NCBI GenBank assembly: GCA_015059485.1
Contig: SVAH01000005.1
Span: 621-64,620 of the forward strand
Direction of reading: 5' to 3'
Length of the DNA stretch: 64,000 nt
Origin: Bacillota bacterium
GTDB lineage: Bacteria > Bacillota_I > Bacilli_A > RF39 > UBA660
In this document: one piece after another, positions 1 to 64,000 of the stretch
Numbering within the stretch: position 1 is the first letter of the stretch
Layout of the letters: each line of letters starts with the position of its first letter
Made by a program: the position numbers and the translations under genes
The notes under the pieces: model-generated
Databases searched by the model: none
Told to the model about the DNA's origin: nothing
What the model saw: the letters and a program-made list of their open reading frames with translations, nothing else

Positions 1-21
1 TTTTTTTTCTAATTCTTCCAT
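1..21 (-). CDS. 5' end of a gene running off the left edge (MEELEKK...)
   Basis: ATG at 21 on minus strand, AGGTG SD just upstream, directly after the stop of the 32..280 gene. Confidence 0.5.
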
Positions 22-31
22 AGTTACACCT

Positions 32-280
32 TTATCCCTTTATAATACTCTGTATATACCTTATAATATCAGCTTTTTCATTATTATTAATATCTGTATA
101 TATAATACTTCCATTTTCATCTTCAAGTATTTTAACAGCATATAAATTAGATGTATCATTATTATTATCAATAGAGTAGATTGCATACTTATTATTTTCA
201 TTATTGTAAATATTAAGTATTTCAACTTCTTTTATTTCTCCATCTGGAGTTTTAACTTTAATAGTATTTATTTCGTTCAT
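32..280 (-). CDS. small acidic hypothetical protein, DUF1292-like
   Basis: GGAGG SD at 287-292 places the start at 280 (MNEINTIKV...); KEVEIL...KYAIY pattern resembles DUF1292. Confidence 0.6.
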   Translation of the reverse strand: MNEINTIKVKTPDGEIKEVEILNIYNNENNKYAIYSIDNNNDTSNLYAVKILEDENGSIIYTDINNNEKADIIRYIQSIIKG

Positions 281-331
281 ATATAATCCTCCATATTGTA
301 TATACAATTTTAACACAAAAAAAGTCAATTT

Positions 332-859
332 TCAATTTGACTTTTTCTCTTTATTAAATTTTTCCCAAAGATTTTCATCTGGTAACCATTGTATATTCTT
401 TCTTTTTTCTAAATATTCATCAAATGATTCAATGACTTTAGCTGGTACCCCAGCAACAACACTATTATCTGGTATATCTTTAGTAACTACTGAACCAGCA
501 GCTATTATTACGTTAGAACCGATTTTAATGTTTGGCAAAATGGTTGAATTTGCGCCAATAAAAACATTATTCATAACTTCAATACAACCATCATTGTATT
601 GAAATACTCCATTATTTAAATTGTTTAACATATAATGAGATATATCATGTGTTATAAATGTAACATTTGATGCAACAACAACATTATCATGAAAACTAAT
701 TAATTCAGGATCTGATGGAATAAACCTTGGCTGAAAGAAAAAGTTAGAACCAACATTATGAAATATTTTATGATTTACAATATATTTAGTTCGTTTTTTA
801 CTTTCAAATATTAATGCAATTCTTAATCTTTTTAATTGTTTTTTGGTGTAGAACTTCAT
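332..859 (-). CDS. hexapeptide-repeat (LbH) O-acyltransferase
   Basis: VFIGANSTILPNIKIGSNVIIAAGSVVTKDIP...VAGVPAK is the typical C-terminus of the CAT/LacA/Maa family. Confidence 0.9.
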   Translation of the reverse strand: MKFYTKKQLKRLRIALIFESKKRTKYIVNHKIFHNVGSNFFFQPRFIPSDPELISFHDNVVVASNVTFITHDISHYMLNNLNNGVFQYNDGCIEVMNNVFIGANSTILPNIKIGSNVIIAAGSVVTKDIPDNSVVAGVPAKVIESFDEYLEKRKNIQWLPDENLWEKFNKEKKSN

Positions 860-1374
860 TATACATTCTCCTTTTGTTTTTTCTTTTTACTTGCATATAT
901 AACTACGATTACTACTGTCAAAATATATGCAAAAGCTATAAAAGCAATAAATATTAATATTTTAAAAATTAGTGCTAATATTTTTTTAGGATTAATATTT
1001 TCAAATAGAGTAGTATTAATAATCTTATATGAATTATCTATTTCCTTTAAATCAAAATATACATTTATGCCTTTAATGCTCCAGTTTGTTCCAGAAGCTG
1101 CAATGTTAGCCTTGATTTTATATGTATTATTATTTTCTTTAATATTTTTAATTTCATAATCAATATGCAATGAGTTTAAATAATGAGTAATATTATCATA
1201 TAATTCTTTGTTAGAATCGTCAATATAATCATATGCACATTTGTCATTAGTATTTATACATGTAATAAACTGATCAAAAGAATTAGCAATTTTTTGATCA
1301 TTATAATCAGCATAAACATTACTTGTTATAAAAAAAATTATAAATAAAATTAATATTTTTTTCAAACTAATCAC
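859..1374 (-). CDS. secreted or membrane-anchored hypothetical protein
   Basis: N-terminal signal peptide (…VYA) and C-terminal TM helix with a basic tail; translationally coupled to its neighbours. Confidence 0.75.
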   Translation of the reverse strand: MISLKKILILFIIFFITSNVYADYNDQKIANSFDQFITCINTNDKCAYDYIDDSNKELYDNITHYLNSLHIDYEIKNIKENNNTYKIKANIAASGTNWSIKGINVYFDLKEIDNSYKIINTTLFENINPKKILALIFKILIFIAFIAFAYILTVVIVVIYASKKKKQKENV

Positions 1375-2057
1375 CTGACCTTACTAGTACCATCTTTATA
1401 GTTAATATTTACTCCATCTTGAACATTATAAACATATATATTAAATTTAATTCCTTCGCCGTTATCTTCAATTGATAATCCTTCCATTTGTACACCACTT
1501 GCAAGTAAGTTATCATTTTCATAGTAAGGAGTTACTCTATATAAAACGTGATTATGTGTCTTTTTAATATAATTAGCTACTTTATTTTCATATTCTAACA
1601 TAGTTCCAGTATTCATTTGTCTTGTACAAGTTATTAGGTTTTTATTATTTGCATTCTCACCGGTTAATTGATAGCCAATTAAATGACATCTATTATATAA
1701 ATATTTTCCTTCAATAAAATCATACTTTATAGTTTGCCAACCACTAGGTTTAATCATTCCGATACTGTCACGTTTTTCTTTTGGCATAATAGAATTATCA
1801 ATGTTTGCTATTGCAACCCCACATCTTTTTAAAGAATCAAGTTCACTATATTCTTCAAAAGACTTTGTATTAAGTAATTCATCACTAAACTTTGGTATAT
1901 TATTATCTATTATTATATAATCATTACCATTATATTTTGGAATATTACTCATTGCATAAGATACAAATTTATCTTTATCTTGTTCAATATAAAAGCAATA
2001 CGTTATTAATAGAGAAACAATTAAAACGAAGATTTTGTAAAAAAAATTTTTTTTCAT
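1371..2057 (-). CDS. membrane-anchored DNA/RNA non-specific endonuclease (EndA/DNA-entry nuclease-like)
   Basis: N-terminal TM; YSELDSLKRCG, YNRCHLIG and NLITCTRQMN beta-beta-alpha-metal motifs; HVLYRVTP. Confidence 0.9.
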   Translation of the reverse strand: MKKNFFYKIFVLIVSLLITYCFYIEQDKDKFVSYAMSNIPKYNGNDYIIIDNNIPKFSDELLNTKSFEEYSELDSLKRCGVAIANIDNSIMPKEKRDSIGMIKPSGWQTIKYDFIEGKYLYNRCHLIGYQLTGENANNKNLITCTRQMNTGTMLEYENKVANYIKKTHNHVLYRVTPYYENDNLLASGVQMEGLSIEDNGEGIKFNIYVYNVQDGVNINYKDGTSKVR

Positions 2058-2113
2058 ATCTCACTACCTTTAATATAATTTTAAATAATAATTTAAAAAT
2101 AATCAATAAAATA

Positions 2114-2157
2114 TTGCATTTTTATTTATAATATGTTATTATTAAGTCGCATACGAC
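2114..2157 (+). promoter_or_regulatory. sigma-A promoter of the gpx operon with a downstream palindrome (possible OhrR operator)
   Basis: TTGCAT(2114-19)-N17-TATTAT(2137-42) with TG extension; GTCG-CATA-CGAC at 2146-2157. Confidence 0.55.
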
Positions 2158-2177
2158 ACAAAAGGAAGGAGAAAAGT

Positions 2178-2717
2178 ATGAAAATTTATGATTTGAAAGT
2201 TAAAAAAAGAAATGGAGAAGAATTTTCTTTATCAGAGTTAAAAGATAAAGTATTAGTAATTGTTAATACTGCAACAGGATGTGGATTTACTCCACAATAT
2301 AAAGGCTTAGAGGAGTTATATCAAAAATATCATGAAAAAGGATTAGAAATTTTAGATTTTCCATGTGATCAATTTGGACATCAAGCACCTGGATCGGATG
2401 ATGAAATACATGAATTTTGTACTATGAAGTATAATACAACATTCGATCAATTTTCTAAAGTAGATGTAAATGGTGAAAATGAAGAACCATTATTTACAAT
2501 ATTAAAAGAACAAGCTAAAAATGATGAAATAAGTGGACTTAAAGCTAAGATGGCTATGAAAGCTGTTGAAAAGCTAAGCAAAACTACTAAGAAACCTGGC
2601 GATATTAAATGGAACTTTACTAAATTCTTAGTAGATAAAGAAGGAAATGTAGTAAAAAGATATTCACCAACTTTTGAACCAGAAAAGATGGATGAAGATA
2701 TTGCCAATTTACTATAA
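2178..2717 (+). CDS. gpx: glutathione peroxidase family protein
   Basis: VNTATGCGFTPQY, FPCDQFGHQAPG and IKWNFTKFL motifs; AAGGAG SD before ATG 2178; active site is Cys (TGT), not Sec. Confidence 0.95.
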   Translation: MKIYDLKVKKRNGEEFSLSELKDKVLVIVNTATGCGFTPQYKGLEELYQKYHEKGLEILDFPCDQFGHQAPGSDDEIHEFCTMKYNTTFDQFSKVDVNGENEEPLFTILKEQAKNDEISGLKAKMAMKAVEKLSKTTKKPGDIKWNFTKFLVDKEGNVVKRYSPTFEPEKMDEDIANLL

Positions 2718-2726
2718 TGATTTATC

Positions 2727-3167
2727 ATGGATAAGTATGATTCATTAAAATTGGAAAAACAATTGTGTTTTCCGTTATATTTAGCATCAAAAGAAATAAT
2801 AAGACATTATACGCCATTTTTAGAAAAATTAAACTTAACTTATACTCAATATATAGTTATGTTATATTTATGGGAATATGAGCATACTAATGTTAAGAAA
2901 CTTGGTGAAACATTGATGTTAGAGTCAAACACTTTAACACCACTATTAAAAAAACTAGAAACTAAGAAATATATAAGTAGAACCAAGAATAAAAATGATG
3001 AAAGAAATATAGATATAGAATTAACTGATTTAGGCAAATCTTTAAAAGATGAGGCTTTAGAAGTTCCACAAAAAATGGGAAAATGTATTAATCTTACAGG
3101 TGAAGAAGCAATTACTTTATATAAGCTTGTTTATAAAGTGTTAGCTAATGTAGAAGGGAGCAAATAA
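2727..3167 (+). CDS. ohrR: MarR family organic hydroperoxide sensor regulator
   Basis: LEKQLCFPLY N-terminal redox-Cys motif, LTYTQYIVM, TLTPLLKKLE, DER. Confidence 0.85.
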   Translation: MDKYDSLKLEKQLCFPLYLASKEIIRHYTPFLEKLNLTYTQYIVMLYLWEYEHTNVKKLGETLMLESNTLTPLLKKLETKKYISRTKNKNDERNIDIELTDLGKSLKDEALEVPQKMGKCINLTGEEAITLYKLVYKVLANVEGSK

Positions 3168-3168
3168 T

Positions 3169-4086
3169 ATGTATGATATTATAATAATTGGAGCAGGTCC
3201 TGCTGGACTTACTTCAGCTATTTATGGAAAAAGAGCTGGTAAAAAAACTTTAGTTTTGGAAGCAAGAAGTTATGGTGGACAAATCATTAATACATTAAAG
3301 ATAGAAAATTATCCAGTTGCACCACATATTTCAGGATTTGATTTTGCTACTAATTTGTATAATCAAGTAAAAGAATTAGGAGTAGATATTAATTTTGAAA
3401 GGGTAACTGGTATTAATGATAAAGGCGATTATAAAGAAGTAATTACAAGTAAGAACACCTATGAAGCTAAAACTGTAATAATTGCAACTGGTTCACAAAA
3501 TAAGAAACTTGGATTACCAGAAGAAAATAAACTAATTGGAAAAGGTATATCTTATTGTGCAACATGTGATGGAGCTTTTTACAAAGAAAAAGTAGTTGCA
3601 GTAGTAGGTGGAGGTAACACTGCTGTTGAAGATGCTATATACCTTTCAAATGTAGCAAATAAAGTTTATTTAATTCATAGACGTGATGAATTTAGAGCAG
3701 AAGAAAACTTAGTTAACGAATTAAAAGAAAAAGATAACATAGAAATAATATATAATAGTCAAGTTACTAAAATAAATACTGATGATAAAATTACAAGTAT
3801 TGAAGTTACTAATAAAGATGGTAATAATAAAATATTAGATATTGATGGTTTATTTGTTGCTATTGGTAGAAATCCTGAAAATGAAAGTTTTGAAGGATTA
3901 ATTGAACAAGATGAAGCTGGTTATATTATATCGCATGAAGATTGTCATACTAATGTTGATGGAATTTTTGTAGCTGGTGATAATCGTAAAAAAGATGTAA
4001 GACAACTTGTTACAGCTACTAGTGATGGCGCAATTGCTGCTACTGAAGCTATTAAGTATATTAATAGTAAGAAAGAAGGAAAATAA
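3169..4086 (+). CDS. trxB: thioredoxin-disulfide reductase
   Basis: GAGPAG FAD site, CATCDG, GGGNTAVE and GIFVAGD motifs. Confidence 0.95.
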   Translation: MYDIIIIGAGPAGLTSAIYGKRAGKKTLVLEARSYGGQIINTLKIENYPVAPHISGFDFATNLYNQVKELGVDINFERVTGINDKGDYKEVITSKNTYEAKTVIIATGSQNKKLGLPEENKLIGKGISYCATCDGAFYKEKVVAVVGGGNTAVEDAIYLSNVANKVYLIHRRDEFRAEENLVNELKEKDNIEIIYNSQVTKINTDDKITSIEVTNKDGNNKILDIDGLFVAIGRNPENESFEGLIEQDEAGYIISHEDCHTNVDGIFVAGDNRKKDVRQLVTATSDGAIAATEAIKYINSKKEGK

Positions 4087-4088
4087 TA

Positions 4089-4847
4089 ATGTTTGACTTA
4101 AAAGGAAGAGTAGCTGTTATAACAGGCGCATCATCTGGTCTTGGTAAACAAATGGCACAAGCGTATGCTAAACAAGGCGCAAACTTAGCTATACTTGCAA
4201 GAAGAGTAGAAAAACTAGAAGAACTAAAAAAAGAGTTACAAGAGTATAATGTTGATATTATTTCAGTAAAATGTGATGTTACATCAACAGAAGATATAAA
4301 AAAAGCTGCACAAATAGTAGAAGAAAAATTTGGCAAAGTAGATATTTTAGTTAACTGTGCTGGTTCTTCAAAAGATGCTGGAGTATTAGAAATGACTGAT
4401 GATGAATGGGATTTTACTATAAATACAGATCTTACGTCAGTGTTTAAAGTAACTAGAGCTTTTGCTAATATAATGAAAAAAAATAATTATGGAAGAATTA
4501 TAAATATTGCATCAATGTATGGACTTGTTGGAAATGATGAAATACCAACAATAGCGTATCATGCATCAAAAGGTGGAGTAGTAAACTTTACTCGTGCTGC
4601 AGCAGCAGAACTTGCTAAATACAATATTACAGTAAACACAATATGTCCTGGATACTTTTATACAGAACTTACAACAGAAGTTTTAAAAACTGATAGGTTC
4701 CAAGAATTTGCTAAATCACATGTTCCAATGAAAAGATATGGAGAATATGGAGAATTAAATGCTGGAGCTATATTCTTAGCAAGTGATGAAGCATCTTATG
4801 TAACTGGAGTAATACTTCCGATTGATGGAGGATATACTTGCGTATAG
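4089..4847 (+). CDS. short-chain dehydrogenase/reductase (gluconate 5-dehydrogenase-like)
   Basis: TGASSGLG, YHASK catalytic motif and NTICPG. Confidence 0.92.
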   Translation: MFDLKGRVAVITGASSGLGKQMAQAYAKQGANLAILARRVEKLEELKKELQEYNVDIISVKCDVTSTEDIKKAAQIVEEKFGKVDILVNCAGSSKDAGVLEMTDDEWDFTINTDLTSVFKVTRAFANIMKKNNYGRIINIASMYGLVGNDEIPTIAYHASKGGVVNFTRAAAAELAKYNITVNTICPGYFYTELTTEVLKTDRFQEFAKSHVPMKRYGEYGELNAGAIFLASDEASYVTGVILPIDGGYTCV

Positions 4848-5196
4848 TATATTCTTTTTTTATGCACTTTACACGAAATTGACAAAAGCGCTGAAAAATA
4901 ATATTATTGGTTTATATAGCTTTGAACAGTTTAATTTATTTAATGAAATGCTAAATGGATACGAAGAATCGTTTGAAAAAGGTGGTATATGCCCAACACA
5001 AGTATATCTTTATGCTAATAGAAAAGATAGTGTTTGGGAAAATCTAGATTTTTATCATCAAGATAACACACAACTACTTATAAATGTTAGTAATCAATAT
5101 GATTTAAAAAGACGGTTATCTTTGGGTTTACCAGTTGCATTTGAAGAATATTCTCAAGTATCTGACTGGTTAGAGTCAATGAATAATTTTAGATAG
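4822..5196 (+). CDS. hypothetical protein, start uncertain (possibly 4948) or gene remnant
   Basis: open frame with protein-like C-terminal half; no clear SD. Confidence 0.35.
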   Translation: MMEDILAYSIFFFYALYTKLTKALKNNIIGLYSFEQFNLFNEMLNGYEESFEKGGICPTQVYLYANRKDSVWENLDFYHQDNTQLLINVSNQYDLKRRLSLGLPVAFEEYSQVSDWLESMNNFR

Positions 5197-5205
5197 AAAA
5201 AATAA

Positions 5206-5247
5206 TTAGCACTCTTTATTGACAAGTGCTAATTATTTTTGTATAAT
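5206..5247 (+). promoter_or_regulatory. CIRCE (HrcA operator) overlapping a consensus sigma-A promoter of clpB
   Basis: TTAGCACTC-N9-AAGTGCTAA at 5206-5232 (1 mismatch to CIRCE); TTGACA(5219-24)-N17-TATAAT(5242-47). Confidence 0.92.
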
Positions 5248-5269
5248 ACCATCAGGTAGGTGATAAATT

Positions 5270-7372
5270 ATGTTTGATATGAATAATGAAGAAGAAGAAA
5301 ATGTTTTAGAAAAGTATGGACGTAATATTATCGAAGATGTAAAAAAAGGAAAAATTGATCCAGTTATTGGACGAGATGAAGAGATAAGAAGTATTACAAG
5401 AATACTTTCTAGAAAAACAAAAAACAATCCAGTTTTAATTGGTGAACCGGGTGTAGGTAAAACAGCAATTATCGAGGGATTAGCACTTAGAATTGTACGT
5501 GGAGATGTTCCAAGTTCTTTAAAAGATAAAACTATTTGGGAGTTAGATATGGCTGCTTTAATTGCGGGTGCTAAATATCGTGGTGAATTTGAAGAAAGAT
5601 TAAAAAAAGTTCTTAATGAAGTTAAGAAAAGTGATGGGGAAATCATCATGTTTATTGATGAAATCCACACTATAGTTGGGGCTGGTAATACTGAAGGTGC
5701 TATGGATACTTCAAATATTTTAAAACCAATGCTTGCTCGTGGAGAAATTCATGTAATTGGTGCAACAACATTAAATGAATATAGAAAATATATTGAAAAA
5801 GATGGAGCGCTTGAAAGAAGATTTCAAAAAATTAAAGTGTCAGAGCCAACAGTTGAAGATACAATTACTATACTTCGTGGATTAAAAGAGAGATTTGAAG
5901 TACATCATGGTGTTACTATTTCAGACAAAGCACTAATATCAGCAGCAACATTATCTAATAGATACATTACAGATAGATATTTACCTGATAAAGCAATAGA
6001 TTTAGTTGATGAAGCGTGTGCAACTATAAGAGTACAAATGGATAGTGTACCAACTAGTTTAGATGCACTTACACGTAAAATTATGAGACTTGAAATAGAG
6101 AAACAAGCAATAAAGAAAGAAAAAGATGAATTATCTAAGAAAAGATTAGAAGATATAGAAACTGAGTTAAAAGATTTAAAAGAAAAAGAATCTAAATTAA
6201 AAGAAGATTGGAATAGAGAAAAAGATATTATTAATACAATAAAAACTAAGAAAAAAGAATTAGAACAAGCTAAATTTGATTTAGAACAGGCTGAAAATAC
6301 TTATGATTTAGAAAGCGCAGCAGTTCTTCGCCATGGTAAAATACCAGAGTTAGAGAAAGAAATAACAGAACTAAAACATAAAGATGAAACAAAACTTTTA
6401 AGTGATAATGTTGATTCAAATGATATAGCTAAAGTAATATCTACATGGACAAATATCCCAATATCTAAATTAATAAGCAGTGAAAAAGAAAAATTATTAC
6501 ACTTGGAAGAAAATATGAAAAAAAGAGTAATGGGTCAAGATGAAGCTTTAAAACTTGTATCAGATGCAATTTTAAGAAGTAGAAGTGGAATTAAAGATCC
6601 TAATAAGCCTATTGGATCATTCATATTCTTAGGACCAACTGGAGTAGGAAAAACAGAAGTAGCAAGAACACTTGCATATGAGTTATTTGATGATGAAAAA
6701 CATATGATTAGAATTGATATGTCTGAATATATGGAAAAATTTTCAACTGCTCGTTTAATTGGAGCTCCTCCAGGATATGTGGGATATGAAGAAGGTGGAC
6801 AATTAACTGAAGCAGTAAGACGTAATCCTTATTCAATAGTGTTATTTGATGAAATAGAAAAAGCACATCCTGAAGTATTAAATTTACTTTTACAAATACT
6901 TGATGATGGTAGAATTACAGATTCTAATGGTAGAACAGTAGATTTTAAAAATACTATTATTATAATGACATCCAATGTTGGAAGTGAACATATATTAGAT
7001 GGAGAAGATGAAAAAGTTTTTGATGAATTAAAAAAATATTTTAGACCAGAATTTATAAATCGTATTGATGAAATAATATTATTTAATAAGTTAAATAAAG
7101 ATTCTATTAAATTAATATTAGATAAGATTATTAAAGATATTGAATTTAGATTAAAAAATTCTGATATAAAAATAGAACTTACTGATGCTGCAATTAATTC
7201 TATGATAGATGAAGGCTATGATATTAATTTTGGCGCAAGACCATTAAAAAGACTTGTAAGTAGAATAATAGAAACTAATTTGTCAAAAATGATAATAGCC
7301 GATGAAGTTAAATTTGGAAGTATCATAGAAATTGATTATCAAAATAATAAGTATATATTTAAAGTAAAATAG
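5270..7372 (+). CDS. clpB: ClpB chaperone lacking the N-terminal domain
   Basis: two AAA+ modules ([16 protein letters not shown]), coiled-coil M domain, GYVGYEEGG; sequence begins just before the conserved LEKYG. Confidence 0.93.
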
Positions 7373-7379
7373 TATGTGT

Positions 7380-7407
7380 AAAACTTCGTAAAAATACGAA
7401 GTTTTTT
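7380..7407 (+). terminator. intrinsic terminator of clpB
   Basis: AAAACTTCGTA-AAAA-TACGAAGTTTT plus T tract. Confidence 0.85.
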
Positions 7408-7439
7408 AACTTTTAACTAAAAATAGATGAGTATATGAT

Positions 7440-7782
7440 ATGAACTTAGGAAATATTGTGGGAATAGAATTAAAAATTAAATTAGTTAATGGAAGAATTA
7501 AATCTGATTACCGAAGTTGTAAATGAAAATGGTCAGGACATTTTGAAAAGAAATATTATTTATACAGATTATGATTTTTTTTAAGATATAATACAAAGTA
7601 TGATTGATGTTTACTTGTCACGTAAAAGATTAGATAGAAAAGCAATGGAAACAGGTGGATATATTGGATACTTTAATGATAAAGGAATCAAAACTTTCTA
7701 TGAAGATTTAAATAAATATTTTGATACTTCAAGAAAAATTGATTTAAATCAATTTGATCAAAACGGAACTCATGGAAGGTAA
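7440..7782 (+). pseudogene. fragmented hypothetical gene remnant
   Basis: short interrupted protein-like frames (7440 MNLGNIVGIELK…, 7600..7782). Confidence 0.35.
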
Positions 7783-7891
7783 TGAGTGGTAAAAGAATGA
7801 TTGAAAATATTTGAAAAACATTTTTATGAAAAAATAGTAAAATGATAGATTATAATTGAATCTATCATTTTTTGCTTTATTATTATGTAAT

Positions 7892-7941
7892 AAAAAAGTC
7901 GAACTATAAAAGTTCAACTTAAATTTCAAATGGAGCGGGTG
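7892..7941 (-). repeat. tRNA-Gly-like 3' end (CACCCGCTCCA) plus terminator hairpin; copy 1 of an imperfect ~45-bp repeat
   Basis: minus strand: CACCCGCTCCA-N13-TTGAACTTTTATAGTTCGA-CTTTTTT; similar to 10925-10970. Confidence 0.7.
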
Positions 7942-8193
7942 GTTAAGTTATTTACAACTTTTCCATCACAATTAGGGATTGATACTTTTATCACAAATCT
8001 AGTTAGTTGCAACGAAAAAAGTTAAATTTAATAACTGCACTGAAGAAATTAGAAGTAATAAATACTAGTCTATTTAATTACATCTTATTCCTTTATAATC
8101 ATATTTTTTCAAATATATATTTTTAGAATTTATGATTATAGTTAATTGACTTTAAAAAGTAAAATATTATATAATTCATATGGAGGTAAAGAT

Positions 8194-8763
8194 ATGGAAA
8201 GAAAAAGAATTGAGATTGAAGCAAAATTTCCTTTACATAACAAAAAAGAAACAATATCAAAATTAAAAGAATTAGGTAAAACAATTGAAGAAAACAATTA
8301 TCAAAAGGATATATATTATACACCAGCACATGAGAATTTTCTTGAAAGAAAACCTATTTCAGAATGGCTTAGAATAAGAGATACAAAGGAAGAAAAAACT
8401 ATTAATTACAAAAATTGGAGTAATAATAATGGTAATAATAAAATTTCTTGTAAAGAAATTGAAATTGGAATAGATGACTATAATGGAATGATTGAAATGC
8501 TAAATGCACTAGATTTCAAGCAAATAATAGTTGTTGAAAAAACAAGAAACTCATTTGAATATAATAATATTGTTATATCCATTGATTCTATAGAAGATTT
8601 AGGTGATTTCATCGAATTAGAATTCAAAACAAATTTATATGATAATGAAGATGATAGCATGAAATACATTATGGATATTGTAGAAGAATTAAATATTAAA
8701 GTTGGTGAACAAGTATTTGCTGGATATCCTCAATTAGTAATGGAAAAAAAGAACTGTGTTTAA
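8194..8763 (+). CDS. CYTH-domain protein (class IV adenylate cyclase/CyaB-like)
   Basis: EIEAK N-terminal ExExK motif, QKDIYY, WLRIR, VEKTR, IDSIEDLGDFIELE and GYPQL; GGAGG SD before ATG 8194. Confidence 0.9.
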   Translation: MERKRIEIEAKFPLHNKKETISKLKELGKTIEENNYQKDIYYTPAHENFLERKPISEWLRIRDTKEEKTINYKNWSNNNGNNKISCKEIEIGIDDYNGMIEMLNALDFKQIIVVEKTRNSFEYNNIVISIDSIEDLGDFIELEFKTNLYDNEDDSMKYIMDIVEELNIKVGEQVFAGYPQLVMEKKNCV

Positions 8764-8777
8764 AAACACAGTTTTTA
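8752..8777. terminator. bidirectional terminator between the convergent CYTH and phosphorylase-fold genes
   Basis: AACTGTGTT…AACACAGTT hairpin flanked by A and T tracts. Confidence 0.7.
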
Positions 8778-9812
8778 TATATCCATCAAGCAATTTCCTA
8801 TTGTCTTAATTAATTTTTTTCTTTTAATTAGGACATCTTCTTTTCTTTCATTAGATAGGTCCTCTGAGAATTTTTTTGATAAATTGTCAGATATAATATG
8901 TAAATATGAATAATCAATTCCATTTTGCATTGCTGATTTAGCCATATGACCAATCTCTGGATCAACAAATGCAATTTCTTCCCTATTTTGTAGAACCCAT
9001 TCCTTTGTTTCTTGAATTATACTAGGTAATGTATAATGAATACCATTCTTGATAGCATCAGAATTAAAATCTTCAAATACATTGTTCCATTCAACAAAAC
9101 TACCATCAATAAATATACTTTTATTTCCTGTAGCAATTGTCTCATTTGGGGCATAGTTTTTATTTAATGTTCCAAGTTTTCCTACATATATAACTTTTTT
9201 TACGCCTTTTCGTGCTAAAGCGGCAACAATATAACCAGCAATATCTCCCCAGTAACTATGCTTACAACCAACTAATATTTTATCGTCTGTTATTCGCTTC
9301 CACAAAAAATCTCCTGTCCCAAGCCAATTTTCTGTATTAGACAAATACTCAAAACCTTGAACATATCCTAATATTATTGTTTTACATTTTGGTATCTCAT
9401 TTATATTAGAGCTCATTAATTTATTTTCAATTTGTTGAACTGTAGGAAATTGTACTGTAATTTTCTTTTTTATTCCTAATATAGCTAAATATGTTTTTAC
9501 TAGACTTGCATAATGATATACATAATCCATACCAGGATAACAATTAATTGTTGCAACAGCACCATTCACAAAAACTGTTGGTCGCTTATAATTGAAAGTT
9601 TTATCATTTTTTTCTTTAACAGAAATACCTTTAGTTCTATCATAATTACCTACAACACGTATTTCTGATATTGAATCACTAAAGATTATATCTTGTAATT
9701 TCATTTCAATATATTTTTCAAGTGATTGACCCATCGAATGGTTTTCAAAAGTTGCCATTGTATAACCTAAATCAACTATACTACTGTAATCTATTCCGTG
9801 ATAATCAAACAT
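8775..9812 (-). CDS. nucleoside phosphorylase / AMP nucleosidase-fold protein with an N-terminal extension
   Basis: C-terminal half has HSYWGDIAG, VIYVGKLGTL, VDPE (cf. VxME) and IISDN, the PNP/UDP/MTAN superfamily pattern. Confidence 0.65.
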   Translation of the reverse strand: MFDYHGIDYSSIVDLGYTMATFENHSMGQSLEKYIEMKLQDIIFSDSISEIRVVGNYDRTKGISVKEKNDKTFNYKRPTVFVNGAVATINCYPGMDYVYHYASLVKTYLAILGIKKKITVQFPTVQQIENKLMSSNINEIPKCKTIILGYVQGFEYLSNTENWLGTGDFLWKRITDDKILVGCKHSYWGDIAGYIVAALARKGVKKVIYVGKLGTLNKNYAPNETIATGNKSIFIDGSFVEWNNVFEDFNSDAIKNGIHYTLPSIIQETKEWVLQNREEIAFVDPEIGHMAKSAMQNGIDYSYLHIISDNLSKKFSEDLSNERKEDVLIKRKKLIKTIGNCLMDI

Positions 9813-9823
9813 TTAAAATCCCC

Positions 9824-10720
9824 CTAACATAATTTTATTTTTACAATACATCCCTCTAATTCTTTAGTATCATAAATTACAAAATCATTATTTGATTTTA
9901 TTACTAGAAAAGTTCCAATAACGTTCGCTATTTTACCATATATACTATCATAATGCAACAAATAGTTAATGTCATATATGTTTTCAATATTATCCTCAAG
10001 AAGAGATAACTGAATATCATTTGCCGAAAAAATACTTTTATTTATTTTATTAATTTTTTCACAATAATTAATTTCGGGAGAAATTAAAAATTTTTTCAAA
10101 GTATCAGGAATGTCATTCATAATATTGTTGTAATGTTTTTTTAAAATATTTTCAATTTCGATTCGATCCTTATCAATTACTAAATTCTTCAATTTAAATG
10201 ATGAATTTACTTGAAGTACATATCCTAATTTTGATATTGTATGTTCAATAAATCTTGCTTGTTTACCATCTGGTGTTTCTGCAATAAACATTGATGCTAT
10301 AGCACCTTGTTCAAGTATTCTTGAATATTTTCTATATTCTGCAGCTGTCCCAACCTTAAATTTATTATTTCCAAACAAAGCTATATACACAACATGTTTT
10401 TGATTACAAAATTCTTTTGCAATACTATTAGTAGTTCTGCAATATTTACCATCACATCCAAGACATTCATTAAATCCAGTAATATTTGAACATGTTTCAC
10501 ATTGTTTAACATTATCTGACTTACAACTATTAAAATTTGGACATACAACATATTTATGTGTAACTAAATCATAATAACCATTACATTTTTTAAGACCTTC
10601 TTTTTTTATATCTATAATTCCTTCAGCCTTTTTGTATTCAATAATATTGTGTTCATAATCATATAAAATAAAATTTGGAATATTATTTATCCATTTTATT
10701 CCTTTAAATTGTCTTAACAT
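9824..10720 (-). CDS. DUF2797-like protein (Cys cluster plus HxxYxA…KVG…R..EQGA)
   Basis: CP…QCETC…C.GC…C…C Cys cluster followed by HVVYIALFGNNKFKVGT and RILEQGA. Confidence 0.7.
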   Translation of the reverse strand: MLRQFKGIKWINNIPNFILYDYEHNIIEYKKAEGIIDIKKEGLKKCNGYYDLVTHKYVVCPNFNSCKSDNVKQCETCSNITGFNECLGCDGKYCRTTNSIAKEFCNQKHVVYIALFGNNKFKVGTAAEYRKYSRILEQGAIASMFIAETPDGKQARFIEHTISKLGYVLQVNSSFKLKNLVIDKDRIEIENILKKHYNNIMNDIPDTLKKFLISPEINYCEKINKINKSIFSANDIQLSLLEDNIENIYDINYLLHYDSIYGKIANVIGTFLVIKSNNDFVIYDTKELEGCIVKIKLC

Positions 10721-10866
10721 AACATCACCCAAACCAATTATAATTATACCATTTAAATATAATATATATAAATTTTTAACAAATATAATTCAATTTTTTT
10801 ATCAATAATTAAATAAACTTAAAACATATTATAACATTATATTTATTTTCAATTTAATTATTTCTG

Positions 10867-10900
10867 AATTGGTCAGTCACAACTGACCAATTATTTTTTT
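10867..10900 (+). terminator. perfect 11-bp hairpin plus T tract (orphan terminator or operator)
   Basis: AATTGGTCAGT-CACA-ACTGACCAATT followed by ATTTTTTT. Confidence 0.55.
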
Positions 10901-10924
10901 ACATTTTGTTAATTACTTTTTTAT

Positions 10925-10970
10925 AAAAAAATCGAACTATAAAAGTTCGAATAAAATCAATCTGGAGCAA
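10925..10970 (-). repeat. tRNA-Gly 3' end (TTGCTCCA) plus terminator hairpin; copy 2 of the repeat
   Basis: minus strand: TTGCTCCA-N12-TCGAACTTTTATAGTTCGA-TTTTTT; the 8 nt equal the 3' end of the tRNA at 12571. Confidence 0.7.
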
Positions 10971-11097
10971 TTGTGTATCTCGTTTGAGAAACAATTACCG
11001 ACAAATGCAATGAGATAAAACTTAATTACATATTAAATATATCACATTATAGGGAAAGAGTAAATAACATGAAAATGATATTTAGATAAAATAGTGA

Positions 11098-11344
11098 GTG
11101 GGATATTGATTTTAAAAGTTTTTATTTGATAAGAATTTAATCCCGCACTTAATCCCACTAAAAATCATTATAAAATAAGAAAAATTAAAGTATATAATCC
11201 CACAACAGTGGGACAATTTTGCATGTGCAAAATAAGTTTGAAATCACACAGAAGTCTTATGTAATAAGGCTTTATTTAATGTGTTGATATCATTCTCTTA
11301 TGCTCTTGTAAAATTATTCAATATATTTCATAATTTGTGGGATT
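11098..11344. repeat. cluster of six ATCCCAC/GTGGGAT-type motifs (integrase arm-site-like)
   Basis: GTGGGAT 11098, AATCCCGC 11139, AATCCCAC 11151, AATCCCAC 11196, GTGGGAC 11208, GTGGGATT 11337. Confidence 0.6.
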
Positions 11345-11419
11345 TTTATAAAAATATTAAAATAATTTATTAATTAACAAAATATGTGATATAATATACA
11401 ACTAATCGGGGGAAATTTT

Positions 11420-12346
11420 ATGGTATTAATTGAAAACACTCAAGAAAATGGTTATACAGATCTATTATTAGAAATAAAAGAGTTTTATAATCATATTATA
11501 GATGAAACAATAGAATTAATGAACTTATATGGTTGTAGTACACCACTTGAAATATACTGTTTATTTAATTTGATAAATAGCTTCTATGTTAAAGATGATG
11601 AAATATTTAATCTTTTATATATGAAAGATAAACCAGTTTATTCTAAAGAACTAGAAAATGATGAAATAAAAGGAGTTCAAGTGCTTTTAAATGGTGGCGT
11701 ATGTCGACATAGATCAGCAATGTTAAATGATATATATAAGAGAATGGGTATTGATTCTGTTATTCTTGCTGGACGCTCAGAAACACTTTTAAATTTTCAT
11801 TATGGAAATTCATTAAACAAACAAATAGCAGATAGAGTTTATGTTGAAAATATGCTAAGAAAAATATCTGAAGGGGCAAGGATTGAAGAATTTAAAAATA
11901 ACTTAAAAAAGAGAAAAATATCATATCATATTCAAGATGTTCATGATGACTATTTTGATAAACATAAAAAAAGGCCTAATCATGCAATTGTTATGGTTGG
12001 TGATAATAAAAGATACTATTTAGATCCAATGAATAATGTTACCTATTATAAAGATGATAGAGATGTTGTAACATTACGAAATCGTTCTGGGCTTTATTTC
12101 TTTTCATCTCCTCAAATTAATAAATTCTTTTGGGGGTGCTGGTTAGGCAAAAATCAAGAGTTAGTAGAAACATATGATAGAATTCTTCAATTACCAAGTG
12201 TTATTGAATCTGAAACTATACAAAATATTAAAGAAATATATTCATATTTAAAACAATTTAAAGAAGACATAGAAGAATTTACAAAAAGCAAATCAGACTC
12301 TATTGAAGAAACTAGAAAAAAATGCTTAACTTTACCAACAAAGTAG
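11420..12346 (+). CDS. transglutaminase/papain-like cysteine-triad protein
   Basis: GVCRH…MGI, NHAIV and YLDP give a Cys-His-Asp triad in TGase-like spacing; own extended -10 promoter and terminator. Confidence 0.65.
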   Translation: MVLIENTQENGYTDLLLEIKEFYNHIIDETIELMNLYGCSTPLEIYCLFNLINSFYVKDDEIFNLLYMKDKPVYSKELENDEIKGVQVLLNGGVCRHRSAMLNDIYKRMGIDSVILAGRSETLLNFHYGNSLNKQIADRVYVENMLRKISEGARIEEFKNNLKKRKISYHIQDVHDDYFDKHKKRPNHAIVMVGDNKRYYLDPMNNVTYYKDDRDVVTLRNRSGLYFFSSPQINKFFWGCWLGKNQELVETYDRILQLPSVIESETIQNIKEIYSYLKQFKEDIEEFTKSKSDSIEETRKKCLTLPTK

Positions 12347-12570
12347 AAATAATTTCTACTTTTTTTATGGTCAAAATTATGGTTGGTTTTAAATTGACTT
12401 AATCGTAGATGTTATTATACCTAATTTAAACTTATTTGATATATTTTTAGAATTATCAATGGCTTTAATAATATTTAACATATCATCACACCTTTCTTAA
12501 ACACAAAAAAACTTAATTATTTCTAATTAAGCTTTATCTCAACATCGGTTGTTCCGACGATTTTTACATA

Positions 12571-12645
12571 TGGAGCAAGTGAGGAGGATCGAACTCCCAT
12601 CTCAACCTTGGCAAGGTCGTATACTAACCATTGTACTACACCTGC
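12571..12645 (-). tRNA. tRNA-Gly (GCC)
   Basis: GCAGGTG/CACTTGC acceptor stem, anticodon arm CGACC-TTGCCAA-GGTTG, GTTCGA T-loop, encoded CCA. Confidence 0.97.
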
Positions 12646-12746
12646 ATGCAATAAAATAATAACAAATTTAAATAATTTTTGCAATAGAAATTGTAAATTT
12701 TCTATATTATTGTTATAATTAAAAATAGTAAGAAGGGAATTTATGT

Positions 12747-14801
12747 ATGAAAAAGAAATTAAGTAGTATTCTGAAATCTTCAAGAAGATCGATTGCATTA
12801 TATTTAACTTCAAATCGATTATTTTTTGCATATGTGGTGTTAGCACTTATAGGAACAATTTTAATTAGAAATTTTACAATTGGATCACCATTTAGTTTTA
12901 AACCTTTAATATCTGATTTAGGAGCAATACTTTTAATAGGAGCATTTGGATATATAAAAAAAACTAAAAAACGTTACAAGTATTATTTAACATGTTTGAT
13001 AATATTTACAATTATGGAAATTGTAAACTCAGTATATTATACGTTTTATGTTTCGTTTTCTTCATTTGGAGAACTTGCAAGTTTAGGACAAGTAAAAACA
13101 GTAACAGGTTCTTTATATGAAAAATTTAAACTTGTTGATTTTGTATACATATTAATTCCAATTACATTTTGTTATATTCATAGAAAAATTAATTCTACAT
13201 ATTATTACGATATTATTAAAAAAATTGAAGTTAGAAAGAAAATGGTATTATGTACTATTTTAACAAGTTTGCTTTGTTTCTCATATACATTTATAACTGC
13301 TACTAGAACAGATTATAGTAGACTTGCTAAACAATGGAATAGAGTTTATATAGTTGAACGCTTTGGAATAATTGTTTATCAGACAAATGATTTAGTTCAA
13401 AGTTTAAAACCAAAATTAAGTAGTTTATTTGGATATGAGGAATCTGCTAAATTATTCCATGAATATTTTGATAACATGTCAGAAGAAGAAAAATATAATG
13501 GTAAGAATGAATATACGAATATATTAGATGGTTATAATGTAGTTTTAGTACATATGGAAAGCTTACAATCATATTTAATGGATGTATCGTTTAATGGACA
13601 AGACGTTGTTCCAACTACTAAAAAGTTAGCTAGTGAAGGAATGTTTTTTAAAAAATTTTATCCACAAATAAGTACAGGTACTTCATCAGATACGGAATTT
13701 ACATTAGCATCTTCTTTAATGCCAGCAAGTAGTGGAGCAGTATTTGTGTCGTATTATGATAGAAATTATATAACACTGCAAAAACTATTAAAACAAAAAG
13801 GATATTATACATTTAGTTCTCATGGAAATTATGCTTCAATGTGGAATAGAGATAAGGCACATCCATCTTTAGGATATGAAGATATGTTCTTTGAAGAATC
13901 ATATGAATATACGGATGCTGATGTAATAAACTTAGGAATAAATGATGAAAAGTTCTTTGAACAATTGGTACCTAAACTTGAAAATATTGAAGATACTCAT
14001 CCAAATTATATGGGAACAGTTATAACATTATCTAATCATTCACCATTTATATTTCAAGATAAATATGGTGAATATGATATGTCTACAACTTATATAGATG
14101 AAAATGGTCAAGAAAAGAAAACTAATTATTTAGATGGAACATCAGTTGGAAATTATATTACAAGTGTTCATTATGCGGATAAAGCAATGGGACAATTTGT
14201 AGATTATATTAATAAATCAGATCATTTTAATAATACAATATTTGTATTCTATGGAGATCATGATGCTAAACTTACTCGTAAAGAAATTAATTACTTATAC
14301 AATTATAATCCGAAAACCGGAGAGGAATATGAAGAGGGAGATAAAGAATATAAAGAGTATAGTTATTATGACCATGAGATGAATAAAAATACACCATTGA
14401 TACTATGGACTAAGAATCCAACTTTAAAGAAAAAGATTAATAAACAGATTAATTACACAATGGGTATGTATGATGTAATGCCAACTCTTGGAAATATGCT
14501 TGGAATTGAAAATAAATATGCACTTGGTCATGATATATTCAATATAAAAGATGATAATGTAGTAGTATTTCCAAATGGTAATTTTTTAACAGGAAAAGTT
14601 TATTATAATAATTCAACTGGTGAATACTATGTTTATAATAATAGTGTAATAGATGATGAATATATAACAAAGTATAAAGATTATGCTGAAAAACTTCTTG
14701 ATGTATCAAACTCTATAATAGTTCATGATTTAATATATAAAGAAGGCACAGATATAGATGTATTAAAGAATGATAGTAGTAAGGAGAATAATAATGAGTA
14801 A
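12747..14801 (+). CDS. ltaS: LTA synthase family protein
   Basis: five N-terminal TM segments plus sulfatase-like domain (HMESLQ, GTSSDTEF, TLSNHSPF, YGDH). Confidence 0.9.
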   Translation: MKKKLSSILKSSRRSIALYLTSNRLFFAYVVLALIGTILIRNFTIGSPFSFKPLISDLGAILLIGAFGYIKKTKKRYKYYLTCLIIFTIMEIVNSVYYTFYVSFSSFGELASLGQVKTVTGSLYEKFKLVDFVYILIPITFCYIHRKINSTYYYDIIKKIEVRKKMVLCTILTSLLCFSYTFITATRTDYSRLAKQWNRVYIVERFGIIVYQTNDLVQSLKPKLSSLFGYEESAKLFHEYFDNMSEEEKYNGKNEYTNILDGYNVVLVHMESLQSYLMDVSFNGQDVVPTTKKLASEGMFFKKFYPQISTGTSSDTEFTLASSLMPASSGAVFVSYYDRNYITLQKLLKQKGYYTFSSHGNYASMWNRDKAHPSLGYEDMFFEESYEYTDADVINLGINDEKFFEQLVPKLENIEDTHPNYMGTVITLSNHSPFIFQDKYGEYDMSTTYIDENGQEKKTNYLDGTSVGNYITSVHYADKAMGQFVDYINKSDHFNNTIFVFYGDHDAKLTRKEINYLYNYNPKTGEEYEEGDKEYKEYSYYDHEMNKNTPLILWTKNPTLKKKINKQINYTMGMYDVMPTLGNMLGIENKYALGHDIFNIKDDNVVVFPNGNFLTGKVYYNNSTGEYYVYNNSVIDDEYITKYKDYAEKLLDVSNSIIVHDLIYKEGTDIDVLKNDSSKENNNE

Positions 14802-15462
14802 GAAGAAAAAAGATGAAATTAAAATAAAAATGTTAAAAAAATATAAAATTCCATTAATAATACTATTTCTTTTGATAGTAATATGTGTCTCACTTTTAAT
14901 AGCAAAGCATTATCTATTTGATAAAGATAGAAATAAGCCAACAGTTTATAGTTCAATATTAGATAGCATGGAGAGTTATGGATATACTTTAGATAACCAA
15001 GATAGTAAATTGTTTAAAGATACTTATTATGAGTTAAAGAAAATATTAGATGCAGATGAAATTGATTATGACGCATATAGTCAAAAATTAAGTGAACTAT
15101 TTATAATTGATTTATATACTATTGATACTAAAATAAACAGATTTGATGTAGGTGGTGTAGAATATCTTTATGAAAATGAAAAAGAAATGTTTAAAAATAA
15201 AGTTATGGATACATTATATGAATCATTAGAAGATAATTCTTATGGTACTAGAAAACAAGAGCTGCCAAGTGTAAAAAAATTAATATTAGAAGATAGTAAA
15301 AAAGTAGATTACAAAATAGATGATAAAAAGCTAAATGGTATTAAGTATACATATACTATAGAATATGAAAAAGATTTAGGATACGATAAAAATATAGAAA
15401 TTATAGCTGTAAAAGATAGTGAGAAAGTCTTTATAGTAGAATTTGCACCAGTAAAAAAATAG
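14794..15462 (+). CDS. single-TM hypothetical protein
   Basis: AGGAG SD, overlaps the ltaS stop; basic N-terminus followed by a TM helix. Confidence 0.8.
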   Translation: MSKKKKDEIKIKMLKKYKIPLIILFLLIVICVSLLIAKHYLFDKDRNKPTVYSSILDSMESYGYTLDNQDSKLFKDTYYELKKILDADEIDYDAYSQKLSELFIIDLYTIDTKINRFDVGGVEYLYENEKEMFKNKVMDTLYESLEDNSYGTRKQELPSVKKLILEDSKKVDYKIDDKKLNGIKYTYTIEYEKDLGYDKNIEIIAVKDSEKVFIVEFAPVKK

Positions 15463-15464
15463 AT

Positions 15465-16322
15465 TTAATATCTATTTTTTTTAATTCTTTTATTTATGAA
15501 TTCTTCAATATATTCAAATTCAATATTAGTATTTATTAATTTATCTACATCTTCATAGTCTATTTTTCCTTTATAGAAATCTTGATAATAGTCTTTGAGT
15601 TCAAATGGCTCATCAAAGAAATCTATCATATCTTGATTAAATAAAAATTCTAGAGTTAAACATGAAATACCAAATGTAGAGTCGTAATAGTATGTTTCAT
15701 TAAAACTTTCAGTATATGCAGTGCTTTTGCCATCTAAATCTATAATAGTAGGTTCTAATTTAAAATCAATAATTATATTATTATGTTGATGATCAGAATC
15801 TATTTTATTATATAAATCATATGGATAGATATTATTAGCAATTAATTCTTTAAATTTCATTAATATCTTTTGTATAATTATTAATTTTTTCCTTTCGGGT
15901 AAAAATTTAAAAAAGTCAATCGGAATATTAGGCCTACAATTTTTTAAAATACATCCTCTAAAAGAATTATCTATGTAACATGGAGCAAGTGGAAGATATG
16001 TTAAATTAATTTTTTCTTGTTTAATATTAGCCATTTCAATTAAATCTTTATATCCTAAACGTAAACCTTCTTCGTTGTAACATCTTGATTGAAATTTGAA
16101 AGTATTAATAAATTTTTGAGGCTTATCTGTTTTTATTATTTCATCATTTGATGACTTAATGTTAGATTGAGGTAATTTATATAATTTTAAAAGTAAATTT
16201 TTGTTTATTCTATATACATTGGCATCAGTGCCTTTGCCAATTATTTTTAATTTACTTACTTGATTAGAATTTAAATTTGAAAAATGCATTGCTTCATTTC
16301 TTAAAACATCAATATTTTTCAT
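15465..16322 (-). CDS. divergent protein kinase-like protein
   Basis: IIGKGTDANVY Gly loop, LLKLY, YPYDLY…NNIII catalytic-loop-like segment, IIDLDG; GGAGG SD before ATG 16322. Confidence 0.7.
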   Translation of the reverse strand: MKNIDVLRNEAMHFSNLNSNQVSKLKIIGKGTDANVYRINKNLLLKLYKLPQSNIKSSNDEIIKTDKPQKFINTFKFQSRCYNEEGLRLGYKDLIEMANIKQEKINLTYLPLAPCYIDNSFRGCILKNCRPNIPIDFFKFLPERKKLIIIQKILMKFKELIANNIYPYDLYNKIDSDHQHNNIIIDFKLEPTIIDLDGKSTAYTESFNETYYYDSTFGISCLTLEFLFNQDMIDFFDEPFELKDYYQDFYKGKIDYEDVDKLINTNIEFEYIEEFINKRIKKNRY

Positions 16323-16444
16323 ACAGTTACCTCCAGTTAATGCATATAATAGCATAAATAATATTTAAATTAAATATAATAATATAAAATGATTTTGTGT
16401 TTGATTGTAAATTGAGATATAATTAAAAAAAAGGATGTGATATT

Positions 16445-16954
16445 GTGTTTAATTTTTTTAAAAAACAACAAACTGAAGAATTAGAAATAGATTATGATTT
16501 TGTAGTAGGCAGAATAAATGAAATAGAAAGTCAACTTGAGGCATTAAAAAATGCTACAATAGCTTCATGTTATGATATAAATCCAGGAGCACTTGAATCA
16601 TTTGGAGGATTAAAGCTTGCTGCTATAAGAGATAAAACTTCTACAGAAAGTGAGATAAACAATAAGAGAAAAATTTTTTTAAGACAATTTCATAATAAAG
16701 AAGAATATAAAACAATGCAAAATGAAGTGGACTATATATTATCTTATTTATATAATAAAAGTTATTCAAGTGTTAAAGAAAAACTATCTGAAAATATAGA
16801 TGTTAAATTAAAAAATTTTATAGATGAAGTTAAGCCACTTGTTGAGACTTTATCAGCAGATAATTTAATGATTAATGAGTTAGATAATTTAGAGATTGAA
16901 TATAATAATTTGGTTAGTTTAAAAAATAAATATGAGAGATCTCATAAAAGATAA
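16445..16954 (+). CDS. hypothetical helical/coiled-coil protein
   Basis: GTG start with SD and promoter; no recognised motif. Confidence 0.7.
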   Translation: MFNFFKKQQTEELEIDYDFVVGRINEIESQLEALKNATIASCYDINPGALESFGGLKLAAIRDKTSTESEINNKRKIFLRQFHNKEEYKTMQNEVDYILSYLYNKSYSSVKEKLSENIDVKLKNFIDEVKPLVETLSADNLMINELDNLEIEYNNLVSLKNKYERSHKR

Positions 16955-16972
16955 AAATATTTTAAAAAAATA

Positions 16973-17080
16973 TTGACTTATATAAGTTTTAATGTTATAT
17001 TAATTACGATTTTTAAGTGGGTTCTATCCTTAGATGGAACCTAATTTAATGGAAAATATGATACACCAGGATGTGTGTTA
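16973..17080 (+). promoter_or_regulatory. str operon promoter and structured leader
   Basis: TTGACT-N17-TATATT with TG extension; hairpin GGTTCTATC-CTTA-GATGGAACC (17020-41); ACACCAGGATGTGT element. Confidence 0.6.
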
Positions 17081-17101
17081 ATGGAAGGGAGGATATTATT
17101 A

Positions 17102-17518
17102 ATGCCAACAATTAACCAATTAGTTAGAAAAAACAGACAAAAGAAAACTAAAAAGAGTAAAAGTCCAGTATTAAACATAGGATTCAATACACTTGAAAGA
17201 AAACAAACTGAGACTTCAAGTCCTCAAAAAAGAGGAGTATGTACTCGTGTAGGAACAAAAACACCAAAGAAACCAAACTCAGCATTAAGAAAATATGCAC
17301 GTGTTAGACTTTCTAATGGTAAAGAAGTTGATACTTATATTCCAGGAGAAGGACACAACTTACAAGAACATAGTGTTGTATTAGTTCGTGGTGGACGTGT
17401 TAAAGACTTAATCGGTGTTCGTTATCACATTGTACGTGGAACATTAGATACTCAAGGTGTTAATAACAGAAAACAAGGACGTAGTAAATACGGAACAAAA
17501 AAACCAAAAGGTAATTAA
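17102..17518 (+). CDS. rpsL: 30S ribosomal protein S12
   Basis: [24 protein letters not shown](I)GVRYH; has the Firmicute insertion. Confidence 0.98.
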
Positions 17519-17542
17519 TAAATAATAAGGAAGGAGAAAATT

Positions 17543-18010
17543 ATGCGTAAGAGAAGAGCAGTTAAAAGAGACGTACTTGCAGATCCAGTGTATAATTCAA
17601 AAGTTGTTACTAAATTAGTAAATCAAATTATGCAAGATGGTAAAAAAGGTACAGCTCAAAAGATTTTATATGAAGCATTTGATTTAATAGCTGAAAAAAC
17701 TGGAAAATCAGCTATGGATGTTTTTAATGAAGCATTAGAAAATATCAAACCAGCTTTAGAAGTAAAATCAAGACGTGTTGGTGGTTCTAATTATCAAGTT
17801 CCTATCGAAGTTTCTGAAGATAGAAGTCAAGCACTAGCACTTCGTTGGTTAATCAATTATGCTAAACTAAGAAACGGAAGAGGAATGGCCGTTAATTTAG
17901 CAAACGAAATTATGGATGCTGCCGCTGGAACAGGTGGAGCAGTTAAGAAACGTGAGGATACTCACAAAATGGCAGAAGCAAATAAAGCATTTGCTCATTA
18001 TAGATGGTAG
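17543..18010 (+). CDS. rpsG: 30S ribosomal protein S7
   Basis: [12 protein letters not shown] and [15 protein letters not shown]. Confidence 0.98.
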
Positions 18011-18019
18011 GTGTTATAA

Positions 18020-20092
18020 ATGGCAAGAGACGTTTCAATTGATAAATTAAGAAATATCGGTATCATGGCTCACATCGATGCTGGTAAAACAACAACTACT
18101 GAAAGAATTTTATTCTTAACAGGAATTACTCACAGAATTGGTGAGACTCATGATGGTGAATCTCAAATGGACTGGATGGAACAAGAAAAAGAAAGAGGTA
18201 TCACAATTACTAGTGCTGCAACAACTTGTCACTGGAATGGATATCGTTTAAATATTATTGATACTCCAGGTCACGTAGATTTCACAATTGAAGTTCAAAG
18301 ATCATTAAGAGTACTTGATGGTGCAGTTGCACTAATTGATGCTCAAGCTGGAGTTGAACCTCAAACAGAAACAGTTTGGAGACAAGCTAATGAATACAAA
18401 GTTCCAAGAATGATTTGTGCAAACAAGATGGGAAAAATGGGAGCAGATTTCTATTTTAGTTTAGGTACTATTAAAGATAGATTAGGAGCCAATGCTGCAC
18501 CTATAGTACTTCCTATTGGAGCAGAATCAGAATTTAGCGGAATTGTTGATTTAGTTCAAATGAAAGCGTTTAAATTTGATGGAACTGAACAAGAAAATAT
18601 GGAAGAAATTGAAATTCCAGCTGATATGAAAGATAAAGCAGAAGAATATAGAACTAAACTTATTGAAGCTGTTGCAGACTTTGATGAAGATTTAATGATG
18701 AAATATTTGGATGGTGGAGAAATAACTGTTGATGAATTAAAAGCAGCTATTAGAAAAGCTACATTATCTGTTGAATTCTTCCCAGTATTATGTGCTGATG
18801 CTTTATCAGATAAAGGTATTAGACCACTTCTTGATGCAGTAGTAGATTATTTACCTGCACCAACTGATGTTGAAGCTATTGAATGTACAGATAAAAATGG
18901 AAACGATGTTTTAAGACATCCATCTGATTCAGAACCATTTACTGCATTAGCATTCAAAATTGCTACAGATCCATTTGTTGGAAGATTATCTTTCTTCAGA
19001 GTATATTCTGGAAAATTAACAAGTGGTTCTTATGTATTAAATTCAACAAAGGGAGAAAAAGAAAGAATTGGTCGTATCCTACAAATGCATGCTAACCAAC
19101 GTAAAGAAATTACTGAAGTTTATGCTGGTGAAATAGCTGCAGCAGTAGGTTTAAAAAATACAACTACAGCAGATACATTATGTGATGAAAAAAATCAATG
19201 TATCTTAAAAGGTATGGAATTCCCAGATCCAGTTATTGATATCGTTATTGAACCTAAGAGTAAAGGTGATCAAGATAAGATGGCACTTGCAGTTGCTAAA
19301 CTTGTTGAAGAAGATCCAACTCTAAGAGTTAAAACTGATACTGAAACAGGACAAACTGTATTATCAGGAATGGGAGAATTACACTTAGACATTATCGTAG
19401 ATCGTATGAAACGTGAATTTAATGTTGAATGTAATAAAGGTAGACCTCAAGTTGCTTATCGTGAAACTATTAAAGTTGCAGCAGAGTGCGAAGGAAAATA
19501 TATTAAACAATCTGGTGGACGTGGACAATATGGACATGTTTGGGTTAAATTTGAACCAAATCCAGAAAAAGGTTATGAATTTGTTGATGCAATTGTTGGT
19601 GGTGTAGTTCCTCGTGAATATATTCCAGTAACAGATAAAGGATTACAAGAAGCAATGCAAGGTGGTATTCTTGCAGGATATCCAATGGTAGATGTAAAAG
19701 CCACATTATTTGATGGATCTTACCATGATGTAGACTCATCAGAAATGGCATTTAAAATTGCTGCAAGTATGGCTTTGAAAGAAGCTAAAAATAAATGTCA
19801 ACCAGTACTTCTTGAACCAATCATGAAGGTTGTTGTAGATGTTCCAGAAGAATACTTAGGTAATGTTATGGGAGATTTAACTTCTCGTCGTGGTAAACCT
19901 ATGGGTCAAGAATCAATTGGTAATACTTTAAGAATTATAGCAATGGTACCATTATCAGAAATGTTTGGTTATGCTACAGATTTAAGAAGTAATACACAAG
20001 GACGTGGAAACTTCCAAATGGAAAAAGACCATTATGAAGAAGTTCCAAAATCAATCGCTGAAGAAATTATTAAGAAAAACAGCGCTAACTAA
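18020..20092 (+). CDS. fusA: elongation factor G with atypical G4/G5 motifs
   Basis: [14 protein letters not shown] and DTPGH motifs, domains II-V intact; G4 reads NKMG and G5 reads CADAL. Confidence 0.98.
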
Positions 20093-20162
20093 AAATAATA
20101 CTTGAAAAATGTTCAAGCATTAGATAAAATATAATAGAAATATTGAAAGGAGAAATAAAAAA

Positions 20163-21329
20163 ATGGCAAGAGAAAAATTTGATCGTTCAAAAGAACATGT
20201 TAATATTGGTACTATTGGACACGTTGACCATGGTAAAACAACATTAACAGCTGCTATTACTAAATACTTTGGTAACTTTGTAGATTATGCTGATATCGAC
20301 AAAGCACCAGAAGAAAGGGAAAGAGGTATTACTATTAATACTGCTCACGTTGAGTATGAAACTGACAAACGTCACTATGCTCACGTTGACTGTCCAGGAC
20401 ATGCTGACTATGTTAAAAACATGATCACAGGTGCTGCACAAATGGATGGAGCTATCTTAGTAGTTTCTGCTGCAGATGGTCCTATGCCTCAAACAAGAGA
20501 ACACATCTTATTATCAAGACAAGTTGGTGTTCCTAAAATCGTTGTTTACATGAATAAATGTGACCAAGTAGATGATCCAGAATTACTAGACTTAGTAGAA
20601 ATGGAAATTAGAGAATTATTAGGAGAATATGAATACGACGCTGAATGTCCTATCATTCGTGGTAGTGCACTTAAAGCTCTTGAAGGAGATGAAGCTGCTG
20701 TTCAATCTATTAAAGATTTAATGGCTGCAGTTGATGATTATATTGACTCTCCAGTAAGAGATACAGATAAACCATTCTTAATGAGTATTGAAGACGTATT
20801 CACTATTTCAGGACGTGGTACAGTTGTTACTGGACGTGTTGAAAGAGGTGTATTAAATCTTAATGACGAAGTTGAAATCGTTGGATTAAAAGATACTCAA
20901 AAAACAGTTGTAACTGGTATTGAAATGTTTAGAAAATCTCTAGACTTTGCTCAAGCTGGTGACAACGCTGGTGCATTACTTCGTGGTATTGGACGTGAAG
21001 ATGTTGAACGTGGACAAGTTCTAGCTAAACCTGGAAGTGTTACACCTCACACTCAATTCAAAGCTTCAGTTTATGTACTAAGCAAAGAAGAAGGTGGAAG
21101 ACATACTCCATTCTTCTCAAACTACAGACCACAATTCTATTTTAGAACTACTGACGTTACTGGTGTAATTGAATTACCTGCTGGTACTGAAATGGTTATG
21201 CCTGGTGACAACGTAGATATGACTGTAGAATTAATTGCTCCAGTAGCACTTGAAAAAGGTACAAAATTCTCTATCCGTGAAGGTGGACGTACTGTTGGTG
21301 CCGGAGTTGTAGCTGAAATTATTAAATAA
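20163..21329 (+). CDS. tuf: elongation factor Tu
   Basis: [26 protein letters not shown]. Confidence 0.99.
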
Positions 21330-21344
21330 TTAAAGTTATAAATT

Positions 21345-21375
21345 AAAAGATTCACTTAATTGTGAATCTTTTTTT
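21345..21375 (+). terminator. intrinsic terminator of the str operon
   Basis: AAAAGATTCAC-TTAATT-GTGAATCTTTT plus T tract. Confidence 0.9.
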
Positions 21376-21500
21376 GTAAAAAAAACATATTCAATTATAT
21401 GAATATGTATATTATTTCCTTTGACAATATTATTATAACATAAAATTCCAAAAAATAAAAGACTATACATTATTCAAAATTTTGATAAAATGGGCAATAG

Positions 21501-23261
21501 GTGGTGGTGTTAGTGAAAAAACAAACTAAAAGTGATAAATCAAAAATTCTTGAAAACATGAAAAAGACAACAAAATATATGAAAGGATTAAAAAAATATT
21601 TGATATTATATGTTTTTATAGCAATATTAGAAGGAGTTGTTGGAGTAATATATCCGATTATATCAGCTAAAGTTATATTAAATATAACTGACAAAATAAT
21701 AAATCAATTAATTTTAACTTCATTAGTTGTTCTATCACTTGATGTTTTTCAAAGTTTTTTAACACTATTAAAAAATATTAGTTATAGAAAAATATATCAA
21801 AGTACAACAGCTAATTTACAAACTGAAATGTTTAAGGAGACTCTTAAATTAGAGATTTCTGAAATTGATAAGCAATCATCTGGTTTATTTATTGATAGGT
21901 TGAATAAGGACTCACAAGATATATCATCCATGTTTATGGAGCTTTCTTATTGGTTAACCAAAATAATGAGTAATATAGGAGTACTAATAGCGATATTTAT
22001 TTTAAACAAGTATTTGTTTTTGTATGCTTTATTTACTTCAATATTTATCTTTTTAATAAGTAAGAGAAGAGTTAATAAAGAGAGTAATTTTAGAAGAGGA
22101 ATTAGAAAACTTAATGAAGATAAAACAGGACTTGTTAGTGAATCTATAAGGGGTATACGTGATATAAAAGTGTTAAATGCAAATGATAATTTAACAAATC
22201 AAACAGTAAAAAAAATACGAGAAGTTATGAAAGAAGAGATGAAACTGTATTTTACAAATAGCAGTTATAATGCAGCAGAAACAGTGGCAAAATCTATAAC
22301 TGAATTTTTATTTATAATGTTAGGGATTATTTTATATAATAAAGGTTCTTTGACAATTCCTAGTTTTATAATTGCATATCATTATCAACCAAGAATTAGA
22401 AATCTATTAGTAGGCTTATCATATTTAATGGATTATTTAAAACAATTTGAAATATCTTCTGATAGAATTTATGAAATTATTGATAGTGATAAATTTAAAA
22501 AGGAACAATTTGGAACAAAAGAAGTGAAAAAATTAGATGGTTATATTGAATTTAAAAATGTATCGTTTGGCTATGAAAATGATAAAAAGATAATTGATAA
22601 TATGAATTTTAAAGTTAATCCAAATGAAAAGGTTGCTTTTGTAGGTAAATCTGGTGCAGGCAAATCAACATTATTTAGTTTAATTGCTAAGTTATATCCA
22701 GTTGATAAGGGAAATATTTTATTAGATGGAATTAATATAAATGATTTAACTTGTTCGTCATTAAGAGATAATATTTCTATAATAACTCAAAGCCCTTACA
22801 TATTTAATTTTACTATTAAAGAAAATTTACTTATTGCTAAAGCAGATGCTAGTATGAAAGAAATAAGAGAGGCTTGTAAACTTGCATGTATAGATGAATA
22901 TATTATGAGTTTACCAAAAAAATATGATACTTTGATAGGTGAAAATGGTGTGATTTTATCAGGAGGACAAAAACAAAGACTTGCAATAGCAAGAGCTTTA
23001 CTTATGAAAACAGAAATCATTTTATTTGATGAAGCAACAAGTGCACTTGATAATGAAACACAAAAAGATATTAGTAAAGCAATAGAAAACTTAAAAGGAG
23101 ACTATACAATATTAATAGTTGCACACAGGCTATCAACAGTTATTGATTGTGATAAAATTTTCGTGGTAGACAATGGTAAAATAATAGATGTTGGAACTCA
23201 TGATGAATTAATAAAAAAATCAGAACTTTATAAAAAATTATACGAAGGAGAGTTAATATAA
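21501..23261 (+). CDS. ABC exporter, fused permease and ATPase (type IV, multidrug-like)
   Basis: six TM segments, GKSGAGKS, LSGGQ, ILFDEATSALD, VAHRLST. Confidence 0.93.
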   Translation: MVVLVKKQTKSDKSKILENMKKTTKYMKGLKKYLILYVFIAILEGVVGVIYPIISAKVILNITDKIINQLILTSLVVLSLDVFQSFLTLLKNISYRKIYQSTTANLQTEMFKETLKLEISEIDKQSSGLFIDRLNKDSQDISSMFMELSYWLTKIMSNIGVLIAIFILNKYLFLYALFTSIFIFLISKRRVNKESNFRRGIRKLNEDKTGLVSESIRGIRDIKVLNANDNLTNQTVKKIREVMKEEMKLYFTNSSYNAAETVAKSITEFLFIMLGIILYNKGSLTIPSFIIAYHYQPRIRNLLVGLSYLMDYLKQFEISSDRIYEIIDSDKFKKEQFGTKEVKKLDGYIEFKNVSFGYENDKKIIDNMNFKVNPNEKVAFVGKSGAGKSTLFSLIAKLYPVDKGNILLDGININDLTCSSLRDNISIITQSPYIFNFTIKENLLIAKADASMKEIREACKLACIDEYIMSLPKKYDTLIGENGVILSGGQKQRLAIARALLMKTEIILFDEATSALDNETQKDISKAIENLKGDYTILIVAHRLSTVIDCDKIFVVDNGKIIDVGTHDELIKKSELYKKLYEGELI

Positions 23262-23286
23262 AAAAGTCCACATATTAGTGGATTTT

Positions 23287-24171
23287 TTATACTTTAAAAG
23301 TGCTTTCAAATAGTTCTGTAAATTTATCTAAATTAATATTTTTTGATACATAGATTGTACTGTAATCTTCTTTATTTAAATATGCTAAGTTGTCTTTTAT
23401 TTCTATACTACATGGGTCATATTCGATAATATCTTCGCTTATAACAGATGCAATAGTAACTGGATCTGGCATACAACATCCAATAATTCCATAATGACTT
23501 TCACAGAATTCCATATATTTTTGACTTATTAAATAAATAAATTTACAAATTTTATTATTAGAATCACTAAGTCTATTCATTTCATGTCTCTTAATAAAAG
23601 CTTTAATACCAATTTCATGAGTTATTATTTTTATTTCTTTAAATCCGGCATTAAATACTTTTTTTGCAGAGTCAATATCAATTTTTACATTAAATTCATT
23701 GTATGGAATATCTAATGTTTCATCATATGATGTACCCATAAATACAATTTTACAAATTTTATTTACAATAGTACTATCTTTTTCTAAAGCACTAGCTAAA
23801 TTAGTAAGAGGCCCTAAACAAATTATTGTTAAATCATTAGAATATTCATGTGCTGATTTAATTATAAAATCTTCAGCAGACATACTTTCAAATTTCTTTA
23901 GAGATATAGGCATAAAAACATTACCAAGGCCATCTTTACCATGTGCATATTCAGCTGAAATAGAGTTTGCTTTGTTTTCTTTAGTACCCATATACATTGG
24001 AATATTACTGTCAAGAACATTTTGAACAACTTTTAAATTGTTAGCTGCCTTATCTTTATCAATATTTCCAGTAGCTAGAGTAAAGCCAATTATATCTAAT
24101 TTATTTAAGTAAGCTAAGCTTATTGCAATTGAATCATCTATTCCAGGATCTGTATCAATTATATACTTCAT
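23287..24171 (-). CDS. inosine/uridine-preferring nucleoside hydrolase
   Basis: IIDTDPGIDD, HGKDGLG, LGPLTNLA and MPDP. Confidence 0.92.
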   Translation of the reverse strand: MKYIIDTDPGIDDSIAISLAYLNKLDIIGFTLATGNIDKDKAANNLKVVQNVLDSNIPMYMGTKENKANSISAEYAHGKDGLGNVFMPISLKKFESMSAEDFIIKSAHEYSNDLTIICLGPLTNLASALEKDSTIVNKICKIVFMGTSYDETLDIPYNEFNVKIDIDSAKKVFNAGFKEIKIITHEIGIKAFIKRHEMNRLSDSNNKICKFIYLISQKYMEFCESHYGIIGCCMPDPVTIASVISEDIIEYDPCSIEIKDNLAYLNKEDYSTIYVSKNINLDKFTELFESTFKV

Positions 24172-24235
24172 ATTATCACACTCTAGAATTATTTTACTAT
24201 TTTTAGAAAAAATTGTAAATTAAATTCTATTTAGT

Positions 24236-24258
24236 AAAACAAGTGTTTGTGTTATAAT
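24236..24258 (+). promoter_or_regulatory. degenerate Firmicute LexA (Cheo) box next to an extended -10
   Basis: AAAC-AAGT-GTTT at 24237-48 (cf. GAAC-N4-GTTC); TG-T-TATAAT at 24250-58. Confidence 0.55.
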
Positions 24259-24274
24259 TATATTGGTGATTTGA

Positions 24275-25531
24275 ATGAATAGGGTATACTTATGTATTGA
24301 TTTAAAAACATTTTATGCATCAGTAGAATGTGTTGAAAGAAATTTAGATCCATTTAAAGTTGATTTGGTAGTTGCTGATAAAGAAAAAGGAAATGGAACT
24401 ATATGTCTTGCTATATCTCCACATATGAAACAAAGAGGAATAAAGAATAGATGTAGGGTATTTGAAATTCCTAAGAATGTTCATCCAATATATGCAAAAC
24501 CTCGTATGAAAAAATATATTGAGTATTCTGCAAGAATATATAAAATTTATTTAAAATATTTGTCTAAAGATGATATTCATGTATATTCAATAGATGAAGC
24601 ATTTTTAGATGTAACATCATATTTAAATTTATATAAAATATCAGAAATAGAAATAGCTAAAATGATAATGAATGATATTTTAAAAACAACTGGTATAACT
24701 GCAACATGTGGTATAGGAACTAATATGTATTTAGCAAAAATAGCACTTGATATAATATCAAAACATGTAAATAATAACATTGGATATTTAAATGAAAAAT
24801 TATTTAAAGATAAACTTTGGTATCATACACCACTTAGTGATTTTTGGGGTATAGGAGTTAAAACTGAAGCTAGACTTAATAAATTACATTTATTAAATAT
24901 GCATGATATTGCATATGCTAATAAACAAAAGTTATATAAAGAGTTTGGAATAGATGCAGAGCTTTTAATAGATCATTCTTTTGGAAAAGAAACTTGTACA
25001 ATTAAGGATATAAAAAATTATAAATCAAAATCTAATTCTATTTCTAATAGTCAAATACTTTTTAAAGATTATAATTATATTCAAGCAAGAATAGTTTTAA
25101 GTGAAATGACTGATTCTTTAATAAATACTTTAGTTGAAAAAAAGTGTTATACAGATTCAGTAGTTTTTTCTATAGGCTATTCGAATTATGTGATTCCTTC
25201 ACTAAAAGCAAGCTGCAAAATTTCACATAAAACAAATAGTTATTCCACAATATTAGATGAAATTTTAAAAGAATATGATTATAGAATTAATAAAAATTAT
25301 ATGATTAGAAGAATATCTGTATATTTTTCCAACATTGATAATAAAAGAATAAAACAATTAGATATTTTTAATACAGTTGAAATTGAAGAAAAAGATGAAA
25401 CTTTAGAAATAGCATTAAAAAATATTAAAAGTAAATATGGAAATAATTCAATACTTAGAGCAATAAGTTATGAAGATGATGCAACCGCTATAATAAGAAA
25501 TAAATTAATTGGAGGTCACAATGCAGAATAA
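24275..25531 (+). CDS. Y-family DNA polymerase (ImpB/MucB/UvrX-like)
   Basis: CIDLKTFYASVEC, YSIDEAFLD and WGIG motifs. Confidence 0.93.
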   Translation: MNRVYLCIDLKTFYASVECVERNLDPFKVDLVVADKEKGNGTICLAISPHMKQRGIKNRCRVFEIPKNVHPIYAKPRMKKYIEYSARIYKIYLKYLSKDDIHVYSIDEAFLDVTSYLNLYKISEIEIAKMIMNDILKTTGITATCGIGTNMYLAKIALDIISKHVNNNIGYLNEKLFKDKLWYHTPLSDFWGIGVKTEARLNKLHLLNMHDIAYANKQKLYKEFGIDAELLIDHSFGKETCTIKDIKNYKSKSNSISNSQILFKDYNYIQARIVLSEMTDSLINTLVEKKCYTDSVVFSIGYSNYVIPSLKASCKISHKTNSYSTILDEILKEYDYRINKNYMIRRISVYFSNIDNKRIKQLDIFNTVEIEEKDETLEIALKNIKSKYGNNSILRAISYEDDATAIIRNKLIGGHNAE

Positions 25532-25799
25532 TGATTTTAGGGCAAAGCAATTTTTACCATTTGATGCTTTGAAAGGTTTTAAAGAAGCACTTAAGATAAT
25601 AGAACTAAAAGTTGATAATATTGATTATGTAAATAAAATAATTAATAAATTAGAAATTGGTAGTAGGGTAACAGTTAAGTATTATGTTGATTTTGAATAT
25701 GTAGAAACAAATGGAATAGTTAAAAAGATAGAAAATAAAAAAATATATTTATTAGATTCAATAATTAATTTTGAAGATATTATAGATGTTATGATATAA
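25521..25799 (+). CDS. YolD-like accessory protein
   Basis: RAKQFLPFDALKGF motif; GGAGG SD; coupled to the Y-family polymerase. Confidence 0.85.
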   Translation: MQNNDFRAKQFLPFDALKGFKEALKIIELKVDNIDYVNKIINKLEIGSRVTVKYYVDFEYVETNGIVKKIENKKIYLLDSIINFEDIIDVMI

Positions 25800-25823
25800 T
25801 TAAAACAGATTGAAGGTGCAATA

Positions 25824-27311
25824 ATGTATTTAAATAATAAAATAGTGATTGGTAAAAATGATGATAATGAATATGGAATTATTTTAAATAAGGCAAATAG
25901 GCATGGAATAATAACTGGAGCATCTGGTTCAGGTAAAACAGTAACTGTTAAAGTAATGGCAGAAAGTTTTTCGGATGCTGGAGTACCAGTTTTTCTAGCA
26001 GATGTAAAAGGTGATTTAGCTGGATGTGCTGTAAGTGGCATGCCAAATGAATCATTAAATCAAAGAGTAGAAAAATTAAAAATAGATAATTTTGAATATA
26101 AAAGTTTTCCTGTTCATTTCTGGGATTTGTATGGTAAAAAAGGACACCCAATTAGAACTAAAGTTGAAACTATTGGACCAGAAATATTATCTATAATGTT
26201 AGGACTTTCAGAGGCACAAGAAGGAGTTTTAACAATAATATTTAGAATTGCAAAAGATGAAAATTTAGAATTATGTGATTTGAAAGATTTAAAATCATTA
26301 CTTCAATATGCATCAGATAATAGAAAAGAATATACTACAAAATATGGAACAATAACTCCACAAAGTATTGGAGTAATTCAAAGAAGTTTACTTACATTAG
26401 AAAATCAAGGTGTAGATAATTTCTTTGGGGAACCATCTTTAAGTATTCATGATTTTATAGCAGTAAATGAAAATGGAAAAGGATTTATAAATATTTTAGA
26501 TGCAGTTGAACTATTTAAAAGTCCAGATCTTTATGCATCATTCTTATTGTGGTTGTTAACAGAATTATTTAATACATTACCAGAAGTAGGAGATTTAGAT
26601 AAACCTAAAGTAGTATTCTTCTTTGATGAAGCTCATTTATTATTTAATGATATGCCATCTTATCGTTTAAAACAAATTACACAAATAGTTAAATTAATAA
26701 GATCTAAAGGAATAGGTTTATATTTTATATCACAAGGACCAACAGATATACCAAATGATATTTCATCACAACTTGGAAATAGAGTACAACATACATTAAG
26801 AGCATATACTCCAGCAGAACAAAAAGTGGTAGGAGTAGCAGCAGATGCTTTTAGAACTAATCCAAATTTTAAAACTAAAGATGCAATATTAGAACTTGGT
26901 ATAGGTGAAGCATTAATTAGTTGCTTAAATGAAAATGGTGAACCAGAAATTGTTGAAAAAGTAATGGTATTACCACCTCAAAGTTCTATGGGAACAATAG
27001 ACGATATGACTAGAACTAATGTTATTAATAGTAGTCTTCTTTTAGGAAAGTATGAACAAAAAATAGATAAAGAATCAGCTTTTGAAAAAGTTTCTAAAAA
27101 GAATGAAGAAAAAGAGAATATGGCAGCAAAAGCCCAAGCAGAAATAGAAGAAGCTAAGAGAAAAAAAGAAGAAGCTAGATTACAAAGAGAAGCTGAAAGA
27201 CAAAGAAATAAAGATCCAATGGTTAAATTAGGTAAAAAAGTTACTAATAAAGCTACTGATAAATTAATAAATAAAGGATTAAATTCATTGTTTAAAAATC
27301 TATTTAAATAA
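25824..27311 (+). CDS. DUF853/YjgR HerA-like ATPase
   Basis: NRHGIITGASGSGKT, FFDEAHLLF, IRSKGIG and QLGNRVQHTLRAYTP. Confidence 0.92.
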   Translation: MYLNNKIVIGKNDDNEYGIILNKANRHGIITGASGSGKTVTVKVMAESFSDAGVPVFLADVKGDLAGCAVSGMPNESLNQRVEKLKIDNFEYKSFPVHFWDLYGKKGHPIRTKVETIGPEILSIMLGLSEAQEGVLTIIFRIAKDENLELCDLKDLKSLLQYASDNRKEYTTKYGTITPQSIGVIQRSLLTLENQGVDNFFGEPSLSIHDFIAVNENGKGFINILDAVELFKSPDLYASFLLWLLTELFNTLPEVGDLDKPKVVFFFDEAHLLFNDMPSYRLKQITQIVKLIRSKGIGLYFISQGPTDIPNDISSQLGNRVQHTLRAYTPAEQKVVGVAADAFRTNPNFKTKDAILELGIGEALISCLNENGEPEIVEKVMVLPPQSSMGTIDDMTRTNVINSSLLLGKYEQKIDKESAFEKVSKKNEEKENMAAKAQAEIEEAKRKKEEARLQREAERQRNKDPMVKLGKKVTNKATDKLINKGLNSLFKNLFK

Positions 27312-27356
27312 AATAATAGTGTATAATAGAAATACAAGAAAGTATTGGTGATAATA

Positions 27357-29186
27357 ATGTGTGGAATAACAGGATATGTAAGTAATGAAAAAAACAAAAA
27401 GAAAATAATAAAGAAAATGGCTGATAGAATAGCTCATAGAGGACCAGATGCAGAAGGATTTTATACAGATGAAAATGTAGCTTTAGGTCATAGAAGACTT
27501 TCTATAATTGATTTATCAAATGGTTCTCAGCCAATGTATAATGAAGATGAATCTTTAGTGGTTGTTTTTAATGGTGAGATATATAACTATCCAGAGTTGA
27601 AAGAAGAATTAAAACGTAAAAAACATAAGTTTAAAACTAAAAGCGATACAGAAGTTTTAGTTCATGGATATGAAGAGTGGGGTACAGATTTACCTAAAAA
27701 ACTACGTGGTATGTTTGCTTTTGCTATTTGGGATAAAAATGACAAATCATTATTCTTAGCAAGAGATAATTTTGGAATTAAACCACTTTATTATTATCAA
27801 AATAATGATACATTTATGTTTGCATCAGAAATTAAATCTTTTTTAGAGCATCCTGATTTTAATAAAGAATTAAACAAGGAAATACTTGCATCATACTTAT
27901 CATTTAGTTTTACTCCAACTAATGAAACATTCTTTAAAGGTGTTTATAGATTAGAACCAGGTTATAGTATTCTTCTAAAAGATAATAAAATTATAAAGAA
28001 TAGATTCTATAAAATAGAGTTTAATGAAAAGAAAGAATCTTATGAAGACGCTATTAAAGAAATATCTAATGTTATGAAAGATTCTGTTGAACATCATATG
28101 CTTAGTGATGTTGAAGTAGGATCATTTTTATCAAGTGGAATAGATTCATCATATTTGGTATCACTTGCTCGTCCAGATAAAACTTATACAGTTGGTTATG
28201 ATATAAAAGAATATAACGAAATTAATTATGCTAAAGATTTAACTGATAAATTAGGTATTGAAAATACATCAAAAAAAATTAATAAAGAAGAGTATATGAA
28301 AATAATACCAAAGATTATGTATCATATGGATGAACCATCATCAGACCCTGCAGCAGTTGCACTTTACTTTGTATCAAATTTAGCTAGTAAAGATGTTAAA
28401 GTAGTCTTATCTGGTGAAGGTGCTGATGAATTCTTTGGTGGATATAATACATATCATTCTTATCAGGAATTTAAATTTTATGATAAAATTCCTTATTTTA
28501 TAAGACACTTTTTTGCAATAATTGCAAGTCACATGCCAGCAATACGTGGACTTAACTTTATAGTTAGACGTGGTAATAAATTAGAAGACTACTACATTGG
28601 TGTTAATAGAGTGTTCTCTAAGCAAGAAATTAAACATATATTAAAAGTTGATAATCAGCTTTCTAATAAGGAAATAACTGCTCCAATATATGAAGAACAA
28701 AAAGGTAAATCAGATATAGTTAAAATGCAAGCAATAGATATTAATTTCTGGTTAATAAAAGATATATTACAAAAAGCTGATAGAATGACAATGGCTAATT
28801 CTTTAGAGGGAAGAGTCCCATTTATTGATAAAGAAGTATTTAGTGTGGCATCAAGCTTACCTATGGAATATAAAGTAGATAAAACAACTACTAAAAAAGC
28901 TTTAAGAGAAGCTGCAAAAGGAGTAATACCTAATGAATCATATAAAAAGAAAAAATTAGGTTTTCCTGTTCCACTTAGAGCGTGGATGAGAGATGATGAT
29001 GTATATTCTGAAATCAAAAAGACATTTGAGAGTGATTATACTAAAGAATTCTTTAATCAAGAATATATAATTGGAATGTTAGATGATCATAAGAATGAAA
29101 AGAAAGATTGTTATAAAAAAGTTTGGACAATTTATTGTTTCTTAAAATGGTATGAAATATTCTTTATAAACAATGGAAATATTTAA
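27357..29186 (+). CDS. asnB: asparagine synthase (glutamine-hydrolysing)
   Basis: MCGITG N-terminal nucleophile Cys, HRGPD, FNGEIYN, LSSGIDSS and SGEGADE. Confidence 0.95.
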   Translation: MCGITGYVSNEKNKKKIIKKMADRIAHRGPDAEGFYTDENVALGHRRLSIIDLSNGSQPMYNEDESLVVVFNGEIYNYPELKEELKRKKHKFKTKSDTEVLVHGYEEWGTDLPKKLRGMFAFAIWDKNDKSLFLARDNFGIKPLYYYQNNDTFMFASEIKSFLEHPDFNKELNKEILASYLSFSFTPTNETFFKGVYRLEPGYSILLKDNKIIKNRFYKIEFNEKKESYEDAIKEISNVMKDSVEHHMLSDVEVGSFLSSGIDSSYLVSLARPDKTYTVGYDIKEYNEINYAKDLTDKLGIENTSKKINKEEYMKIIPKIMYHMDEPSSDPAAVALYFVSNLASKDVKVVLSGEGADEFFGGYNTYHSYQEFKFYDKIPYFIRHFFAIIASHMPAIRGLNFIVRRGNKLEDYYIGVNRVFSKQEIKHILKVDNQLSNKEITAPIYEEQKGKSDIVKMQAIDINFWLIKDILQKADRMTMANSLEGRVPFIDKEVFSVASSLPMEYKVDKTTTKKALREAAKGVIPNESYKKKKLGFPVPLRAWMRDDDVYSEIKKTFESDYTKEFFNQEYIIGMLDDHKNEKKDCYKKVWTIYCFLKWYEIFFINNGNI

Positions 29187-29246
29187 AGTAAGAAATAAAA
29201 AATTCTTACTTTTTTTATAGAATTCGACAAATATTTTAAATTTAAT

Positions 29247-29402
29247 ATGTTAATATATATTTTAGAAACTACAAATACAGTATTTGAAAGTATAAAACAT
29301 ATTGATGATAATGGTAATGAATATTGGTAAGCTCGTGAGTTACAAAAAGTGTTAGAATATAAGGAATCTAGAAAGTTTAATAATATTATAAAAAAGACTT
29401 GA
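29247..29402 (+). pseudogene. dinD: truncated DNA-damage-inducible protein D (DinD) N-terminal remnant
   Basis: frame reads VFESIKHIDDNGNEYW*ARELQKVLEYK, with in-frame TAA at 29328-30 and an early stop. Confidence 0.75.
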
Positions 29403-29463
29403 AAGACTAGTAGATAAATTTTAAACATGCTATAATACTATATGAAAGGTATGTGAAATATAA

Positions 29464-30276
29464 ATGAGTAAATACATATTTGAAATAGGAAATTTTGGAG
29501 TACGTTGGTATTCTTTAATGCTTTTAATAGCAGCAGCAGTAGGTGTATATCTTTTACTTAAAGAAGGATTGAAATATAAATTTGATACTAATTTTTTATT
29601 TAATCTATTTTTTTGGGTAATGGTAATGGCTTTTATTGGAGCACGCGCATATTATGTTATCTTTAATTTTTATCTTTATGAAGATGATTTACTATCAATA
29701 TTTAAAATATGGGAAGGTGGCCTTGCAATTCATGGAGGTATAATTGCCGGCTTCTTAACTATGCTTATTTATTGTAAGAAATATAATGCGCCACTTTTTA
29801 AAATAACAGATATGTCCGTACTTCCACTTTTAGTTGGACAAGCAATAGGTAGATGGGGTAATTTCTTTAATCAGGAGGCACATGGTGCAGCAACTACTTA
29901 TCTTAAATTAAAACATGCACATATTCCGGAATTTATAATAAAAAATATGAATATAGATGGAACTTTTTATACACCAACATTTTTCTATGAATCACTTTGG
30001 TGTCTACTTGGAGCATTAATAGTAATCTTTTTAAGACATTATAAATATTTAAAAGTTGGTCACTTAACATCATTTTATTTAATGTGGTATAGTGTTGGAA
30101 GATTCGTCATAGAAAGTTCAAGAACAGATTCATTAATGCTTGGGGGATTAAAAGTTGCACAAATAGTTTCTGTTGTTATGTTTATAACAGGACTACTTGC
30201 GTTTATGGTTTTATCAAGAAGAAGTAAATTTGAAAACTTATATAGAGAAACAAATGCAAATCAAATTAAATTTTAG
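29464..30276 (+). CDS. lgt: prolipoprotein diacylglyceryl transferase
   Basis: VRWYS, GARAYYV, WEGGLAIHGG, GRWGNFFNQE and YESLW. Confidence 0.97.
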   Translation: MSKYIFEIGNFGVRWYSLMLLIAAAVGVYLLLKEGLKYKFDTNFLFNLFFWVMVMAFIGARAYYVIFNFYLYEDDLLSIFKIWEGGLAIHGGIIAGFLTMLIYCKKYNAPLFKITDMSVLPLLVGQAIGRWGNFFNQEAHGAATTYLKLKHAHIPEFIIKNMNIDGTFYTPTFFYESLWCLLGALIVIFLRHYKYLKVGHLTSFYLMWYSVGRFVIESSRTDSLMLGGLKVAQIVSVVMFITGLLAFMVLSRRSKFENLYRETNANQIKF

Positions 30277-30293
30277 AGGGAGTATATAAAAAA

Positions 30294-32423
30294 ATGAACG
30301 AAAACATCATAAAAGAGTTAGCAAACAATTTAAATGTAAAAGTAACACAAATAGAAAGTGTTTTAAAACTATTAGAGGATGGTTGTACCATTCCTTTTAT
30401 TGCGAGATATAGAAAAGAAGCAACAGGTTCTTTAGATGAAGAACAAATTAGAGTTATAGAAAAAGAATATTCTTATTTAGAAAACTTACTTAAAAGAAAA
30501 GAAGATGTAATAAGACTTATAGATGAAAAAGGATTACTAACAGATGAATTACAAAATAATATAATGGCTGCAAGTAAACTAGCTGAGGTTGAAGATCTTT
30601 ATAGACCATTTAAAGAAAAGAAAAAAACAAAAGCAACTGAAGCAATTAAATTAGGATTGGAACCACTTGCTAAAAAAATAATGTCTTTTCCAACTAATGG
30701 TGATATTGAAAGTCTTGCGAGTGGATATAATATGGAAATTGATAAAGCTATAGAAAATGCATCATACATTATAAGTGAATGGATTTCTGATAATGCATTC
30801 TTTAGAAAAAGTATTAGAAATAATATATTTAATAATGGCTCAATAACTTCTAAAATAAAAAAAGGTGCAGATGATCCTAAGAAAACTTATGAGATGTACT
30901 ATGAATTTAGTGAAAAAATTAAATATGCAAAGCATTATAGAGTACTTGCAATGAATCGTGGAGAAGATGAAAAGATATTGTCAGTTTCATTAGATTATGA
31001 TTTAGATAACATACAAAATTATTTAGAAAGTAAAATTATAAAAAATGATAAATCTTTTGTAGTTGATATAGTTAAAAACGCTATTAAAGATTCACTTAAA
31101 AGATTAATTTTGCCAAGTATTGAAAGGGAAATAAGAAGTGAGTTAACTGAAAAGTCTGAAAATTTAGCTATAGAAAATTTTAAATCTAATTTAGAAAATT
31201 TACTTTTAACAAAACCTATAAAGAATTCTAAAGTACTTGGATTTGACCCGGCGTTTAGAACAGGATGTAAGTTAGCAGTACTTGATGAAAACGGTAATAT
31301 GTTGGAAGTACAAACAATTTATCCACATGAACCACATAATAAAAAAGAAGAAGCTAAAAAAATAATGTTAGCATTAATAGCAAGATATAATATTAACTTA
31401 ATAGCTATTGGAAATGGTACAGCATCAAGAGAATCAGAGATGTTTGTAGCAGAATCTATAAAGGGACTTGATAATGTTAAATATGCAGTAGTATCAGAAG
31501 CAGGAGCATCAGTTTATTCAGCCTCAGATTTAGCTATAAAAGAATTTCCAGATTTAACTGTTGAAAAAAGAAGTGCGATATCAATTGGAAGAAGAGTTCA
31601 AGATCCACTTTCAGAACTTGTTAAAATAGATCCAAAATCAATTGGAGTTGGAGAATATCAACATGATGTTAATCAAAAAAACTTAGGAGAAGCATTAGAA
31701 TTTACTGTTTCTAAAATAGTTAATGAAGTTGGAGTAAATATTAATACTGCATCATCTTCAATTTTAAAATATATTTCAGGAATGAATAAAAAAGTAATAG
31801 ATGCTATTATGTCATATAAAGAAAAAAATAAATTTAAAAATAGAGATGAAATAAAAAAAGTAAAAGGTGTATCAGATAAAGTTTTTGAACAAGCAATAGG
31901 GTTCCTTAGAATACCTGATGGAGATAGTCCTCTTGATAAAACTGGAATACATCCAGAGAGTTATAGTGTAGCCAATAAATTATTAAAAGAATTAGATTTA
32001 GATATTAAAGATATAAATACAAATGAATTTAAAGAAAAACTTGATAATGTGAATATTAAAGATATTGCAAATAAACTTGATAGTGATGAATATACAGTAG
32101 AAGATATAATAAAAGAACTTAAAAATCCTGGACTTGATCCAAGAGATAGTTTAGATAATATTATATTAAAAAGTGATGTATTAACAATAAATGACTTGAA
32201 AAAAGGAATGCAACTTAATGGAGTAGTTAGAAATGTTGTATCATTTGGTGCATTTATTGATATCGGACTTCATGATGATGGTCTTGCACATATATCTAAA
32301 TTAAGTAAAGAGTTTGTCAAAGATCCGCTAGATGTAGTGAAAGTCGGAGATATTGTGGATTGCTATGTAATAGATGTGGATTTAGACAAAGAAAAAGTTT
32401 TTTTAAGTTTAGTAAAAGAATAA
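30294..32423 (+). CDS. tex: Tex family RNA-binding accessory protein
   Basis: TIPFIARYRKE, GFDPAFRTGCK, EAGASVYSAS, IGVGEYQHDV and C-terminal S1 domain. Confidence 0.95.
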   Translation: MNENIIKELANNLNVKVTQIESVLKLLEDGCTIPFIARYRKEATGSLDEEQIRVIEKEYSYLENLLKRKEDVIRLIDEKGLLTDELQNNIMAASKLAEVEDLYRPFKEKKKTKATEAIKLGLEPLAKKIMSFPTNGDIESLASGYNMEIDKAIENASYIISEWISDNAFFRKSIRNNIFNNGSITSKIKKGADDPKKTYEMYYEFSEKIKYAKHYRVLAMNRGEDEKILSVSLDYDLDNIQNYLESKIIKNDKSFVVDIVKNAIKDSLKRLILPSIEREIRSELTEKSENLAIENFKSNLENLLLTKPIKNSKVLGFDPAFRTGCKLAVLDENGNMLEVQTIYPHEPHNKKEEAKKIMLALIARYNINLIAIGNGTASRESEMFVAESIKGLDNVKYAVVSEAGASVYSASDLAIKEFPDLTVEKRSAISIGRRVQDPLSELVKIDPKSIGVGEYQHDVNQKNLGEALEFTVSKIVNEVGVNINTASSSILKYISGMNKKVIDAIMSYKEKNKFKNRDEIKKVKGVSDKVFEQAIGFLRIPDGDSPLDKTGIHPESYSVANKLLKELDLDIKDINTNEFKEKLDNVNIKDIANKLDSDEYTVEDIIKELKNPGLDPRDSLDNIILKSDVLTINDLKKGMQLNGVVRNVVSFGAFIDIGLHDDGLAHISKLSKEFVKDPLDVVKVGDIVDCYVIDVDLDKEKVFLSLVKE

Positions 32424-32479
32424 AAAAATTAACCTTTTATTCTTTTTTTGTGTTAAAATTATATATAGTAGGTGATAGT

Positions 32480-35065
32480 GTGAAATATTATGATAAAAAG
32501 GTTGAAGATGTGTATAAAGAATTAAAAACAACTAGTAATGGACTAACTTCAGATGATGTTGATCTTTTAATAGCAGACTATGGATTTAATATTTTAGAAG
32601 AAAAGAAAAAAACAAGTTTATTTATTAAATTTTTAAGTCAATTTAATGACACTATGATAATCATATTGCTTGTTACAGCTTTAGTAATGTTTATATATGG
32701 TCTTATTTATTCACATGAATATACAGATACTATTGTAATAGTAGTAGTAGTATTAATTAATGCTGTTATGGGTTTTATTCAAGAGAGTAAAGCAGAAGTA
32801 ACGTTGGAAGGCTTAAAAGAATACTCTAAGACTATGACAACAGTGAAAAGAGATGGAAAGTGGCAATTAATTGATAGTGAACTATTAGTTCCTGGAGATA
32901 TTATTAAATTGCAGGCTGGAGATAAAGTACCAGTTGATGCAAGAATTATTGAATCTACAAATTTACTTGTTGACGAATCAGCATTAACAGGAGAATCAAC
33001 AAATGTTGAAAAAGCTAATATAATTTTAAAAGGGGAATTAGAAATTCAAAATCAAGTAAATATGTTGTTTTCAGGTTCATCAGTTACTAATGGTGATGCT
33101 ATAGCAATTATAACTGCAACAGGTATGAATACAGAAATGGGAAAAATAGCATTATCATTAAATACACCATATAAAGTTGAGACACCACTTGAGAGAAAAA
33201 CAAAAGAGTTAAGTATAACTATCACAAAATTAATATTTATAATTCTTATAATAATATTCTTTTATAGTTTATATATAAAAAATAGTGTACTTGAAACAAT
33301 AATGCTTTGTGTATCTTTAGCAGTAGCAGCAATACCAGAGGGATTACCAGCTGTAATTACAATTACTTTATCAAATGGTACTGGAGTACTTTCAAAGAAA
33401 AAAGCTGTTGTAAGACAAATGCAAGCTGTAGAAACACTTGGAAGTATAGATGTAATATGTTCAGATAAAACGGGTACTATTACTCAAAATAAAATGCAAA
33501 TAAAAGAATCAATGATTTATGACGAAAAGATGTTGGACTATATATTTATTTTAAATAATGAAACAATGATTGATGGCAAAAAAATGATTGGAGATCCAAC
33601 GGAAATATGTTTATATGATTATGTAATGAAGAAAAATTTAGATGTAATTGGATTTCGTAAAAAAAATAAAAGAGTTATATCTGGGCCATTTGATTCTGAA
33701 AGAAAAATGTCAACATCAGTTAATTCAATTGATGGAAAAACTTATTTTATGACTAAAGGTTCATATGAAAATGTTTTAAATAGATGTAAATATATTCTAA
33801 AAGATGGAAAAAAAGAAAAATTAACAGATACAGAAAAAGAAAAAATAAAATCAAAATGTGATTACATGGGTAATAAAGCATTAAGGGTAATGGCATATGC
33901 ATATAAAGAAACTAAGAAAAATTATAAAAAAGTTGAAGAAGTATTTGCAGATGAAAAAGATTTAATATTAGCTGGTATAGTTGGAATAATAGATCCACCA
34001 AGAGACACAGTTGTAAAAAGTGTTTTGGAATGTAAAAAGGCTTCAATTAAACCAGTAATGATTACAGGAGACGCGCTTATTACTGCGTGTGCAATAGCAA
34101 GAGAAGTAGGAATTATTGAAGATAATAGTGAAGGAATACTAGGTAGTGAACTTGATAAATATACAGATGATGAGTTAGTAGAAGTTGTAAAAAAATATGG
34201 TGTTTATGCAAGAGTAAGTCCAATTCATAAAGAAAGAATTGTTAAAGCTTTTCAGGCACAAGGAAAAGTTGTTGCAATGACAGGTGATGGAGTAAATGAT
34301 GCACCTGCAATAAAAGATGCACATGTAGGAGTTGGAATGGGAATAACAGGGACAGAAGTTACAAAGTCAGTGGCTGATGTAATACTTTTAGATGATTCAT
34401 TTTCAACAATAGTTGTTGCAATAGAAGAAGGAAGAAGAATTTACTCTAATATAAGAAATAATATTGTATATAGTTTATCGTCTAATATTGCTGAAATTTT
34501 TATAGTATTAATAAGTATGTTTTTAGGGTATAATATTTTACTTCCAATCCATATTTTATTTATAGATTTGGTTACTGATTCAATTCCAAGTATAGCTCTT
34601 TCTTTTGAAAAGAGTGAAAGAGGAGTAATGAATAAACCCCCTAGAGGAATAGATAGACCATTATTTACACCATTCGTTATTTCTTGTATAGTATCTTCTG
34701 CAATAATTGAAACTTTTTTAGCTTTAACTGTATTCTTCATATCAAAGAATTTCGTTAGTCAAGATGAAGCTATAACATTAGTATTATTATCAGTAGTTAT
34801 ACAAGAAATAATTTATGCAATAGTATGTCGTAATTTAAAAAATTTAGTATATACACAAGGAATATTCTCAAATAAAGCAATGAATATAGGTATTGTTATT
34901 GTGCTTATTATTGAAGCAGTATTCTTCTTAACGCCAGTTGGTAAAATAATAGATATAGTTCCATTGGAATTTGGACATATAATGATTATATTCTTTATAA
35001 ATATGTTATCATTTATAATCTATGAGTTATTAAAACCAACATTAAAAATATTGTTTAAAGATTAA
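32480..35065 (+). CDS. cation-transporting P-type ATPase (type II, Ca2+-like)
   Basis: LTGES, IPEGL, DKTGT, MITGD and TGDGVNDAPA; GTG start at 32480 after GGTGA. Confidence 0.95.
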   Translation: MKYYDKKVEDVYKELKTTSNGLTSDDVDLLIADYGFNILEEKKKTSLFIKFLSQFNDTMIIILLVTALVMFIYGLIYSHEYTDTIVIVVVVLINAVMGFIQESKAEVTLEGLKEYSKTMTTVKRDGKWQLIDSELLVPGDIIKLQAGDKVPVDARIIESTNLLVDESALTGESTNVEKANIILKGELEIQNQVNMLFSGSSVTNGDAIAIITATGMNTEMGKIALSLNTPYKVETPLERKTKELSITITKLIFIILIIIFFYSLYIKNSVLETIMLCVSLAVAAIPEGLPAVITITLSNGTGVLSKKKAVVRQMQAVETLGSIDVICSDKTGTITQNKMQIKESMIYDEKMLDYIFILNNETMIDGKKMIGDPTEICLYDYVMKKNLDVIGFRKKNKRVISGPFDSERKMSTSVNSIDGKTYFMTKGSYENVLNRCKYILKDGKKEKLTDTEKEKIKSKCDYMGNKALRVMAYAYKETKKNYKKVEEVFADEKDLILAGIVGIIDPPRDTVVKSVLECKKASIKPVMITGDALITACAIAREVGIIEDNSEGILGSELDKYTDDELVEVVKKYGVYARVSPIHKERIVKAFQAQGKVVAMTGDGVNDAPAIKDAHVGVGMGITGTEVTKSVADVILLDDSFSTIVVAIEEGRRIYSNIRNNIVYSLSSNIAEIFIVLISMFLGYNILLPIHILFIDLVTDSIPSIALSFEKSERGVMNKPPRGIDRPLFTPFVISCIVSSAIIETFLALTVFFISKNFVSQDEAITLVLLSVVIQEIIYAIVCRNLKNLVYTQGIFSNKAMNIGIVIVLIIEAVFFLTPVGKIIDIVPLEFGHIMIIFFINMLSFIIYELLKPTLKILFKD

Positions 35066-35156
35066 AACTTTCATTAATATGAAAGTTTTAATTTACATAA
35101 ATTTGACATTTTTCCTTTTTTTTGATATAATTCACATATATTTAGGGGGAAAAACT

Positions 35157-35639
35157 ATGATATATAAAGAATGGGAACAATATAGTAAAGAAGAAAAATG
35201 TATGATACTTAGCTATTGGTTTAAAGAGTATGCTGATGTCGATTATGAATCAAGAGAATATTTAGCTTTTTTAAATATAATTTTTGCAAATGCAGATAAA
35301 GTAATGGATTGGTTAGTTGATTGTGCTATTAATGAAGAACCATTAGTAGAGTATAGTACAAATGAAGAATTAGGATATTTAATAAAATCGAGAATTTTAT
35401 ATAGTGACAATGAGTTTGATTATCCAGAACTTCATGTATCATTCACATCATTATCAGCGGATAAGCTTTTAAATGTTATGAGAAATGGTTTAACATATTT
35501 ATTGCTTGGAACTACTTTAGGTGAAGATAAGTTTGAAGGCGATGAAAAATTAGAATTTAGGGTAACAAGACAAGCAATAGTTGAAGAATTAGTAGAGTCA
35601 TATAATATTTCATCATCTTATGGAAAAGGAAGTAGATAG
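35157..35639 (+). CDS. hypothetical acidic protein
   Basis: TTGACA-N17-TATAAT promoter, GGGG SD and own terminator. Confidence 0.75.
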   Translation: MIYKEWEQYSKEEKCMILSYWFKEYADVDYESREYLAFLNIIFANADKVMDWLVDCAINEEPLVEYSTNEELGYLIKSRILYSDNEFDYPELHVSFTSLSADKLLNVMRNGLTYLLLGTTLGEDKFEGDEKLEFRVTRQAIVEELVESYNISSSYGKGSR

Positions 35640-35697
35640 AAATATCTATTTTTTTTATAAATTAAATGATATAATACACGAGTAAGGAAGTGATTTT

Positions 35698-36336
35698 ATG
35701 CGTTATAATACGGTAAAAGATTCAGATAAAATAATTAGAAATAGTTCAAGTATAGTTGGAAATCCACAAAATTATAAGAATAAATGGAATGATTTATTTG
35801 GAAATAAAAATGTAATTCATTTAGAACTTGGAATGGGACGTGGAGAATTTATTATTAATATGGCTAAAAAATATCCAAATATTAATTTTATAGGTCTTGA
35901 GTTAGATGAAGGACAAATTGCAACAGCTGCAAAAAAATTAGGAGATCAAAGTTTAAAAAATTTGAAATTAATTAAAGCAGATGCTAGAGATTTAGATAAA
36001 ATATTTGGAAAAGAAATAGATACTATTTATTTAACTTTTTCAGAACCATGGCCAAAGAAAAAAGATGCAAATAAAAGGTTTACTCATGAAAGTTATTTAA
36101 GATTATATGATAAAATATTTAAAAAGCATAAACATATTATTTTAAAAACTGATAATAAAGTATTATTTGCATCAGCTTTAGAAAGTTTATCACAATATTG
36201 GTATGAATTTGAAAGAGTTAGTTTAGATTTACATCATGATGAAAATAATATAGAAAATGTTATGACTGATTTTGAAAAACAATATTATAAAGAGGGAAGA
36301 CCAATTTTTTACGTAGATGCCAAATTTAATGGCTAG
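35698..36336 (+). CDS. trmB: tRNA (guanine-N7)-methyltransferase
   Basis: LELGMGRG, NFIGLE, TFSEPWPKK and MTDFE. Confidence 0.92.
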   Translation: MRYNTVKDSDKIIRNSSSIVGNPQNYKNKWNDLFGNKNVIHLELGMGRGEFIINMAKKYPNINFIGLELDEGQIATAAKKLGDQSLKNLKLIKADARDLDKIFGKEIDTIYLTFSEPWPKKKDANKRFTHESYLRLYDKIFKKHKHIILKTDNKVLFASALESLSQYWYEFERVSLDLHHDENNIENVMTDFEKQYYKEGRPIFYVDAKFNG

Positions 36337-36344
36337 GGGAATTA

Positions 36345-36928
36345 TTGATGTTTGCAAACAATTTTGATTACAATGATTATTTTAGCGAAAAGAGATGTAT
36401 GCTATGTAATGAACATTTTGCTGCTGTTGGAACAAGTGCTTTGAGTGTTGTAACTCCGAAACAAAGTATTACCACTTTAACAGTTCCATGGTTTGATGAA
36501 AATGGTGAGATGACATCAGGACTAGGGGGACATTCTAAAACCGCATAAAAACTTATTAATAAAATGTTTCCAACAGAAAATATTGATTATAATGAAATAC
36601 TAAATAAATGTATCTATATTATTTATTCAGTACGTGGTGAATATAGTTTATGTGTAGTATATCTTTAGATCAATACGTATTATTAGAAGAGTTTTCAAGT
36701 TCAATAAATGAAGCTTTAAATAATAAACCTTGGAAGTTAGAAATCCATACAATATTAACAGATAAAACAGGGAAAAAAATCAGAGTGTATGATTTGAATA
36801 ATTTCGAGAATACTTTAGTTGAAGCAAAGAAAAAAATTATAGAAAATTATCAATTACCATATGAAGAAGAAATAATCGTAAAAACTAAAAAAGAATTAGT
36901 AAGAATTAGAAAGAATGAAAATGAATAA
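36345..36928 (+). pseudogene. probable single hypothetical gene split by a nonsense codon and a frameshift
   Basis: frame stays open and protein-like past TAA 36546-48; removing 2 nt at TTATGTGT (~36650) joins it to ORF 36650..36928. Confidence 0.45.
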
Positions 36929-37796
36929 TTTAAAAGAAAAATTGAAAGAATATTATGATAATTATGAAGAAATAATAAATGGATATAATCAAAAAAGATA
37001 TGTAACGTTAAGAGTAAATACTTTAAAGAGTAATGTTGATGAAGTAAAAAAAGTATTTGATAATAATGATATAAAATATGAAAGTGTATCATTTTACAAA
37101 GATGCTTTAGTAATAAAAAATAAAGAAGAAAAAGATATTATAAATTTGAATATTTATAAAGATGGAAAAATATATTTACAAAGTTTATCTTCAATGTTAC
37201 CACCACTTTTTTTGAGTCCAAATGAAAATGAAAATATTTTAGATATGACTGCAGCTCCAGGTTCTAAAACTAGTCAAATTGCAGCATTATCAGAAAATAA
37301 AGTTTTGATAACTGCTGTTGAAAAAGATAAGTTTAGATGTGAAAGACTAAAATATAATATGGATAAACTTGGAGTAAAAAAAGTAAATGTAATAAATATA
37401 GATGCTCAAAGATTAGATGATTTTTATAGTTTTGATAAAATTCTTTTAGATGCCCCTTGTAGTGGAAGTGGTACTTTAAATGAAAAAGATTTTAATAGTT
37501 TTGATTATAGTTTAGTTATAAAATCTGTTGAAAGGCAGACTAAACTTATAAATAAAGCATTAAAAATGTTAAAAAAAGATGGTATTTTAGTATATTCAAC
37601 TTGTAGTATTCTAAAAGAAGAAAATGAAAATATAATTAATGAAGTAATCAAGAATAATGATGTTGAAATATTATCGCATAATTTAAATTTAGATAGTATT
37701 CCTAAGCTTGATACTTTGATTCCAAATACATTATGTGTATGTCCGAATAAATATTTTGAAGGATTTTTTGTTGCAGTATTAAAAAAGAAAAGTTAG
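36915..37796 (+). CDS. RsmB/RsmF/NOP family RNA m5C methyltransferase
   Basis: LDMTAAPGSKT, LLDAPCSGSG and VYSTCS. Confidence 0.93.
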   Translation: MKMNNLKEKLKEYYDNYEEIINGYNQKRYVTLRVNTLKSNVDEVKKVFDNNDIKYESVSFYKDALVIKNKEEKDIINLNIYKDGKIYLQSLSSMLPPLFLSPNENENILDMTAAPGSKTSQIAALSENKVLITAVEKDKFRCERLKYNMDKLGVKKVNVINIDAQRLDDFYSFDKILLDAPCSGSGTLNEKDFNSFDYSLVIKSVERQTKLINKALKMLKKDGILVYSTCSILKEENENIINEVIKNNDVEILSHNLNLDSIPKLDTLIPNTLCVCPNKYFEGFFVAVLKKKS

Positions 37797-37849
37797 ATTT
37801 AATTCTAACTTTTTATGTGATATAATTTTTATTGTTAGGGAATGATGTT

Positions 37850-38944
37850 ATGAAAAGTAAGAAAAATTTAATAACTAATATTTTATTAGTACTTATAGGC
37901 ATAATTGTACTAATAATTACATATAATGATGAATTTTTATATAAGAAACCTGTAATGAAAATAACAAAAGTAGAAGAAAAAAAATCTTATGATAAACAAG
38001 GGTATGGAAGTAATGTTGAAAGTTATTATGAACAAAAAATAGAAGGTATTATACTAAATACTAAGAACAAAGGCTTAGTTGTAAATACTACTAATGAAAG
38101 AAGTACTTCTAATGTATATGATGAAAACTATCATAAAGGTGATAAAGTATTTGTAAGTATTAATAATTTAAAAAGTAAAACAGTTAATATAATAAATTAT
38201 AAAAGAGATTTTTATGTAGTTATAATACTTTTAGTATTTATATATGCCTTATACTTTATTGGGAAAAAACAAGGAATGCTAGCAATTGTTGCTTTAGTAG
38301 CTAATGTAATAGTTTATTCTATTGCTATTAATTTATTTACTAAAAGAAAGTTTGATTTAGTTTTATTAACATCTATATCAACAGTAATTTTTACAATTAT
38401 TTCACTTTCTTTAGCTATAGGGAAAAATAAAAAAGCATTAGTAACAATTATATCTACATTATTAAGTACTTTAGTTACTACATTAATTGGAGTACTTGTA
38501 ATGAATGTAACACATGAGAGTGGAGTTAGAATTGAGCAAATAGATTTCTTACTAACACCATATAAAGAGGTATTCATAACTGAACTTTTACTTGGTGGTT
38601 TAGGAGCTATTATGGATATAGCTATTACTATTGCATCAACTGTAAATGAATTAGTTGAAAAAAATAATAAGATAGATAATAAAACATTATTTTTATCTTG
38701 TAGAGAAATAGGTAAAGATACTATGGGTACTATGCTAAATGTACTACTTTTTACATACATAGGTTGTGAAATACCTAAATTTATTCTTTATTATCGTAAT
38801 GGCTTTACAATTTCAACAATTTTACACAGTTATTTATCAATAGATATAGTAAGAAGTTTAGTTGCTGGAATAGGAATAGTACTTGCAATTCCAATAACTA
38901 GTATAATATCAGTACATATGTTAAAAGGAGGTAAAAAACAATGA
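37850..38944 (+). CDS. YibE/F family membrane protein
   Basis: GGLGAIMDIAITIAS and EIGKDTMGTMLNVLLF. Confidence 0.9.
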   Translation: MKSKKNLITNILLVLIGIIVLIITYNDEFLYKKPVMKITKVEEKKSYDKQGYGSNVESYYEQKIEGIILNTKNKGLVVNTTNERSTSNVYDENYHKGDKVFVSINNLKSKTVNIINYKRDFYVVIILLVFIYALYFIGKKQGMLAIVALVANVIVYSIAINLFTKRKFDLVLLTSISTVIFTIISLSLAIGKNKKALVTIISTLLSTLVTTLIGVLVMNVTHESGVRIEQIDFLLTPYKEVFITELLLGGLGAIMDIAITIASTVNELVEKNNKIDNKTLFLSCREIGKDTMGTMLNVLLFTYIGCEIPKFILYYRNGFTISTILHSYLSIDIVRSLVAGIGIVLAIPITSIISVHMLKGGKKQ

Positions 38945-39741
38945 TTTTAACACTTTCAATAATCCTTTTCATATTATGTATTTTAGTAGGTGGTTCAAGA
39001 GGTTTAAAGTCTTTTATAGTACTTTTTTTAGATATAGCCTTTTGCATGATAAATATAATTTTAATAGGAACTGGATTTCCAGTAGTTATTTCTACATTTA
39101 TATTATGCTTAATACTTGCATATATAATTTTATATTTTGTTAATGGATATAATAAAAAAACAATTGCATCGTTTTATTCTACAGTTATAATACTATCATT
39201 TTTAATGCTTTCAGTATTTATAATTACATATTTATCTAAAATACAAGGGTTTGGAATAGAATACATAGAAGAAATAGGTTGGTGTAATTACGCTATTAAT
39301 ATTAATTTAGTACATGTTACTATTTCAAGTATTATAATTTCCTTAATTGGAAGCATAGTTGATTCTTCAACAGCTGTATCAACAGCTGTATACGAAGTAT
39401 ATGATAAAAATCCACAACTTACTTTTAAAGAATTATATAAAAGTGGAATAACAGTAGGAAAAGATATTATATCTACTATTACAAATACGTTATTCTTTGC
39501 ATTTTTAGGTGGATTTGTAACATTACTTATTTGGTTTAATTATTATAGTTATGATTTTACATTAATTATTAATAATAAAGTCTTTGCAGCGGAATTTATT
39601 TCAATTATGTTTAATGCACTTGGAAGTTTATTTATTATACCTGTAACTAATTATATAACTTGTTTTTTACTTATAAGAAAGGATAATAAGTTTGTTAAAC
39701 GAATTGAAAATAGAATAGAAAAAAGAAATGAAGATGAATAA
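38941..39741 (+). CDS. YibE/F family membrane protein (second subunit)
   Basis: GSIVDSSTAVS and VGKDIISTITNTLFFAF. Confidence 0.9.
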   Translation: MILTLSIILFILCILVGGSRGLKSFIVLFLDIAFCMINIILIGTGFPVVISTFILCLILAYIILYFVNGYNKKTIASFYSTVIILSFLMLSVFIITYLSKIQGFGIEYIEEIGWCNYAININLVHVTISSIIISLIGSIVDSSTAVSTAVYEVYDKNPQLTFKELYKSGITVGKDIISTITNTLFFAFLGGFVTLLIWFNYYSYDFTLIINNKVFAAEFISIMFNALGSLFIIPVTNYITCFLLIRKDNKFVKRIENRIEKRNEDE

Positions 39742-39800
39742 ATAATCTTTATTTCTTTTTATTTCTGATATATAATATGACATAAATAGGTGGGATTTTT

Positions 39801-41495
39801 ATGAATTCAAATAATATAGAAGAAGAAGTAAGATTATATGTATCAAATGCATTATGGCTATATTCGATAATACGCAATAGAAAAATAGAAAGTACGGAAT
39901 TAAATAATAAAGAATATCATAATAATGATAAAATTGCATTATCTTTCTTTTTGGCAGCATTCGTAACAGATATTAATTTGTTAGACATTATTAGTGAATA
40001 CAATGTAGATGTTGAAGATTTACTTTTATCAGTAGGTATTACAGAAGAAATGTTAGAAAATCCAAGTGATGAAAATATTGTATCAAAATGCAATGAAGAA
40101 TTTGAAAAATTTATGGAAGATTATGCACATGCAATTTGTGAAAAATATTTGCTGGAAGAAGTTAGTGCAGAAGTATTATTTTCATTACTAATAGAAAGCA
40201 AATATAATGGAATAATATATGATTTGATACTGAAAAAAATACCTCAAATATATTCTTCGAAAGATGGAAAAATAGAATTGTTTGAAACGGTAAAAAAATA
40301 TTCTTTAGATAACAAACATATGATAATTAAAAATTCAAATGAAAAATCACCAATACAGAGTATGTTTGAATATTTCTTTGGATTAGATCCAAGTGCCGAT
40401 ATTGAATATGAAATAATACCTTCAGGAAATATGATTCCTAAAAATATAGAAAATGATAATCAAGAAAGAGAAGAAGAAATAGATTCTAATGATTTAGAAG
40501 TATTTAATAAGTTAGAAAATATAATAAAAAAATTTATTGGTCAAGAAGAAGTATGCGAGTATTTATTTTATAATATTATAAATAATCAACAACTAGCAAC
40601 AAGAGATGATGTTTTTGATGGAGAGAGATCTATAATATTTTTAGATGGTCCAACAGGAACAGGAAAGACTGCTATTACGAGAGAAATAACAAAAGTATTG
40701 GATATTCCATTTGCAGCAACGTCTGTAACTAATTATTCATCTTCTGGGTATGTTGGTGGAAATTTAACAGATATATTAGAAAAACTTTTAGATAAAGCAG
40801 ATGGAGATTTAGAAAAAGCTGAAAGAGGAATTGTTGTTTTAGATGAATTTGATAAGTTATCTTATAAAAGAGATAGTGGTGGATTAAGTATGAAAAAAGC
40901 AGTACAACAACAATTATTAGATTTTATGGGTGGAGGTTCATATGATTTAGTAGTAGGAAATGGACCTTTTTCTCAACTTGTTAGTTTTGATACATCTAAA
41001 TTAACATTTGTGTGTCTTGCTGCATTAACAGATTTAAGAGAAGAAAAAGTAGGTAAAAAGCAACCTATTGGTTACTGCAGTACACAAAAGCGTAGTGAAA
41101 AAACATATAATATTACTCCACAAGATTTGGTTGATATTGGACTTGAAAGAGAATTAGTAGGTAGATTAAATACATATCTACATACAGAAGAGTATTCTAA
41201 AGATATACTTTTAAGAATATTACATGAATCAGAAATAAGTCCTTTAGTTGGATTAAAAAAATGGGTTGAATCTAAAAATAAAGAACTAATAATAGATGAT
41301 GAAGTATACTATTTAATAGTGGACGCAGCGTATGATTTAAACACTGGAGCAAGAGCTCTTCAAACAGTTGTAAATGGAATAAGAACAGTATATTTAAAAG
41401 AAGTATTAACTGGAAATGATAAAGAAGTATATTTAGATAGTGATAGAGTATCTAAAATAATTAATAATAATTCAATGAGAAGAGTAAGAAAATGA
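39801..41495 (+). CDS. ClpX-like AAA+ ATPase with an atypical N-terminal domain
   Basis: GPTGTGKT, SSSGYVG, VLDEFDK, VQQQLL, IGY loop, ELVGRL and GARAL; no C4 zinc-binding domain. Confidence 0.85.
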   Translation: MNSNNIEEEVRLYVSNALWLYSIIRNRKIESTELNNKEYHNNDKIALSFFLAAFVTDINLLDIISEYNVDVEDLLLSVGITEEMLENPSDENIVSKCNEEFEKFMEDYAHAICEKYLLEEVSAEVLFSLLIESKYNGIIYDLILKKIPQIYSSKDGKIELFETVKKYSLDNKHMIIKNSNEKSPIQSMFEYFFGLDPSADIEYEIIPSGNMIPKNIENDNQEREEEIDSNDLEVFNKLENIIKKFIGQEEVCEYLFYNIINNQQLATRDDVFDGERSIIFLDGPTGTGKTAITREITKVLDIPFAATSVTNYSSSGYVGGNLTDILEKLLDKADGDLEKAERGIVVLDEFDKLSYKRDSGGLSMKKAVQQQLLDFMGGGSYDLVVGNGPFSQLVSFDTSKLTFVCLAALTDLREEKVGKKQPIGYCSTQKRSEKTYNITPQDLVDIGLERELVGRLNTYLHTEEYSKDILLRILHESEISPLVGLKKWVESKNKELIIDDEVYYLIVDAAYDLNTGARALQTVVNGIRTVYLKEVLTGNDKEVYLDSDRVSKIINNNSMRRVRK

Positions 41496-41575
41496 GTTTG
41501 GCAACTAAATTGGTTGACATCTCATTTTTTTTATGTTATCATCTACGTGAAATTTAAAGAGAGAGGAGTGGAAAA

Positions 41576-41650
41576 ATGATTAGAAGATTTTATATGAGTT
41601 TAATAGTTAATAAAAGAGATGGGGAGAAAATTATTTTTCCAACTCTTTAA
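41576..41650 (+). CDS. 24-aa upstream ORF / putative leader peptide (MIRRFYMSLIVNKRDGEKIIFPTL)
   Basis: TTGACA-N17-TATCAT promoter (41514-42) and AGGAG SD precede it; lies in the 5' leader of the ABC exporter. Confidence 0.5.
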   Translation: MIRRFYMSLIVNKRDGEKIIFPTL

Positions 41651-41693
41651 TCTAAATAACTTTGTGTAATTAATAAAAAATGTGGAGGTATGT

Positions 41694-43409
41694 ATGAAAA
41701 GTTTAAAAGCGTTCATACCCCTTTGGAGATTCATTAAAAAAGAAAAAGGAAAATTTATAATTGCCACTATTTTAGTGTTTATATCTTCAATAAGCTTTTT
41801 ATTTATTGGATACTTAAATGGTGCAGCCATTGAGTCAATAACAAAATTGAACTTAAAAAGAGCTTTGTTATTATTATCAGCATATTTATTTGTTGAAGTA
41901 GTTTTAGATTTACTATGTTCAAGAATGTCATCAAGAATATTACAAAGAATAGAAAATAGAGTGTCTCGTGAACTTAGTTATGAAACATATACTAAATGTT
42001 TAAATTTACCAGCATATGCTTATGAAAAAAAGTCATCTGGTGAAATTATTAATAGAATTACAAGTGATAGTGAGAGTTTATCATTTACATTTGGTAGAGT
42101 AATAAATATTGTTACATATTTATTTGGTACAGTAATTTTATTCTTTTATATATGTTATAACTCATGGATTATAGGTGTATTAATTGTAATATTTGTATGT
42201 TTAATTGCACTTGTAATGAAACATTATAATCCAATTGTAAAAAAGACACATAAAGCACGTAAAGATAGTCAAGATAAATTTATATCAATTACTAATGAAT
42301 CAATAAGGGGTATAAGAGAAATAAAGACATTAGGTATAAAACCTAATTTATTATCAGAAACTAGAAAAGTAATAAAAGAAATATTAGAAAAAAGTTATGA
42401 AGAAACAAGTTATAATATTAGATATCGTATATCAACGGGTATACTTAGAATGTTACTTGAAGTATCAACATTTATGACCTGTGCAATACTTATGTATTAT
42501 GGAAAAATAAATTTAACTTTCTTTATAGCTATGACGTATTACATTTATAGATATACATGGTTAATGGAAGAAATAAGTGATTTTTCAGAAAGTTATCAAA
42601 AACTAATTGTTTCACTTGAAAGAGTTAATGAAATAATAGAAAATAAATTATTTGAAGATGAAAAATTTGGTAAAGAATCATTAAAAGATGTAAAAGGAGT
42701 TGTAGAATTTAAAAATGTAAATTTTGCCTATCCAGGTGAAAAAAATATACTTAAGAATTTTAATTTGGTACTAGAGCCAAATAAGAAAATCGCAATAGTT
42801 GGAAAAAGTGGTCAGGGTAAATCAACAATATTTAATTTATTAACAAGAGTGTTTGATTGTAAAAAAGGTGAAATTACTTTAGATGGAGTAAATATTCAAG
42901 ATTTGACTGAAGAAAATTTACGAAAACATATTTCAATAATTAGACAGGAACCATTTATATTTAATAGAAGTATTAAAGAAAATTTTAAAATAGTAAATGA
43001 AAAAATAAGATTAAATGAAATAAAAAAATATACACAAATGGCTTATTTAGATGACTATATAATGAGTTTACCTAAAAAGTATGACACTGTTTTAGGTGAA
43101 GGTGGAGTTAATCTATCCGGAGGACAAAAACAAAGACTTTCAATTGCCAGAACACTTGCTAAAGGAAGTAAGGTTATTTTATTTGATGAAGCAACATCAG
43201 CACTTGATAATTCATCACAAGAATATGTTAAAGAAACTATAGATAAACTTGTAAAAGATCACACTGTAATAGTAGTTGCACACAGGTTATCAACAATTAT
43301 AGATGCGGACATTATTCATGTTATTGATGGAGGAAAAGTTATTGCATCTGGAACTCATGAAGAATTATTAAAAACATGTGAAACTTATAAGAAGTTATAT
43401 AATGCTTAA
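41694..43409 (+). CDS. ABC exporter, fused permease and ATPase; paralog of 21501..23261
   Basis: GKSGQGKS, LSGGQ and ILFDEATSALD; GGAGG SD. Confidence 0.93.
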   Translation: MKSLKAFIPLWRFIKKEKGKFIIATILVFISSISFLFIGYLNGAAIESITKLNLKRALLLLSAYLFVEVVLDLLCSRMSSRILQRIENRVSRELSYETYTKCLNLPAYAYEKKSSGEIINRITSDSESLSFTFGRVINIVTYLFGTVILFFYICYNSWIIGVLIVIFVCLIALVMKHYNPIVKKTHKARKDSQDKFISITNESIRGIREIKTLGIKPNLLSETRKVIKEILEKSYEETSYNIRYRISTGILRMLLEVSTFMTCAILMYYGKINLTFFIAMTYYIYRYTWLMEEISDFSESYQKLIVSLERVNEIIENKLFEDEKFGKESLKDVKGVVEFKNVNFAYPGEKNILKNFNLVLEPNKKIAIVGKSGQGKSTIFNLLTRVFDCKKGEITLDGVNIQDLTEENLRKHISIIRQEPFIFNRSIKENFKIVNEKIRLNEIKKYTQMAYLDDYIMSLPKKYDTVLGEGGVNLSGGQKQRLSIARTLAKGSKVILFDEATSALDNSSQEYVKETIDKLVKDHTVIVVAHRLSTIIDADIIHVIDGGKVIASGTHEELLKTCETYKKLYNA

Positions 43410-43428
43410 TCTTTAAATTTTAAATGAT

Positions 43429-43461
43429 AAAAACGTTCGCAAAATTTGTCGAACGTTTTTT
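43429..43461 (+). terminator. intrinsic terminator
   Basis: AAAACGTTCG-N10-CGAACGTTTT plus T tract. Confidence 0.85.
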
Positions 43462-43579
43462 ATTTAATTAACTTAGTATAAACAATTGAGAAAAGGAGAA
43501 AAAGCACACCACCACAAAAAAACTTATGAGGGACCCGAGTTTTGGGGGCTTTGTAAGAAAAATTGCGGAGGTGGTAATA

Positions 43580-43660
43580 ATGAGTAAGAAAGATTTTTTA
43601 ATCGGACTTCTTTTTGTTATTATTTTTATATTACTTGCCTTAGTGTTTAAGTTAATATAA
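43580..43660 (+). CDS. 26-aa hydrophobic peptide, putative type I toxin (MSKKDFLIGLLFVIIFILLALVFKLI)
   Basis: GGAGGTGG SD; single TM; ORF conserved in the second copy with synonymous and conservative changes; absent from the supplied ORF track. Confidence 0.85.
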   Translation: MSKKDFLIGLLFVIIFILLALVFKLI

Positions 43661-43740
43661 AAAGAAGCTTTCATTCTGAATGAATGAAAGCACAAATCTT
43701 TAAAGGTGAGTGCATGTCCAGAGGATATGTTTTCTCACTT
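43659..43740 (-). ncRNA. putative antisense antitoxin RNA (copy 1)
   Basis: minus-strand TTGATA(43775-70)-N17-TG-ext TATTAT(43752-47); 10-bp hairpin 43667-91 followed by TTCTTTTT. Confidence 0.72.
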
Positions 43741-43845
43741 AAATAGATAATAACATATTAGTAGATAAATATCAATTAATATAATTATGCTTTAAATATT
43801 GTATTTATTTTGTTATAATACAAACTTAATTGGTGGTGAAATAAT

Positions 43846-44949
43846 ATGGCAACTAAAATTGATTTATATACAAAATATGATCAGCCATTGTTTTTAAAAG
43901 AAGAAAAAATAAAAAAAATGAAAGAACAATTAGAATATATTATATCAATTTCTGATATGAATTCTTTAGATTTTGCAAAAAATGCATTATTTAGTGAAGA
44001 AATAAAAGCAAATAATTTAGTTGAAAATTATAAAGATGACATCGAATATATTGATGATGTTGTAAAAGAAAACAAAAGAAGAAAAAATGCAGAAGATGAA
44101 AAAGCACAAAGAATTTTAAATTTATTTAATGGTTATAAATATATTCTTGGTTCAAGTGAAATAACAAAAGATAATCTAAAAAAATTATATAATATATTAT
44201 CTAGACATTTATTAGGTGATTATGATTTAGAACATATGGGTGAATACTATAGAAATGAAATGGTATATATTTATACATCAGATAATGTTGCAAAGGCACC
44301 AGATGAAGGAATGGATACTAAAAAAGTTGATAGATGTATGAATTTATTACTTGAATATATTAATACTGATAATCATTTAGATTGTTTTACTGACTATTAT
44401 ATAAAGTCACAAATAGTTCATTATTATTTTGTATACGTACATCCATATTTTGATGTTAATGGAAGAACAAGTAGAACTTTAGCTATTTGGTATTTACTTA
44501 ATAATATGATTTATCCATATATTATATTTAATCGTGGTATAACATATGATAAAAATAAATATTATAAATGTATATCTAATGCTAAAAGAGGTGGAAACAT
44601 AACATTATTTATTGAGTATATGCTAGAAAATGTAAAAAATGAATTAATAAAAGAATATGGAATAATGGAAATAGAAAAAGAAAGAGAACTTACGAATTTA
44701 GAACGTCAATGTATTAATTATATAATGTCTATGAATGGAAATATGACAACAATAGATTTTGCTACAACATACAATAGATTTAATGATAAGAGAAAAAATA
44801 GTGACATAATTAATAATGTTATAAATCCATTAATTGAAAAAGAAATAATTATTCCTGGTAGACCTACTAAAAAACAAGGTAATTATTTCTTTAATTTAAA
44901 TGAAGAAATGTTAGAAGATTATAATGCTTTGACAAGGAAGTTGAAATAA
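43846..44949 (+). CDS. Fic family protein with C-terminal HTH-like region
   Basis: HPYFDVNGRTSR Fic motif (Gly to Val at position 6). Confidence 0.92.
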   Translation: MATKIDLYTKYDQPLFLKEEKIKKMKEQLEYIISISDMNSLDFAKNALFSEEIKANNLVENYKDDIEYIDDVVKENKRRKNAEDEKAQRILNLFNGYKYILGSSEITKDNLKKLYNILSRHLLGDYDLEHMGEYYRNEMVYIYTSDNVAKAPDEGMDTKKVDRCMNLLLEYINTDNHLDCFTDYYIKSQIVHYYFVYVHPYFDVNGRTSRTLAIWYLLNNMIYPYIIFNRGITYDKNKYYKCISNAKRGGNITLFIEYMLENVKNELIKEYGIMEIEKERELTNLERQCINYIMSMNGNMTTIDFATTYNRFNDKRKNSDIINNVINPLIEKEIIIPGRPTKKQGNYFFNLNEEMLEDYNALTRKLK

Positions 44950-45105
44950 ATCGTTCGCAAAATTTGTCGAACGATTTTTGTTTACAATTAAGTAATAGAT
45001 AATTATTATAAATACTTGAGAAAAGGAAAAAAAGCACACCACCACAAGAAACTTATATGGGACTTTAGTTCAGGGGGTTATAAGACAATTGTGGAGGTGG
45101 TAGTA

Positions 45106-45186
45106 ATGAGTAAGAAAGATTTTCTAATTGGACTTCTTATTATTATAATTTTTATATTACTAGTAATAATACTTAAGTTAATATAA
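45106..45186 (+). CDS. 26-aa hydrophobic peptide, putative type I toxin (MSKKDFLIGLLIIIIFILLVIILKLI)
   Basis: TTTACA(44981)-N17-TATTAT(45004) promoter and GGAGGTGG SD; paralog of 43580..43660. Confidence 0.85.
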   Translation: MSKKDFLIGLLIIIIFILLVIILKLI

Positions 45187-45267
45187 AAAGAAGCTTTCAT
45201 TCTGAATGAATGAAAGCACAACATCAATTGGTGAGGTGCATGTCCCTAGGAATGCCTTTTCTCACTT
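45185..45267 (-). ncRNA. putative antisense antitoxin RNA (copy 2)
   Basis: minus-strand TTGTCA(45302-297)-N17-TG-ext TATTAT(45279-74); hairpin 45193-217 plus TTCTTTTT. Confidence 0.72.
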
Positions 45268-45295
45268 AAATAAATAATAACATAAAAAAAATTAC

Positions 45296-45326
45296 TTGAC
45301 AAGTATACTTGGGGGGGGGGTAAAAT
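45296..45326 (+). promoter_or_regulatory. sigma-A promoter with a G10 homopolymer in the spacer (phase-variable candidate)
   Basis: TTGACA(45296-301)-AGTATACTT-G10(45311-20)-TAAAAT(45321-26); spacer is 19 bp. Confidence 0.8.
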
Positions 45327-45350
45327 AAGCTTAAGAATAGAGGAATGTAT

Positions 45351-45926
45351 ATGAAAAAAGTATTTAAAAATCCAATAATAATGTTTGTACTGGGAGCCCT
45401 AATATTTTCAAGTATAAGTGTATATGCAGCACATAAATATGCTGCAAGTGATATAACATATAAAGATACAACACTAGATCAAGCATTAAATACATTATAT
45501 ACAACTCAGAATACAACAGTAACAAATTTACAAAGTCAAGTAACATCTTTAACAAACGAAAAAACGTCATTACAAAATCAAATAAATACAAAAGATGCAA
45601 CTATCTCAAGTTTACAATCTCAACTATCAGTTTATGATAATGCTAATTGTGTAACAGGATCTTTTGATAGTTCGAATTACTCAACTTCTACTGATAAAAA
45701 GTTAATTAGCTTTTCACCAAAAAAATTTATAATTTATGAAACAACTAGTGCTTGGGGTGGTGGACATTTTTGGCTAGAAGGATGGACAAATTTTGTCGAT
45801 ATAACTTGGGGAAAAGATTATATTAATGCTAGTCAAAGTTTAAGTAAATATTATACCGTAAATAATGGGTTGTATATTCATAACTTTCCAACTGGAGTAA
45901 CTTTATACTACATGGCATGTAGATAA
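45351..45926 (+). CDS. secreted/surface protein with a coiled-coil stalk and C-terminal globular domain
   Basis: signal peptide ending SVYA, heptad-like NLQSQVTSLTNEKTSLQNQI segment, C-terminal domain with 2 Cys. Confidence 0.85.
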   Translation: MKKVFKNPIIMFVLGALIFSSISVYAAHKYAASDITYKDTTLDQALNTLYTTQNTTVTNLQSQVTSLTNEKTSLQNQINTKDATISSLQSQLSVYDNANCVTGSFDSSNYSTSTDKKLISFSPKKFIIYETTSAWGGGHFWLEGWTNFVDITWGKDYINASQSLSKYYTVNNGLYIHNFPTGVTLYYMACR

Positions 45927-46060
45927 TATTTTATCTACATTTTTTTATGAATACGTATATGCTCACATTTAATTATTGATGTGTGCATATCAAAGATAGT
46001 GATACTTGTGATTAAGAATATCGTGTGATATAATTCAAATATACAAAGGATGTGGTAAAT

Positions 46061-46120
46061 ATGATAAAAACTAAATTTAAGAAAAAATATAGAAAGTTTA
46101 CCACACAATTAAATTTTTAA
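46061..46120 (+). CDS. 19-aa Lys-rich uORF (MIKTKFKKKYRKFTTQLNF), possible leader peptide
   Basis: TTGTGA-N17-TGA-TATAAT promoter (46006-34) and AAGGA SD; followed by a GC-rich hairpin at 46129-55. Confidence 0.4.
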   Translation: MIKTKFKKKYRKFTTQLNF

Positions 46121-46177
46121 TTAATACAGGGACTCTCTATATTTTAGAGGGCCCCTTTAATGTTGAAAGGAGAATAT

Positions 46178-46567
46178 ATGAAAAAAGAAAAATCATGTGG
46201 AATAATTGTTATTAATGATAATAAGGTACTAATGGTAAATCAAAAAAATGGCGTATATTCGTTTCCGAAAGGACATGTTGAAGAAAATGAATCAGAAATT
46301 GATACAGCATTAAGAGAAGTAAAAGAAGAAACTAATATAGATGCTAAAATAACTAGTGATAAAAGATATGTAGTTAATTATATAACTGATAAAGGAATAA
46401 ATAAAACAGTAGTATTCTTTCTAGGAAAAGCAATTAGTCTTGATATAGCAAAACAGGAAAGTGAAATAGAAGAAGCAAATTGGGTAGATATAGAACATGT
46501 TTATGATACAATAAGTTATGATAATATGAAAGAATTGTGGAAAAATGTATTGGAGGAAATAAAATGA
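46178..46567 (+). CDS. NUDIX hydrolase (Ap4A hydrolase-like)
   Basis: FPKGHVEENESEIDTALREVKEETN Nudix box. Confidence 0.93.
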   Translation: MKKEKSCGIIVINDNKVLMVNQKNGVYSFPKGHVEENESEIDTALREVKEETNIDAKITSDKRYVVNYITDKGINKTVVFFLGKAISLDIAKQESEIEEANWVDIEHVYDTISYDNMKELWKNVLEEIK

Positions 46568-47166
46568 AAGAGTTAATATTTGCAACTGGTAATAAATCTA
46601 AAATTGATAGATTCTATGATAAATTAAAAGAGCAAGGTGTAGAATTAATTGGAATAAAAGATTTAAATATTAAACTGGAAGCTGAAGAAAATGGTAAAAA
46701 TGAAATAGAAAATGCAACGATAAAAGCAGAAGAATGTTATAAAAAAACTAAAAAAGCATCACTTGGAATGGATGATGCATTATACTTAGAGGGAGTACCA
46801 GAAGATAGGCAACCAGGACTGTTTGTAAGAAGAGTAAATGGTAAAGAATTAAGTGATGAAGAGATGATTGAACACTATATAGATTTAGTAAATGAATTTG
46901 GTAAGGACGGAAAATTAGATGCAAAATGGGTTTATGGAATGTGTTTAATTAATGAGAAAGGAGAGAAACATACATACACATGGACTAAAGAAAATTTTTA
47001 TATGGTAAATACTAAATCTAATATAATAAATGAAAGATATCCTTTAAATTCAATATCAAAGTATAAAGGAATAGATAAATATTTTACAGATGTTACAGAA
47101 GAAGATAAAAATAGCTTAAAAGTTGATGAATCTGATGTAATTGACTTTATTATAGGTAGTTTATAA
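46564..47166 (+). CDS. Ham1/ITPase-like non-canonical purine NTP pyrophosphatase
   Basis: FATGNKSK, EENG…ENATIKA, GMDDALY and PGLFVRR. Confidence 0.8.
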   Translation: MKELIFATGNKSKIDRFYDKLKEQGVELIGIKDLNIKLEAEENGKNEIENATIKAEECYKKTKKASLGMDDALYLEGVPEDRQPGLFVRRVNGKELSDEEMIEHYIDLVNEFGKDGKLDAKWVYGMCLINEKGEKHTYTWTKENFYMVNTKSNIINERYPLNSISKYKGIDKYFTDVTEEDKNSLKVDESDVIDFIIGSL

Positions 47167-47262
47167 CTAGAATTATAGGGAAATTCTAGTTTTTTCTTGC
47201 AATTTTAAAAAAAATAATATATTATATGTTGCGTAATAATACTAAGAATACGGAGGTTAACT

Positions 47263-49326
47263 ATGGAAAATGAAATTTTAAAACTAAAAAATGTTATTTC
47301 TGAGTACGAAGAAATAATAGAGGAAACACATATGCAAATTAGTGTTGCAAAACAAAGATATAGCAAAGATATTGATGAAATGTTAGATATTACAGAATCA
47401 CTAGAACATAAAATTAATATGTTAGAAACATCAAAATTAAAACCATATTTTGCTAGAATAGACTTTAAAGATAAAAATGAAAAATTGGATGAATGTTATA
47501 TTGGCAAAGTTGGGGTATCTAATAATGATAATGAAATAATAACAGTAGACTGGAGAGCTCCTATATCATCATTATATTATGATTCTAATTTAGGAGAATG
47601 TAGTTATGATTCACCAGATGGTAAAATAGATGGAGAGTTACTATTAAAAAGACAATATGATATAGAAAATGGCATATTAAATGGTTATAACGATGTTGAT
47701 ATAGTTTCTCAAGATGAAATACTCAAAAACTATTTAGATGTAAACGCCGATACAAGACTTAAAAATATAGTAGCCTCAATACAAGGAGAACAAAATAAAA
47801 TAATAAGAGAAAAATTAGAAAAAAATATAGTTATTCAAGGATGTGCAGGTAGTGGTAAAACAACAGTGGCCTTACATAGAATAGCATACTTAGTTTATAA
47901 CAATAGAAATAAAATTAAAAATAAAGATTATTTAATAATTGGACCAAATAAATTCTTTGTTAATTATATATCTAGTATATTACCAGACTTAGATGTAAAT
48001 GGAGTAAAACAATATAGTTTTATTGAACTTGCAAAAGATTTTATAAATGAAGAATTTGAAGTAATAGATACACCTGATAATGAATCAACATTTTATAAAA
48101 CATCATTTAATTATAAAAAAGTAATCGATAAATATATTGATGATTTATTAAAACAAGTAATACCGGATAAAGATTTAATATTATATGATTTTACCATTAT
48201 TAATAGAAATGAAATATTAAAAAAATATAATGATATTACTGAGTATACTTGTATAAAGAATAAAGTAGAAAAAACTATTTCTTTAATAGAAAAAGAAGTA
48301 GAAAGAAAAAAAGAAAATTTAATATTAAGATCTAATCATTATATTGATAAATTATTTAATAATGAAACAAATGAGAAGATAAAAAAAGAACTTGTTAAAA
48401 AAAGAGTAGATTTAAAAAATGAAATAGAGAGTAATTGTCATAATATATTAAAAACATATTTTAAAATAGTAAATGATAAAGTTATAAATGTATATAAGAA
48501 CTTATTAACAAATATTGATAAATATGAACAAAATGAAACAATATTAAACTATTTTAAGAGAGATTTATCATTAATAAATAAGAAGAAAATAGAATATGAA
48601 GATTTAGCTGCACTTATGTATTTAAAATATAAAATAGATGGTGCAAATAATTATAATAATTATAAACAAGTTGTTATTGATGAAGCACAAGATTATAATG
48701 AATTTGTATTTTATACATTAAGAGTTATATTTAAAAATGCATTCTTTTCAATATTTGGTGACTTAGCTCAATCTATTTATCCATATCGAAGTATAGAAGA
48801 TTGGAATTTAATAAATGATAAAGTAATGAATATAGAAATAGAATACTTAGAGAAAAGTTATCGTACATCTATTGAGATAATGAATGAAGCGAATAAAATA
48901 AATAGATACTTAGATTATAGAGAAGCAATACCTGTTATAAGACATGGTGAAGTACCCAAATATATAAATGATACAAGCAATGATAATTTACTAAAATTGA
49001 TTAATAGTTTAAAAGATGAGGGATATAAAACAATTGCTGTAATATCTAAAAATGATAAAGGATCAAATGAAATATATGAGTATTTAAAAGATAAAATAGA
49101 AATAAATAATATTAACTCAAATTCTAGTGAATATAAAGGTGGTATATGTACTATAACAAGTACTTTATGCAAGGGACTTGAATTTGATGCAGTAATAATT
49201 AGTAATGTGTCATCATTTGATTTTGATAATAGAAACGATATGAAGCTACTATATGTATCTATGACAAGAGCACTACATAAAATGTATTTATTATATGATG
49301 GAAAGTTAAATGAAATATTGACTTAA
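47263..49326 (+). CDS. helD: HelD-like SF1 helicase / RNA polymerase recycling factor
   Basis: PYFARIDF, DWRAPISSLYY, QGCAGSGKT, VIDEAQD, GDLAQ, KSYRTS and KGLEFDAV. Confidence 0.88.
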   Translation: MENEILKLKNVISEYEEIIEETHMQISVAKQRYSKDIDEMLDITESLEHKINMLETSKLKPYFARIDFKDKNEKLDECYIGKVGVSNNDNEIITVDWRAPISSLYYDSNLGECSYDSPDGKIDGELLLKRQYDIENGILNGYNDVDIVSQDEILKNYLDVNADTRLKNIVASIQGEQNKIIREKLEKNIVIQGCAGSGKTTVALHRIAYLVYNNRNKIKNKDYLIIGPNKFFVNYISSILPDLDVNGVKQYSFIELAKDFINEEFEVIDTPDNESTFYKTSFNYKKVIDKYIDDLLKQVIPDKDLILYDFTIINRNEILKKYNDITEYTCIKNKVEKTISLIEKEVERKKENLILRSNHYIDKLFNNETNEKIKKELVKKRVDLKNEIESNCHNILKTYFKIVNDKVINVYKNLLTNIDKYEQNETILNYFKRDLSLINKKKIEYEDLAALMYLKYKIDGANNYNNYKQVVIDEAQDYNEFVFYTLRVIFKNAFFSIFGDLAQSIYPYRSIEDWNLINDKVMNIEIEYLEKSYRTSIEIMNEANKINRYLDYREAIPVIRHGEVPKYINDTSNDNLLKLINSLKDEGYKTIAVISKNDKGSNEIYEYLKDKIEINNINSNSSEYKGGICTITSTLCKGLEFDAVIISNVSSFDFDNRNDMKLLYVSMTRALHKMYLLYDGKLNEILT

Positions 49327-49337
49327 TAAAAAAACAA

Positions 49338-50270
49338 TTAATTATTATTTAATTGTTTTCCTTGATAAGAATCTCTTTTAACCATTTCTTTATCAATATC
49401 ATTAAGTACACAGAATTTTTTTAATAACCATACTGGTTCAACTAATTCTTCACGTGTTGGGTCACCAGTTATTCTATGAATAACTATATTATTATTTAAG
49501 TATTCTAATTGATCACATACGATATCAATGTATTCATCTTTAGAAAGAACATGAAAATGTTCTTTTTTATATAACTCCTCTAATTCTGTATCTTTTAATA
49601 TATGTAACATATGAATTTTAACACCATCAATCTTTAAGTTATTTAAATATTTTACAGTTTCAATCATCATATCTTTTGTTTCAAATGGCAGGCCATTTAT
49701 AATATGAACAACTACATTTATATTTCTTTCTTTTAATTTTTTTACACAATCTTCAAAGTTTTTTAAATCATGTCCACGGTTAATTAGTTTTAATGTTTTA
49801 TCATGCATAGATTGAAGTCCTAGCTCTATAGTAAGATAAGTTCTTTTTGATAAATCTTCTAAATAATCTAGGCATTCATCACTTATTGCATCACTACGTG
49901 TTGCAATATTAAGTCCAACTACATTTGGTAAATTTATGATACTTTCATATTTTTCTTTTAATTCATCAACAGGGGCATAAGTATTCGTATTAGCTTGGAA
50001 ATATCCAATATATTTAGAATTAGGCCATTTATGTTCCATTATTTCTTTTATTTTGTAAAATTGAGTAACTAAATCATCATTTTTATCACCAGCAAAATCA
50101 CCAGAACCATGCTTGCAAAAGATACAACCATTTCCATTAGAAAAATTTGGACATGAAAAATCTCCATTTAGGCTTACTTTAAATACTTTTGAATTAAACT
50201 TAGTTTTATAAAAATAATTTAAAGTATGATATCTTTTATTATCTAAACTTTTTTTAAATGGGTTATTCAT
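49338..50270 (-). CDS. TIGR01212/YtqA-type radical SAM protein
   Basis: FSCPN…GCIFC CxxxCxxC motif, YFQANTNTY, ELGLQS and HRITGD. Confidence 0.9.
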   Translation of the reverse strand: MNNPFKKSLDNKRYHTLNYFYKTKFNSKVFKVSLNGDFSCPNFSNGNGCIFCKHGSGDFAGDKNDDLVTQFYKIKEIMEHKWPNSKYIGYFQANTNTYAPVDELKEKYESIINLPNVVGLNIATRSDAISDECLDYLEDLSKRTYLTIELGLQSMHDKTLKLINRGHDLKNFEDCVKKLKERNINVVVHIINGLPFETKDMMIETVKYLNNLKIDGVKIHMLHILKDTELEELYKKEHFHVLSKDEYIDIVCDQLEYLNNNIVIHRITGDPTREELVEPVWLLKKFCVLNDIDKEMVKRDSYQGKQLNNN

Positions 50271-50342
50271 AAAAAAACTCCTTTTTAATTAATTATAACT
50301 GTTAATTGCAAAATATCAATAAAAAAAGAACAGTTGAGTTCT

Positions 50343-51197
50343 TTAATTATTGTATAATCTATATAAATTAATACTTGGTCTGTTAAACCATCTAAAATCA
50401 TACTTATATGTACCTATACCACTATTAACATACATTAGGGTAGAATTAACTTTATATTCTCCTTTTAAATAGTTATCAGACCCTTTATATTTCATAACAC
50501 CATCTACAAATGGAACATTGATAAGTCCACCTAAAGAGTGAGCAGTAAACATAATATTTACTTTTTTGTCTTTTATTTCATTTATTGTATTAGGTTCATG
50601 ACTTAAAAGAATTGTAAAATATTCATTTTCATCTTCATTTTTAAAAGCACTATCAAAATCAATTTTACTTTTTAAAAGTGAAGTGGTACCAATAATTTTT
50701 ATTGGTGTATTTCCTTTATAATATATTAAGTCATTGCTATTTTCTAATATATCAAAATTAGCATATTTAAATATAGTATCATAATATTTTTGATTACTGT
50801 AATCGTTGTCACCTTTAATAGCATATTTACTAATACTTGCGTTAATTTTGTTTAATATTTTTTTTAAATCATCAACACTTTTATTATCAATTTTAACGTC
50901 TTCATCAAATAAATCACCTAAAAATATTACAACGTCAGGTCTAAGTTTATTTATTTTTTTTACAATTTTTTCAACATCTTTAGTAGTTGTAGTTCTACCA
51001 TAATGTATATCAGAAAAAGTAATAACTTTAAATCCGTTAAATGAAGTAGGTAAGTCGTTGTGAACAACTGGTGTTTCAATGATTTCAAGACCAGTTGTTC
51101 CAAAGTATCTTGAATATGCTACTATAGAACTAATTATAATTACAATAATGATTAATAAACCAAAAATTTTTCCAATTTTATTCTTTTTTTCTTCCAT
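50343..51197 (-). CDS. membrane-anchored metallophosphoesterase (YkuE-like)
   Basis: FSDIHYG, GDLFD, GDND, LSHEP, AHSLGG and SGIG. Confidence 0.9.
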   Translation of the reverse strand: MEEKKNKIGKIFGLLIIIVIIISSIVAYSRYFGTTGLEIIETPVVHNDLPTSFNGFKVITFSDIHYGRTTTTKDVEKIVKKINKLRPDVVIFLGDLFDEDVKIDNKSVDDLKKILNKINASISKYAIKGDNDYSNQKYYDTIFKYANFDILENSNDLIYYKGNTPIKIIGTTSLLKSKIDFDSAFKNEDENEYFTILLSHEPNTINEIKDKKVNIMFTAHSLGGLINVPFVDGVMKYKGSDNYLKGEYKVNSTLMYVNSGIGTYKYDFRWFNRPSINLYRLYNN

Positions 51198-51199
51198 AA

Positions 51200-51919
51200 T
51201 TACCTCATTGCAAATAATATTAATAGTACTGTAAATCCATTATGTATTATATGAATTAAAGAACTAGTACAAATATTATCTGTTTCATAATAAACTTTAG
51301 CAAACGCAAATCCTAAAGCACCATAGGGAATAGTGTATAATATATTAACCCAATTTTTTAATGCTTCATGTAAAGTCATTCCTTCAAAAGCAGTAAATGC
51401 ATGAAGACCTCCAAAGAATAGTCCAGAAAATATTGCATATGGAAGCCATTTTTTGAAAGCTTTTCTAAATCCTAATCTAAATACTATTTCTTCGATTGGT
51501 GGTCCTAAAAATACCATTGCAATTATAGAGTATAGTGGATACATTTTTAAATATTCACGATTAACTGCTTCATTTTCAGCAATACCACCTGTGATAAACA
51601 TAAGAATTAAATTTGAAGTTATCATAACAAGCATTCCTACAAAGTAATATTTGAATCCAACATCTAAGTTCTTTTTATAATCTTTTTTGAATTTTTTTAA
51701 ATCATTTATAATTGTTTTTTTAAAGATAAAAAATAATATTCCAAAAACAGTTATTTCCATTGCTGATAAGAATAAATTATTATAAATTTTTCCATGAGTA
51801 GTACTATTATTATAAAATAGTTTAAAGATACCAGGAATTATTTTGAAATATAAGAAAAAAATTCCAAAACCAGATAGTAGGTATATAAATTGTTTTAATT
51901 TTTCATTTTTTATATTCAT
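51200..51919 (-). CDS. CPBP (Abi/CAAX type II) intramembrane metalloprotease
   Basis: IEEIVFR, FGGLH and HIIHN motifs. Confidence 0.9.
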   Translation of the reverse strand: MNIKNEKLKQFIYLLSGFGIFFLYFKIIPGIFKLFYNNSTTHGKIYNNLFLSAMEITVFGILFFIFKKTIINDLKKFKKDYKKNLDVGFKYYFVGMLVMITSNLILMFITGGIAENEAVNREYLKMYPLYSIIAMVFLGPPIEEIVFRLGFRKAFKKWLPYAIFSGLFFGGLHAFTAFEGMTLHEALKNWVNILYTIPYGALGFAFAKVYYETDNICTSSLIHIIHNGFTVLLILFAMR

Positions 51920-51920
51920 A

Positions 51921-52370
51921 CTAATCACCTATATATCCTAATTTTTTAAGTTTATTTATCAAATTTTTTTCAGATGTTTCACCATTAATTCTATTTAAAG
52001 TACTTTCTTCTTCACCATTTTTATAAAATATAGTAGTTGGAGTACCACTTATATTAGCAATAGTGCTAATTTTTTTTGATTCTTCATCACTTAATTTTGT
52101 TAAATTTAAATCATAGATTTTTATATTATAATTATTTGCTACTTTTTTAACAGTTGGATTAAAATTTTTGCAATGAGAACAACCTTCTTGAGTCACTACT
52201 AAAACAAAATTTTCTTTATTTTTTATTTTTTTCTCTAATTCAGTATATGAAATAAAAACAAAATTATTTTTATCTGTTTTAGAAAAAATTTTATCATTTG
52301 CTTTATAGAAAATTCCTCCTGCTAAAATTACGAATAATACTGAAACTAAAATCATTTTTATTTTATCCAT
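51921..52370 (-). CDS. membrane-anchored thioredoxin-fold thiol-disulfide oxidoreductase
   Basis: N-terminal TM, GCSHC CxxC and GTPT cis-Pro loop. Confidence 0.88.
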   Translation of the reverse strand: MDKIKMILVSVLFVILAGGIFYKANDKIFSKTDKNNFVFISYTELEKKIKNKENFVLVVTQEGCSHCKNFNPTVKKVANNYNIKIYDLNLTKLSDEESKKISTIANISGTPTTIFYKNGEEESTLNRINGETSEKNLINKLKKLGYIGD

Positions 52371-52514
52371 TTATATCACCAAATAAATTATATCTGATTT
52401 GTAATCTTTTTTCAATTAACAACGTTTTATTTTATAAAAAAATCATTATTTTAATACTCATAAAATGGTATAAATATGTTTGATTTTACTTTGAAAAACC
52501 AGAGAAAATACCGC

Positions 52515-52543
52515 TTGAATTTAATGGCCTGTTGTGGTACAAT
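52515..52543 (+). promoter_or_regulatory. sigma-A promoter of the Tad-associated cluster
   Basis: TTGAAT-N17-TACAAT with TG extension. Confidence 0.7.
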
Positions 52544-52573
52544 AATGGCATAGAAATTTAGGTTGGTGATATT

Positions 52574-53323
52574 ATGCGTAAAAATGCAAAGTTAATTTTG
52601 GCGGCTTTGTTGTTATTTTGTGTTACTACTAGTGTAAATGCAGAAGAATGTGATTACTCAAAACAAGTAGAGTTGAATACTGAAGCTTCAACTGTAAAAG
52701 CAGTTTATGAGGAAACAGAAATTGATACAGGAATGACAACATATGATGTTGATCCTGAAACTGATGAAGTAGACTATTCAAAAGAAATAAAAGTTGTACA
52801 AAAGGGTTTTAATGTTAAAGTTATGAATATTACTAAAAATTTGTATTTAACGGTTTCTGATGATACAGGGAATGTAAAAAACTATTATCATTACGATGCT
52901 AATGATGGAACAATTATTCTTGGAAATGTTGCAGCAGATGAAATTCATAAATATACTATAGAAGTTGGCGCTTATGATGACGAGTGTTCTGGCAAGACTT
53001 TAAGAACTATTAATTTAATTACACCAATTTATAATGAATATTCTGAATTAGGTGCTTGCAATGATTATCCAGAATTTCAATATTGTCAAAAATATTTTAC
53101 TACAGTGTCTGATTTGGATATAACTAAATTTCAAAGTGAATTAGAAAATTATAAAAAAAAGAACAAACCAAAAACTGAAACAAATGAAAAGAAAGAAAAA
53201 ATTACTGAAAAAGTAACAGATTTTATTAAAAGAAATTTAATAGTGATTGTTATTATTATCGCTATATTGGGGGTTGCTACTTCTGTAATATTAGTAAAAA
53301 GAAAAAGGAGTAGATTGATATGA
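52574..53323 (+). CDS. surface protein with signal peptide and C-terminal TM anchor
   Basis: VNA signal cleavage site, 4 Cys in the mature part, C-terminal TM plus KRKRSR. Confidence 0.85.
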   Translation: MRKNAKLILAALLLFCVTTSVNAEECDYSKQVELNTEASTVKAVYEETEIDTGMTTYDVDPETDEVDYSKEIKVVQKGFNVKVMNITKNLYLTVSDDTGNVKNYYHYDANDGTIILGNVAADEIHKYTIEVGAYDDECSGKTLRTINLITPIYNEYSELGACNDYPEFQYCQKYFTTVSDLDITKFQSELENYKKKNKPKTETNEKKEKITEKVTDFIKRNLIVIVIIIAILGVATSVILVKRKRSRLI

Positions 53324-56037
53324 GAAAAAATAAAATAAATTATATATTATGTTCTTTACTATCTTTTGTTATTTTCTCTTATACTGTAAGAGCAGTTGAT
53401 CTTGGATATACTTATTATCCACAAAGCTATAAAGGACAAACAATGTATTGTGTTGATGGTGGATACCATCCAGTTTCAGAAGCAAATATAAATAACGCTT
53501 GTTCTTTTGGTAAGATAGAGAATGAAGATGTATTAAATGTGGTTTTTAATGAACTTGGATTTAGTGATCATGAGAGACAAGCTGCTTTAAGACAACTTGC
53601 TCATAATAGTGGTTTAACAAAATCACTGAAAGGTGCAGGTCAAACAGCTGTTAATAATAAATATATAAAGGATAAATTAGCATCAAAAGGAATTGCAAAT
53701 TCAACATTAAAAGTTAATAACATTTCAATGTTTGATGTTGTTAGTATAACATCAAGTGGTGGAACATCAGTTGCCACAGTTAGATTAGTAACTTCTGGTC
53801 CTACAGTTGTTACTACAAAAACAGGAACGTTATCTCAAAGTTCATTTGGAGCTGGGACACATACTTTTACGTTAACTGTTCCAAGTCCAACAAATTGTAA
53901 TACTTTAGAGGTTACGCTTACAGCTAAAGTGACATCAAATGGTACTCCTGATGGCTCAGGAACTGGTGGCTATTATTTCATTGATTGTGGTAGTGCTGGA
54001 CAAAATTATATTGTAAAATTAGGATCAGCTCCTGGTAATGGAGATGATGACTCAAAAGGCAAAGCTAGAAATAGCACATTCACAATAACTTTTACAGATT
54101 CAGAATGTGATTGTAGCGGATTTACAACAGGTCTATGTGCTGAATGTAACAAAACAGCAACATCTCAAGATGGAAAACCTGATGCAAGTTTAGTAAAGTG
54201 CGCAGACAACAACGCATTTGTTAATTATTGCGGTACATCAATTAGAAAAACTGAAGATGGATTAGATGGTAGTGAAAGATATTGCAGTGTTTATTGTACT
54301 GAAAAAATAGATTATAACTTACCTGGTGAATTGTATACAAAAGCAGGAAGATATTTTAAACTTAAACAAGACTGGGATATTGATAAAGTAGATAAAAATG
54401 GAAATGATAATAATACTGGGAAGAATATAACTATTAAAGGTACTAGAACTTGTGTAACAAGTACAATTAATAAACAAAGATACATTGAAGATATAATTAA
54501 GGCACAAGATAGAATTTTAACTGAATACAATAAGTATAGACTTGCTAAAGCATCAGAGTATGCATTAAGCCATACAGATACAGAAACTTTAAATGGCCCA
54601 GATTGTGCTAGTCGTGATAATAGTACTAATACTTGTAAAACATATTGTACATATACTCGTGAATATACTAAACAAGAAGACGGTGCTAAATATAAAGAAT
54701 ATGATTTAGGAAACTATGATAGTGAAGGAAAATATAAAGGTGAAAAATATACAGAGCGTTATTATTCTGCTGAATGGATTACAAGCTCAACATGTGCTTC
54801 AATAGCGGTAACACAAAAACCAGAACCTATTCCAGCAGAGGCTGGTGCAATTAAAGCTGCAATTACAAATATGGAACAAAATGTAATAAAAAAATATAAA
54901 AAATGTGCAGATTGGAAAAATAATTACAGTTGTTTTAAACCAGTAATTAAGTTTAAATATGATGAAAAATACACAGGATTTAATGATATTGAATTACCAC
55001 TAGATGGTGAACCTTCAATATCTAATGGTAGATTAGAATATTTTTCATCTTTAAGTGATGAAGTTAAATATACAGGAGAACCTGCATTTCCACATGAAAG
55101 TGTAAACGTTGAATACGTTAATGCAAATGGTACAAGTGTATCTACAAAACAGTATAAAGTTAATACTGATATTAAATATGTTAAAGTGGTATCAACTGGA
55201 GAAGCTAAATTTAAAGAGGGTCCAAAAGAAATTTCTACATATCATCCATATGGTACTATTAAAGAATCAAAAGATTGTACAGATGTTGATTGTAAGAAAA
55301 TTGGATATGCATTACCAGTTGCGTTAGAACATGAAAATACATCTGGCATATATAACTATTATATTGATTTTGAAAATATTGGTATGGGTGGAAATGACGA
55401 CCAATGTAATGTTGGTAGAATAAATGGATGTAAAAATGGTGAATCATTAACTGAATCTGCATCTGAAGGAGCAAATTGTGATACTGATTATTCATGTAGA
55501 TATTTATTGAAGAAATGCCCAGAATGTGAAATTAAATGTGTATGCCCAGATGGAAGTACAAATTGTAGAGTTGAAGATAACGTTTGTATATGGGATGTGC
55601 CAGATAATTGTAAAGAATGTGAAATTGAATGTGTAGGATGTATTTGGGATAATGGAGATACTACAATTTCATATAAATCTATATCATTAGATGATGTTTA
55701 TAAAGATGATAAAGAAATAGGAAGCAATTGGGAAGAACATCCAGAAGTTATTGAAAAAATTGAAAAGCAACAACAAGAAATATATGATAATAAACCAATG
55801 TATTCATTTACTTTAACTCCAGGTATAATGGGAAAAATAAGAGATTATAATAAAAAGTCTATAGAAGGAAAAACAACGAATGAAATACCTGCAGGAGGTT
55901 ATAGTAGTGATACATTAACATGTGCAGAGTATGAATTCTGTGAAAGTTCATTTATTAGAAAGTTCTTACCTAAGAAAACAGATATTACAACTATTGAAAA
56001 GGATGGAAGTGGATATATAGTTCCTAAAAATAAGTAG
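53320..56037 (+). CDS. 905-aa cysteine-rich secreted protein (putative pilus-associated adhesin)
   Basis: signal peptide ending VRA; about 38 Cys by manual count; no TM anchor. Confidence 0.85.
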   Translation: MRKNKINYILCSLLSFVIFSYTVRAVDLGYTYYPQSYKGQTMYCVDGGYHPVSEANINNACSFGKIENEDVLNVVFNELGFSDHERQAALRQLAHNSGLTKSLKGAGQTAVNNKYIKDKLASKGIANSTLKVNNISMFDVVSITSSGGTSVATVRLVTSGPTVVTTKTGTLSQSSFGAGTHTFTLTVPSPTNCNTLEVTLTAKVTSNGTPDGSGTGGYYFIDCGSAGQNYIVKLGSAPGNGDDDSKGKARNSTFTITFTDSECDCSGFTTGLCAECNKTATSQDGKPDASLVKCADNNAFVNYCGTSIRKTEDGLDGSERYCSVYCTEKIDYNLPGELYTKAGRYFKLKQDWDIDKVDKNGNDNNTGKNITIKGTRTCVTSTINKQRYIEDIIKAQDRILTEYNKYRLAKASEYALSHTDTETLNGPDCASRDNSTNTCKTYCTYTREYTKQEDGAKYKEYDLGNYDSEGKYKGEKYTERYYSAEWITSSTCASIAVTQKPEPIPAEAGAIKAAITNMEQNVIKKYKKCADWKNNYSCFKPVIKFKYDEKYTGFNDIELPLDGEPSISNGRLEYFSSLSDEVKYTGEPAFPHESVNVEYVNANGTSVSTKQYKVNTDIKYVKVVSTGEAKFKEGPKEISTYHPYGTIKESKDCTDVDCKKIGYALPVALEHENTSGIYNYYIDFENIGMGGNDDQCNVGRINGCKNGESLTESASEGANCDTDYSCRYLLKKCPECEIKCVCPDGSTNCRVEDNVCIWDVPDNCKECEIECVGCIWDNGDTTISYKSISLDDVYKDDKEIGSNWEEHPEVIEKIEKQQQEIYDNKPMYSFTLTPGIMGKIRDYNKKSIEGKTTNEIPAGGYSSDTLTCAEYEFCESSFIRKFLPKKTDITTIEKDGSGYIVPKNK

Positions 56038-56059
56038 TATTTAGAAAGGATAATGTGTT

Positions 56060-56473
56060 ATGAAGGAAGTTTATTGGGGATATTGGTTAATAGTTCTAGG
56101 AGTATTTATAACAGTTGTTATGATGTTAATTTCTAATGTAACTACTTCTGATACACAGGACTATTATCTAATTAAAGAAGTTACAGAAGCTTCAATGTTT
56201 GATGCTATAGATTTAGCAACATATAGAGAAAGTGGAGAATTGAAAATGAATCAAGAAAAGTTTGTTGAAAGCTTTTTAAGAAGATTTTCAGAAAATGTAA
56301 CTTTAACAAAAACATATACTATTGAATTTTATGATATAATTGAAGTCCCTCCAAAAGTTAGTGTACAAGTGAAAAGTGAGTCAAGTTCATTTGTAATAGC
56401 TGGAGATTCAGAAAGTTTTGATGTTGTTAATAAAGTTGATGCTATATTAGAGCTTCCGAGAAAAAGTAAATAA
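56060..56473 (+). CDS. TadE/pseudopilin-like protein (DUF5411-like)
   Basis: N-terminal hydrophobic helix then EVTEASMFDAID…KFVESFLRRF; position in the Tad locus. Confidence 0.65.
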   Translation: MKEVYWGYWLIVLGVFITVVMMLISNVTTSDTQDYYLIKEVTEASMFDAIDLATYRESGELKMNQEKFVESFLRRFSENVTLTKTYTIEFYDIIEVPPKVSVQVKSESSSFVIAGDSESFDVVNKVDAILELPRKSK

Positions 56474-56496
56474 TAAGAATAATAAGGAGGATACAT

Positions 56497-57306
56497 ATGA
56501 ATAGTTTAGGTGGTACTTTTAAAAAGTTTTTTGGAAATAAGAATACAGTATCCATATTAGGGGTTGTAGCCGGTATATTAGTTTTATATATCGGCTACAA
56601 TTGGCGTATAAAGCAATCAATTAATCCTGTTGTTGTTCCATATGCTAAAGTTGATTTAAGTGAGAAAACTCAAGTGACAGAAAAAGAAATTGGGTATGTT
56701 AAGGTATCTAGTAATGTTATTGAAAGTAGTCCAAATGTTATAGTAGATTCATCTTTAGTTGTAAATAATTATGTTGCTATGGGAACAAGAATTCCTGCAG
56801 GTAGTTTATTTTATAAATCTGCCATTGTAGAAAAAAAGGAGTTACCTGATTCAGCATTTGCAGATATAAAAGATGGATATACAATATATAGTTTAAATGT
56901 TAATATTCAAACAACTTATGGAAATCAAATTTATCCAGGAAATTATATTGATTTATATATGAAAGCTACTGATGATACTGGTAAAATTATTTTTGGAAAA
57001 CTAATTGAAAGTATAAAAGTATTGGCGGTAAAAGATAGTGAAGGTCATCATTTATTTGAGGATACTGTTGAAACACGTACTCCTTCTGAATTACTATTTG
57101 CTGTTCCAGAAGATATGTACTTACTATTAATGAAGGCTGGATATATTGGAAATAAAGATATTGAAATATTACCAGTACCAAGAAATACATCGTATTCTGC
57201 AAAGCCAGGGGAAACATCTGTGGCATCTGATTATATGAAAAATTATATTTTATCAAAAACAGCTATTATTCCAGAAGATACAGTTGTTAGAGAAACTACA
57301 GAATAA
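56497..57306 (+). CDS. CpaB/RcpC-like SAF-domain pilus assembly protein 1
   Basis: TM, then SAF-like VPYAKVDL…IPAGS, then RcpC-like IYPGNYIDLY…IKVLAV. Confidence 0.8.
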   Translation: MNSLGGTFKKFFGNKNTVSILGVVAGILVLYIGYNWRIKQSINPVVVPYAKVDLSEKTQVTEKEIGYVKVSSNVIESSPNVIVDSSLVVNNYVAMGTRIPAGSLFYKSAIVEKKELPDSAFADIKDGYTIYSLNVNIQTTYGNQIYPGNYIDLYMKATDDTGKIIFGKLIESIKVLAVKDSEGHHLFEDTVETRTPSELLFAVPEDMYLLLMKAGYIGNKDIEILPVPRNTSYSAKPGETSVASDYMKNYILSKTAIIPEDTVVRETTE

Positions 57307-57321
57307 AAAGGAGAGGATATT

Positions 57322-58167
57322 ATGCAAGGTGCTTTAGAAAATGTTAAAAGAATTTTATCTAATAAAAATACTTTAACTATTGTTGCAACAATTGCAGGCG
57401 TTTTAGTTTTATATATTGGTTATAATATGCGCGTTAAACAAGCAATTGAACCTGTAACTATTCCATACGCTAGAGAAGAATTATCATCTAGAGAGCAGAT
57501 AAAAGAAGAATTAATCGGGTATATGGAAGTGTCAAGTAGTGTTTTAAAAATATCTAATAAAGGAATAATATCCAATAGTAGTGATGTTATAGATCAATTT
57601 GTATCATATGGTGTTACAATTCCAGAAAATAGTTTTTTCTATTATAGTACTGTAATGTCTAAGAATAGAATGCCAAGTACAACTTTTACTGATGAAGAAG
57701 TAAAAGATGGTTATACAGTTTATAGTTTAAATGTAGATTTACATAAAACTTATGGTAATTCTATTTGTACTGGAAATTATATTGATTTATATTTAAAAGC
57801 AGTGGATGAAACAGGTAAAGTAATTTTTGGAAGATTTATTGAAAGTATAAAAGTATTAGATGTAAGGGATGATCAAGGTAATAGAGTATTTGAATCAACA
57901 GCTGAAACAAGAACACCATCACAATTACTATTTGCAGTCCCTGATGAACTATATTTACTTTTGATGAAATCAGAATATGTTGGTGGAATAGAAGTAATTC
58001 CAGTTCCAAGAAATGCTTCTTATTCTGATAAAAAAGATGATGAATCTACAAAAGTTTCATCACAATACATAAAAGATTATGTCCTTTCAAAAACTGCAAC
58101 TATACCGGATGAAGTTATAAAAGGAAATAAAAGTACAAATGATGTAATAAATAGTAATAATGATTAA
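57322..58167 (+). CDS. CpaB/RcpC-like SAF-domain pilus assembly protein 2
   Basis: co-linear paralog of 56497..57306. Confidence 0.8.
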   Translation: MQGALENVKRILSNKNTLTIVATIAGVLVLYIGYNMRVKQAIEPVTIPYAREELSSREQIKEELIGYMEVSSSVLKISNKGIISNSSDVIDQFVSYGVTIPENSFFYYSTVMSKNRMPSTTFTDEEVKDGYTVYSLNVDLHKTYGNSICTGNYIDLYLKAVDETGKVIFGRFIESIKVLDVRDDQGNRVFESTAETRTPSQLLFAVPDELYLLLMKSEYVGGIEVIPVPRNASYSDKKDDESTKVSSQYIKDYVLSKTATIPDEVIKGNKSTNDVINSNND

Positions 58168-58200
58168 AAAGAATAAAGAATAAAATGGGAGGTGTAAATT

Positions 58201-59604
58201 ATGAATGATGCTATATTTTCACAATTAGATTTTGGACCTATTAATGAATTTCTAATGGATGATAATGTAACAGATATCTCATATAGTAATAATGGTCAAG
58301 TGTATTTAAAAACATTAACTAAAGGTGTATATAGAGTAGATAGACCAGATATTAATAATGCATTAATGGAAAAATTAGCGTTTCAATGTTCAAATGTAAT
58401 GGGAAAAACGTTTAATATGGCTCATCCAATGTTAGATGCTGAGAGTACAGAGTTGCGTCTTAACTTTGTTCATGAATCAATAGCTACAAATGGAATAGCA
58501 GTATTAATTCGTAAAACACCTGCCAAAATTAGATTAAACAAAGAAAAGTTAATAAATGAAGATTATATAACAGAAGATGTATTAGATTTTTTGATAGATT
58601 GTGTACATGCTCGTTGCAATATTATAGTAAGTGGTGAAACTGGTTCAGGAAAAACAGAGCTTGTTAAGTACTTAGCTAGTAACACTAGAGAAGATGAAAA
58701 AATAATATCAATAGAGGATACTTTGGAACTTCATTTAGATAGAATATATCCAAATCGTGATATTGTTGCTATGAAAACAAACAATATTGCATCATATACT
58801 GATGTTTTGGTTACATGTATGAGACAGAATCCAATATGGATATTACTTGCCGAAGTTCGTAGTGCAGAAGCTGTTATGGCTATACGTAACTCAATATCAT
58901 CTGGACACCATATTATGTCAACAATACATGCTGATAAAGCATCAAGTATTCCAATGCGTATGTACTCATTACTAGAATCTAGTCAGGATACAGATCAATT
59001 TTTATCATCAATTCATAGATATGTACAATTAGGTATATATGTTAAAGGCTATATGAGTAAAAAATATAATAGATTTCAACGTGAAATTTTGGAAGTTTGT
59101 GAATTTTATGTTGATGATGATAACAATCCAAAAACAAATATAATTTATAAAAAAAGTTTAGATGGAACCATAACATTTAATAATCCAACACAACATTTAA
59201 GAGATTATTGTAGTATTGGTGGAGTAGAGTTATCTGAAGATCCATTCCATCAAGAAAAGCCAAAAACAGGACCTGTTAGTAAAGTAAATCCTCTTGCTGA
59301 TAATACAAATGTAACACCAATGCAAACTTCTACTCAAAATGTAGGGGTATCTCCTACTCCAGTACAAGCAACATCACAAAGACAAGTATTTAATCCACAG
59401 CAAGCAGTCAATAATCAACAAGTAGTTAGAACAGTTCAAGCAACTCCAACGCAAAACGTATCTCAATTAAACACTAATCCACAAATAAATGTTAGTTCTC
59501 CACAAGTCAGACCTACCGTTCAAGCACAGCCTGTGAATAATCCACAAGTAAGTACTAATAATATAGCAAATATTAATAGTATTCAGATTGATTCGATAGG
59601 ATAA
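58201..59604 (+). CDS. CpaF/TadA-family pilus assembly ATPase with a low-complexity C-terminal tail
   Basis: SGETGSGKT, IEDTLEL, RQNP…AEVRS and STIHA. Confidence 0.93.
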   Translation: MNDAIFSQLDFGPINEFLMDDNVTDISYSNNGQVYLKTLTKGVYRVDRPDINNALMEKLAFQCSNVMGKTFNMAHPMLDAESTELRLNFVHESIATNGIAVLIRKTPAKIRLNKEKLINEDYITEDVLDFLIDCVHARCNIIVSGETGSGKTELVKYLASNTREDEKIISIEDTLELHLDRIYPNRDIVAMKTNNIASYTDVLVTCMRQNPIWILLAEVRSAEAVMAIRNSISSGHHIMSTIHADKASSIPMRMYSLLESSQDTDQFLSSIHRYVQLGIYVKGYMSKKYNRFQREILEVCEFYVDDDNNPKTNIIYKKSLDGTITFNNPTQHLRDYCSIGGVELSEDPFHQEKPKTGPVSKVNPLADNTNVTPMQTSTQNVGVSPTPVQATSQRQVFNPQQAVNNQQVVRTVQATPTQNVSQLNTNPQINVSSPQVRPTVQAQPVNNPQVSTNNIANINSIQIDSIG

Positions 59605-59620
59605 AGAAAAGAGGGATATA

Positions 59621-60514
59621 ATGGAACTTATATTATTATTAATAATAGCAATATATGTTATGTCTTATAGGATGAATAATGGAGAAAACGTTTATAAATT
59701 TTTTGTATCATCTGTTAGTGATGCTTATGATAAATATGCACCATATTCTTTTAGAGAAGTTAGACAGAAAACAAAAGAATTAGGCAGAGAGTATACTGTT
59801 AAACAATATGCTCTTCAGGTATTATTGATAGGCGGATTTGCTGGAATAGTTTCTTATGCTTATTTTTATAGTATTATATGGACAATAGTATATGTAACAG
59901 CTGCAATTGCATTTATTCCATATTTAGCATATTTAAGATGTCAAAAAGTATACAGTGAATATATATTTGAACAAATTCAAATATACACTACAAACGTTAT
60001 AATGGAATTTAATACAACACAAAGTTTTGTAAAGTCACTAGAAGGTGTTAGAGATTCTGGAATACTTCTTGATCCAGTATTATCTGATGTTAGAACAATG
60101 ATAGATATGTCATATCAAAATGGTACAATAGATGAATCTATAGAGTATTTTAATGCTAAATATCCATTTTATATGGTAAAAAACATGAATCAATTATTCT
60201 TACAGATAACAAAAGAAGGTGCAAAAGATTCAGGTGAAGCTTTAGAAAATATGGCAATGGATATAGATGCACTTGTTGAAGGTGTATATAGAGATCAAAT
60301 GGATAGAGTGGAGTTTCATAGAAAATTCTTGATGTTTGGAGGTGTACTATTTTTCTTAGTTGTCGTTATGCAATTTTTACTTGGGAAAGATAGTTATATT
60401 GAATTATTAGATATGTGGTATGTTCAATTTATACTACATGCAATAATAATTATTAATTGCTTTTTCTTAATTAGTGGTGAAAAATTCTATAATGAAGATG
60501 TAGGAGTTGAATAA
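59621..60514 (+). CDS. TadB-like inner-membrane platform protein
   Basis: multi-TM protein directly after the ATPase, with T2SSF-like cytoplasmic region. Confidence 0.75.
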   Translation: MELILLLIIAIYVMSYRMNNGENVYKFFVSSVSDAYDKYAPYSFREVRQKTKELGREYTVKQYALQVLLIGGFAGIVSYAYFYSIIWTIVYVTAAIAFIPYLAYLRCQKVYSEYIFEQIQIYTTNVIMEFNTTQSFVKSLEGVRDSGILLDPVLSDVRTMIDMSYQNGTIDESIEYFNAKYPFYMVKNMNQLFLQITKEGAKDSGEALENMAMDIDALVEGVYRDQMDRVEFHRKFLMFGGVLFFLVVVMQFLLGKDSYIELLDMWYVQFILHAIIIINCFFLISGEKFYNEDVGVE

Positions 60515-60516
60515 TT

Positions 60517-61305
60517 ATGCAAATAGAGATAGTAATAATAGGAGCTATAAGTTTATTTGTTATGAATTATACAGGTAGAATTAATACTAATAAATTTTTA
60601 GCAGATAATTCTGATTATTTTAGAAAATTAAAAGAAGAAGATTGGGATTTCTTGGTAAAAGCAAAATATGGTGAAGGTGTTAACCCTGATATAGTATTTA
60701 CTAAAAGAATAAAAAATGCAGGATTAATATTTATTTTATTATTATTCTTATTTATTTCAAACTTTAATTATGCAACATTTTTAGTATCTGTTGTTGCTGC
60801 ATTTTTTGTATATAAAATGGGATATTTTAGTATTAAAAAATATTATAAACAGCATTTAAATGAAATAGATTCAATGTTACCTCATTATTTAAAAAGTTTA
60901 GAAATATTAATCCAGCATTACACAGTACCAGTTGCAATAGGAAAATCTATTTCTGATGCTCCTCCTATATTTAGAGAAGGACTTCAAGAAATGATTAATG
61001 AAATAAATGCTGGTAATGATAAAATAGAACCATATATGAATTTTGCAAGAGAATATCCGGTTAGAGATTCAATGAGAATGATGAGGCTATTATATCGTTT
61101 AAGTTTAGGAAAACAAGAACATAAACAAGAACAATTACTTGCTTTTTCAAAAACAATCTCTAATTTACAACAGAAGGCTCGTGAAACAAGATATAAAAAT
61201 AGACTTGATAAAATGGAGAGTAAAACAATGCAAATGTTAATTACAACTGGTTTAGGAGTTATGATATTACTTGTATTCTCAGTTGTTAAGATGATGAATT
61301 TATAG
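60517..61305 (+). CDS. TadC-like inner-membrane platform protein
   Basis: EIDSMLPHYLKSLEILI…VPVAI T2SSF-like segment and C-terminal TM. Confidence 0.75.
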   Translation: MQIEIVIIGAISLFVMNYTGRINTNKFLADNSDYFRKLKEEDWDFLVKAKYGEGVNPDIVFTKRIKNAGLIFILLLFLFISNFNYATFLVSVVAAFFVYKMGYFSIKKYYKQHLNEIDSMLPHYLKSLEILIQHYTVPVAIGKSISDAPPIFREGLQEMINEINAGNDKIEPYMNFAREYPVRDSMRMMRLLYRLSLGKQEHKQEQLLAFSKTISNLQQKARETRYKNRLDKMESKTMQMLITTGLGVMILLVFSVVKMMNL

Positions 61306-61374
61306 ACAATTTATATGATTTTTGTTAAAATTTAATCGAGATTATCTCGATTATTTTTATGATAAGGAGTTTTT

Positions 61375-62886
61375 ATGAAAAAAATATTAGAAAAATATAG
61401 GAATTATCATCCCTCAAAATGGGAAGCTTTAAGTTTTTTATTAATACCAATTTTTTTAGGATTACTTACATCAACTGGAACAGATGGAGATATTTGGTTT
61501 TTAATGAATGTTGGAAAATATATTACTAACAATGGCTTCTTTCATATAGATCCATTCACAATTCATAATGGATTATATGTTGTAGTACAGCAATGGTTTA
61601 TTGATGTATTATTTTATAAACTACACAATTTATTTGGAATGATTGGAATATATTTAATAACTAACCTTGTCAATACATATTTTGTATATATTAATTATAA
61701 GTTAAATATGTTAATTTCAAATAATAAAAGAAATTTATCAGTATTAATAACAGTTATAACTACAAGTATAGTTTCTTTAACTTTTGTAATACCAAGACCA
61801 CAAGTATTTTCAATGTCAATATTAGTAACAGAATTATTCTTTTTAGAAAAATATTTTAAAACAAATAATTCAAAGTATTTAATAAGCTTACCAATATTAT
61901 CAATTATAATGATAAATATTCATGCATCAATGTGGTTATTACTTTTATGTTTTTGGTTTCCGTTTTTTCTAAATACATTTAATTACAAATTTGGTAAAAT
62001 TTTTTCAAAAAAAAGAAACAGAAAAGAATTAATTATATATGCTTTTTTAATGTTAATATGTGGAATAATTAATCCATATGGAATAAAAGCAATGTCTTAT
62101 ATACTAACTTCATACACATCTCCATTATTATTTAAAGTAGTATCAGAAATGCAAATACCTGATATACATATTGTATATGGAACTATAATTTTTATAATAG
62201 TTTTTAGTATATATTTAATATATATAATTTTCAACAAAAAGGATATAGAATCAAGGCACTTTTTCTTACTTATTGGTACAACTTACTTGGCAATTTCATC
62301 TAATAGATCAATTTTATTTTTAGTAATATCTTCAATTTATCCATTATCCATGTACTTAAATGATAATTTTTATTATGTTAAAGAAAATAAATATAACAAT
62401 AAGCATTTATTTTTTATAATAATGATATTATTTATAATTATACCAATCATAGTAGTTTTAAAATGTAATCTTATTTGCTATAGACAGCCAATGAAAGAAG
62501 GAATTGATTATATTAATAAAAATAAGGAAAATAGTAATGTTAAAATTTATTGTCCATACGGCGAATGTAGTTATGCTGAATGGGTAGGCTTAAAACCATA
62601 TATTGATTCAAGAGCGGAAGTATTCTTAAAATCAAATAATAAAAAATCAGATATTTTAGAAGAATATTATGATTTATTAAATGGAAAAATTTATTACAAA
62701 GATTTTTTAGATAAATATGATTTTGATTATTTACTTGTTATGGAAAGGGATCCAATGTATCAAAATATATTACATGATAGTGATTATGAAATAGTTTATA
62801 GTGATATTTCATTAACTGAAAATCATAAAAAAGGATTTGGAAAATCTGAAATATATAATTATTATGTTTTTAAGGCAATTAGATAG
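61375..62886 (+). CDS. polytopic membrane protein, GT-C-fold glycosyltransferase-like
   Basis: DGDIWFL…G…DPF acidic first loop, QQW, RPQVFS, NIH, INPYG and IDSRAE; more than 10 TM segments. Confidence 0.6.
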   Translation: MKKILEKYRNYHPSKWEALSFLLIPIFLGLLTSTGTDGDIWFLMNVGKYITNNGFFHIDPFTIHNGLYVVVQQWFIDVLFYKLHNLFGMIGIYLITNLVNTYFVYINYKLNMLISNNKRNLSVLITVITTSIVSLTFVIPRPQVFSMSILVTELFFLEKYFKTNNSKYLISLPILSIIMINIHASMWLLLLCFWFPFFLNTFNYKFGKIFSKKRNRKELIIYAFLMLICGIINPYGIKAMSYILTSYTSPLLFKVVSEMQIPDIHIVYGTIIFIIVFSIYLIYIIFNKKDIESRHFFLLIGTTYLAISSNRSILFLVISSIYPLSMYLNDNFYYVKENKYNNKHLFFIIMILFIIIPIIVVLKCNLICYRQPMKEGIDYINKNKENSNVKIYCPYGECSYAEWVGLKPYIDSRAEVFLKSNNKKSDILEEYYDLLNGKIYYKDFLDKYDFDYLLVMERDPMYQNILHDSDYEIVYSDISLTENHKKGFGKSEIYNYYVFKAIR

Positions 62887-62993
62887 TTAATAAAATGTAA
62901 AAAAAATATATAAATAATTGATATTTATTGAAAAAAAAGTTATAATAATGTATATAAATATAAAAATAATGAGAAGAAAGAAGGAATTATAAT

Positions 62994-63206
62994 ATGAAAG
63001 AAGCAACTGGAGAATTAAATATGACAGTAGTTACTGTAGTAGCAGTAGCAGCAGTAGGTGCATTCTTCTATGCATTTGTTTGGCCAAATATCAAAAATAG
63101 CATAGTAAATAGTGTTGAGAGTAATTCTAATGAATGCATTAAGGAATGTCAGGCAAATGATAGAACAGGAAAAGTAGATTGTACTGCTCAATGCGCTGGA
63201 AAATAG
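62994..63206 (+). CDS. Flp-like pilin 1 (4 Cys)
   Basis: 70 aa; MKEATGELNMT plus hydrophobic helix; located after tadBC. Confidence 0.75.
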   Translation: MKEATGELNMTVVTVVAVAAVGAFFYAFVWPNIKNSIVNSVESNSNECIKECQANDRTGKVDCTAQCAGK

Positions 63207-63239
63207 TAATATTTTAAATTTAGATTAGAGGTAATATTA

Positions 63240-63485
63240 ATGAAAGAGGCGACTGGTGAATTAAATATGACTGTAGTAATCGTAATAGCAGTTGGAGTAC
63301 TAACTGCCTTTTTCTATACCATTTTATGGCCTATGATAAAATCAAATTTTGACCATAATGCTAGTTGTGCAAAAGCAGTATGTAAATGTGATAGTACTTG
63401 TGAAAAAACAGGAATAGCAAAATGTACTTATAAAGATAAAAAAACAGGTAAAAAAACTGAAACTGAATGTCCTTGGAAAGGATAA
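63240..63485 (+). CDS. Flp-like pilin 2 (6 Cys)
   Basis: 81 aa; identical first 13 residues to pilin 1. Confidence 0.75.
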   Translation: MKEATGELNMTVVIVIAVGVLTAFFYTILWPMIKSNFDHNASCAKAVCKCDSTCEKTGIAKCTYKDKKTGKKTETECPWKG

Positions 63486-63500
63486 ATAGAGGTGATTTAG

Positions 63501-64000
63501 ATGCGAGAAGCAATAGGAGGAACATGGTTATTTAATATTGTTATATTCTTTATATTGTTATTTGCAGGTTATATGTGTTTATCTATTAACTATTCTAAAG
63601 CTTTTAATGTTAAAGACAAAATTATCAATGAAATAGAACGTAATGGTGGTGTAAAAAACAAAAATGATGGAACTGATAAGGGAATATCTAAAAAGGATTT
63701 TGCTATTAAAAGTATTTCTGATTATATGAAAGAGGTAGGATATAGGTCTTCTGGACCATGTGACAAAACAATTTATAAAGCTGATGATAAAAAAAGTTTT
63801 GGCTGTGATAGAGATGGTGTATGTTCTGCAGTTAATCCAAATAAAAAATATGCATATTGTTTAAGAGAAGTAACATATGATGAAGCATATAAATATTATG
63901 ATAATGATTTTATATATGCAAGTTATTATCAAGTTGAAGTGTTTTATCAATTAGATTTACCAGTTATTCGTTCATTTTTTGATTTAAACATAAAAGGTGA
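63501..64000 (+). CDS. TadE-like/minor pilin, truncated by the window edge (MREAIGGTWLFNIVIFFILLFAGYMCLSINY…)
   Basis: GAGGTG SD and ATG at 63501; frame open to the end; not in the supplied ORF track. Confidence 0.75.
   Translation, partial: MREAIGGTWLFNIVIFFILLFAGYMCLSINYSKAFNVKDKIINEIERNGGVKNKNDGTDKGISKKDFAIKSISDYMKEVGYRSSGPCDKTIYKADDKKSFGCDRDGVCSAVNPNKKYAYCLREVTYDEAYKYYDNDFIYASYYQVEVFYQLDLPVIRSFFDLNIKG

Follow-up and report, generated by a model that had tools for sequence, protein, structure and literature searches.

The window (the whole 64,000-nt stretch of DNA that was analysed) contains a 2.5-kb cassette in which an ORF check recovered three intact genes, in the positions and arrangement described by an earlier note on this DNA. 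The first gene, on the plus strand (8194–8763), encodes a 189-aa CYTH protein (triphosphate tunnel metalloenzyme) with an ExExK motif, annotated as type 'class IV adenylate cyclase'. It is followed on the minus strand by the gene for PNPL (8775–9812; 345 aa), which belongs to an NP-I (PNP/MTAN) fold family lacking annotation, has a conserved N-terminal extension and shows the motifs DPEIG, ISDN and SNER without variation, and by the gene for a DUF2797-family protein (9824–10,720, minus strand; 298 aa), composed of an N-terminal beta domain, a C4 zinc ribbon, a central core and a C-terminal beta domain. For the latter we favoured the ATG at 10,720 over the TTG at 10,732 as start codon, because homologues begin MLRQFKG. 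The proposed DUF2797-PNPL operon with a converging CYTH gene was upheld: 11 nt separate the DUF2797 stop from the PNPL start, and a hairpin between the convergent CYTH and PNPL stop codons (8752–8773) is a candidate shared terminator. Promoter-like sites, both consensus matches only, lie 5′ of CYTH (8146–8175, plus strand; TTGACT-18-TATAAT, 11/12) and 5′ of the operon (10,743–10,772, minus strand; TTTATA-18-TATAAT with a TG).

Flanking repeats and mobility of the cassette

Two minus-strand repeats flank the cassette. Repeat A (7871–7941) contains a terminator-like hairpin (7896–7920), ahead of which, in minus-strand order, lies a tRNA-3′-end-like 11-mer (7931–7941; TGGAGCGGGTG on the plus strand), and repeat B (10,904–10,973) combines a terminator-like hairpin (10,932–10,950) with a tRNA-3′-end-like 11-mer (10,963–10,973; TGGAGCAATTG). 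Identity between 7871–7924 and 10,904–10,957 is 80%, a 25-nt terminator core is restricted to the two repeats, and repeat A has an 81%-identical copy at a locus of a related strain (L007). Both 11-mers resemble the 3′ end (TGGAGCAAGTG on the plus strand) of a tRNA-Gly(GCC) gene at 12,571–12,645 (minus strand). The pattern TGGAGCRRKTG, which was picked after seeing the data, occurs in four copies vs. 0.03 expected, one of them being this tRNA-Gly 3′ end. The three genes had been said to fill exactly the interval between tRNA-end repeats; no further ORF of at least 60 aa was found there except overlapping spurious ones, but the tRNA likeness of the repeats is limited to about 11 nt. For the notion of a tRNA-integrated island the observations are mixed: the duplicated terminator and the tRNA-like 11-mers are non-random, yet the 11-mers are short and no integrase ORF accompanies the cassette in the ORF and Pfam checks. 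We sought an empty site in relatives and recovered none; in one genome of the same genus (G003) tRNA-Gly and LtaS are present and the genes past the tRNA are unrelated, while in two other genomes (G004, G002) the contigs stop there.

The genes had been expected to co-occur elsewhere as a unit, and this was confirmed in four other genomes (L007, L071, L018, L009), where the cassette DNA is 70–96% identical and lies in different chromosomal contexts with unrelated flanks. The carriers are gut and rumen bacteria. In four of the five cassette genomes the flanks are housekeeping regions (ruvAB, EssC-like/amidase, pepE/yfiH, clpB) without defence islands. At the same time, PNPL is missing from all 60 relatives of the host. 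Because of this absence, the unrelated contexts in the four other genomes and the repeats next to a tRNA, we regard the cassette as accessory and as moving horizontally.

Folds and conserved residues of the three proteins

The CYTH protein matches PF01928 along a full-length domain (E = 5e-25; 88.8 bits vs. a cut-off of 23.2 bits) as well as TIGR00318 ('class IV adenylate cyclase'; 104 bits vs. a cut-off of 58 bits), and its ExExK motif reads EIEAK (residues 7–11). It had been assigned to enzymes that make or hydrolyse (cyclic) nucleotides and triphosphates. Its CYTH membership stands, but its nearest solved relative is SaTTM (Saci_0718; E = 7e-12), a triphosphatase that forms no cyclic nucleotide (PMC8233210); the Y. 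pestis cyclase (YpAC-IV) is matched at E of about 3e-5 to 8e-5. Although ExExK, a full-length CYTH domain and a size of about 190 aa are common to the window's protein, SaTTM and the class IV cyclases (CyaB, YpAC-IV), by sequence it stands nearer to the non-cyclising SaTTM than to the Y. pestis cyclase.

The nucleosidase/phosphorylase fold assigned to PNPL was supported by its AlphaFold (AF2) model (pLDDT 94.7, pTM 0.93). Foldseek returned 663 PDB matches at E ≤ 1e-3, the top ones being PNP, MTAN, UP and futalosine hydrolase (E about 1e-10, probability 1.00, TM(target) 0.6–0.69), and the model identifies PNPL as an NP-I (PNP/MTAN) fold of three-layer alpha/beta/alpha type. In sequence searches, PF01048 reached 14.6 bits vs. 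a cut-off of 25.1 bits (E = 0.022; residues 253–328 only), no Pfam family matched above cut-off, NCBIfam, PHROGs and PADLOC gave no match, and PDB relatives were found neither by phmmer with the single protein nor with the family profile. Since PF01048 scores under its cut-off, surveys based on it would miss the PNPL family.

The 'VDPE' that replaces VxME (D284-P-E-I-G288) proved invariant across 38 homologues. The PNPL alignment has 42 invariant columns, among them DPEIG and H-x-x-SD, which appear to sit where the host PNP has its ribose-binding Glu and catalytic Asp motifs; by motif matching, E286 (DPEIG) and D309 (ISDN) show a constant offset of +92/+93 from GAEMES and AVDSK of host PNP. 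As hhalign of the PNPL profile with the host's own PNP covered 50 columns only, around VGKLGTL, this mapping of catalytic residues rests on motif order. The N-terminal extension, previously put at about 140 aa, amounts to about 110 aa instead by manual motif matching (about 64 aa ahead of the first PNP-type motif and an insertion of about 47 aa). Its invariant or near-invariant basic residues (K38, R59, K68, K71, R77) would be consistent with phosphate binding, and single-gene PNPLs retain the same region. The best structural matches, MtnN, hexameric PNP (DeoD), futalosine hydrolase and AMP nucleosidase (about 236 aligned columns, TM(target) up to 0.69), have the same motif order as PNPL (Gly-rich loop, xGxxGxL, x-x-E, SD). 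Yet identity to this group is 10–19%, VDPE stands for VxME, and the phosphate-binding Arg residues of DeoD appear to be missing, as far as manual motif matching suggests. These are near-universal housekeeping enzymes, and a canonical PNP is already encoded by the host, whereas PNPL is rare and mobile.

The DUF2797 protein matches PF10977 (E = 3.8e-13; 50.2 bits vs. a 25-bit cut-off), which was found in all 26 aligned homologues. Its C4 zinc ribbon is formed by C46, C60, C74 and C77, and in the AF2 model the core is beta-beta-alpha-beta-alpha (strands 109–116 and 120–127, helix 128–138, strand 142–149, helix 152–163), with invariant Y112, K122-V-G124, R130, R134 and E159. The earlier note had seen a Cys-cluster putative nuclease or sensor here. 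Similarity to GIY-YIG nucleases was detected neither by Foldseek against the PDB (nothing at E ≤ 1e-3) nor by hhalign with UvrC/homing GIY-YIG domains (probability 0.1%). The best BFVD match was likewise non-significant (E = 5e-3), with weak matches enriched for GIY-YIG, T5orf172 and MUG113 proteins. On these results we rejected the identification as a GIY-YIG nuclease and kept a topology-level resemblance alone; the same GIY-YIG idea was reached in a preprint. NCBIfam, PHROGs and PADLOC gave nothing useful, a PADLOC match to SIR2 (E = 0.005) being spurious. Two loci (L097, L102) hold PNPL and CYTH without DUF2797, so that the latter is dispensable. At two further loci the gene 5′ of PNPL was considered as a DUF2797 candidate and is not DUF2797; it encodes 360 aa in L102 and 313 aa in L091, and the L091 gene shows no relationship to the cyanobacterial partner of PNPL either.

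Distribution and partners of the PNPL family

Among 1.8 billion proteins the PNPL family accounts for about 470 clusters. It is rare and scattered, being present in 67 of 185,579 species genomes, and identity stays at 40–50% across Firmicutes, Cyanobacteria, Patescibacteria and a fungus. PNPL has no match in 50,697 GenBank phage records or in IMG/VR, and these searches indicate a cellular, not a viral, family; a phage origin of PNPL and DUF2797 was rejected on the same collections. In the tree, the window's clade (support 100/99) groups with a sister clade (97/94). A convergent CYTH is always present in the former. The latter consists of single-gene PNPLs located beside BREX (BrxABC), AbiE, Gabija-like and ImmA + SNF2-MTase-ResIII (restriction-like) genes, as well as inside an ICE and an integrase/MobL element; no cyclase was found near them. 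The partners of PNPL are clade-specific and nearly all handle nucleotide phosphates. CYTH adjoins PNPL in four lineages (a Bacilli/Clostridia clade, Streptococcus, Patescibacteria and marine archaea), NUDIX is fused to its N-terminus in Moranbacteria and Bdellovibrio-like genomes, Ppx/GppA is fused to its C-terminus in Chlamydiae-like genomes, and dTMP-kinase-like, PK-like and PPDK-like kinases occur elsewhere. Some single-gene PNPLs lie in ordinary, housekeeping-looking contexts, and other family members in transporter operons. Three kinds of neighbour in other clades, namely kinases (which build phosphates up), transporters and 7-deazaguanine synthesis genes, speak more for a biosynthetic or metabolic part than for depletion.

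The PNPLs of actinomycetes and archaea stand next to 7-deazaguanine transglycosylases of the phage DpdA3 type or are fused to them. About 20 actinomycete genomes carry the cluster FolE-QueD-QueE-(277-aa protein)-PNPL-dTMPK-like-DUF2797-methyltransferase, plus NUDIX, in which the 277-aa protein has a homologue in CGPG_00065 of phiST, i.e., DpdA3 (Cui et al., 2023, PMC10516641). The DpdA3 type of these loci is that of the modules in Cellulophaga phage phiST and Campylobacter phage CP220 (PMC10516641), and the loci also hold FolE/QueD/QueE, a nucleotide pyrophosphatase and a dNMP-kinase-like gene; in the DpdA3 phages neither PNPL nor DUF2797 was found. We also detected DpdA3-like::PNPL fusion proteins (hhalign probability 98.7–99.1%), one of which adjoins a CYTH. 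One actinomycete cluster lies on a Streptomyces replicon with portal and capsid genes. A prophage setting of the chromosomal clusters was considered and rejected, since this replicon's portal and capsid were unmatched in their 7-kb flanks. Unlike the phage modules, the window's cassette and its host (MAG 74% complete) have no detected DpdA3 or deazaguanine synthesis genes: the MAG gave no match to the DpdA3-like profile and a QueC match below cut-off only, while Tgt is present. In all five carrier genomes the surroundings of the cassette are free of deazaguanine genes, and the tree places the PNPLs linked to DpdA3 in clades other than that of the window. In phage T4, the nucleotide pool is reprogrammed by the dCTPase gp56, the dNMP kinase gp1 and the GIY-YIG endonuclease II. 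The actinomycete clusters may be analogous in grouping an NTP pyrophosphatase and a dNMP kinase with a nuclease of GIY-YIG type about a base-replacement enzyme; T4-type reprogramming is a phage system and is not known to include an N-glycosidase.

Apart from the spurious SIR2 match, none of the three proteins matched a system model in PADLOC-DB v2.0.0, PNPL matched no PADLOC-DB v2 family at E ≤ 0.1, and the cassette corresponds to no known defence system. The immune ATP nucleosidases Cap17/DtcC (type III CBASS, Detocs) act on phosphorylated nucleotides, whose N-glycosidic bond they cleave, and deplete the pool in infection (Rousset et al., bioRxiv 10.1101/2023.01.24.525353). The PNPL family resembles them in its NP-I (PNP_UDP_1) fold, accessory character and defence-island and eukaryotic (fungal) homologues. 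Unlike them, PNPL has neither a SLOG/SAVED sensor domain nor CD-NTase or two-component partners, being associated with CYTH, NUDIX, Ppx/GppA, kinases, DUF2797 and DpdA3 instead; it also carries its conserved N-terminal addition and falls below the PADLOC and PF01048 thresholds. No CD-NTase, Detocs kinase/phosphotransfer protein, pAgo or NLR was found in about 85 PNPL loci. The earlier note had pointed to nucleotide-depleting PNP-fold effectors such as that of Detocs; PNPL is not recognisable as an effector of the Cap17/DtcC type.

Possible roles of the cassette

Starting from the observed folds, conservation, mobility and gene associations, we tentatively favour an accessory conflict module that would break down a purine nucleotide while DUF2797 acts on nucleic acid. 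PNPL, a new NP-I branch, is predicted to cut the base off a purine (deoxy)nucleotide; we infer this substrate class from the partner genes, i.e., by guilt by association. CYTH would handle the 5′-triphosphate, possibly before PNPL (NTP to NMP) or possibly after it (on a ribose-5′-triphosphate product), and the zinc-ribbon DUF2797 protein, with its core of GIY-YIG-like topology, may bind or cut nucleic acid. The most likely task of the module would lie in conflicts with phages or other mobile DNA, where it would deplete or edit the pool of nucleotides, in parallel to the Cap17/DtcC ATP nucleosidases, but with unrelated sequence and different partners. No sensor or regulator that might silence a nucleotide-destroying enzyme is evident. 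The suggested undescribed defence system draws support from the sister clade near BREX, AbiE and Gabija-like genes and mobile elements, but has no PADLOC match. Given this negative result, the SaTTM-like CYTH, the dispensable DUF2797 and the members in DpdA3, transporter and housekeeping contexts, we regard defence as one plausible reading.

Alternatively, though we consider this unlikely, the cassette could belong, in pared-down form, to a pathway for modified nucleotides of the 7-deazaguanine type. Canonical guanine nucleotides would be removed or recycled by PNPL together with a polyphosphate hydrolase, letting the replacement base take over, and DUF2797 would cut unmodified DNA like T4 endonuclease II; the copy in the window would either be left over from such a pathway or work for one that is supplied in trans. 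The actinomycete clusters with their DpdA3 homologue, the DpdA3-like::PNPL fusions, one beside a CYTH, and the portal/capsid replicon of Streptomyces fit such a pathway; the gene content of the host MAG and the five carrier loci, the separate DpdA3-linked clades and the absence of PNPL from all phage collections searched do not.

Rather improbable, too, is a sanitising, detoxifying or salvage module, i.e., useful cargo with no immunity role. It would remove the phosphates and the base from a nucleotide that is toxic or non-canonical, for instance a damaged purine nucleotide or a nucleoside antibiotic in phosphorylated form, or would serve base salvage. Transporters adjoin PNPL in four lineages (ABC in Streptococcus, MFS in Trueperaceae and L103, DMT in Klebsiella plasmids), NUDIX and HIT partners are classical house-cleaning enzymes, several contexts resemble housekeeping regions, and the small-genome, salvage-dependent host has Tgt and, at 74% completeness, no QueC above cut-off. 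Against this stand the extreme rarity of PNPL, the canonical PNP of the host, a zinc-ribbon protein with a nuclease-like core that has no obvious place in salvage, and the several family members in defence islands or mobile elements. The salvage role that had been left possible keeps some housekeeping-looking contexts on its side, but plain salvage is unlikely. In PNP/MTAN chemistry a conserved Asp protonates N7, and 7-deazapurine nucleosides are not cleaved, which argues against queuosine salvage; on this ground and with PNPL absent in the 60 relatives, it was rejected as the main reading.

It is much less probable that CYTH is a class IV cyclase making a cNMP upon infection, which the PNPL extension would sense to switch on a nucleosidase effector, as in the logic of CBASS or Pycsar. 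The TIGR00318 score, the detectable relationship to the Y. pestis cyclase structures and the conserved extra N-terminal region of PNPL would suit such signalling. However, fused NUDIX or Ppx/GppA hydrolases stand in for CYTH elsewhere and therefore suggest a hydrolytic rather than a signalling role, the closest solved CYTH relative is a non-cyclising triphosphatase, and single-gene PNPLs keep the N-terminal region without a nearby cyclase. Least probable of all is a part in a nucleoside- or nucleotide-derived secondary-metabolite pathway, as suggested by a Streptococcus operon (behind Rgg, CPBP protease, ABC exporter and PqqD, and including an NTase and kinases), by FAAL/PKS genes adjoining acidobacterial and verrucomicrobial PNPLs and by a Nocardiopsis cluster with PPDK-like, HIT and APH genes, since the 2.5-kb cassette lacks scaffold-building, tailoring and export functions and none of its four other contexts holds biosynthetic genes.

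The favoured conflict module and the DpdA3 link could also be joined, with a small chance of being correct, if PNPL were an unrecognised nucleotide-pool-editing class with two uses, one in anti-phage cassettes or single genes and one with DpdA3. If so, the stand-alone forms, CYTH-PNPL(-DUF2797) cassettes as well as single-gene PNPLs, would represent a new system against phages, in which a purine (d)NTP would be destroyed by removal of the triphosphate and then of the base while a zinc-ribbon nuclease attacks DNA, and full DpdA3-type replacement of guanine by 7-deazaguanine would take place on free nucleotides before replication, not on DNA.

PNPL is highly conserved, yet it has been overlooked by Pfam, NCBIfam, PHROGs, PADLOC and PDB sequence searches. 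Its CYTH, NUDIX and Ppx/GppA partners hint at processing of ribose-5′-triphosphate or NTPs. Cui et al. (2023, PMC10516641) left open how DpdA3 phages replace 100% of guanine; the fusion and adjacency of PNPL and DpdA3 bear on this question, for which PNPL-bearing cultured organisms (Nonomuraea, Nocardiopsis, Streptomyces, Streptococcus) are at hand. DUF2797 would gain its first functional context, and PNPL, if it depletes nucleotides in defence, would be a second, independent PNP-fold solution beside Cap17/DtcC.

Layout of the cassette and its flanking repeats

The cassette lies between clpB (5270–7372) and a minus-strand tRNA-Gly(GCC) gene (12571–12645), in host DNA with a G+C content of ~25%. 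It consists of three intact genes, and we confirmed both the operon structure and the convergence described in the earlier note. The CYTH gene (8194–8763) is on the plus strand, and a minus-strand operon, formed by the DUF2797-family gene (10720–9824) and the PNPL gene (9812–8775, 345 aa), which are separated by 11 nt, converges on it. A hairpin (8752–8773) is situated between the convergent stop codons, and promoter-like sites were found upstream of both transcription units.

The three genes are bracketed by 54-nt repeats (7871–7924 and 10904–10957) of 80% identity, each with a terminator-like hairpin and, after it, an 11-mer similar to the tRNA-Gly 3′ end. No further copy of the hairpin core was detected within the 64-kb window. 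The pattern TGGAGCRRKTG, picked post hoc after the data had been seen, occurs four times in the window against 0.03 copies expected. The fourth copy of the 11-mer (TGGAGCAAGTG, an exact match to the tRNA-Gly 3′ end) was located at 15981–15991, inside a minus-strand ORF (15465–16355) on the 5′ side of tRNA-Gly; it may be due to chance or be a further scar. The sole gene between the second repeat and tRNA-Gly is a plus-strand ORF of 308 aa (11420–12346), which gave no match in Pfam, NCBIfam, PADLOC or PDB and may represent another small islet occupying the insertion site of the cassette.

A copy of the cassette from another genome (L007), 96% identical, was also found near tRNA-Gly, in a different arrangement. 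There the tRNA gene is on the CYTH side, whereas in the window it is on the DUF2797 side, and an extra 980-nt insert with its own ORF, bounded by its own direct repeats of ~60 nt, separates CYTH from the repeat (L007:2955–4042). No integrase is present with the cassette, and the same-genus genomes examined for an empty insertion site provided no usable one. It is plausible that this locus is a site of repeated insertion that retains att-like scars in a decayed state.

Predicted folds of the encoded proteins

PNPL gave a sub-threshold match to PF01048 (E=0.022), and sequence searches of NCBIfam, PHROG, PADLOC and PDB returned no match. Its AlphaFold model (pLDDT 94.7, pTM 0.93) nevertheless adopts the NP-I fold; Foldseek recovered PNP, MTAN, uridine phosphorylase and futalosine hydrolase structures at E~1e-10, with ~236 aligned columns and 10–19% identity. 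The alignment of 38 homologues contains 42 invariant columns, and conserved motifs include HSMG, EKxDKxFNxxRPT, PGxDY, GCKHSYWGD, GKLGTL, PNExxATG, VDPEIGHMA, HIISDN and DLSNER. By motif matching against the host's own canonical PNP, DPEIG occupies the position of the ribose-binding xxME motif and ISDN that of the catalytic SD motif. Compared with the same protein, PNPL carries a 64-aa N-terminal extension and a ~47-aa insertion ahead of the glycine loop. The DeoD phosphate-binding arginines seem to be absent and the added region bears conserved basic residues; from these features we infer that PNPL may be a hydrolase-type N-glycosidase acting on a phosphorylated substrate.

The CYTH protein matches PF01928 (E=5e-25) and TIGR00318 (104 bits vs. 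a 58-bit cut-off) and has an ExExK motif at residues 7–11. Its closest solved relative is SaTTM (E=7e-12), which hydrolyzes triphosphate and makes no cyclic nucleotide (PMC8233210), while proven class IV cyclases are further off. Because its place is taken by NUDIX or Ppx/GppA proteins in other loci, CYTH more probably acts in hydrolysis than in signalling.

The DUF2797 protein (PF10977, E=3.8e-13) was modelled with pLDDT 89.9; the model shows a C4 zinc ribbon, whose four Cys residues are invariant, and a beta-beta-alpha-beta-alpha core carrying invariant Tyr, Arg and Glu. A cryptic GIY-YIG fold was proposed for the family in a 2026 preprint. Our GIY-YIG tests were negative or non-significant, so nuclease activity of this protein stays hypothetical.

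Distribution and partner genes of PNPL

PNPL is rare. Its profile matched 613 cluster representatives among 1.84 billion (473 at E<=1e-10), and 67 loci were found in 185,579 species genomes, with none in the 60 relatives of the window's host. Bacterial hosts belong to Bacillota, Cyanobacteriota, Patescibacteria, Chlamydiota, Planctomycetota, Bdellovibrionota, Deinococcota and Actinomycetota; beyond these, PNPL was found in archaea and in one fungal protein. The latter (P0118, 334 aa, Dothistroma septosporum NZE10) shares 43% identity with the window PNPL over 92% of its length and may be the result of inter-domain transfer. GenBank phages and IMG/VR contigs encoded no PNPL. The protein is present on Streptomyces plasmids and, as a distant homologue, on Klebsiella plasmids. 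On the Klebsiella pneumoniae IncFIB plasmid NZ_CP055107.1 (L099:7007–10493) the homologue (26% identity) is the first gene of an operon that also encodes a transporter of the DMT type, a NUDIX protein and an aminotransferase of the DegT type. IS elements together with several toxin-antitoxin pairs flank this operon, and similar matches were obtained on further plasmids of Klebsiella and Raoultella.

We clustered all ORFs from 72 PNPL loci, annotated the representatives and built a tree. Partner sets were clade-specific (12 label changes vs. 37 with shuffled labels). In the window's clade (support 100/99, seven rows) convergent CYTH was found in all seven and DUF2797 in five, being missing from L097 and L102. 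Elsewhere we observed the order CYTH-PNPL-ExoIII (Patescibacteria), PNPL with PPDK-like, dTMPK-like, DUF2797, HIT and APH genes (Nocardiopsis), NUDIX::PNPL and PNPL::Ppx/GppA(::DUF952) fusions, and single-gene PNPLs. In a recurring set (L034:147–4513, L072, L019) PNPL is followed by genes for an alpha/beta hydrolase, ThiS-like, polyprenyl-synthase-like and ThiF-type E1 proteins. In two cyanobacterial genomes (Nostoc / Cyanobacteriota; L002:490–1290, L010:6000–6818) a predicted membrane protein of 266–272 aa, with no family match, is encoded directly upstream. Nearly all partners build or break nucleotide 5′-phosphates, and mainly for this reason we propose that the PNPL substrate is a nucleotide and not a nucleoside.

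Possible functions of the cassette

The earlier note had proposed a candidate defence system, and the data support this in part. CBASS and Detocs are known to employ effectors with a PNP fold to cleave ATP (bioRxiv 10.1101/2023.01.24.525353). In the sister clade of the window's PNPLs (support 97/94), PNPL adjoins BrxA/B/C (L013), ImmA with SNF2-methylase-ResIII (L017), or AbiEi/Eii with an OLD-TOPRIM ATPase-UvrD pair of the Gabija type (L095), while in L091 and L093 it is carried as cargo by a conjugative element and by an integrase/MobL element, respectively. Against defence count the lack of any PADLOC match for the cassette proteins, the housekeeping genes at its flanks, the ordinary contexts of some single-gene PNPLs, and the kinase and transporter partners in other clades. 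We tentatively favor an accessory conflict module that would dismantle a purine nucleotide, with CYTH acting on the triphosphate, PNPL on the glycosidic bond and DUF2797 on nucleic acid.

A role in a modified-nucleotide pathway appears unlikely for this cassette; the links to 7-deazaguanine lie in other clades. Nonomuraea-type actinomycetes have the order FolE-QueD-QueE-(277 aa)-PNPL-dTMPK-like-DUF2797-methyltransferase, plus NUDIX. For the 277-aa protein, phrog_20335 and CGPG_00065 of phiST were recovered as matches; the latter was named DpdA3 by Cui et al., a transglycosylase family associated with complete dG replacement (PMC10516641). In marine archaea a DpdA3-like::PNPL fusion is followed by CYTH. 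Two such fusions, P0155 and P0168, could be aligned to the DpdA3 family over ~250 residues (hhalign probability 98.7–99.1%). The circular, 132.6-kb 'plasmid unnamed2' of Streptomyces sp. NBC_00536 (NZ_CP107821.1; L100/L101) encodes a phage portal, a major capsid protein, ParAB and a 5,247-aa helicase-family protein, along with QueD-QueE-FolE-DpdA3-like-PNPL-thymidylate kinase-DUF2797-methyltransferase and two NUDIX genes. This replicon is probably a phage-plasmid whose DNA carries 7-deazaguanine modifications. The DpdA3-linked PNPLs form clades separate from that of the window. In the host MAG (74% complete) Tgt is present, a DpdA3-like gene was not found, and QueC matches stayed below the cut-off.

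A sanitising or salvage module is, in our estimate, rather improbable too. Cyclic-nucleotide signalling is very doubtful, given the non-cyclising nearest solved relative of CYTH and the replacement of CYTH in other loci. A function in secondary metabolism we consider least probable of all.

Apart from the window's cassette, Streptococcus carries the operon CYTH-NTase-PNPL-PK-like-dTMPK-like behind Rgg, CPBP, ABC and PqqD genes. In S. orisasini (L003:1–8811) and Streptococcus sp. (L016) the genes in front encode a CPBP protease and an ABC exporter besides the Rgg regulator and PqqD, and the NTase and PK-like products are a Pol-beta-type nucleotidyltransferase and a pyruvate-kinase-like protein. 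This could possibly be a quorum-regulated pathway to a nucleotide-derived product, in a genus that is culturable.

Follow-up and report, generated by a model that had tools for sequence, protein, structure and literature searches.

The window analysed here is a 64,000-nucleotide stretch of contig SVAH01000005.1, taken from a metagenome-assembled genome (MAG) of 1.4 Mb with 25.6% GC. Two co-linear repeats are located at positions 43429–43775 (copy 1) and 44948–45302 (copy 2); their mean column identity is 86% in the alignment. A first-pass annotation had described them as two type I toxin-antitoxin-like modules. The repeats are real, and all the features that it had claimed lie where it placed them. 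The features of copy 1 are the following, with the basis in brackets:

43429–43461, plus strand: hairpin flanked by an A run (5′ side) and a T run (3′ side), behind an ABC-transporter gene (sequence)
43445–43453, plus strand: Spo0A-box-like TTTGTCGAA in the upstream hairpin (motif search)
43477–43482, plus strand: toxin promoter −10, TATAAA, without a good −35 (sequence)
43487–43496, plus strand: predicted mRNA 5′ end, TGAGAAAAGG (sequence)
43508–43517, plus strand: anti-SD, ACCACCACAA (pairs with the SD in the minimum-energy and centroid folds)
43567–43574, plus strand: SD, GGAGGTGG (mean unpaired probability 0.24)
43580–43660, plus strand: ORF of 26 aa, MSKKDFLIGLLFVIIFILLALVFKLI (peptide profile, E = 1.3e-11)
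43691–43667, minus strand: antisense terminator hairpin, then UUCUUUUU (terminator search)
43730–43737, plus strand: 3′ arm of the end-to-end helix, TTTTCTCA, 8 bp (sequence; helix 1)
43742–43657, minus strand: predicted antisense RNA of ∼86 nt with a 5′ GUGAG/CUCAC hairpin (fold z = −3.65)
43775–43747, minus strand: antisense promoter TTGATA-N17-(TGT)TATTAT (promoter search)

Copy 2 contains the same parts:

44948–44980, plus strand: hairpin behind a Fic gene (sequence)
44963–44971, plus strand: Spo0A-box-like TTTGTCGAA in the upstream hairpin (motif search)
44981–45009, plus strand: toxin promoter TTTACA-N17-TATTAT (promoter search)
45017–45026, plus strand: predicted mRNA 5′ end, TGAGAAAAGG (sequence)
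45037–45046, plus strand: anti-SD, ACCACCACAA (pairs with the SD region in the minimum-energy fold)
45093–45100, plus strand: SD, GGAGGTGG (mean unpaired probability 0.12)
45106–45186, plus strand: ORF of 26 aa, MSKKDFLIGLLIIIIFILLVIILKLI (ORF list and peptide profile)
45217–45193, minus strand: antisense terminator hairpin, then UUCUUUUU (terminator search)
45255–45264, plus strand: 3′ arm of the end-to-end helix, CCTTTTCTCA, 10/10 bp (sequence, pair counts and fold)
45268–45183, minus strand: predicted antisense RNA of ∼86 nt (fold z = −2.80)
45302–45274, minus strand: antisense promoter TTGTCA-N17-(TGT)TATTAT (promoter search)

Distribution of the modules

The genome of the host carries 12 complete modules, two of which are the window copies; they encode four types of peptide and are dispersed among housekeeping genes. 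The searches and pair tests were based on nhmmer profiles of the two UTRs and on direct pair counts, in place of a covariance model of the full unit. In the own genome the 5′ UTR and 3′ UTR profiles each match the same 12 loci, leaving no orphan arm. The peptide profile matches 64 of 151 genomes (63 of 150 genera) of the host's GTDB family, which together with the 12 modules bears out the multicopy distribution that had been proposed as a check. In a class-wide sample of 300 genomes, all six matches to the profile (E ≤ 1e-5) fell inside the same family. More than 598 contig stretches match the pattern M[SN]KKDFLI, two of them confirmed by tblastn; the hosts are uncultured Bacilli or Firmicutes MAGs. 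Searching phage and plasmid collections with the module peptides (tblastn) gave no match, for which the low-complexity filter may be the cause. In our searches the peptide family, which is uncatalogued, was thus confined to a single family of uncultured gut Bacilli.

A single-helix peptide under selection

The peptide is 26 residues in length and follows the pattern M-x-K-K-D-F-L-I, after which comes one membrane helix. In the window peptides, a short basic stretch (MSKKD) at the N-terminus precedes a single transmembrane helix, and KLI forms the C-terminus; over all modules, the ORFs are 26–35 codons in size, again with one transmembrane helix. Among 41 distinct coding sequences from many genera, Lys3, Lys4, Asp5 and Leu11 are invariant, while their codons vary synonymously: both AAG and AAA are used for lysine, and four codons for Leu11. 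Invariant residues despite synonymous changes indicate that the peptide sequence itself is under selection, and the conservation of the ORF, one of the checks proposed earlier, is therefore borne out.

The module peptide has no match in Pfam, NCBIfam, PHROG or PDB, Pfam and NCBIfam returning only noise at E ≤ 10, and none of the module variants matches an Rfam covariance model (E ≤ 1–10). None of Fst/RNAII, Hok/Sok, Ldr/Rdl, Ibs/Sib and TisB/IstR was matched by peptide (E ≤ 10) or RNA (E ≤ 1–10). The module peptides also did not match the Hol_Tox (PF16935) and PepG1/SprG profiles, although these do detect another peptide of the own genome: one of 33 residues (C24:4111–4212), used as positive control, matches PF16935 at 2.1e-9 and PepG1 at 8.4e-5. 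A full-text literature search for the motif MSKKDFLI and its variants found no paper. The first-pass annotation had not recognised the peptide as Fst/Ldr, TxpA or Hok; in the profile and covariance searches neither the peptide nor the RNAs match any described family.

Structure of the predicted toxin mRNA

In both copies the strong SD that had been noted before, GGAGGTGG, is located 5 nt 5′ of the ATG. The proposed anti-SD in the 5′ UTR, ACCACCACAA, pairs with it in the minimum-energy folds of both copies; the cognate duplex has an energy of −12.1 kcal/mol in copy 1 and −16.0 kcal/mol in copy 2. Each SD variant in the family has its own matching anti-SD. For eight SD classes the mean energy of the cognate duplexes is −15.6 kcal/mol, compared to −9.5 ± 3.3 kcal/mol for non-cognate ones; a ninth class is ACCGCC/GGCGGT. 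The predicted mRNA folds are very stable (z = −5.67 and −5.69), and none of 200 shuffled sequences was as stable. Copies 1 and 2 differ at the toxin promoter, where the alignment has a 12-column gap at the −35 of copy 2.

The transcript 5′ end was claimed to be complementary to a site ∼240 nt downstream, and this holds for both copies. In copy 2, TGAGAAAAGG (45017–45026) is complementary to CCTTTTCTCA (45255–45264) at 10 of 10 positions; in copy 1 the complementarity is 8/8, between 43487–43494 and 43730–43737. In the minimum-energy fold of copy 1, the 8-bp end-to-end pairing is replaced by a local GUGAG/CUCAC hairpin.

Both stem changes that had been cited as covarying between the window copies are present in the sequence. 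Covariation was further analyzed in 26 modules from five species, using 500 shuffles and controls in which the pairing partners were slid. The end-to-end helix and the stop-codon hairpin are paired in 89.5% of cells, compared to 40–45% in the slid controls; 16 pairs show compensatory changes. The covariation score is 0.239, whereas the shuffles gave 0.153 ± 0.007 and 0/500 reached the observed value. Helices 1 and 2 are each paired at 90–91%, with compensatory changes. Within four type-A copies alone, the 5′ end pairs as AAAAGG/CCTTTT, AGCGG/CCGCT or AGAGG/CCTCT. Of 18 modules folded from other genera, 17 show pairing between the initial 15 and the final 45 nt, through different covarying sequences. 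With these changes and those among the SD/anti-SD classes, the covarying stems that had been named as a check were found. A third long-range helix, GGGAC/GTCCC, was not relied on: it reaches only 71% pairing and crosses helix 2. Compensatory changes in inverted repeats could alternatively be kept at the DNA level. Mismatches read on the plus strand comprise 55 G-U and 29 A-C, an excess that is modest and comes from related module copies.

In the host's genus, no plus-strand terminator was found downstream of the 3′ arm as far as the next gene, so that the toxin mRNA lacks a predicted 3′ end and transcription may run on into the downstream gene. Modules of other genera finish with a hairpin and U run of their own.

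The predicted convergent antisense gene

The convergent promoter described earlier (TTGATA or TTGTCA, N17, extended TATTAT) is present on the minus strand of both copies, each with the upstream TG. The antisense RNA was claimed to be ∼80 nt and to end in a 10-bp hairpin followed by TTCTTTTT at the toxin stop codon; this end was found, and the predicted RNA is slightly longer, ∼86 nt. Between 43300 and 45450 there are only two terminator-like sites, both on the minus strand and both with the 10-bp stem and TTCTTTTT, where 0.3 ± 0.5 would be expected from shuffles.

The minus-strand arrangement of TTGnnn, exactly 17 nt, TGn and TAnnnT is kept in 25/26 modules. This conserved promoter sits 6–8 nt before GTGAGAA, and the spacer sequences differ among modules. 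Promoter and terminator bracket the 3′ UTR only, from the stop codon to the 3′ arm; the predicted antisense RNA spans the 3′ strands of both helix 1 and helix 2.

Flanking sequences and alternative readings

The hairpin upstream of the toxin promoter contains the motif TTTGTCGAA. Its core, TGTCGAA, is that of the 0A box (PMC3485338), and it abuts the toxin −35 at a fixed position in 23 of the 26 genus-level modules; in the remaining three a single base is changed. Of the 28 TTTGTCGAA sites in the own genome, nine are located at modules. The genome encodes spo0A (138 bits), and two TGTCGAA boxes are located upstream of that gene. With the core motif, the fixed position and spo0A in the genome, the toxin promoters carry putative Spo0A boxes, through which Spo0A may have a role in toxin expression. 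A LexA (Cheo) box in the same hairpin, judged by eye, was rejected: its half-sites are wrongly ordered (GTTC...GAAC) and their spacing is 12 nt.

These boxes would also suit a regulated small membrane protein, acting for instance in sporulation or with a larger membrane-protein partner, whose level is only tuned by the RNA elements. Selection on the peptide sequence is also compatible with such a protein, and the toxicity of the peptide is something that we infer. However, this genome of ∼1.4 Mb has 12 diversified paralogues, each with an occluded strong SD and an antisense gene of its own, a typical combination for type I toxins but an unusual one among functional small membrane proteins; and only 2/24 modules of other genera have the Spo0A box, which is therefore not intrinsic to the module family. 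We consider a small membrane protein without toxin function unlikely.

Downstream of the modules, one signal-peptide gene family directly follows 7/12 copies, with no plus-strand terminator in between. The antisense −35 of copy 2 is the opposite strand of TTGACA, the −35 of a plus-strand poly-G promoter (palindrome CTTGACAAG), and in several copies the −35 elements of the antisense and poly-G promoters are likewise the two strands of one palindrome. The module could thus be read as a 5′ regulatory leader of downstream phase-variable surface-protein genes, in which the antisense RNA controls read-through past the small ORF. This is very unlikely: five modules, window copy 1 included, keep all their parts and are not followed by the signal-peptide gene family, five promoters of the same poly-G type stand without a module, the modules of other genera have the terminal hairpin and U run of their own, and selection acts on the peptide itself.

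Finally, a miniature mobile element, with an incidental ORF and with the 5′ and 3′ arms as terminal inverted repeats recognised by a transposase, would fit multicopy units dispersed between housekeeping genes that share GAGAAGC and GATGCTTGCCAC between the 5′ arm and the antisense side in inverted orientation, but we reject this reading as highly improbable, since conservation extends ∼70 nt outside the 5′ arm and, on the other side, reaches into the downstream promoter, so that the unit is not bounded by the arms, since the ORF, both promoters and the SD/anti-SD pairs are all conserved, and since the mismatches favour G-U on the plus strand.

Comparison with known type I systems

Whereas the peptide family is uncatalogued, as the first-pass annotation had suspected, the novelty does not extend to the architecture. 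The closest known system is bsrG/SR4 of Bacillus subtilis, which also has a 5′–3′ helix whose 3′ strand is covered by the antisense RNA. In the bsrG mRNA, nt 1–35 pair with nt 232–262 to form helix P1, of which the 3′ half is covered by SR4; once SR4 has bound, the 5′ part of bsrG is released and the SD-holding helix grows from 4 to 8 bp (PMC3834814). The bsrG/SR4 duplex is cleaved by RNase III, and the locus belongs to the SPβ prophage of B. subtilis (Jahn and Brantl 2013, PMC3834814). Like bsrG (296 nt), the modules have a highly structured mRNA of similar length (∼255 nt or more), a long helix between the 5′ end and the 3′ region with a predicted convergent antisense RNA complementary to its 3′ strand, and an SD in a short GC-rich helix. 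SD refolding induced by the antisense RNA is predicted here for some paralogues, not for the window copies. Different from BsrG, the module peptide is shorter (26 versus 38 aa) and unrelated by profile search; the predicted antisense RNA (∼86 nt, versus 183 nt for SR4) stops at the toxin stop codon; in the host's genus the toxin mRNA has no terminator after the helix; and the module is present in 12 copies, interspersed with housekeeping genes on the chromosome, instead of one prophage copy. The modules have no Rfam match and, in the profile searches, no homology to BsrG/TxpA or SR4.

Type I antitoxins of B. subtilis bind the 3′ ends of their toxin mRNAs; in txpA/RatA, bsrE/SR5, bsrH/as-bsrH and yonT/SR6 the ribosome-binding site is held in 4–5 GC pairs, and the toxins are 29–59 aa in size with one transmembrane helix (PMC6562991). 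These four are, like the candidate modules, Gram-positive type I systems; their complementarity is 100–140 bp, compared to ∼85 bp in the modules.

In hok/sok of plasmid R1 and aapA1/IsoA1 of Helicobacter pylori, a 5′–3′ long-distance interaction keeps the full-length mRNA inert (PMC6733600, PMC9841398). The modules share the end-to-end interaction and the sequestered SD. However, the antisense RNAs of these two systems act on the 5′ leader or ORF start, and their mRNAs are activated by 3′ processing, whereas the module antisense RNA would target the 3′ UTR; moreover, the modules have neither a mok-like leader ORF nor a Hok_Gef match. In fst/RNAII (par of pAD1, Enterococcus faecalis), the two RNAs interact through direct repeats at their 5′ ends and share a common bidirectional terminator. 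The convergent RNAs, the small antisense RNA and the 5′ structure limiting toxin translation would be similar in the modules. Fst is charged at the C-terminal tail, whereas the module peptide is charged at its N-terminus, and the Fst family is absent from the Pfam and NCBIfam results for the module peptides.

Proposed mechanism

Taken together, each repeat is a probable candidate for a toxin-antitoxin module of type I on the plan of bsrG/SR4: the ORF, the antisense promoter and the antisense terminator are conserved and the helices covary, and all of the previously proposed tests that could be run came out in favour of this reading. A sigma-A-type promoter, weak in copy 1, would drive a toxin mRNA of at least 255 nt for the 26-residue peptide. 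Two locks would act on this mRNA: the upstream anti-SD would pair with the strong SD, and the first ∼10 nt would pair ∼240 nt downstream and close the molecule; in paralogues, a second helix layer (H2) may strengthen the end-to-end clamp. From the convergent extended −10 promoter, an antisense RNA of ∼86 nt would be made, ending in a hairpin and U run at the toxin stop codon. Its complementarity to the 3′ UTR would be complete and would take in the closing helices with their 3′ strands; its 5′ part thus resembles the mRNA's own 5′ end. By invading the 3′ UTR it would form a duplex of ∼85 bp, which RNase III, encoded in the own genome, may cleave, leading to mRNA decay and thereby neutralising the toxin.

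In some paralogues, the displaced 5′ arm may then lock the SD more tightly: masking the 3′ UTR cuts the predicted SD accessibility in several of them (e.g. from 0.25 to 0.01 and from 0.75 to 0.06). It does not alter that of the window copies (0.24 to 0.24 and 0.12 to 0.12), and for these the support is limited to the decay branch of the bsrG/SR4 mechanism; a switching of the anti-SD between SD and 3′ UTR in the window type-A copies is unsupported by this analysis.

A bolder extension, which we regard as doubtful, is a wiring into cell fate, in which the toxin promoter answers to Spo0A through the 0A box at its −35 and, in several copies, the antitoxin promoter, whose −35 hexamer is shared on the opposite strand with a slipped-strand (poly-G) phase-variable promoter of a surface-protein gene, is excluded by polymerase bound to that promoter in its ON state. 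If true, the toxin/antitoxin balance would depend both on whether the cell enters sporulation and on whether each surface-protein gene is ON or OFF.

Significance

Type I toxin-antitoxin systems are hard to find, as their tiny peptides are missed by gene callers and diverge quickly. The T1TAdb and Rfam catalogues cover mainly cultured model organisms (PMC8594479). The candidate family described here would add about a dozen copies per genome of 1–1.4 Mb across a large family of uncultured gut Bacilli, and annotation of the 12 loci and their relatives is warranted. It would extend the bsrG/SR4 design, an end-to-end helix with an antisense RNA that mimics the mRNA 5′ end, well beyond Bacillus prophages, and its natural variants provide a ready-made series of compensatory mutations for both the 5′–3′ helix and the anti-SD/SD pair. 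Should the links to Spo0A and to phase-variable promoters hold, they would point to a biological function, which most type I systems on chromosomes have yet to be assigned.

Organization of the two window copies

The first-pass annotation had described two repeats (copy 1, 43429–43775; copy 2, 44948–45302), each with a 26-aa ORF and a strong Shine-Dalgarno (SD) sequence. Alignment bears this out: the mean column identity of the copies is 86%, and GGAGGTGG lies 5 nt before the ATG in both.

43580–43660, plus strand: 26-codon ORF of copy 1
45106–45186, plus strand: 26-codon ORF of copy 2

The anti-SD ACCACCACAA, an upstream complement of the SD, is present where it had been placed, and the reported end-to-end complementarity between 5′ TGAGAAAAGG and downstream CCTTTTCTCA holds at 10/10 positions in copy 2 and 8/8 in copy 1. 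On the minus strand, a consensus scan recovered the proposed convergent promoters (TTGATA or TTGTCA, N17, TATTAT), with a TG upstream in both cases. A candidate for the antisense terminator claimed at the toxin stop codon was found as well; the region has only two terminator-like sites, and each of them is encoded by the minus strand and adjoins a stop codon, compared to 0.3 ± 0.5 sites expected from shuffles.

The predicted mRNAs fold with z-scores of −5.67 and −5.69 (0/200 shuffles were equally good), and the predicted antisense RNAs (∼86 nt) with z-scores of −2.8 and −3.65. In the minimum-energy fold of copy 2, the end-to-end helix is present, the anti-SD pairs with the SD, and the stop-codon hairpin forms. 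In copy 1, a local GUGAG/CUCAC hairpin takes the place of the end-to-end pairing, and the toxin promoter has no good −35; owing to these features, copy 1 looks weaker than copy 2.

The 10-mer TATAATGCTT is located immediately 5′ of both repeats, at 43398–43407 and 44920–44929. It corresponds to the final codons of an ABC-transporter gene and to near-terminal codons of a Fic gene (43846–44949); the module may have been duplicated in the event that brought in the Fic gene.

Copy number, distribution and conservation of the peptide

The source genome, a MAG, spans 1.41 Mb at 25.6% GC and 74% completeness. A 5′-UTR profile and a 3′-UTR profile matched an identical set of 12 loci in it, and neither search found orphan arms in this genome. 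The 12 peptides are of four types: MSKKDFLIGLL..KLI (type A, four copies, including both window copies), MNKDTRLFLQ.. (four), MKKDTRET.. (two) and MKKDTKDT.. (two). At C13:19348–19406 (C numbers before coordinates are contigs of this genome), we observed a type-A ORF reduced to its 3′ half, with start codon and 5′ UTR both missing, indicating that modules can decay.

A profile built from the 12 peptides matched 64/151 genomes of the source GTDB family, representing 63/150 genera, so that the multicopy distribution proposed as a check was recovered. In a class-wide sample of 300 genomes, all six matches at E ≤ 1e-5 fall in the same family. The hosts are uncultured Bacilli or Firmicutes MAGs. 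ORF conservation, the other check on the peptide, also held: K3, K4, D5 and L11 are invariant across 41 distinct coding sequences, while their codons vary (AAG and AAA for K; TTA, CTT, CTA and TTG for L11). By this codon pattern, selection acts on the ORF at the protein level.

Conserved RNA architecture

Five species of the source genus supplied 26 modules, whose 5′ and 3′ UTRs were joined in a single alignment for counting pairs. In total, 89.5% of cells are paired, compared to 40–45% in controls with partners slid by 1–3 columns. The covarying stems reported for the window copies extend to this set: 16 pairs show compensatory change (shuffles, 9.1 ± 2.1), and the covariation score of 0.239 (shuffles, 0.153 ± 0.007) was reached by 0/500 shuffles.

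Helix 1 joins the first nucleotides of the mRNA (GAGAAGC...) to ...GCTTCTC ∼240 nt downstream; the four type-A copies of the source genome carry the variants AAAAGG/CCTTTT, AGCGG/CCGCT and AGAGG/CCTCT. Helix 2, GATGCTTGCCAC/GTGGCAAGCATC, overlaps the anti-SD and is weak in type A. The stop-codon hairpin varies in sequence among types, with its pairing kept (96%). Among plus-strand mismatches, G–U (55) outnumber A–C (29) in copies that are related, which favours pairing in the mRNA only modestly.

The anti-SD tracks the SD: each of eight SD variants has its own anti-SD, and the mean duplex energy is −15.6 kcal/mol for cognate pairs versus −9.5 ± 3.3 for non-cognate ones. ACCGCC/GGCGGT forms a ninth pair. 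The antisense promoter (TTGnnn, exactly 17 nt, TGn, TAnnnT) is found in 25/26 modules, 6–8 nt before GTGAGAA, and its spacer differs in sequence between modules despite the fixed length. Modules of other genera differ in sequence (5′ GGAACATTTAATA...); when folded, their first 15 nt pair with the last 45 nt in 17/18, and a U run then follows.

Two modules begin with GATGGTC instead of GAGAAGC, namely B4 on contig C35 of the source genome and locus L080 of genome G004. They belong to different species and peptide types, and the end-to-end helix is weakened in both; GATGGTC may be a recurrent leader variant.

Possible regulatory links

All 11 runs of seven or more G in the source genome fall within the spacer of a single type of promoter, TTGACA-N9-G(7–11)-TA(A/T)AAT, with tract lengths of 7, 7, 9, 10 (seven times) and 11.

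Window 45296–45340: poly-G promoter; 10 others elsewhere, e.g. C3:7470, C4:40986, C5:35993 and C25:62096
Window 45296–45304 (CTTGACAAG): shared −35 base pairs, TTGTCA (minus) / TTGACA (plus); also in module copies A4, B2, B3 and C4, and in locus L090 of genome G001

A common ribosome-binding site and start-codon context follows 10/11 of the poly-G promoters, which places these 10 before a single family of paralogous genes; the members sampled start with a signal peptide. The arrangement resembles a multigene system for phase variation. A poly-G-promoter gene sits just 3′ of seven of the 12 modules, and several copies carry the palindrome CTTGACAAG, one strand of which provides the antisense −35 and the other the poly-G −35. 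These promoters may be mutually exclusive, and the overlap is suggestive of a regulatory link.

A putative Spo0A box is suggestive of another link. The box core, TGTCGAA (PMC3485338), adjoins the toxin −35 at a fixed position in 23/26 modules of the genus and is one base off in 3/26; outside the genus it is mostly missing (found in 2/24 modules). The consensus TTTGTCGAA has 28 sites in the source genome, nine at modules and two upstream of spo0A.

43445–43453: TTTGTCGAA before the toxin promoter of copy 1
44963–44971: TTTGTCGAA before the toxin promoter of copy 2
C12:24424 and C12:24454: TTTGTCGAA upstream of spo0A (C12:23600–23911)

Comparison with known systems

Module peptides had no match in Pfam, NCBIfam, PHROGs or PDB, in agreement with the earlier view that the peptide is not of a recognised family; as a control, a 33-aa peptide of the source genome matched Hol_Tox at 2e-9. 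No Rfam family matched any module variant, and a full-text literature search did not find the peptide motif.

Two other loci of this genome encode small peptides. The 33-aa peptide MSIDILMLLFQGGLFLITLLTLIVILIEKNSKK (C24:4111–4212) matches Hol_Tox (PF16935, 2.1e-9) and PepG1, and is a candidate for a second type I toxin, of a known family. Two adjacent transmembrane-peptide ORFs of 28 and 36 aa (C25:38584–38807) resemble, by eye only, YjcZ-type sporulation peptides.

In bsrG mRNA, nt 1–35 pair with nt 232–262 to form helix P1, as determined experimentally; SR4 covers the 3′ half of P1, and its binding leaves the bsrG 5′ part single-stranded and extends the SD helix from 4 to 8 bp (PMC3834814). 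B. subtilis antitoxins generally bind toxin mRNAs at the 3′ end and promote their degradation, mostly via RNase III where studied (PMC6562991). Like bsrG/SR4, the modules combine a 5′–3′ helix in the mRNA with a predicted antisense RNA complementary to its 3′ strand. Since the antisense RNA is complementary to the 3′ UTR, which pairs with the mRNA 5′ end, both predicted RNAs start with a GAGAAGC-like sequence. Different from bsrG/SR4, the predicted antisense RNA is ∼86 nt rather than 183 nt and ends at the toxin stop codon, the chromosome carries twelve copies, and no toxin-mRNA terminator was found in modules of the source genus.

By analogy with bsrG/SR4, the toxin mRNA would be clamped and its SD occluded before the antisense RNA acts; the antisense RNA would invade the 3′ UTR, and the duplex would be cut by RNase III, which is encoded in the source genome. 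We likewise infer the toxicity of the peptide, both transcripts and neutralization by the antisense RNA. When the 3′ UTR is masked, predicted SD accessibility falls in several paralogues and is unchanged in both window copies; for copies 1 and 2, only the decay branch is therefore supported.

Given the peptide and Rfam searches, the module is not a sequence member of bsrG/SR4, although it probably works like it. The comparative evidence for the modules is strong, that for the regulatory links suggestive. The type I toxin-antitoxin-like reading is supported, and the module has good support as a candidate new family within an already established mechanism class.

Follow-up and report, generated by a model that had tools for sequence, protein, structure and literature searches.

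Contingency loci that switch by slippage are textbook features of a few pathogens, namely Neisseria, Campylobacter, Treponema and the mycoplasmas, and in other bacteria tested G tracts of nine or more nucleotides are length-variable within strains. In Neisseria meningitidis, the promoter spacers of porA (poly-G) and opc (poly-C) contain homopolymers, and expression is graded by their length. Each vlp gene of Mycoplasma hyorhinis reportedly carries a poly-A tract in its promoter spacer, in work said to be that of Rosengarten and Wise (1990/1991; listed in PMC11868660) and Citti and Wise (1995). The poly-G promoters of Treponema pallidum tp0126 and tprE/G/J/L are likewise said to have been described by Giacani in 2007 and 2015. 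The tp0126 tract lies between the -35 and -10 elements and transcription is best when it sets the spacer to 17 nt; one modal length is found on most molecules in vivo, and tprE/G/J are transcribed only with eight or fewer G's (PMC7864442).

Here we describe a poly-G promoter found in a 64-kb stretch of bacterial DNA, analysed as a whole and referred to below as the window. As with Vlp, it belongs to a multigene family: each member has its own conserved promoter/leader/signal-peptide block, with a homopolymer between -35 and -10, ahead of a mature part that diverges. The host, too, is a genome-reduced Bacillota relative of low GC content. Vlp members switch independently, and we propose the same logic for the poly-G family. 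Unlike Vlp, the tract is poly-G and not poly-A, the signal region (ending in SISVYAA) has no lipobox Cys, and neither internal tandem repeats nor the size variation that goes with them were seen (alignment A1). Where Vlp occupies one locus, the genes described here are scattered over at least nine contigs, and both MutL and sporulation genes (spoIIGA-sigE, on contig L033 of another strain) are present.

The likeness to tp0126 and tprE/G/J/L of T. pallidum lies in poly-G tracts of roughly 7-11 in the promoters of paralogous surface-protein candidates. The phylum and cell envelope differ, however, the proteins are unrelated, and in the present case one cassette has been copied before all members, often fused to a small-peptide/antisense module. 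The porA and opc promoters share the homopolymer within the spacer, but are those of single genes in a Gram-negative pathogen as opposed to a cassette-bearing family. By analogy, the poly-G family appears to work like Vlp and tpr/tp0126 without being a member of those protein families, given the absence of lipobox, repeats and homology. It is a known kind of feature in a new lineage, with a new, large and unannotated protein family. The case stands out in that every long G run of the genome belongs to one family, and by the link to small-peptide modules. We consider that the locus is probably a slipped-strand contingency promoter serving a combinatorial surface-protein family.

Anatomy of the poly-G promoter

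The features of the locus, read directly from the sequence where so indicated, are collected in Table 1. The promoter anatomy put forward in the first-pass annotation (a perfect -35, 9 nt, G10 and TAAAAT, giving a 19-bp spacer) is borne out, and its remark that no other long G run was seen in the window also holds, as the G10 is the sole G or C run above five nucleotides in the whole window. The ORF-finder start, an ATG at 45345, was rejected as lying too near the ribosome-binding site. Given the intrinsic terminator at its end, the window gene is a monocistronic unit.

Table 1 Features of the poly-G promoter, its gene and the adjoining upstream module (window positions)
Feature	Position	Strand	Basis or detail
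26-aa hydrophobic peptide gene (MSKKDFLIGLLIIIIFILLVIILKLI), type I toxin-like module directly upstream	45106-45186	+	
Hairpin terminator of predicted antisense small RNA; also ends the peptide gene	45193-45217	-	terminator scan
Divergent promoter, TTGTCA (45302-45297), 17 bp, TGtTATTAT	45274-45302	-	10/12 matches, TG-extended
-35 hexamer TTGACA of the cassette promoter	45296-45301	+	sequence
AGTATACTT, 9 nt between -35 and G run	45302-45310	+	sequence
G10 homopolymer, sense strand, abutting the -10; spacer 19 bp	45311-45320	+	sequence
-10 hexamer TAAAAT	45321-45326	+	sequence
Short conserved leader, ribosome-binding site GAGGAA at 45340-45345	45327-45350	+	20-mer AGAATAGAGGAATGTATATG
ORF of 191-aa exported protein, ATG 45351, stop 45926	45351-45926	+	
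Intrinsic terminator, 10-bp stem and T7	45917-45946	+	fold -10.7 kcal/mol, z = -4.6

Other roles for the G run were considered. Reading GGGTAA as the -10 of a sigma-B-like promoter was rejected by inspection, there being no GTTTAA-like -35 at 12-15 nt, and a G-quadruplex was rejected because it needs four G-runs and the G10 is only one. A-form compaction of the tract, by which 19 bp would act as 17, is disfavoured by the published 17-nt optimum of tp0126.

A promoter cassette repeated across the genome

The source genome comprises 1.41 Mb in 35 contigs, with a GC content of 25.6% and an estimated completeness of 74%. It contains eleven G or C runs of seven or more nucleotides, and all eleven lie in promoter spacers ahead of paralogs of the window gene, such that a homopolymer of at least 7 between a recognisable -35 and -10 is found at the window locus and at 10 further loci. 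Ten of the runs are part of one conserved promoter/leader cassette, consisting of TTGACA, 9 nt, Gn, TAAAAT (TATAAT once) and a fixed leader ending in AGAATAGAGGAATGTATATG, with n = 10, 10, 7, 9, 10, 10, 7, 10, 10 and 11. The eleventh, also a G10, belongs to another promoter, on contig C31 (TTGACA-AT-G10-TAGCATGA-TATAAT), so that the genomic lengths are 7, 7, 9, 10 (seven times) and 11. The TTGACA is identical in all 14 promoters for which upstream sequence is available (13 cassette copies and the C31 promoter).

The leader 20-mer occurs in 14 exact copies in the genome. It was absent from 40 related genomes when one mismatch was allowed, and metagenome contigs scanned with it returned unrelated genes only. 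In three further cassette copies the tract is interrupted by substitutions (GGGAGTGGG, GGTGGGGTGG and GTGGGGGCAG), the last of which heads a truncated gene. An alignment of the cassettes reveals that tract lengths of 7, 7, 9, 10 and 11 occur between nearly identical flanks. On the reading we favour, the G10 run would be the mutable core of a promoter/leader cassette, with a leader fixed at 24 nt, that is present at least 14 times, with one surface-family member behind each.

The enrichment of G tracts is directly observed. Relative to a genome-wide first-order Markov model, runs of nine or more G/C are more than 100-fold enriched (9 observed vs 0.07 expected), with 8 observed vs 0.01 expected for runs of ten or more. 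A/T runs of ten or more are instead depleted about 30-fold (4 observed vs ~127 expected). Taken together, this indicates that the genome purges long homopolymers generally and keeps them only in these promoters. A/T runs of 6-7 are in slight excess across the genome.

Spacer length and predicted promoter activity

To place the 19-bp spacer, perfect TTGACA and TAnAAT pairs without poly-G were counted by spacer length in the genome, with the reversed sequence as control. The 17-bp class was by far the most populated (32 observed, 4 in the control), followed by 16 bp (9 and 2), while 18 bp (5 and 6) and 19 bp (7 and 8) were at background. The canonical 17 bp is therefore the optimum of this genome and 16 bp is tolerated, in keeping with the earlier claim that a G8 tract would restore the optimal spacer.

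We pooled 28 family promoters from the source genome, other strains and a further genus (G010). Their spacers measure 15 bp (one), 16 bp (two), 18 bp (five), 19 bp (14), 20 bp (four) and 21 bp (two); none of the 28 has 17 bp, and the mode is 19 bp, accounting for half of the set. Interrupted, and in that sense locked, tracts have spacers of 15, 18, 19, 20 and 21 bp. The G10 allele of the window stands two steps above 17 bp and, going by spacer length, should be weak or off; for the poly-G spacer of T. pallidum tp0126 the 17-bp rule has been upheld by experiment (PMC7864442). The absence of a 17-bp consensus fits members being ON in few cells, with the assembly recording the majority that are OFF. 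By the same token, it cautions against reading the ON length from sequence.

We propose that slipped-strand mispairing at replication would gain or lose G's, each step shifting the -35/-10 distance by 1 bp. With sigma-A promoters tuned to 17 bp, G10 (19 bp) would be weak or off, G9 intermediate, and G8 to G7 on. Paralogs would switch independently, yielding a population with changing combinations of stalk-and-tip proteins, and the window copy would be in the modal, 'standby' G10 state. High-frequency reversible slippage, an effect of tract length on transcription, and surface display are what we infer from these patterns.

Tract length across assemblies and strains

Comparison with independent assemblies shows that the window locus is also G10 in a JGI contig (L015). 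A syntenic ortholog in another strain (L017), with the same NUDIX and Ham1 genes downstream, has G10 as well, as is a relative of the window gene in a third strain (L016) with a different upstream context; the flanks of both tracts differ from those of the window while the length is the same. Among the paralogs, three assemblies agree on G9 for the C4 copy and four on G7 for C3_18413; two assemblies each give G11 for C25_62065 and G10 for the C5 copy. The C8 paralog is G9 in ERZ27247006 (L095), whereas two JGI contigs end within 13 G's (L096) and at least 9 G's, with TAGAAT in place of TAAAAT; contig ends are unreliable, which makes this a weak discrepancy. Apart from this contig-end case, a search for near-identical strains with another tract length found none. 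Consensus length is thus constant at each locus compared (window, C4, C3_18413, C25_62065 and C5), over two to four assemblies that are possibly from related samples.

A homopolymer artefact of sequencing or assembly was a reasonable concern for a metagenome-assembled genome, particularly given the odd G13 at one contig end (L096). However, eleven loci share a conserved context, the same design occurs in other genera, and independent assemblies from JGI and ENA yield matching lengths: the window's G10 recurs in the JGI contig, and the unequal G7, G9 and G11 of other loci recur in up to four assemblies. This reproducibility effectively refutes an artefact, which we regard as extremely improbable.

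The same constancy bears on the phase-variation reading of the first-pass annotation, which stands in part. The recurrence of one cassette ahead of ~14-17 paralogs with tracts of 7-11, together with the same design in related genera, strengthens it considerably, while the invariant per-locus consensus length between assemblies speaks against it; the length variation that was expected across samples was not seen at the window locus (G10 in both assemblies, and in both other-strain relatives). The G run might instead be a fixed promoter element, conferring a constant low strength or bound by a regulator, with old and stable length differences between paralogs. That each locus keeps one length in all assemblies is what such an element would give, as is the tight G10/19-bp mode across genera, which is maintained even as 8 nt + G11; moreover, MutL is present, so no repair defect raises slippage. 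On the other hand, lengths of 7-11 are found between cassettes with near-identical flanks, the broken tracts and the decayed gene are the expected remains of lapsed switches, the purging of long A/T runs shows that slippage is a real pressure in this genome, and no regulator is known or adjacent. In T. pallidum, G tracts of nine or more vary in length within strains (PMC7864442). On balance we regard a fixed element as rather unlikely and a switching promoter as the better account.

The stalk-and-tip protein family

A jackhmmer search of all six-frame ORFs of the genome identified about 17 paralogs of the window protein, 14 of them with the exact leader 20-mer. Several have a conserved promoter, homopolymer and signal-peptide block to themselves, after which the mature region diverges. 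Thirteen are complete, at 172-279 aa, and the remainder are truncated or cut at contig ends. The alignment shows the proteins to be mosaics of modules: signal/anchor segments of two alternative types, each ending in the nearly invariant SISVYAA, are followed by two alternative N-modules surrounding an invariant ALxxLY motif, a heptad region rich in Q, N, S and T, and a highly variable C-terminal domain. By our reading, the first Cys (C[VI].G) and the last (AC[RK]) occur together in 10 rows of the alignment and are missing together from 7, and this covariation suggests that the pair forms a disulfide clamp.

An AlphaFold2 model of the window protein (mean pLDDT 75) has a helix at residues 8-30, a long helix at 41-97 that forms the coiled-coil stalk, and a β-sandwich at 100-190 that forms the variable tip. 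It agrees with the earlier description of the product as a signal-peptide protein with a stalk and a globular tip. With a signal/anchor helix, a stalk and a tip bearing the covarying Cys pair, the product looks extracellular, judging from sequence and model. A Foldseek search of the PDB returned nothing at E ≤ 0.001, and the best match in BFVD is a phage tail-fibre protein (E = 2e-4, TM 0.33). Sequence searches of Pfam, NCBIfam and the PDB gave no family match, all signals being coiled-coil noise that fell short of the cut-offs. When 1.8 billion representatives were searched with a profile, 1723 cluster relatives were retrieved at E ≤ 1e-3, 340 of them at E ≤ 1e-10; all eight relatives looked up come from metagenome assemblies and are unannotated. 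A scan of the family alignment against genome contigs returned no relative.

In other strains the C-terminal domain of the window gene lies behind a different signal-peptide type (P0001 and P0002), indicating that the conserved 5' block also mediates shuffling. This raises the possibility that the cassette, tract included, serves mainly for recombination, by offering homology for gene conversion between paralogs or a site at which mobile cassettes attach, with switching incidental. The many contigs that break at or near the tract could be seen in the same light, but such breaks are expected at any repeat. Recombination requires long conserved flanks and not a G run, whereas the tract is always placed exactly between a perfect -35 and a -10. 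A mainly recombinational role therefore seems very unlikely to us, and recombination at the cassette would in any case be compatible with, and not exclusive of, a slippage-driven promoter switch.

Several further observations concern the family. The SISVYAA segment (residues 21-27 of the window protein) is recognisable in other genera as GIGVYAA and SSTVYAT. Such conservation is unusual for an ordinary signal-peptidase site, and the segment may be where a dedicated step of processing or anchoring takes place. Two family genes (C3_18413 and C25_62065) are each followed by a gene of ~300 aa for a DUF1016/YhcG-type (PD-(D/E)XK) nuclease (L221 885-1373; L223 1227-1743), which suggests a repeated two-gene unit. 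In another strain, a relative of the C31 paralog immediately precedes spoIIGA (Peptidase_U4) and a gene resembling sigma-E (L033 813-1914), indicating that the lineage has sporulation genes despite genomes of ~1 Mb.

Small-peptide modules upstream of the cassette

Directly upstream of the poly-G promoter, a divergent promoter is predicted to drive a minus-strand transcript of ~84 nt that abuts the 3' end of the peptide gene (fold -24.6 kcal/mol, z = -3.0). The -35 of this promoter has 5 bp in common with the TTGACA on the plus strand. The overlap with an opposite-strand promoter had been pointed out in the first-pass annotation, and it proves to be a conserved feature of the cassette copies: by our reading of the alignment it is kept in five of seven module-bearing copies. 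All seven cassette copies with this upstream-region type are preceded by a small-peptide module, the peptides being MSKKDFLIGLL (three), the 28-aa MNKDTRLFLQ (three) and a third variant (one); in four other copies, TTGACA is immediately preceded by a terminator hairpin. Three of the four genomic copies of the 26-aa MSKKDFLIGLL peptide lie 145-157 nt before a poly-G cassette. The composite unit of peptide gene, antisense RNA, poly-G promoter and surface gene occurs seven times in the genome, with two peptide families. An Rfam search over 43300-46200 found nothing relevant.

The second hydrophobic-peptide family, represented by the 28-aa MNKDTRLFLQSIIIFILLLIIGYLLYLM and its variant MKKDTKDTTLYKIIFILLYIIIRLLG, is found ahead of four other poly-G cassettes outside the window (C3 ~22,800; C4 ~40,800; C12 ~20,950 and ~65,550). 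All of these peptides come with a promoter of their own, a structured leader, a strong SD and a hairpin, mirroring the MSKKDFLIGLL module of the window. A gene for a Fic-domain protein of 367 aa (PF02661, E = 2e-8) is located at 43846-44949 of the window, between two copies of the small-peptide module.

Since one -35 site serves both the poly-G promoter and the divergent promoter of the small RNA, a single RNA polymerase would be accommodated there at a time. Tract length might in that case set surface-protein expression and, reciprocally, antisense-RNA transcription. Phase would then be coupled to the balance of a type I toxin-antitoxin pair, in which the antisense RNA would presumably restrain the adjacent toxic membrane peptide, all inside a lineage-wide phasome made up almost wholly of promoter-spacer poly-G tracts held in 19-bp standby. 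We regard this extended scheme as unlikely.

Distribution in related genomes and beyond

Conservation of the design in other genera is also a matter of direct observation. In genus G010 of the same taxonomic family we found ~20 poly-G promoters or tracts with ~15 homologues behind them that share the N-terminal block; many of these promoters read TTGACA, 8-9 nt, G10-11, TATGAT. In G015, tracts of G8-9 lie ahead of homologues. Across the taxonomic family, 213 of 401 genomes (132 of 214 genera) contain at least one G9/C9 run, and some contain dozens; most of the tracts sampled fall within promoter spacers, with genes for pilin-like and signal-peptide proteins downstream. Of the 401 genomes, 383 encode MutL, the source genome among them, and mismatch-repair loss as the driver of the tracts was rejected on this basis.

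A scan of 185,579 species for TTGACA-N8-11-G9-TAWAAT identified at least 119 loci, compared with ~2 expected by chance on a uniform-composition estimate. The matches listed lie mostly ahead of genes for exported proteins and come from Lachnospiraceae, Treponema, Saccharibacteria, Selenomonadales, Streptococcus suis, Streptobacillus and numerous 'uncultured Bacilli' MAGs, among others.

The significance of a poly-G switch here would be that an uncultured, spore-forming and repair-proficient rumen/gut commensal devotes all of its long G runs to one stalk-and-tip family. If so, a large and unstudied gut lineage would generally rely on promoter poly-G tracts to vary its surface stochastically, perhaps as a strategy aimed at phages or host immunity, and tract length per paralog would provide a marker for tracking subpopulations in metagenomes.

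In other genera and phyla (L069, L070, L150 and L118), poly-G spacers occur before type IV pilin or pseudopilin-like genes (N-termini KAFTLVELLAVIVIL and GFTLVELLATIVIL) and also before proteins with SipW/TasA-type signal peptides (…AYFTT). Two genomes of the same genus as the source genome, G001 and G004 (L225, L232 and L249), carry a different poly-G cassette, cttgacaaacgttc-G9/10/11-tgtaaaatataa.cataagatata.tacgaaggagtaaatgttATG, which precedes another exported family (MLKLRKFKEKKL...SKTYAIYK). The gene content of the phasome consequently differs between species of one genus. At one locus of G001 (L234; C73, ~8528), the promoter reads cttgacaaaaaccgtt-G10-aggaggaggaggaggaggggg-tataat, the G10 being followed by (AGG)5-like repeats that give a grossly over-long spacer; these may represent a second type of repeat expansion affecting poly-G promoters.

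Follow-up and report, generated by a model that had tools for sequence, protein, structure and literature searches.

Towards its end, the window (the whole stretch of 64,000 nucleotides that was analysed) carries a block of genes (Table 1) whose conserved order runs from a giant protein through a DUF5411 protein, a CpaB-like protein, a TadA/VirB11-like ATPase and two paralogous membrane proteins to pilins and minor pilins. This synteny is fixed across 100 loci, and RF39-like "Bacilli/Tenericutes" MAGs of at least 585 species carry the operon. Its carriers are uncultured gut bacteria with small genomes, hosted by humans, ruminants, rabbits, mice and chickens. Genes of a type IV secretion system (T4SS) are located downstream in this genome and right next to the operon in three others (G049, G014 and G011). 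The machine is genetically coupled both to the adhesin-like giant protein and to a Gram-positive T4SS.

Table 1. Features of the operon and of its flanks in the window
Feature	Position	Strand	Basis and remarks
249-aa secreted protein	52574..53323	+	Sec-type signal peptide; opens the conserved block; syntenic in 74 related loci
905-aa Cys-rich secreted giant protein	53320..56037	+	Adhesin-like by position
DUF5411 protein, 137 aa, pilin-like	56060..56473	+	MKEVYWG head, then hydrophobic helix
CpaB/RcpC-like protein 1	56497..57306	+	Pfam RcpC, E 2.5e-6; TIGR03177 (CpaB), E 3.9e-7
CpaB/RcpC-like protein 2	57322..58167	+	Pfam RcpC, E 9.6e-4; synteny
TadA/CpaF/VirB11-type secretion ATPase	58201..59604	+	Pfam T2SSE, E 3.4e-26
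Polytopic membrane protein, TadB position, platform candidate	59621..60514	+	Paralogue of the next gene
Polytopic membrane protein, TadC position	60517..61305	+	Paralogue of the preceding gene
503-aa polytopic membrane protein	61375..62886	+	Lineage-specific insert, non-core
Promoter-like site TTGATA-17-TATAAT	62918..62946	+	Ahead of the pilin genes; 11/12 consensus matches
Major-pilin candidate 1, 70 aa	62994..63206	+	MKEATGELNMT, ~20-aa hydrophobic helix, 4-Cys C-terminal head
Major-pilin candidate 2, 81 aa	63240..63485	+	MKEATGELNMT, 6-Cys C-terminal domain, ends CPWKG
Minor-pilin candidate 1, 183 aa	63501..64000 (to 64052, past the window)	+	MREAIGG head

The DUF5411 protein matches PF17424 above the gathering score (E 1.8e-57, 193.5 bits, profile positions 1-132 of 134), and DUF5411 occurs in 35 of 37 genomes of this organism's family. 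The first CpaB/RcpC-like protein scores 27.8 bits against RcpC, slightly under the cut-off of 28.8, and well below the cut-off against TIGR03177; its relatives carry precomputed RcpC matches. The second is a duplicate, most related loci having a single copy. The ATPase also matches the NCBIfam models VirB11 (1.2e-32) and TadA-family TIGR03819 (3.2e-29), both under the equivalog cut-offs, and shares about 32% identity with its 'VirB11-like' counterpart on pLS20-family plasmids. Upstream, the giant protein matches no Pfam family; a variable homologue of 700-1200 aa occupies the same position in 75 loci, where pLS20-family plasmids have the Tie adhesin (by comparison with the pBatNRS213 annotation). 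The 249-aa protein ends in a membrane hairpin that is weakly TrbC/VirB2-like (Pfam TrbC, E 0.03).

Following the ATPase, the protein in the TadB position gave no sequence match in Pfam, NCBIfam or PDB and has 378 relatives among 1.8 billion representatives. Its AF2 model is all-helical (pLDDT 83) and yielded no PDB fold match. When the families of the TadB- and TadC-position proteins were aligned (hhalign), they matched each other with a probability of 96.8% (E 2.8e-10, 212 columns); comparison of the two platform candidates with the PilC family gave 5.5% and 1.7%, that is, no PilC/T2SSF likeness, and T2SSF was absent from the window proteins and from the 10 remote homologues tested. The 503-aa membrane protein, for which family searches returned nothing, is present in 6 of 100 related loci, in one of them elsewhere in the locus. 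The promoter-like site downstream of it is the top match of the scanned region, and a promoter by its match to the consensus only.

Beyond this site, ORFs 62994 and 63240 both begin with MKEATGELNMTVV; ORF 63501 opens with MREAIGGTWLF and overshoots the window end, and ORF 56060 opens with MKEVYWGYWLI, with Trp at position 6 and Gly at position 7. A fifth member, MREVIGGTWITQ (162 aa), is a second minor-pilin candidate lying directly after ORF 63501, just beyond the window. The initial annotation had claimed that the four proteins in the window share an M-K/R-E-A/V start, and had argued against true starts upstream. All four N-termini confirm the shared start, which is far beyond chance, and the start codons bear out the second claim. 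Upstream of ORF 62994 there is an in-frame TGA at 8 codons, with no start codon between, and GAAGGA is placed 8 nt ahead of the ATG. Among 137 pilins from the 100 related loci, the Met of M-K is the earliest possible start in 130 and is accompanied by an SD-like motif in 126, the upstream in-frame stop lying mostly 1-7 codons away; minor pilins and DUF5411 proteins of these loci show the same pattern. Met10, considered as an alternative start, was ruled out, its conservation being 63%.

The N-terminal head proved extremely conserved. All 97 homologues of the 81-aa pilin start with an MKEATGELN-type motif, with rare single substitutions, while their overall identity drops to 38%, and the MKEATGELNMT start is near-invariant in these and in 147 pilins from the 100 related loci. 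The Cys-rich C-terminal heads diverge to about 40% identity while the start stays fixed, and the two paralogues of the window differ at 5 of their first 39 nt, all five differences being synonymous. The consensus is M-[RK]-[EQD]-[AS]-I-G in minor pilins (149 homologues) and M-K-E-S-Y-W-G in DUF5411 proteins (92 homologues); the head common to the three subunit families reads M-[KR]-[ED]-[AS]-x-(G). Its length and sequence are constant across all Tad-like subunits, and residues 2-5 equal residues 7-12 in conservation. The boundary position 6 is Gly in 88% of major pilins, and Gly (83%) or Ser (9%) in minor pilins; in DUF5411 proteins Gly7, also at the boundary between the polar and hydrophobic segments, reaches 78%. 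This conservation across all three families had been overlooked by the initial annotation.

A hydrophobic stretch of about 20 residues is found in all five proteins. None of them has a G|xxxxE(Y) motif, as had been noted from the sequence: in the major pilins, Glu is at +1, right after Gly6, and position +5 is Thr11, and in no subunit, minor pilins included, does Glu stand at +5 after Gly. The Flp-type G|xxxxEY after a long leader is likewise absent, no leader being possible, and the window pilins read E7-L8. The MKEATG head combines Lys2 and Glu3, so that its side chains are not net positive, and has no basic residue at -2/-3. The tips with 4 and 6 Cys described earlier also belong to a wider pattern, an even number of Cys (4, 6 or 8) being found in 96 of the 97 homologues and a C-terminal C-x-[WYFN]-K-G ending in 83.

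The AF2 model of the first minor-pilin candidate (pLDDT 88) has a helix spanning residues 5-47, a short helix and an antiparallel sheet; this modelled topology is that of a pilin 'lollipop', and it gave no significant PDB fold match. Neither window pilin matches Flp_Fap (PF04964) at E<=1, and a single remote relative does so weakly, through the helix alone (E 0.03). TadE (PF07811) and DUF4320 are matched by none of 58 minor-pilin homologues at E<=0.05; one remote relative matches DUF4320 weakly (E 0.0011). Taken together, the T2SSE ATPase, the CpaB-like proteins and DUF5411, the two paralogous polytopic proteins after the ATPase, the pilin-like model and the fixed synteny across so many species point to a Tad-like machine, to which the pilin-like proteins of the initial annotation would belong. 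As the T2SSF, Flp and TadE models pick up neither the platform proteins nor the pilins and minor pilins, the filament itself is what we infer. We tentatively propose that the two pilins of 70-81 aa, the two minor pilins of about 170 aa and the DUF5411 protein are the subunits of a filament machine of monoderms that is Tad-like (type IVc-like), very divergent and marked by DUF5411 and, as part of the same proposal, that their heads stay uncleaved, with Glu7 in place of Glu5.

Leader cleavage by an A24 peptidase is regarded as a defining step for all type IV filaments, whether pili, type II secretion pseudopili, Com pili or archaella. A whole-genome HMM search for Peptidase_A24, a check suggested in the initial annotation, was positive, yielding a single PilD-type enzyme with both A24_N_bact and Peptidase_A24 domains, encoded on another contig than the operon, with the canonical type IV pilus genes. 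An A24 peptidase occurs in each of the 37 genomes sampled from this organism's family; in family f5, it occurs in all 10 genomes positive for DUF5411, versus 97 of 121 genomes overall. This genome also encodes eight canonical pilins that are PilD substrates of the KG|FTLxE type, with leaders varying from 5 to 9 residues (MNNKG to MKNINDKNG). As these already account for PilD, co-occurrence with A24 is uninformative in this family. On the other hand, no A24 gene is found within the operon here, nor in about 100 related loci, whose ORFs were compared with the locus proteins of the window, whereas canonical Tad loci carry their own TadV. Furthermore, in genome G049 (99% complete) the locus is complete and its pilin begins MKEASGELNMT, yet A24 gave no match even at E<=1; the two other genomes of its family have no A24 match either. 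The G049 contig could be mis-binned, and composition does not discriminate.

Remote relatives keep the register of the head as counted from Met1. Pilins of the f5 type (MKEILQEYGGFIL and MKAFFEEYGLVIV) have E7-Y8-G9, which mirrors the E5-Y6-G7 of Flp with a shift of 2 residues. The contig encoding an MKQWMEEGG pilin also has SSB and ArdC-like genes and is probably a conjugative element. The 47-aa proteins of pLS20-family plasmids (MLDQNADRMYW) have D3 and D7 and no Gly, and MDESLKQL-type relatives keep the Met1 register with the boundary Gly missing; further remote heads are MDESLKQLVAIV and MELGIKQLITVV. Acids at positions 3 and 7 recur in distant lineages, even without a Gly before the helix.

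Several of these observations argue that the head is not removed: the lack of an A24 gene in the loci, its fixed length and sequence compared with the variable canonical leaders of the same genome, the Met1 register of remote lineages wherever Gly sits, and the G049 locus. The mobile plasmid module without its own peptidase suggests in turn that the wider family is peptidase-independent, ComC of B. subtilis being competence-regulated. We lean slightly towards uncleaved ('leaderless') subunits in which Glu7 would stand in for Glu5, one of the options raised by the initial annotation. That option is supported by the distant relatives that keep the register without Gly, and weakened by the conserved Gly6 and the PilD of the genome. 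Under it, the common head would replace the class III signal peptide and most likely stay on the protein. The subunits would be inserted N-in/C-out, the TadA-like ATPase and the paralogous pair of membrane proteins would pull them from the membrane, and they would polymerise with no cut by a prepilin peptidase. In the major pilins, Glu7 may neutralise a positive charge buried in the filament core, that of Lys2 or of a neighbour's N-terminal amine, Lys/Arg2 and Glu3 may provide a shared handle for the machine, and the small Cys-rich heads would be oxidised extracellularly, possibly by a syntenic membrane thioredoxin. A cost of this arrangement is that Lys2, Glu3 and Glu7 would end up buried in the filament core.

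A serious alternative, to which we give somewhat less weight, is that the head, though short, is a genuine class III signal peptide, cut by the genome's PilD after Gly6 (Gly7 in DUF5411). Mature major pilins would then start with Glu1 (ELNMTVV...) and minor pilins with G, S or T, and Glu+1 would replace Glu+5 by neutralising the new N-terminal amine. All pilins of characterised type IV filaments are, to our knowledge, A24-cleaved, which constitutes a strong prior against an uncleaved head. The same direction is indicated by the Gly (or Ser/Ala) at the boundary in all three subunit families, by a six-residue head that matches the canonical leaders of this genome in length and is of type IVa leader length (MKEATG| is shaped like MNNKKG|), by the presence of a two-domain PilD and the regular occurrence of A24 in related genomes, and by the possible mis-binning of the G049 contig. 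Mutagenesis of PilA by Strom and Lory is said to have shown that A24 peptidases chiefly need Gly at -1. The residues that this position tolerates are precisely G, A and S. Against cleavage at Gly6, the head is not net basic and lacks the Lys/Arg at -2/-3 of the eight canonical pilins, and the constant length and conservation of residues 2-5, equal to that of the 'mature' part, are unexpected for a disposable leader. Moreover, pLS20-type and MDESLKQL-type relatives keep the register without the boundary Gly, f5-type pilins would lose their Flp-like E-Y, G049 has no A24 match, and we know of no pilin with Glu at +1.

Processing by something other than A24 is improbable. Removal of Met-Lys would bring Glu3 to +1 and Glu7 to +5, leaving E-A-T-G-E here and E-I-L-Q-E-Y-G or D-Q-N-A-D in relatives, hence an acid at +5 in three lineages; alternatively, an unrecognised intramembrane protease could act, possibly one of the operon's own membrane proteins, several conserved proteins of the operon having no assigned function. 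Yet these conserved proteins show no protease motif or family, GxGD occurring only in the 905-aa secreted protein, and we know of no enzyme that trims two residues off a membrane-anchored N-terminus. The idea of a different protease, put forward in the initial annotation, is thus left with no candidate, as the 503-aa neighbour, the sole extra membrane protein beside the pilins, is missing from 94 of 100 loci.

Even less probable is that the small proteins are not filament subunits at all, and serve instead as Sec-inserted membrane anchors or as precursors of disulfide-rich peptides that are secreted and accompany the secretion system, the common head being a targeting or topology signal. This would agree with pilins that match no Flp, N_methyl or TadE model, with the lack of fold matches for the minor pilin and platform candidate, and with heads that are tiny Cys-rich modules. 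The hydrophobic segment of about 20 residues after a net neutral or acidic n-region is atypical for Sec signal peptides, however, and is followed by no Ala-x-Ala-type site. Immediately before these genes there is always a pilus-type ATPase together with a CpaB-like protein and a pair of platform-like proteins; their own sizes, major-then-minor order and own strong promoter (by consensus match) suit pilin genes, and the minor pilin is modelled as a lollipop. Finally, an annotation artefact, with real starts upstream giving a canonical leader, has no supporting point and is dismissed by the nearby in-frame stops, first-Met starts and SD-like motifs described above.

If prepilin processing is skipped here, or if an atypical cut leaves Glu at +1, both the rule of A24 cleavage and motif-based pilin finders would change. 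These subunits may be the first pilins of the superfamily assembled without the standard processing enzyme. Among RF39-like gut bacteria, the operon family belongs to the core features. Related modules stand at the head of the conjugation operons of Bacillus plasmids, although Gram-positive elements are said to form no conjugative pili (PMC8557374), and this makes pLS20 a tractable model for asking whether a Tad-like filament takes part in monoderm conjugation. As a yet more tentative joint proposal, these pilins may represent a branch of the type IV filament superfamily that would be the first to lack the prepilin peptidase step, in which an M-K-E-x-x-x-E head counted from Met1 would replace the leader, and Glu7, paired with either Lys2 or the initiator amine, would take over from F1/E5. 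The machine common to RF39-like chromosomes and pLS20-type plasmids would then be the long-missing pilus-like adhesion or mating organelle of Gram-positive T4SSs.

Compared with the type IVa/Com pilins of the same genome, the Tad-like pilins share a head within the 5-9-residue range that ends in Gly before a hydrophobic helix, and an A24 peptidase in the same cell. The canonical pilins read [KN][KHN]G|FTL[IV]EL, with a basic residue at -2/-3, Glu at +5 and leaders of variable length, whereas the Tad-like pilins read MKEATG-ELNMT, with Glu right after Gly, Thr at +5 and a fixed length. The pilus cluster of TANB77 (Nat Commun 2024, PMC11680825) also comes from an uncultured gut Firmicute, could be recognised as Tad-like by structure only, and has unannotated pilin-like proteins and no peptidase listed. 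It differs in its fused TadC-TadB (693 aa), in an ATPase of 640 aa, in having TadZ and CpaE as separate proteins, in the 143-621 aa of its pilin-like proteins and in its affiliation to Clostridia.

With the Tad/Flp systems (Aggregatibacter tad, Caulobacter cpa, Bifidobacterium breve tad), the operon has in common the CpaB/RcpC-like protein, and the TadA/CpaF-type ATPase, directly followed by a paralogous pair of polytopic membrane proteins. Likewise, its major pilins are very small and precede larger minor pilins, its TadZ position is occupied by a ParA-sized protein, and its remote relatives carry an E-Y-G resembling the Flp E5-Y6-G7. Unlike them, it has no TadV/CpaA peptidase, no long leader or G|xxxxEY, and no T2SSF, Flp_Fap or TadE scores for platform, pilins and minor pilins; its pilins bear disulfide heads, its core additionally includes DUF5411, the Cys-rich secreted giant and membrane proteins resembling VirB2, and a T4SS is physically linked.

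Genes 34-41 of the Bacillus pLS20 family encode the Tie adhesin, P36, 'VirB11', P38, P39, P40 (DUF4320) and P41, of which 36 and 38-41 are annotated as unknown (PMC8557374). The plasmid module lacks CpaB-like and TadZ-position genes, and its 47-aa proteins have neither boundary Gly nor Cys head. The gene order of this head module is also that of our operon, with sequence likeness solid for the ATPase and marginal beyond it (TadB-like, 22.7% identity, E 5e-3). Going by the pBatNRS213 annotation, both comprise an adhesin, a small N-anchored protein, the ATPase, two membrane proteins, a DUF4320-type minor subunit, small single-helix proteins (of 47 aa in the plasmids) and VirD4/VirB6/VirB4, and in both the heads run from Met1 with acids at 3 and 7, with no peptidase gene alongside.

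The N-termini of the proteins starting at 62994, 63240, 63501 and 56060 read exactly as the initial annotation gave them, and its claim that they share a head devoid of the G/xxxxE prepilin motif (the slash marks the cleavage point) stands with one refinement: in the DUF5411 protein the Gly is found at position 7. A fifth member sharing this head is MREVIGGTWITQ. Upstream start codons that would give a canonical leader can be ruled out. An in-frame TGA lies eight codons 5′ of 62994, whose ATG is preceded by GAAGGA. Among 137 pilins from 100 related loci, 130 have no possible start ahead of the motif Met, 126 have an SD-like motif, and the upstream in-frame stop is mostly only 1-7 codons away. 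All 97 relatives of the 81-aa pilin begin MKEATGELN(M)T, and outside the head their identity falls to 38%. When 147 pilins are compared, each of the twelve head positions is occupied by one residue in 63-90% of sequences, values that are a floor, since they still include a small number of ORFs annotated with a start further upstream. The minor pilins follow M-[RK]-[EQD]-[AS]-I-G-[GST]-T-W (n=149), and the DUF5411 proteins M-K-E-S-Y-W-G-Y-W (n=92). Between the two pilin paralogues of the window there are five differences in the first 39 nt, all five of them synonymous. The Cys-rich tips, noted before with 4 and 6 Cys, recur as C-terminal heads with 4, 6 or 8 Cys in 96 of the 97 homologues, and 83 of the 97 end in C-x-[WYFN]-K-G. 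This confirms and generalises the earlier observation: the N-terminus of these subunits breaks the class III signal peptide rule.

These proteins belong to a single gene block on the + strand that occupies 52574-64000 of the window and continues past it (the window corresponds to C22:621-64620, C22 being a contig of this 1.4-Mb, 25% GC, 74%-complete MAG). Just 5′ of the first pilin gene lies TTGATA-17-TATAAT (11/12 consensus), which is the best promoter-like site in this region. A weak hint that the pilin genes are transcribed in vivo comes from two faecal metatranscriptome runs, X12 and X14, each with a single 151-nt piece identical to 63080-63242, where the first pilin gene ends and the second begins. 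The membrane-anchored thioredoxin, whose gene keeps synteny with the operon in 23 of 100 loci, is a candidate for oxidising both the Cys-rich pilin heads and the 905-aa protein.

Features of the gene block, of its downstream region and of remote loci (C, contigs of the same genome; L, examined loci, L002 being the locus that continues past the window)
Feature	Location	Strand	Remarks
249-aa secreted protein	opens the block	+	
905-aa Cys-rich secreted protein	53320-56037	+	no Pfam family; homologues 700 to 1200 aa
DUF5411 protein	starts 56060	+	PF17424, E 1.8e-57
Two CpaB/RcpC-like proteins		+	RcpC E 2.5e-6 and 9.6e-4; TIGR03177 E 3.9e-7
TadA/VirB11-type ATPase		+	T2SSE E 3.4e-26
Polytopic membrane proteins, 297 and 262 aa	59621-60514 and 60517-61305	+	no family match
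Polytopic protein, 503 aa	61375-62886	+	no family match; soluble C-terminal part
Small proteins, 70 and 81 aa (pilin candidates)	start 62994 and 63240	+	followed by start of 183-aa protein
162-aa paralogue of 183-aa protein	past window, same contig		
337-aa cytoplasmic protein	past window		TadZ position
131-aa membrane protein	past window		weak PF18895 T4SS_pilin likeness
Membrane-anchored thioredoxin	L002:3083-3511 = C22:66703-67131		CSHC; Pfam E 2e-11, TraF-like E 1e-5
Chromosomal Gram-positive-type T4SS	C22:71747-87914 (L002:8127-19380 and further)		downstream of window
GH9 cellulase of f5-type loci	L157:14698-16875 and L158:15433-17589		

Synteny of the block is kept in all 100 loci examined. 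The common order is an optional thioredoxin, the 249-aa protein, the giant protein, DUF5411, one or two CpaB-like proteins, the ATPase and two membrane proteins, then the pilins and minor pilins (usually two of each), the 337-aa protein and one to six T4SS_pilin-like proteins. In a pattern scan, at least 585 species genomes contained a relative of the first membrane protein. They come from the gut of humans, cattle, goats, rabbits, mice and chickens and are labelled as uncultured Bacilli or Tenericutes, Candidatus Coprovivens or Candidatus Ventrenecus, labels that we take to point to the RF39 lineage. Of 37 genomes sampled from the family to which our MAG belongs, 35 encode DUF5411. In remote loci of a distant family (f5), a GH9 cellulase that includes a CelD_N domain (E 4e-87) is encoded after the Tad-like block and the 855-aa surface protein that goes with it.

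The layout resembles that of a Tad machine, but only the ATPase clearly matches its expected family, with the CpaB-like proteins doing so marginally. The 297- and 262-aa membrane proteins are mutually paralogous (hhalign 96.8%, E 2.8e-10), just as TadB is to TadC in Tad systems. No route taken linked either of them to the T2SSF platform domain. The first, the TadB-like protein, matches nothing in Pfam, NCBIfam or a PDB profile search; none of the 10 remote full-length relatives tested (from 378 found among 1.8 billion representative proteins) carries T2SSF; hhalign of its family against a PilC/HofC alignment yields only 5.5%; and its confident all-helical AF2 model (pLDDT 83) has no PDB fold match at E<1 with Foldseek. 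The AF2 model of the 183-aa minor pilin, also confident (pLDDT 88), in which an N-terminal helix of 43 residues precedes a short helix and then an antiparallel sheet, is a predicted pilin lollipop; it has no significant PDB fold match, and the 58 minor pilins searched match no Pfam family. Literature searches on DUF5411, on DUF4320 and on leaderless pilins returned nothing. The system is an undescribed and very widespread variant of Tad-like machines.

Comparison of about 100 related loci revealed no peptidase in any of them. A search of the genome for the prepilin peptidase family A24, proposed in the initial annotation, returned exactly one enzyme, of PilD type with its N-terminal domain, whose gene adjoins PilC on another contig (C4). 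Directly beside them (L003:7174-9267) are encoded two secreted proteins, paralogues of 339 and 345 aa that each have a hydrophobic N-terminal anchor but neither a known family nor a G/FxxxE motif. The same genome encodes at least eight canonical pilins, [KN][KHN]G/FTL[IV]EL, with leaders of 5-9 residues: two giants of 823 and 817 aa with a perfect canonical N-terminus (MNKKHG/FTLTELL and MINKKG/FTLVELL; contig C31, + strand, starts near 24804 and 27336), and at least six shorter ones on C8, C25, C28, C31 and C32. The presence of A24 in all 37 genomes of the MAG's own family says little, because these genomes have canonical pilins too. In f5, A24 is found in 97 of 121 genomes but in 10 of 10 DUF5411 carriers, a co-occurrence (0.8^10, about 0.1) that is suggestive at best. 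G049, a 99%-complete genome from another family, carries a complete locus with the pilin MKEASGELNMT but gives no A24 match even at E<=1, and its two family mates likewise lack A24. The contig of this locus, which also bears a tRNA synthetase-like gene, agrees in GC and tetranucleotide composition with the rest of that MAG but equally with RF39 genomes, and may hence be mis-binned. The 503-aa membrane protein was rejected as a dedicated peptidase: it occurs in 6 of 100 loci, without a GxGD motif, and its absence from the other 94 excludes it from the mechanism. Its gene, between the platform genes and the pilins, is confined to the genus of our MAG and a few others; the protein may be a GT-C-like glycosyltransferase acting on pilins.

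The initial annotation took the pilins to be leaderless or processed by a different protease. This reading is partly supported: for a different protease there is no candidate in the locus, while the leaderless part is slightly favoured, although PilD is present and Gly6 is conserved. That the head stays on has, in our view, close to an even chance. Cleavage by PilD after Gly6 is a possible but more doubtful reading: each of the three subunit families has Gly, or Ser/Ala, where the polar and hydrophobic parts meet, the head is as long as a type IVa leader, and the enzyme is available. However, the canonical leaders of this genome differ from one another in both length and sequence, whereas the Tad-like heads have a fixed length across paralogues, with residues 2-5 conserved to the same degree as residues 7-12. 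Moreover, the head is not net basic, lacks Lys/Arg at -2 or -3, and its removal would leave Glu as residue 1, for which we know of no precedent in a mature pilin. Remote lineages also keep the register counted from Met1 whatever happens to the Gly. Finally, a plasmid-borne version has no peptidase gene, an argument that a peptidase is dispensable in the wider family. These points for and against cleavage set the weight of every reading, including processing of the head in some other way, which is unlikely, and the idea that the small proteins are not filament subunits, which is more unlikely still.

The remote lineages, reached through the TadB-like profile, have the pilin heads MKEILQEYGGFIL and MKAFFEEYGLVIV (f5 type), MKQWMEEGGSIV (on a contig with SSB and ArdC-like genes, probably a conjugative element), MLDQNADRMYWVIG (pLS20 type), and MDESLKQLVAIV and MELGIKQLITVV (other lineages). 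Position 7 is acidic in 5 of 7 lineages, and position 3 in most. Counted from Met1, the f5-type motif is E7-Y8-G9-[LG]-[IVF]. The Flp signature is E5-Y6-G7-L-I, so that the f5-type motif equals it moved two residues from the start, a likeness at the level of the motif only, as the Flp_Fap model does not score these remote pilins. A cut at that Gly would remove the Flp-like motif.

The T4SS genes downstream on the same contig encode a T4SS_pilin-like protein, a TcpE/PrgI-like protein, a VirB4-like ATPase (TraG P-loop 1.3e-12), a VirD4 coupling protein (T4SS-DNA_transf 1.8e-48) and a 728-aa VirB6/TrbL-like protein, which has a match in the TrbL-like protein from G049. Because T4SS genes directly follow the Tad-like genes in three related genomes (G049, G014 and G011), both sets may form one apparatus. 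In a plasmid search DUF5411 had no match and the TadB-like protein only three marginal ones, in Bacillus thuringiensis, while the ATPase shared about 32% identity with the 'VirB11-like' ATPase that Bacillus plasmids of the pLS20 family encode. Genes 36 and 38-41 of this family have been entered as unknown, and Gram-positive conjugative elements are said to form no pili (PMC8557374). The 905-aa protein takes the same place as the thioester adhesin Tie of these plasmids, and pBatNRS213 shares the order: Tie, a 126-aa N-anchored protein, the ATPase, membrane proteins of 267 and 245 aa, a DUF4320 protein, two identical 47-aa single-helix proteins, and then VirD4 and VirB6. pLS20 in B. subtilis could serve as a laboratory model.
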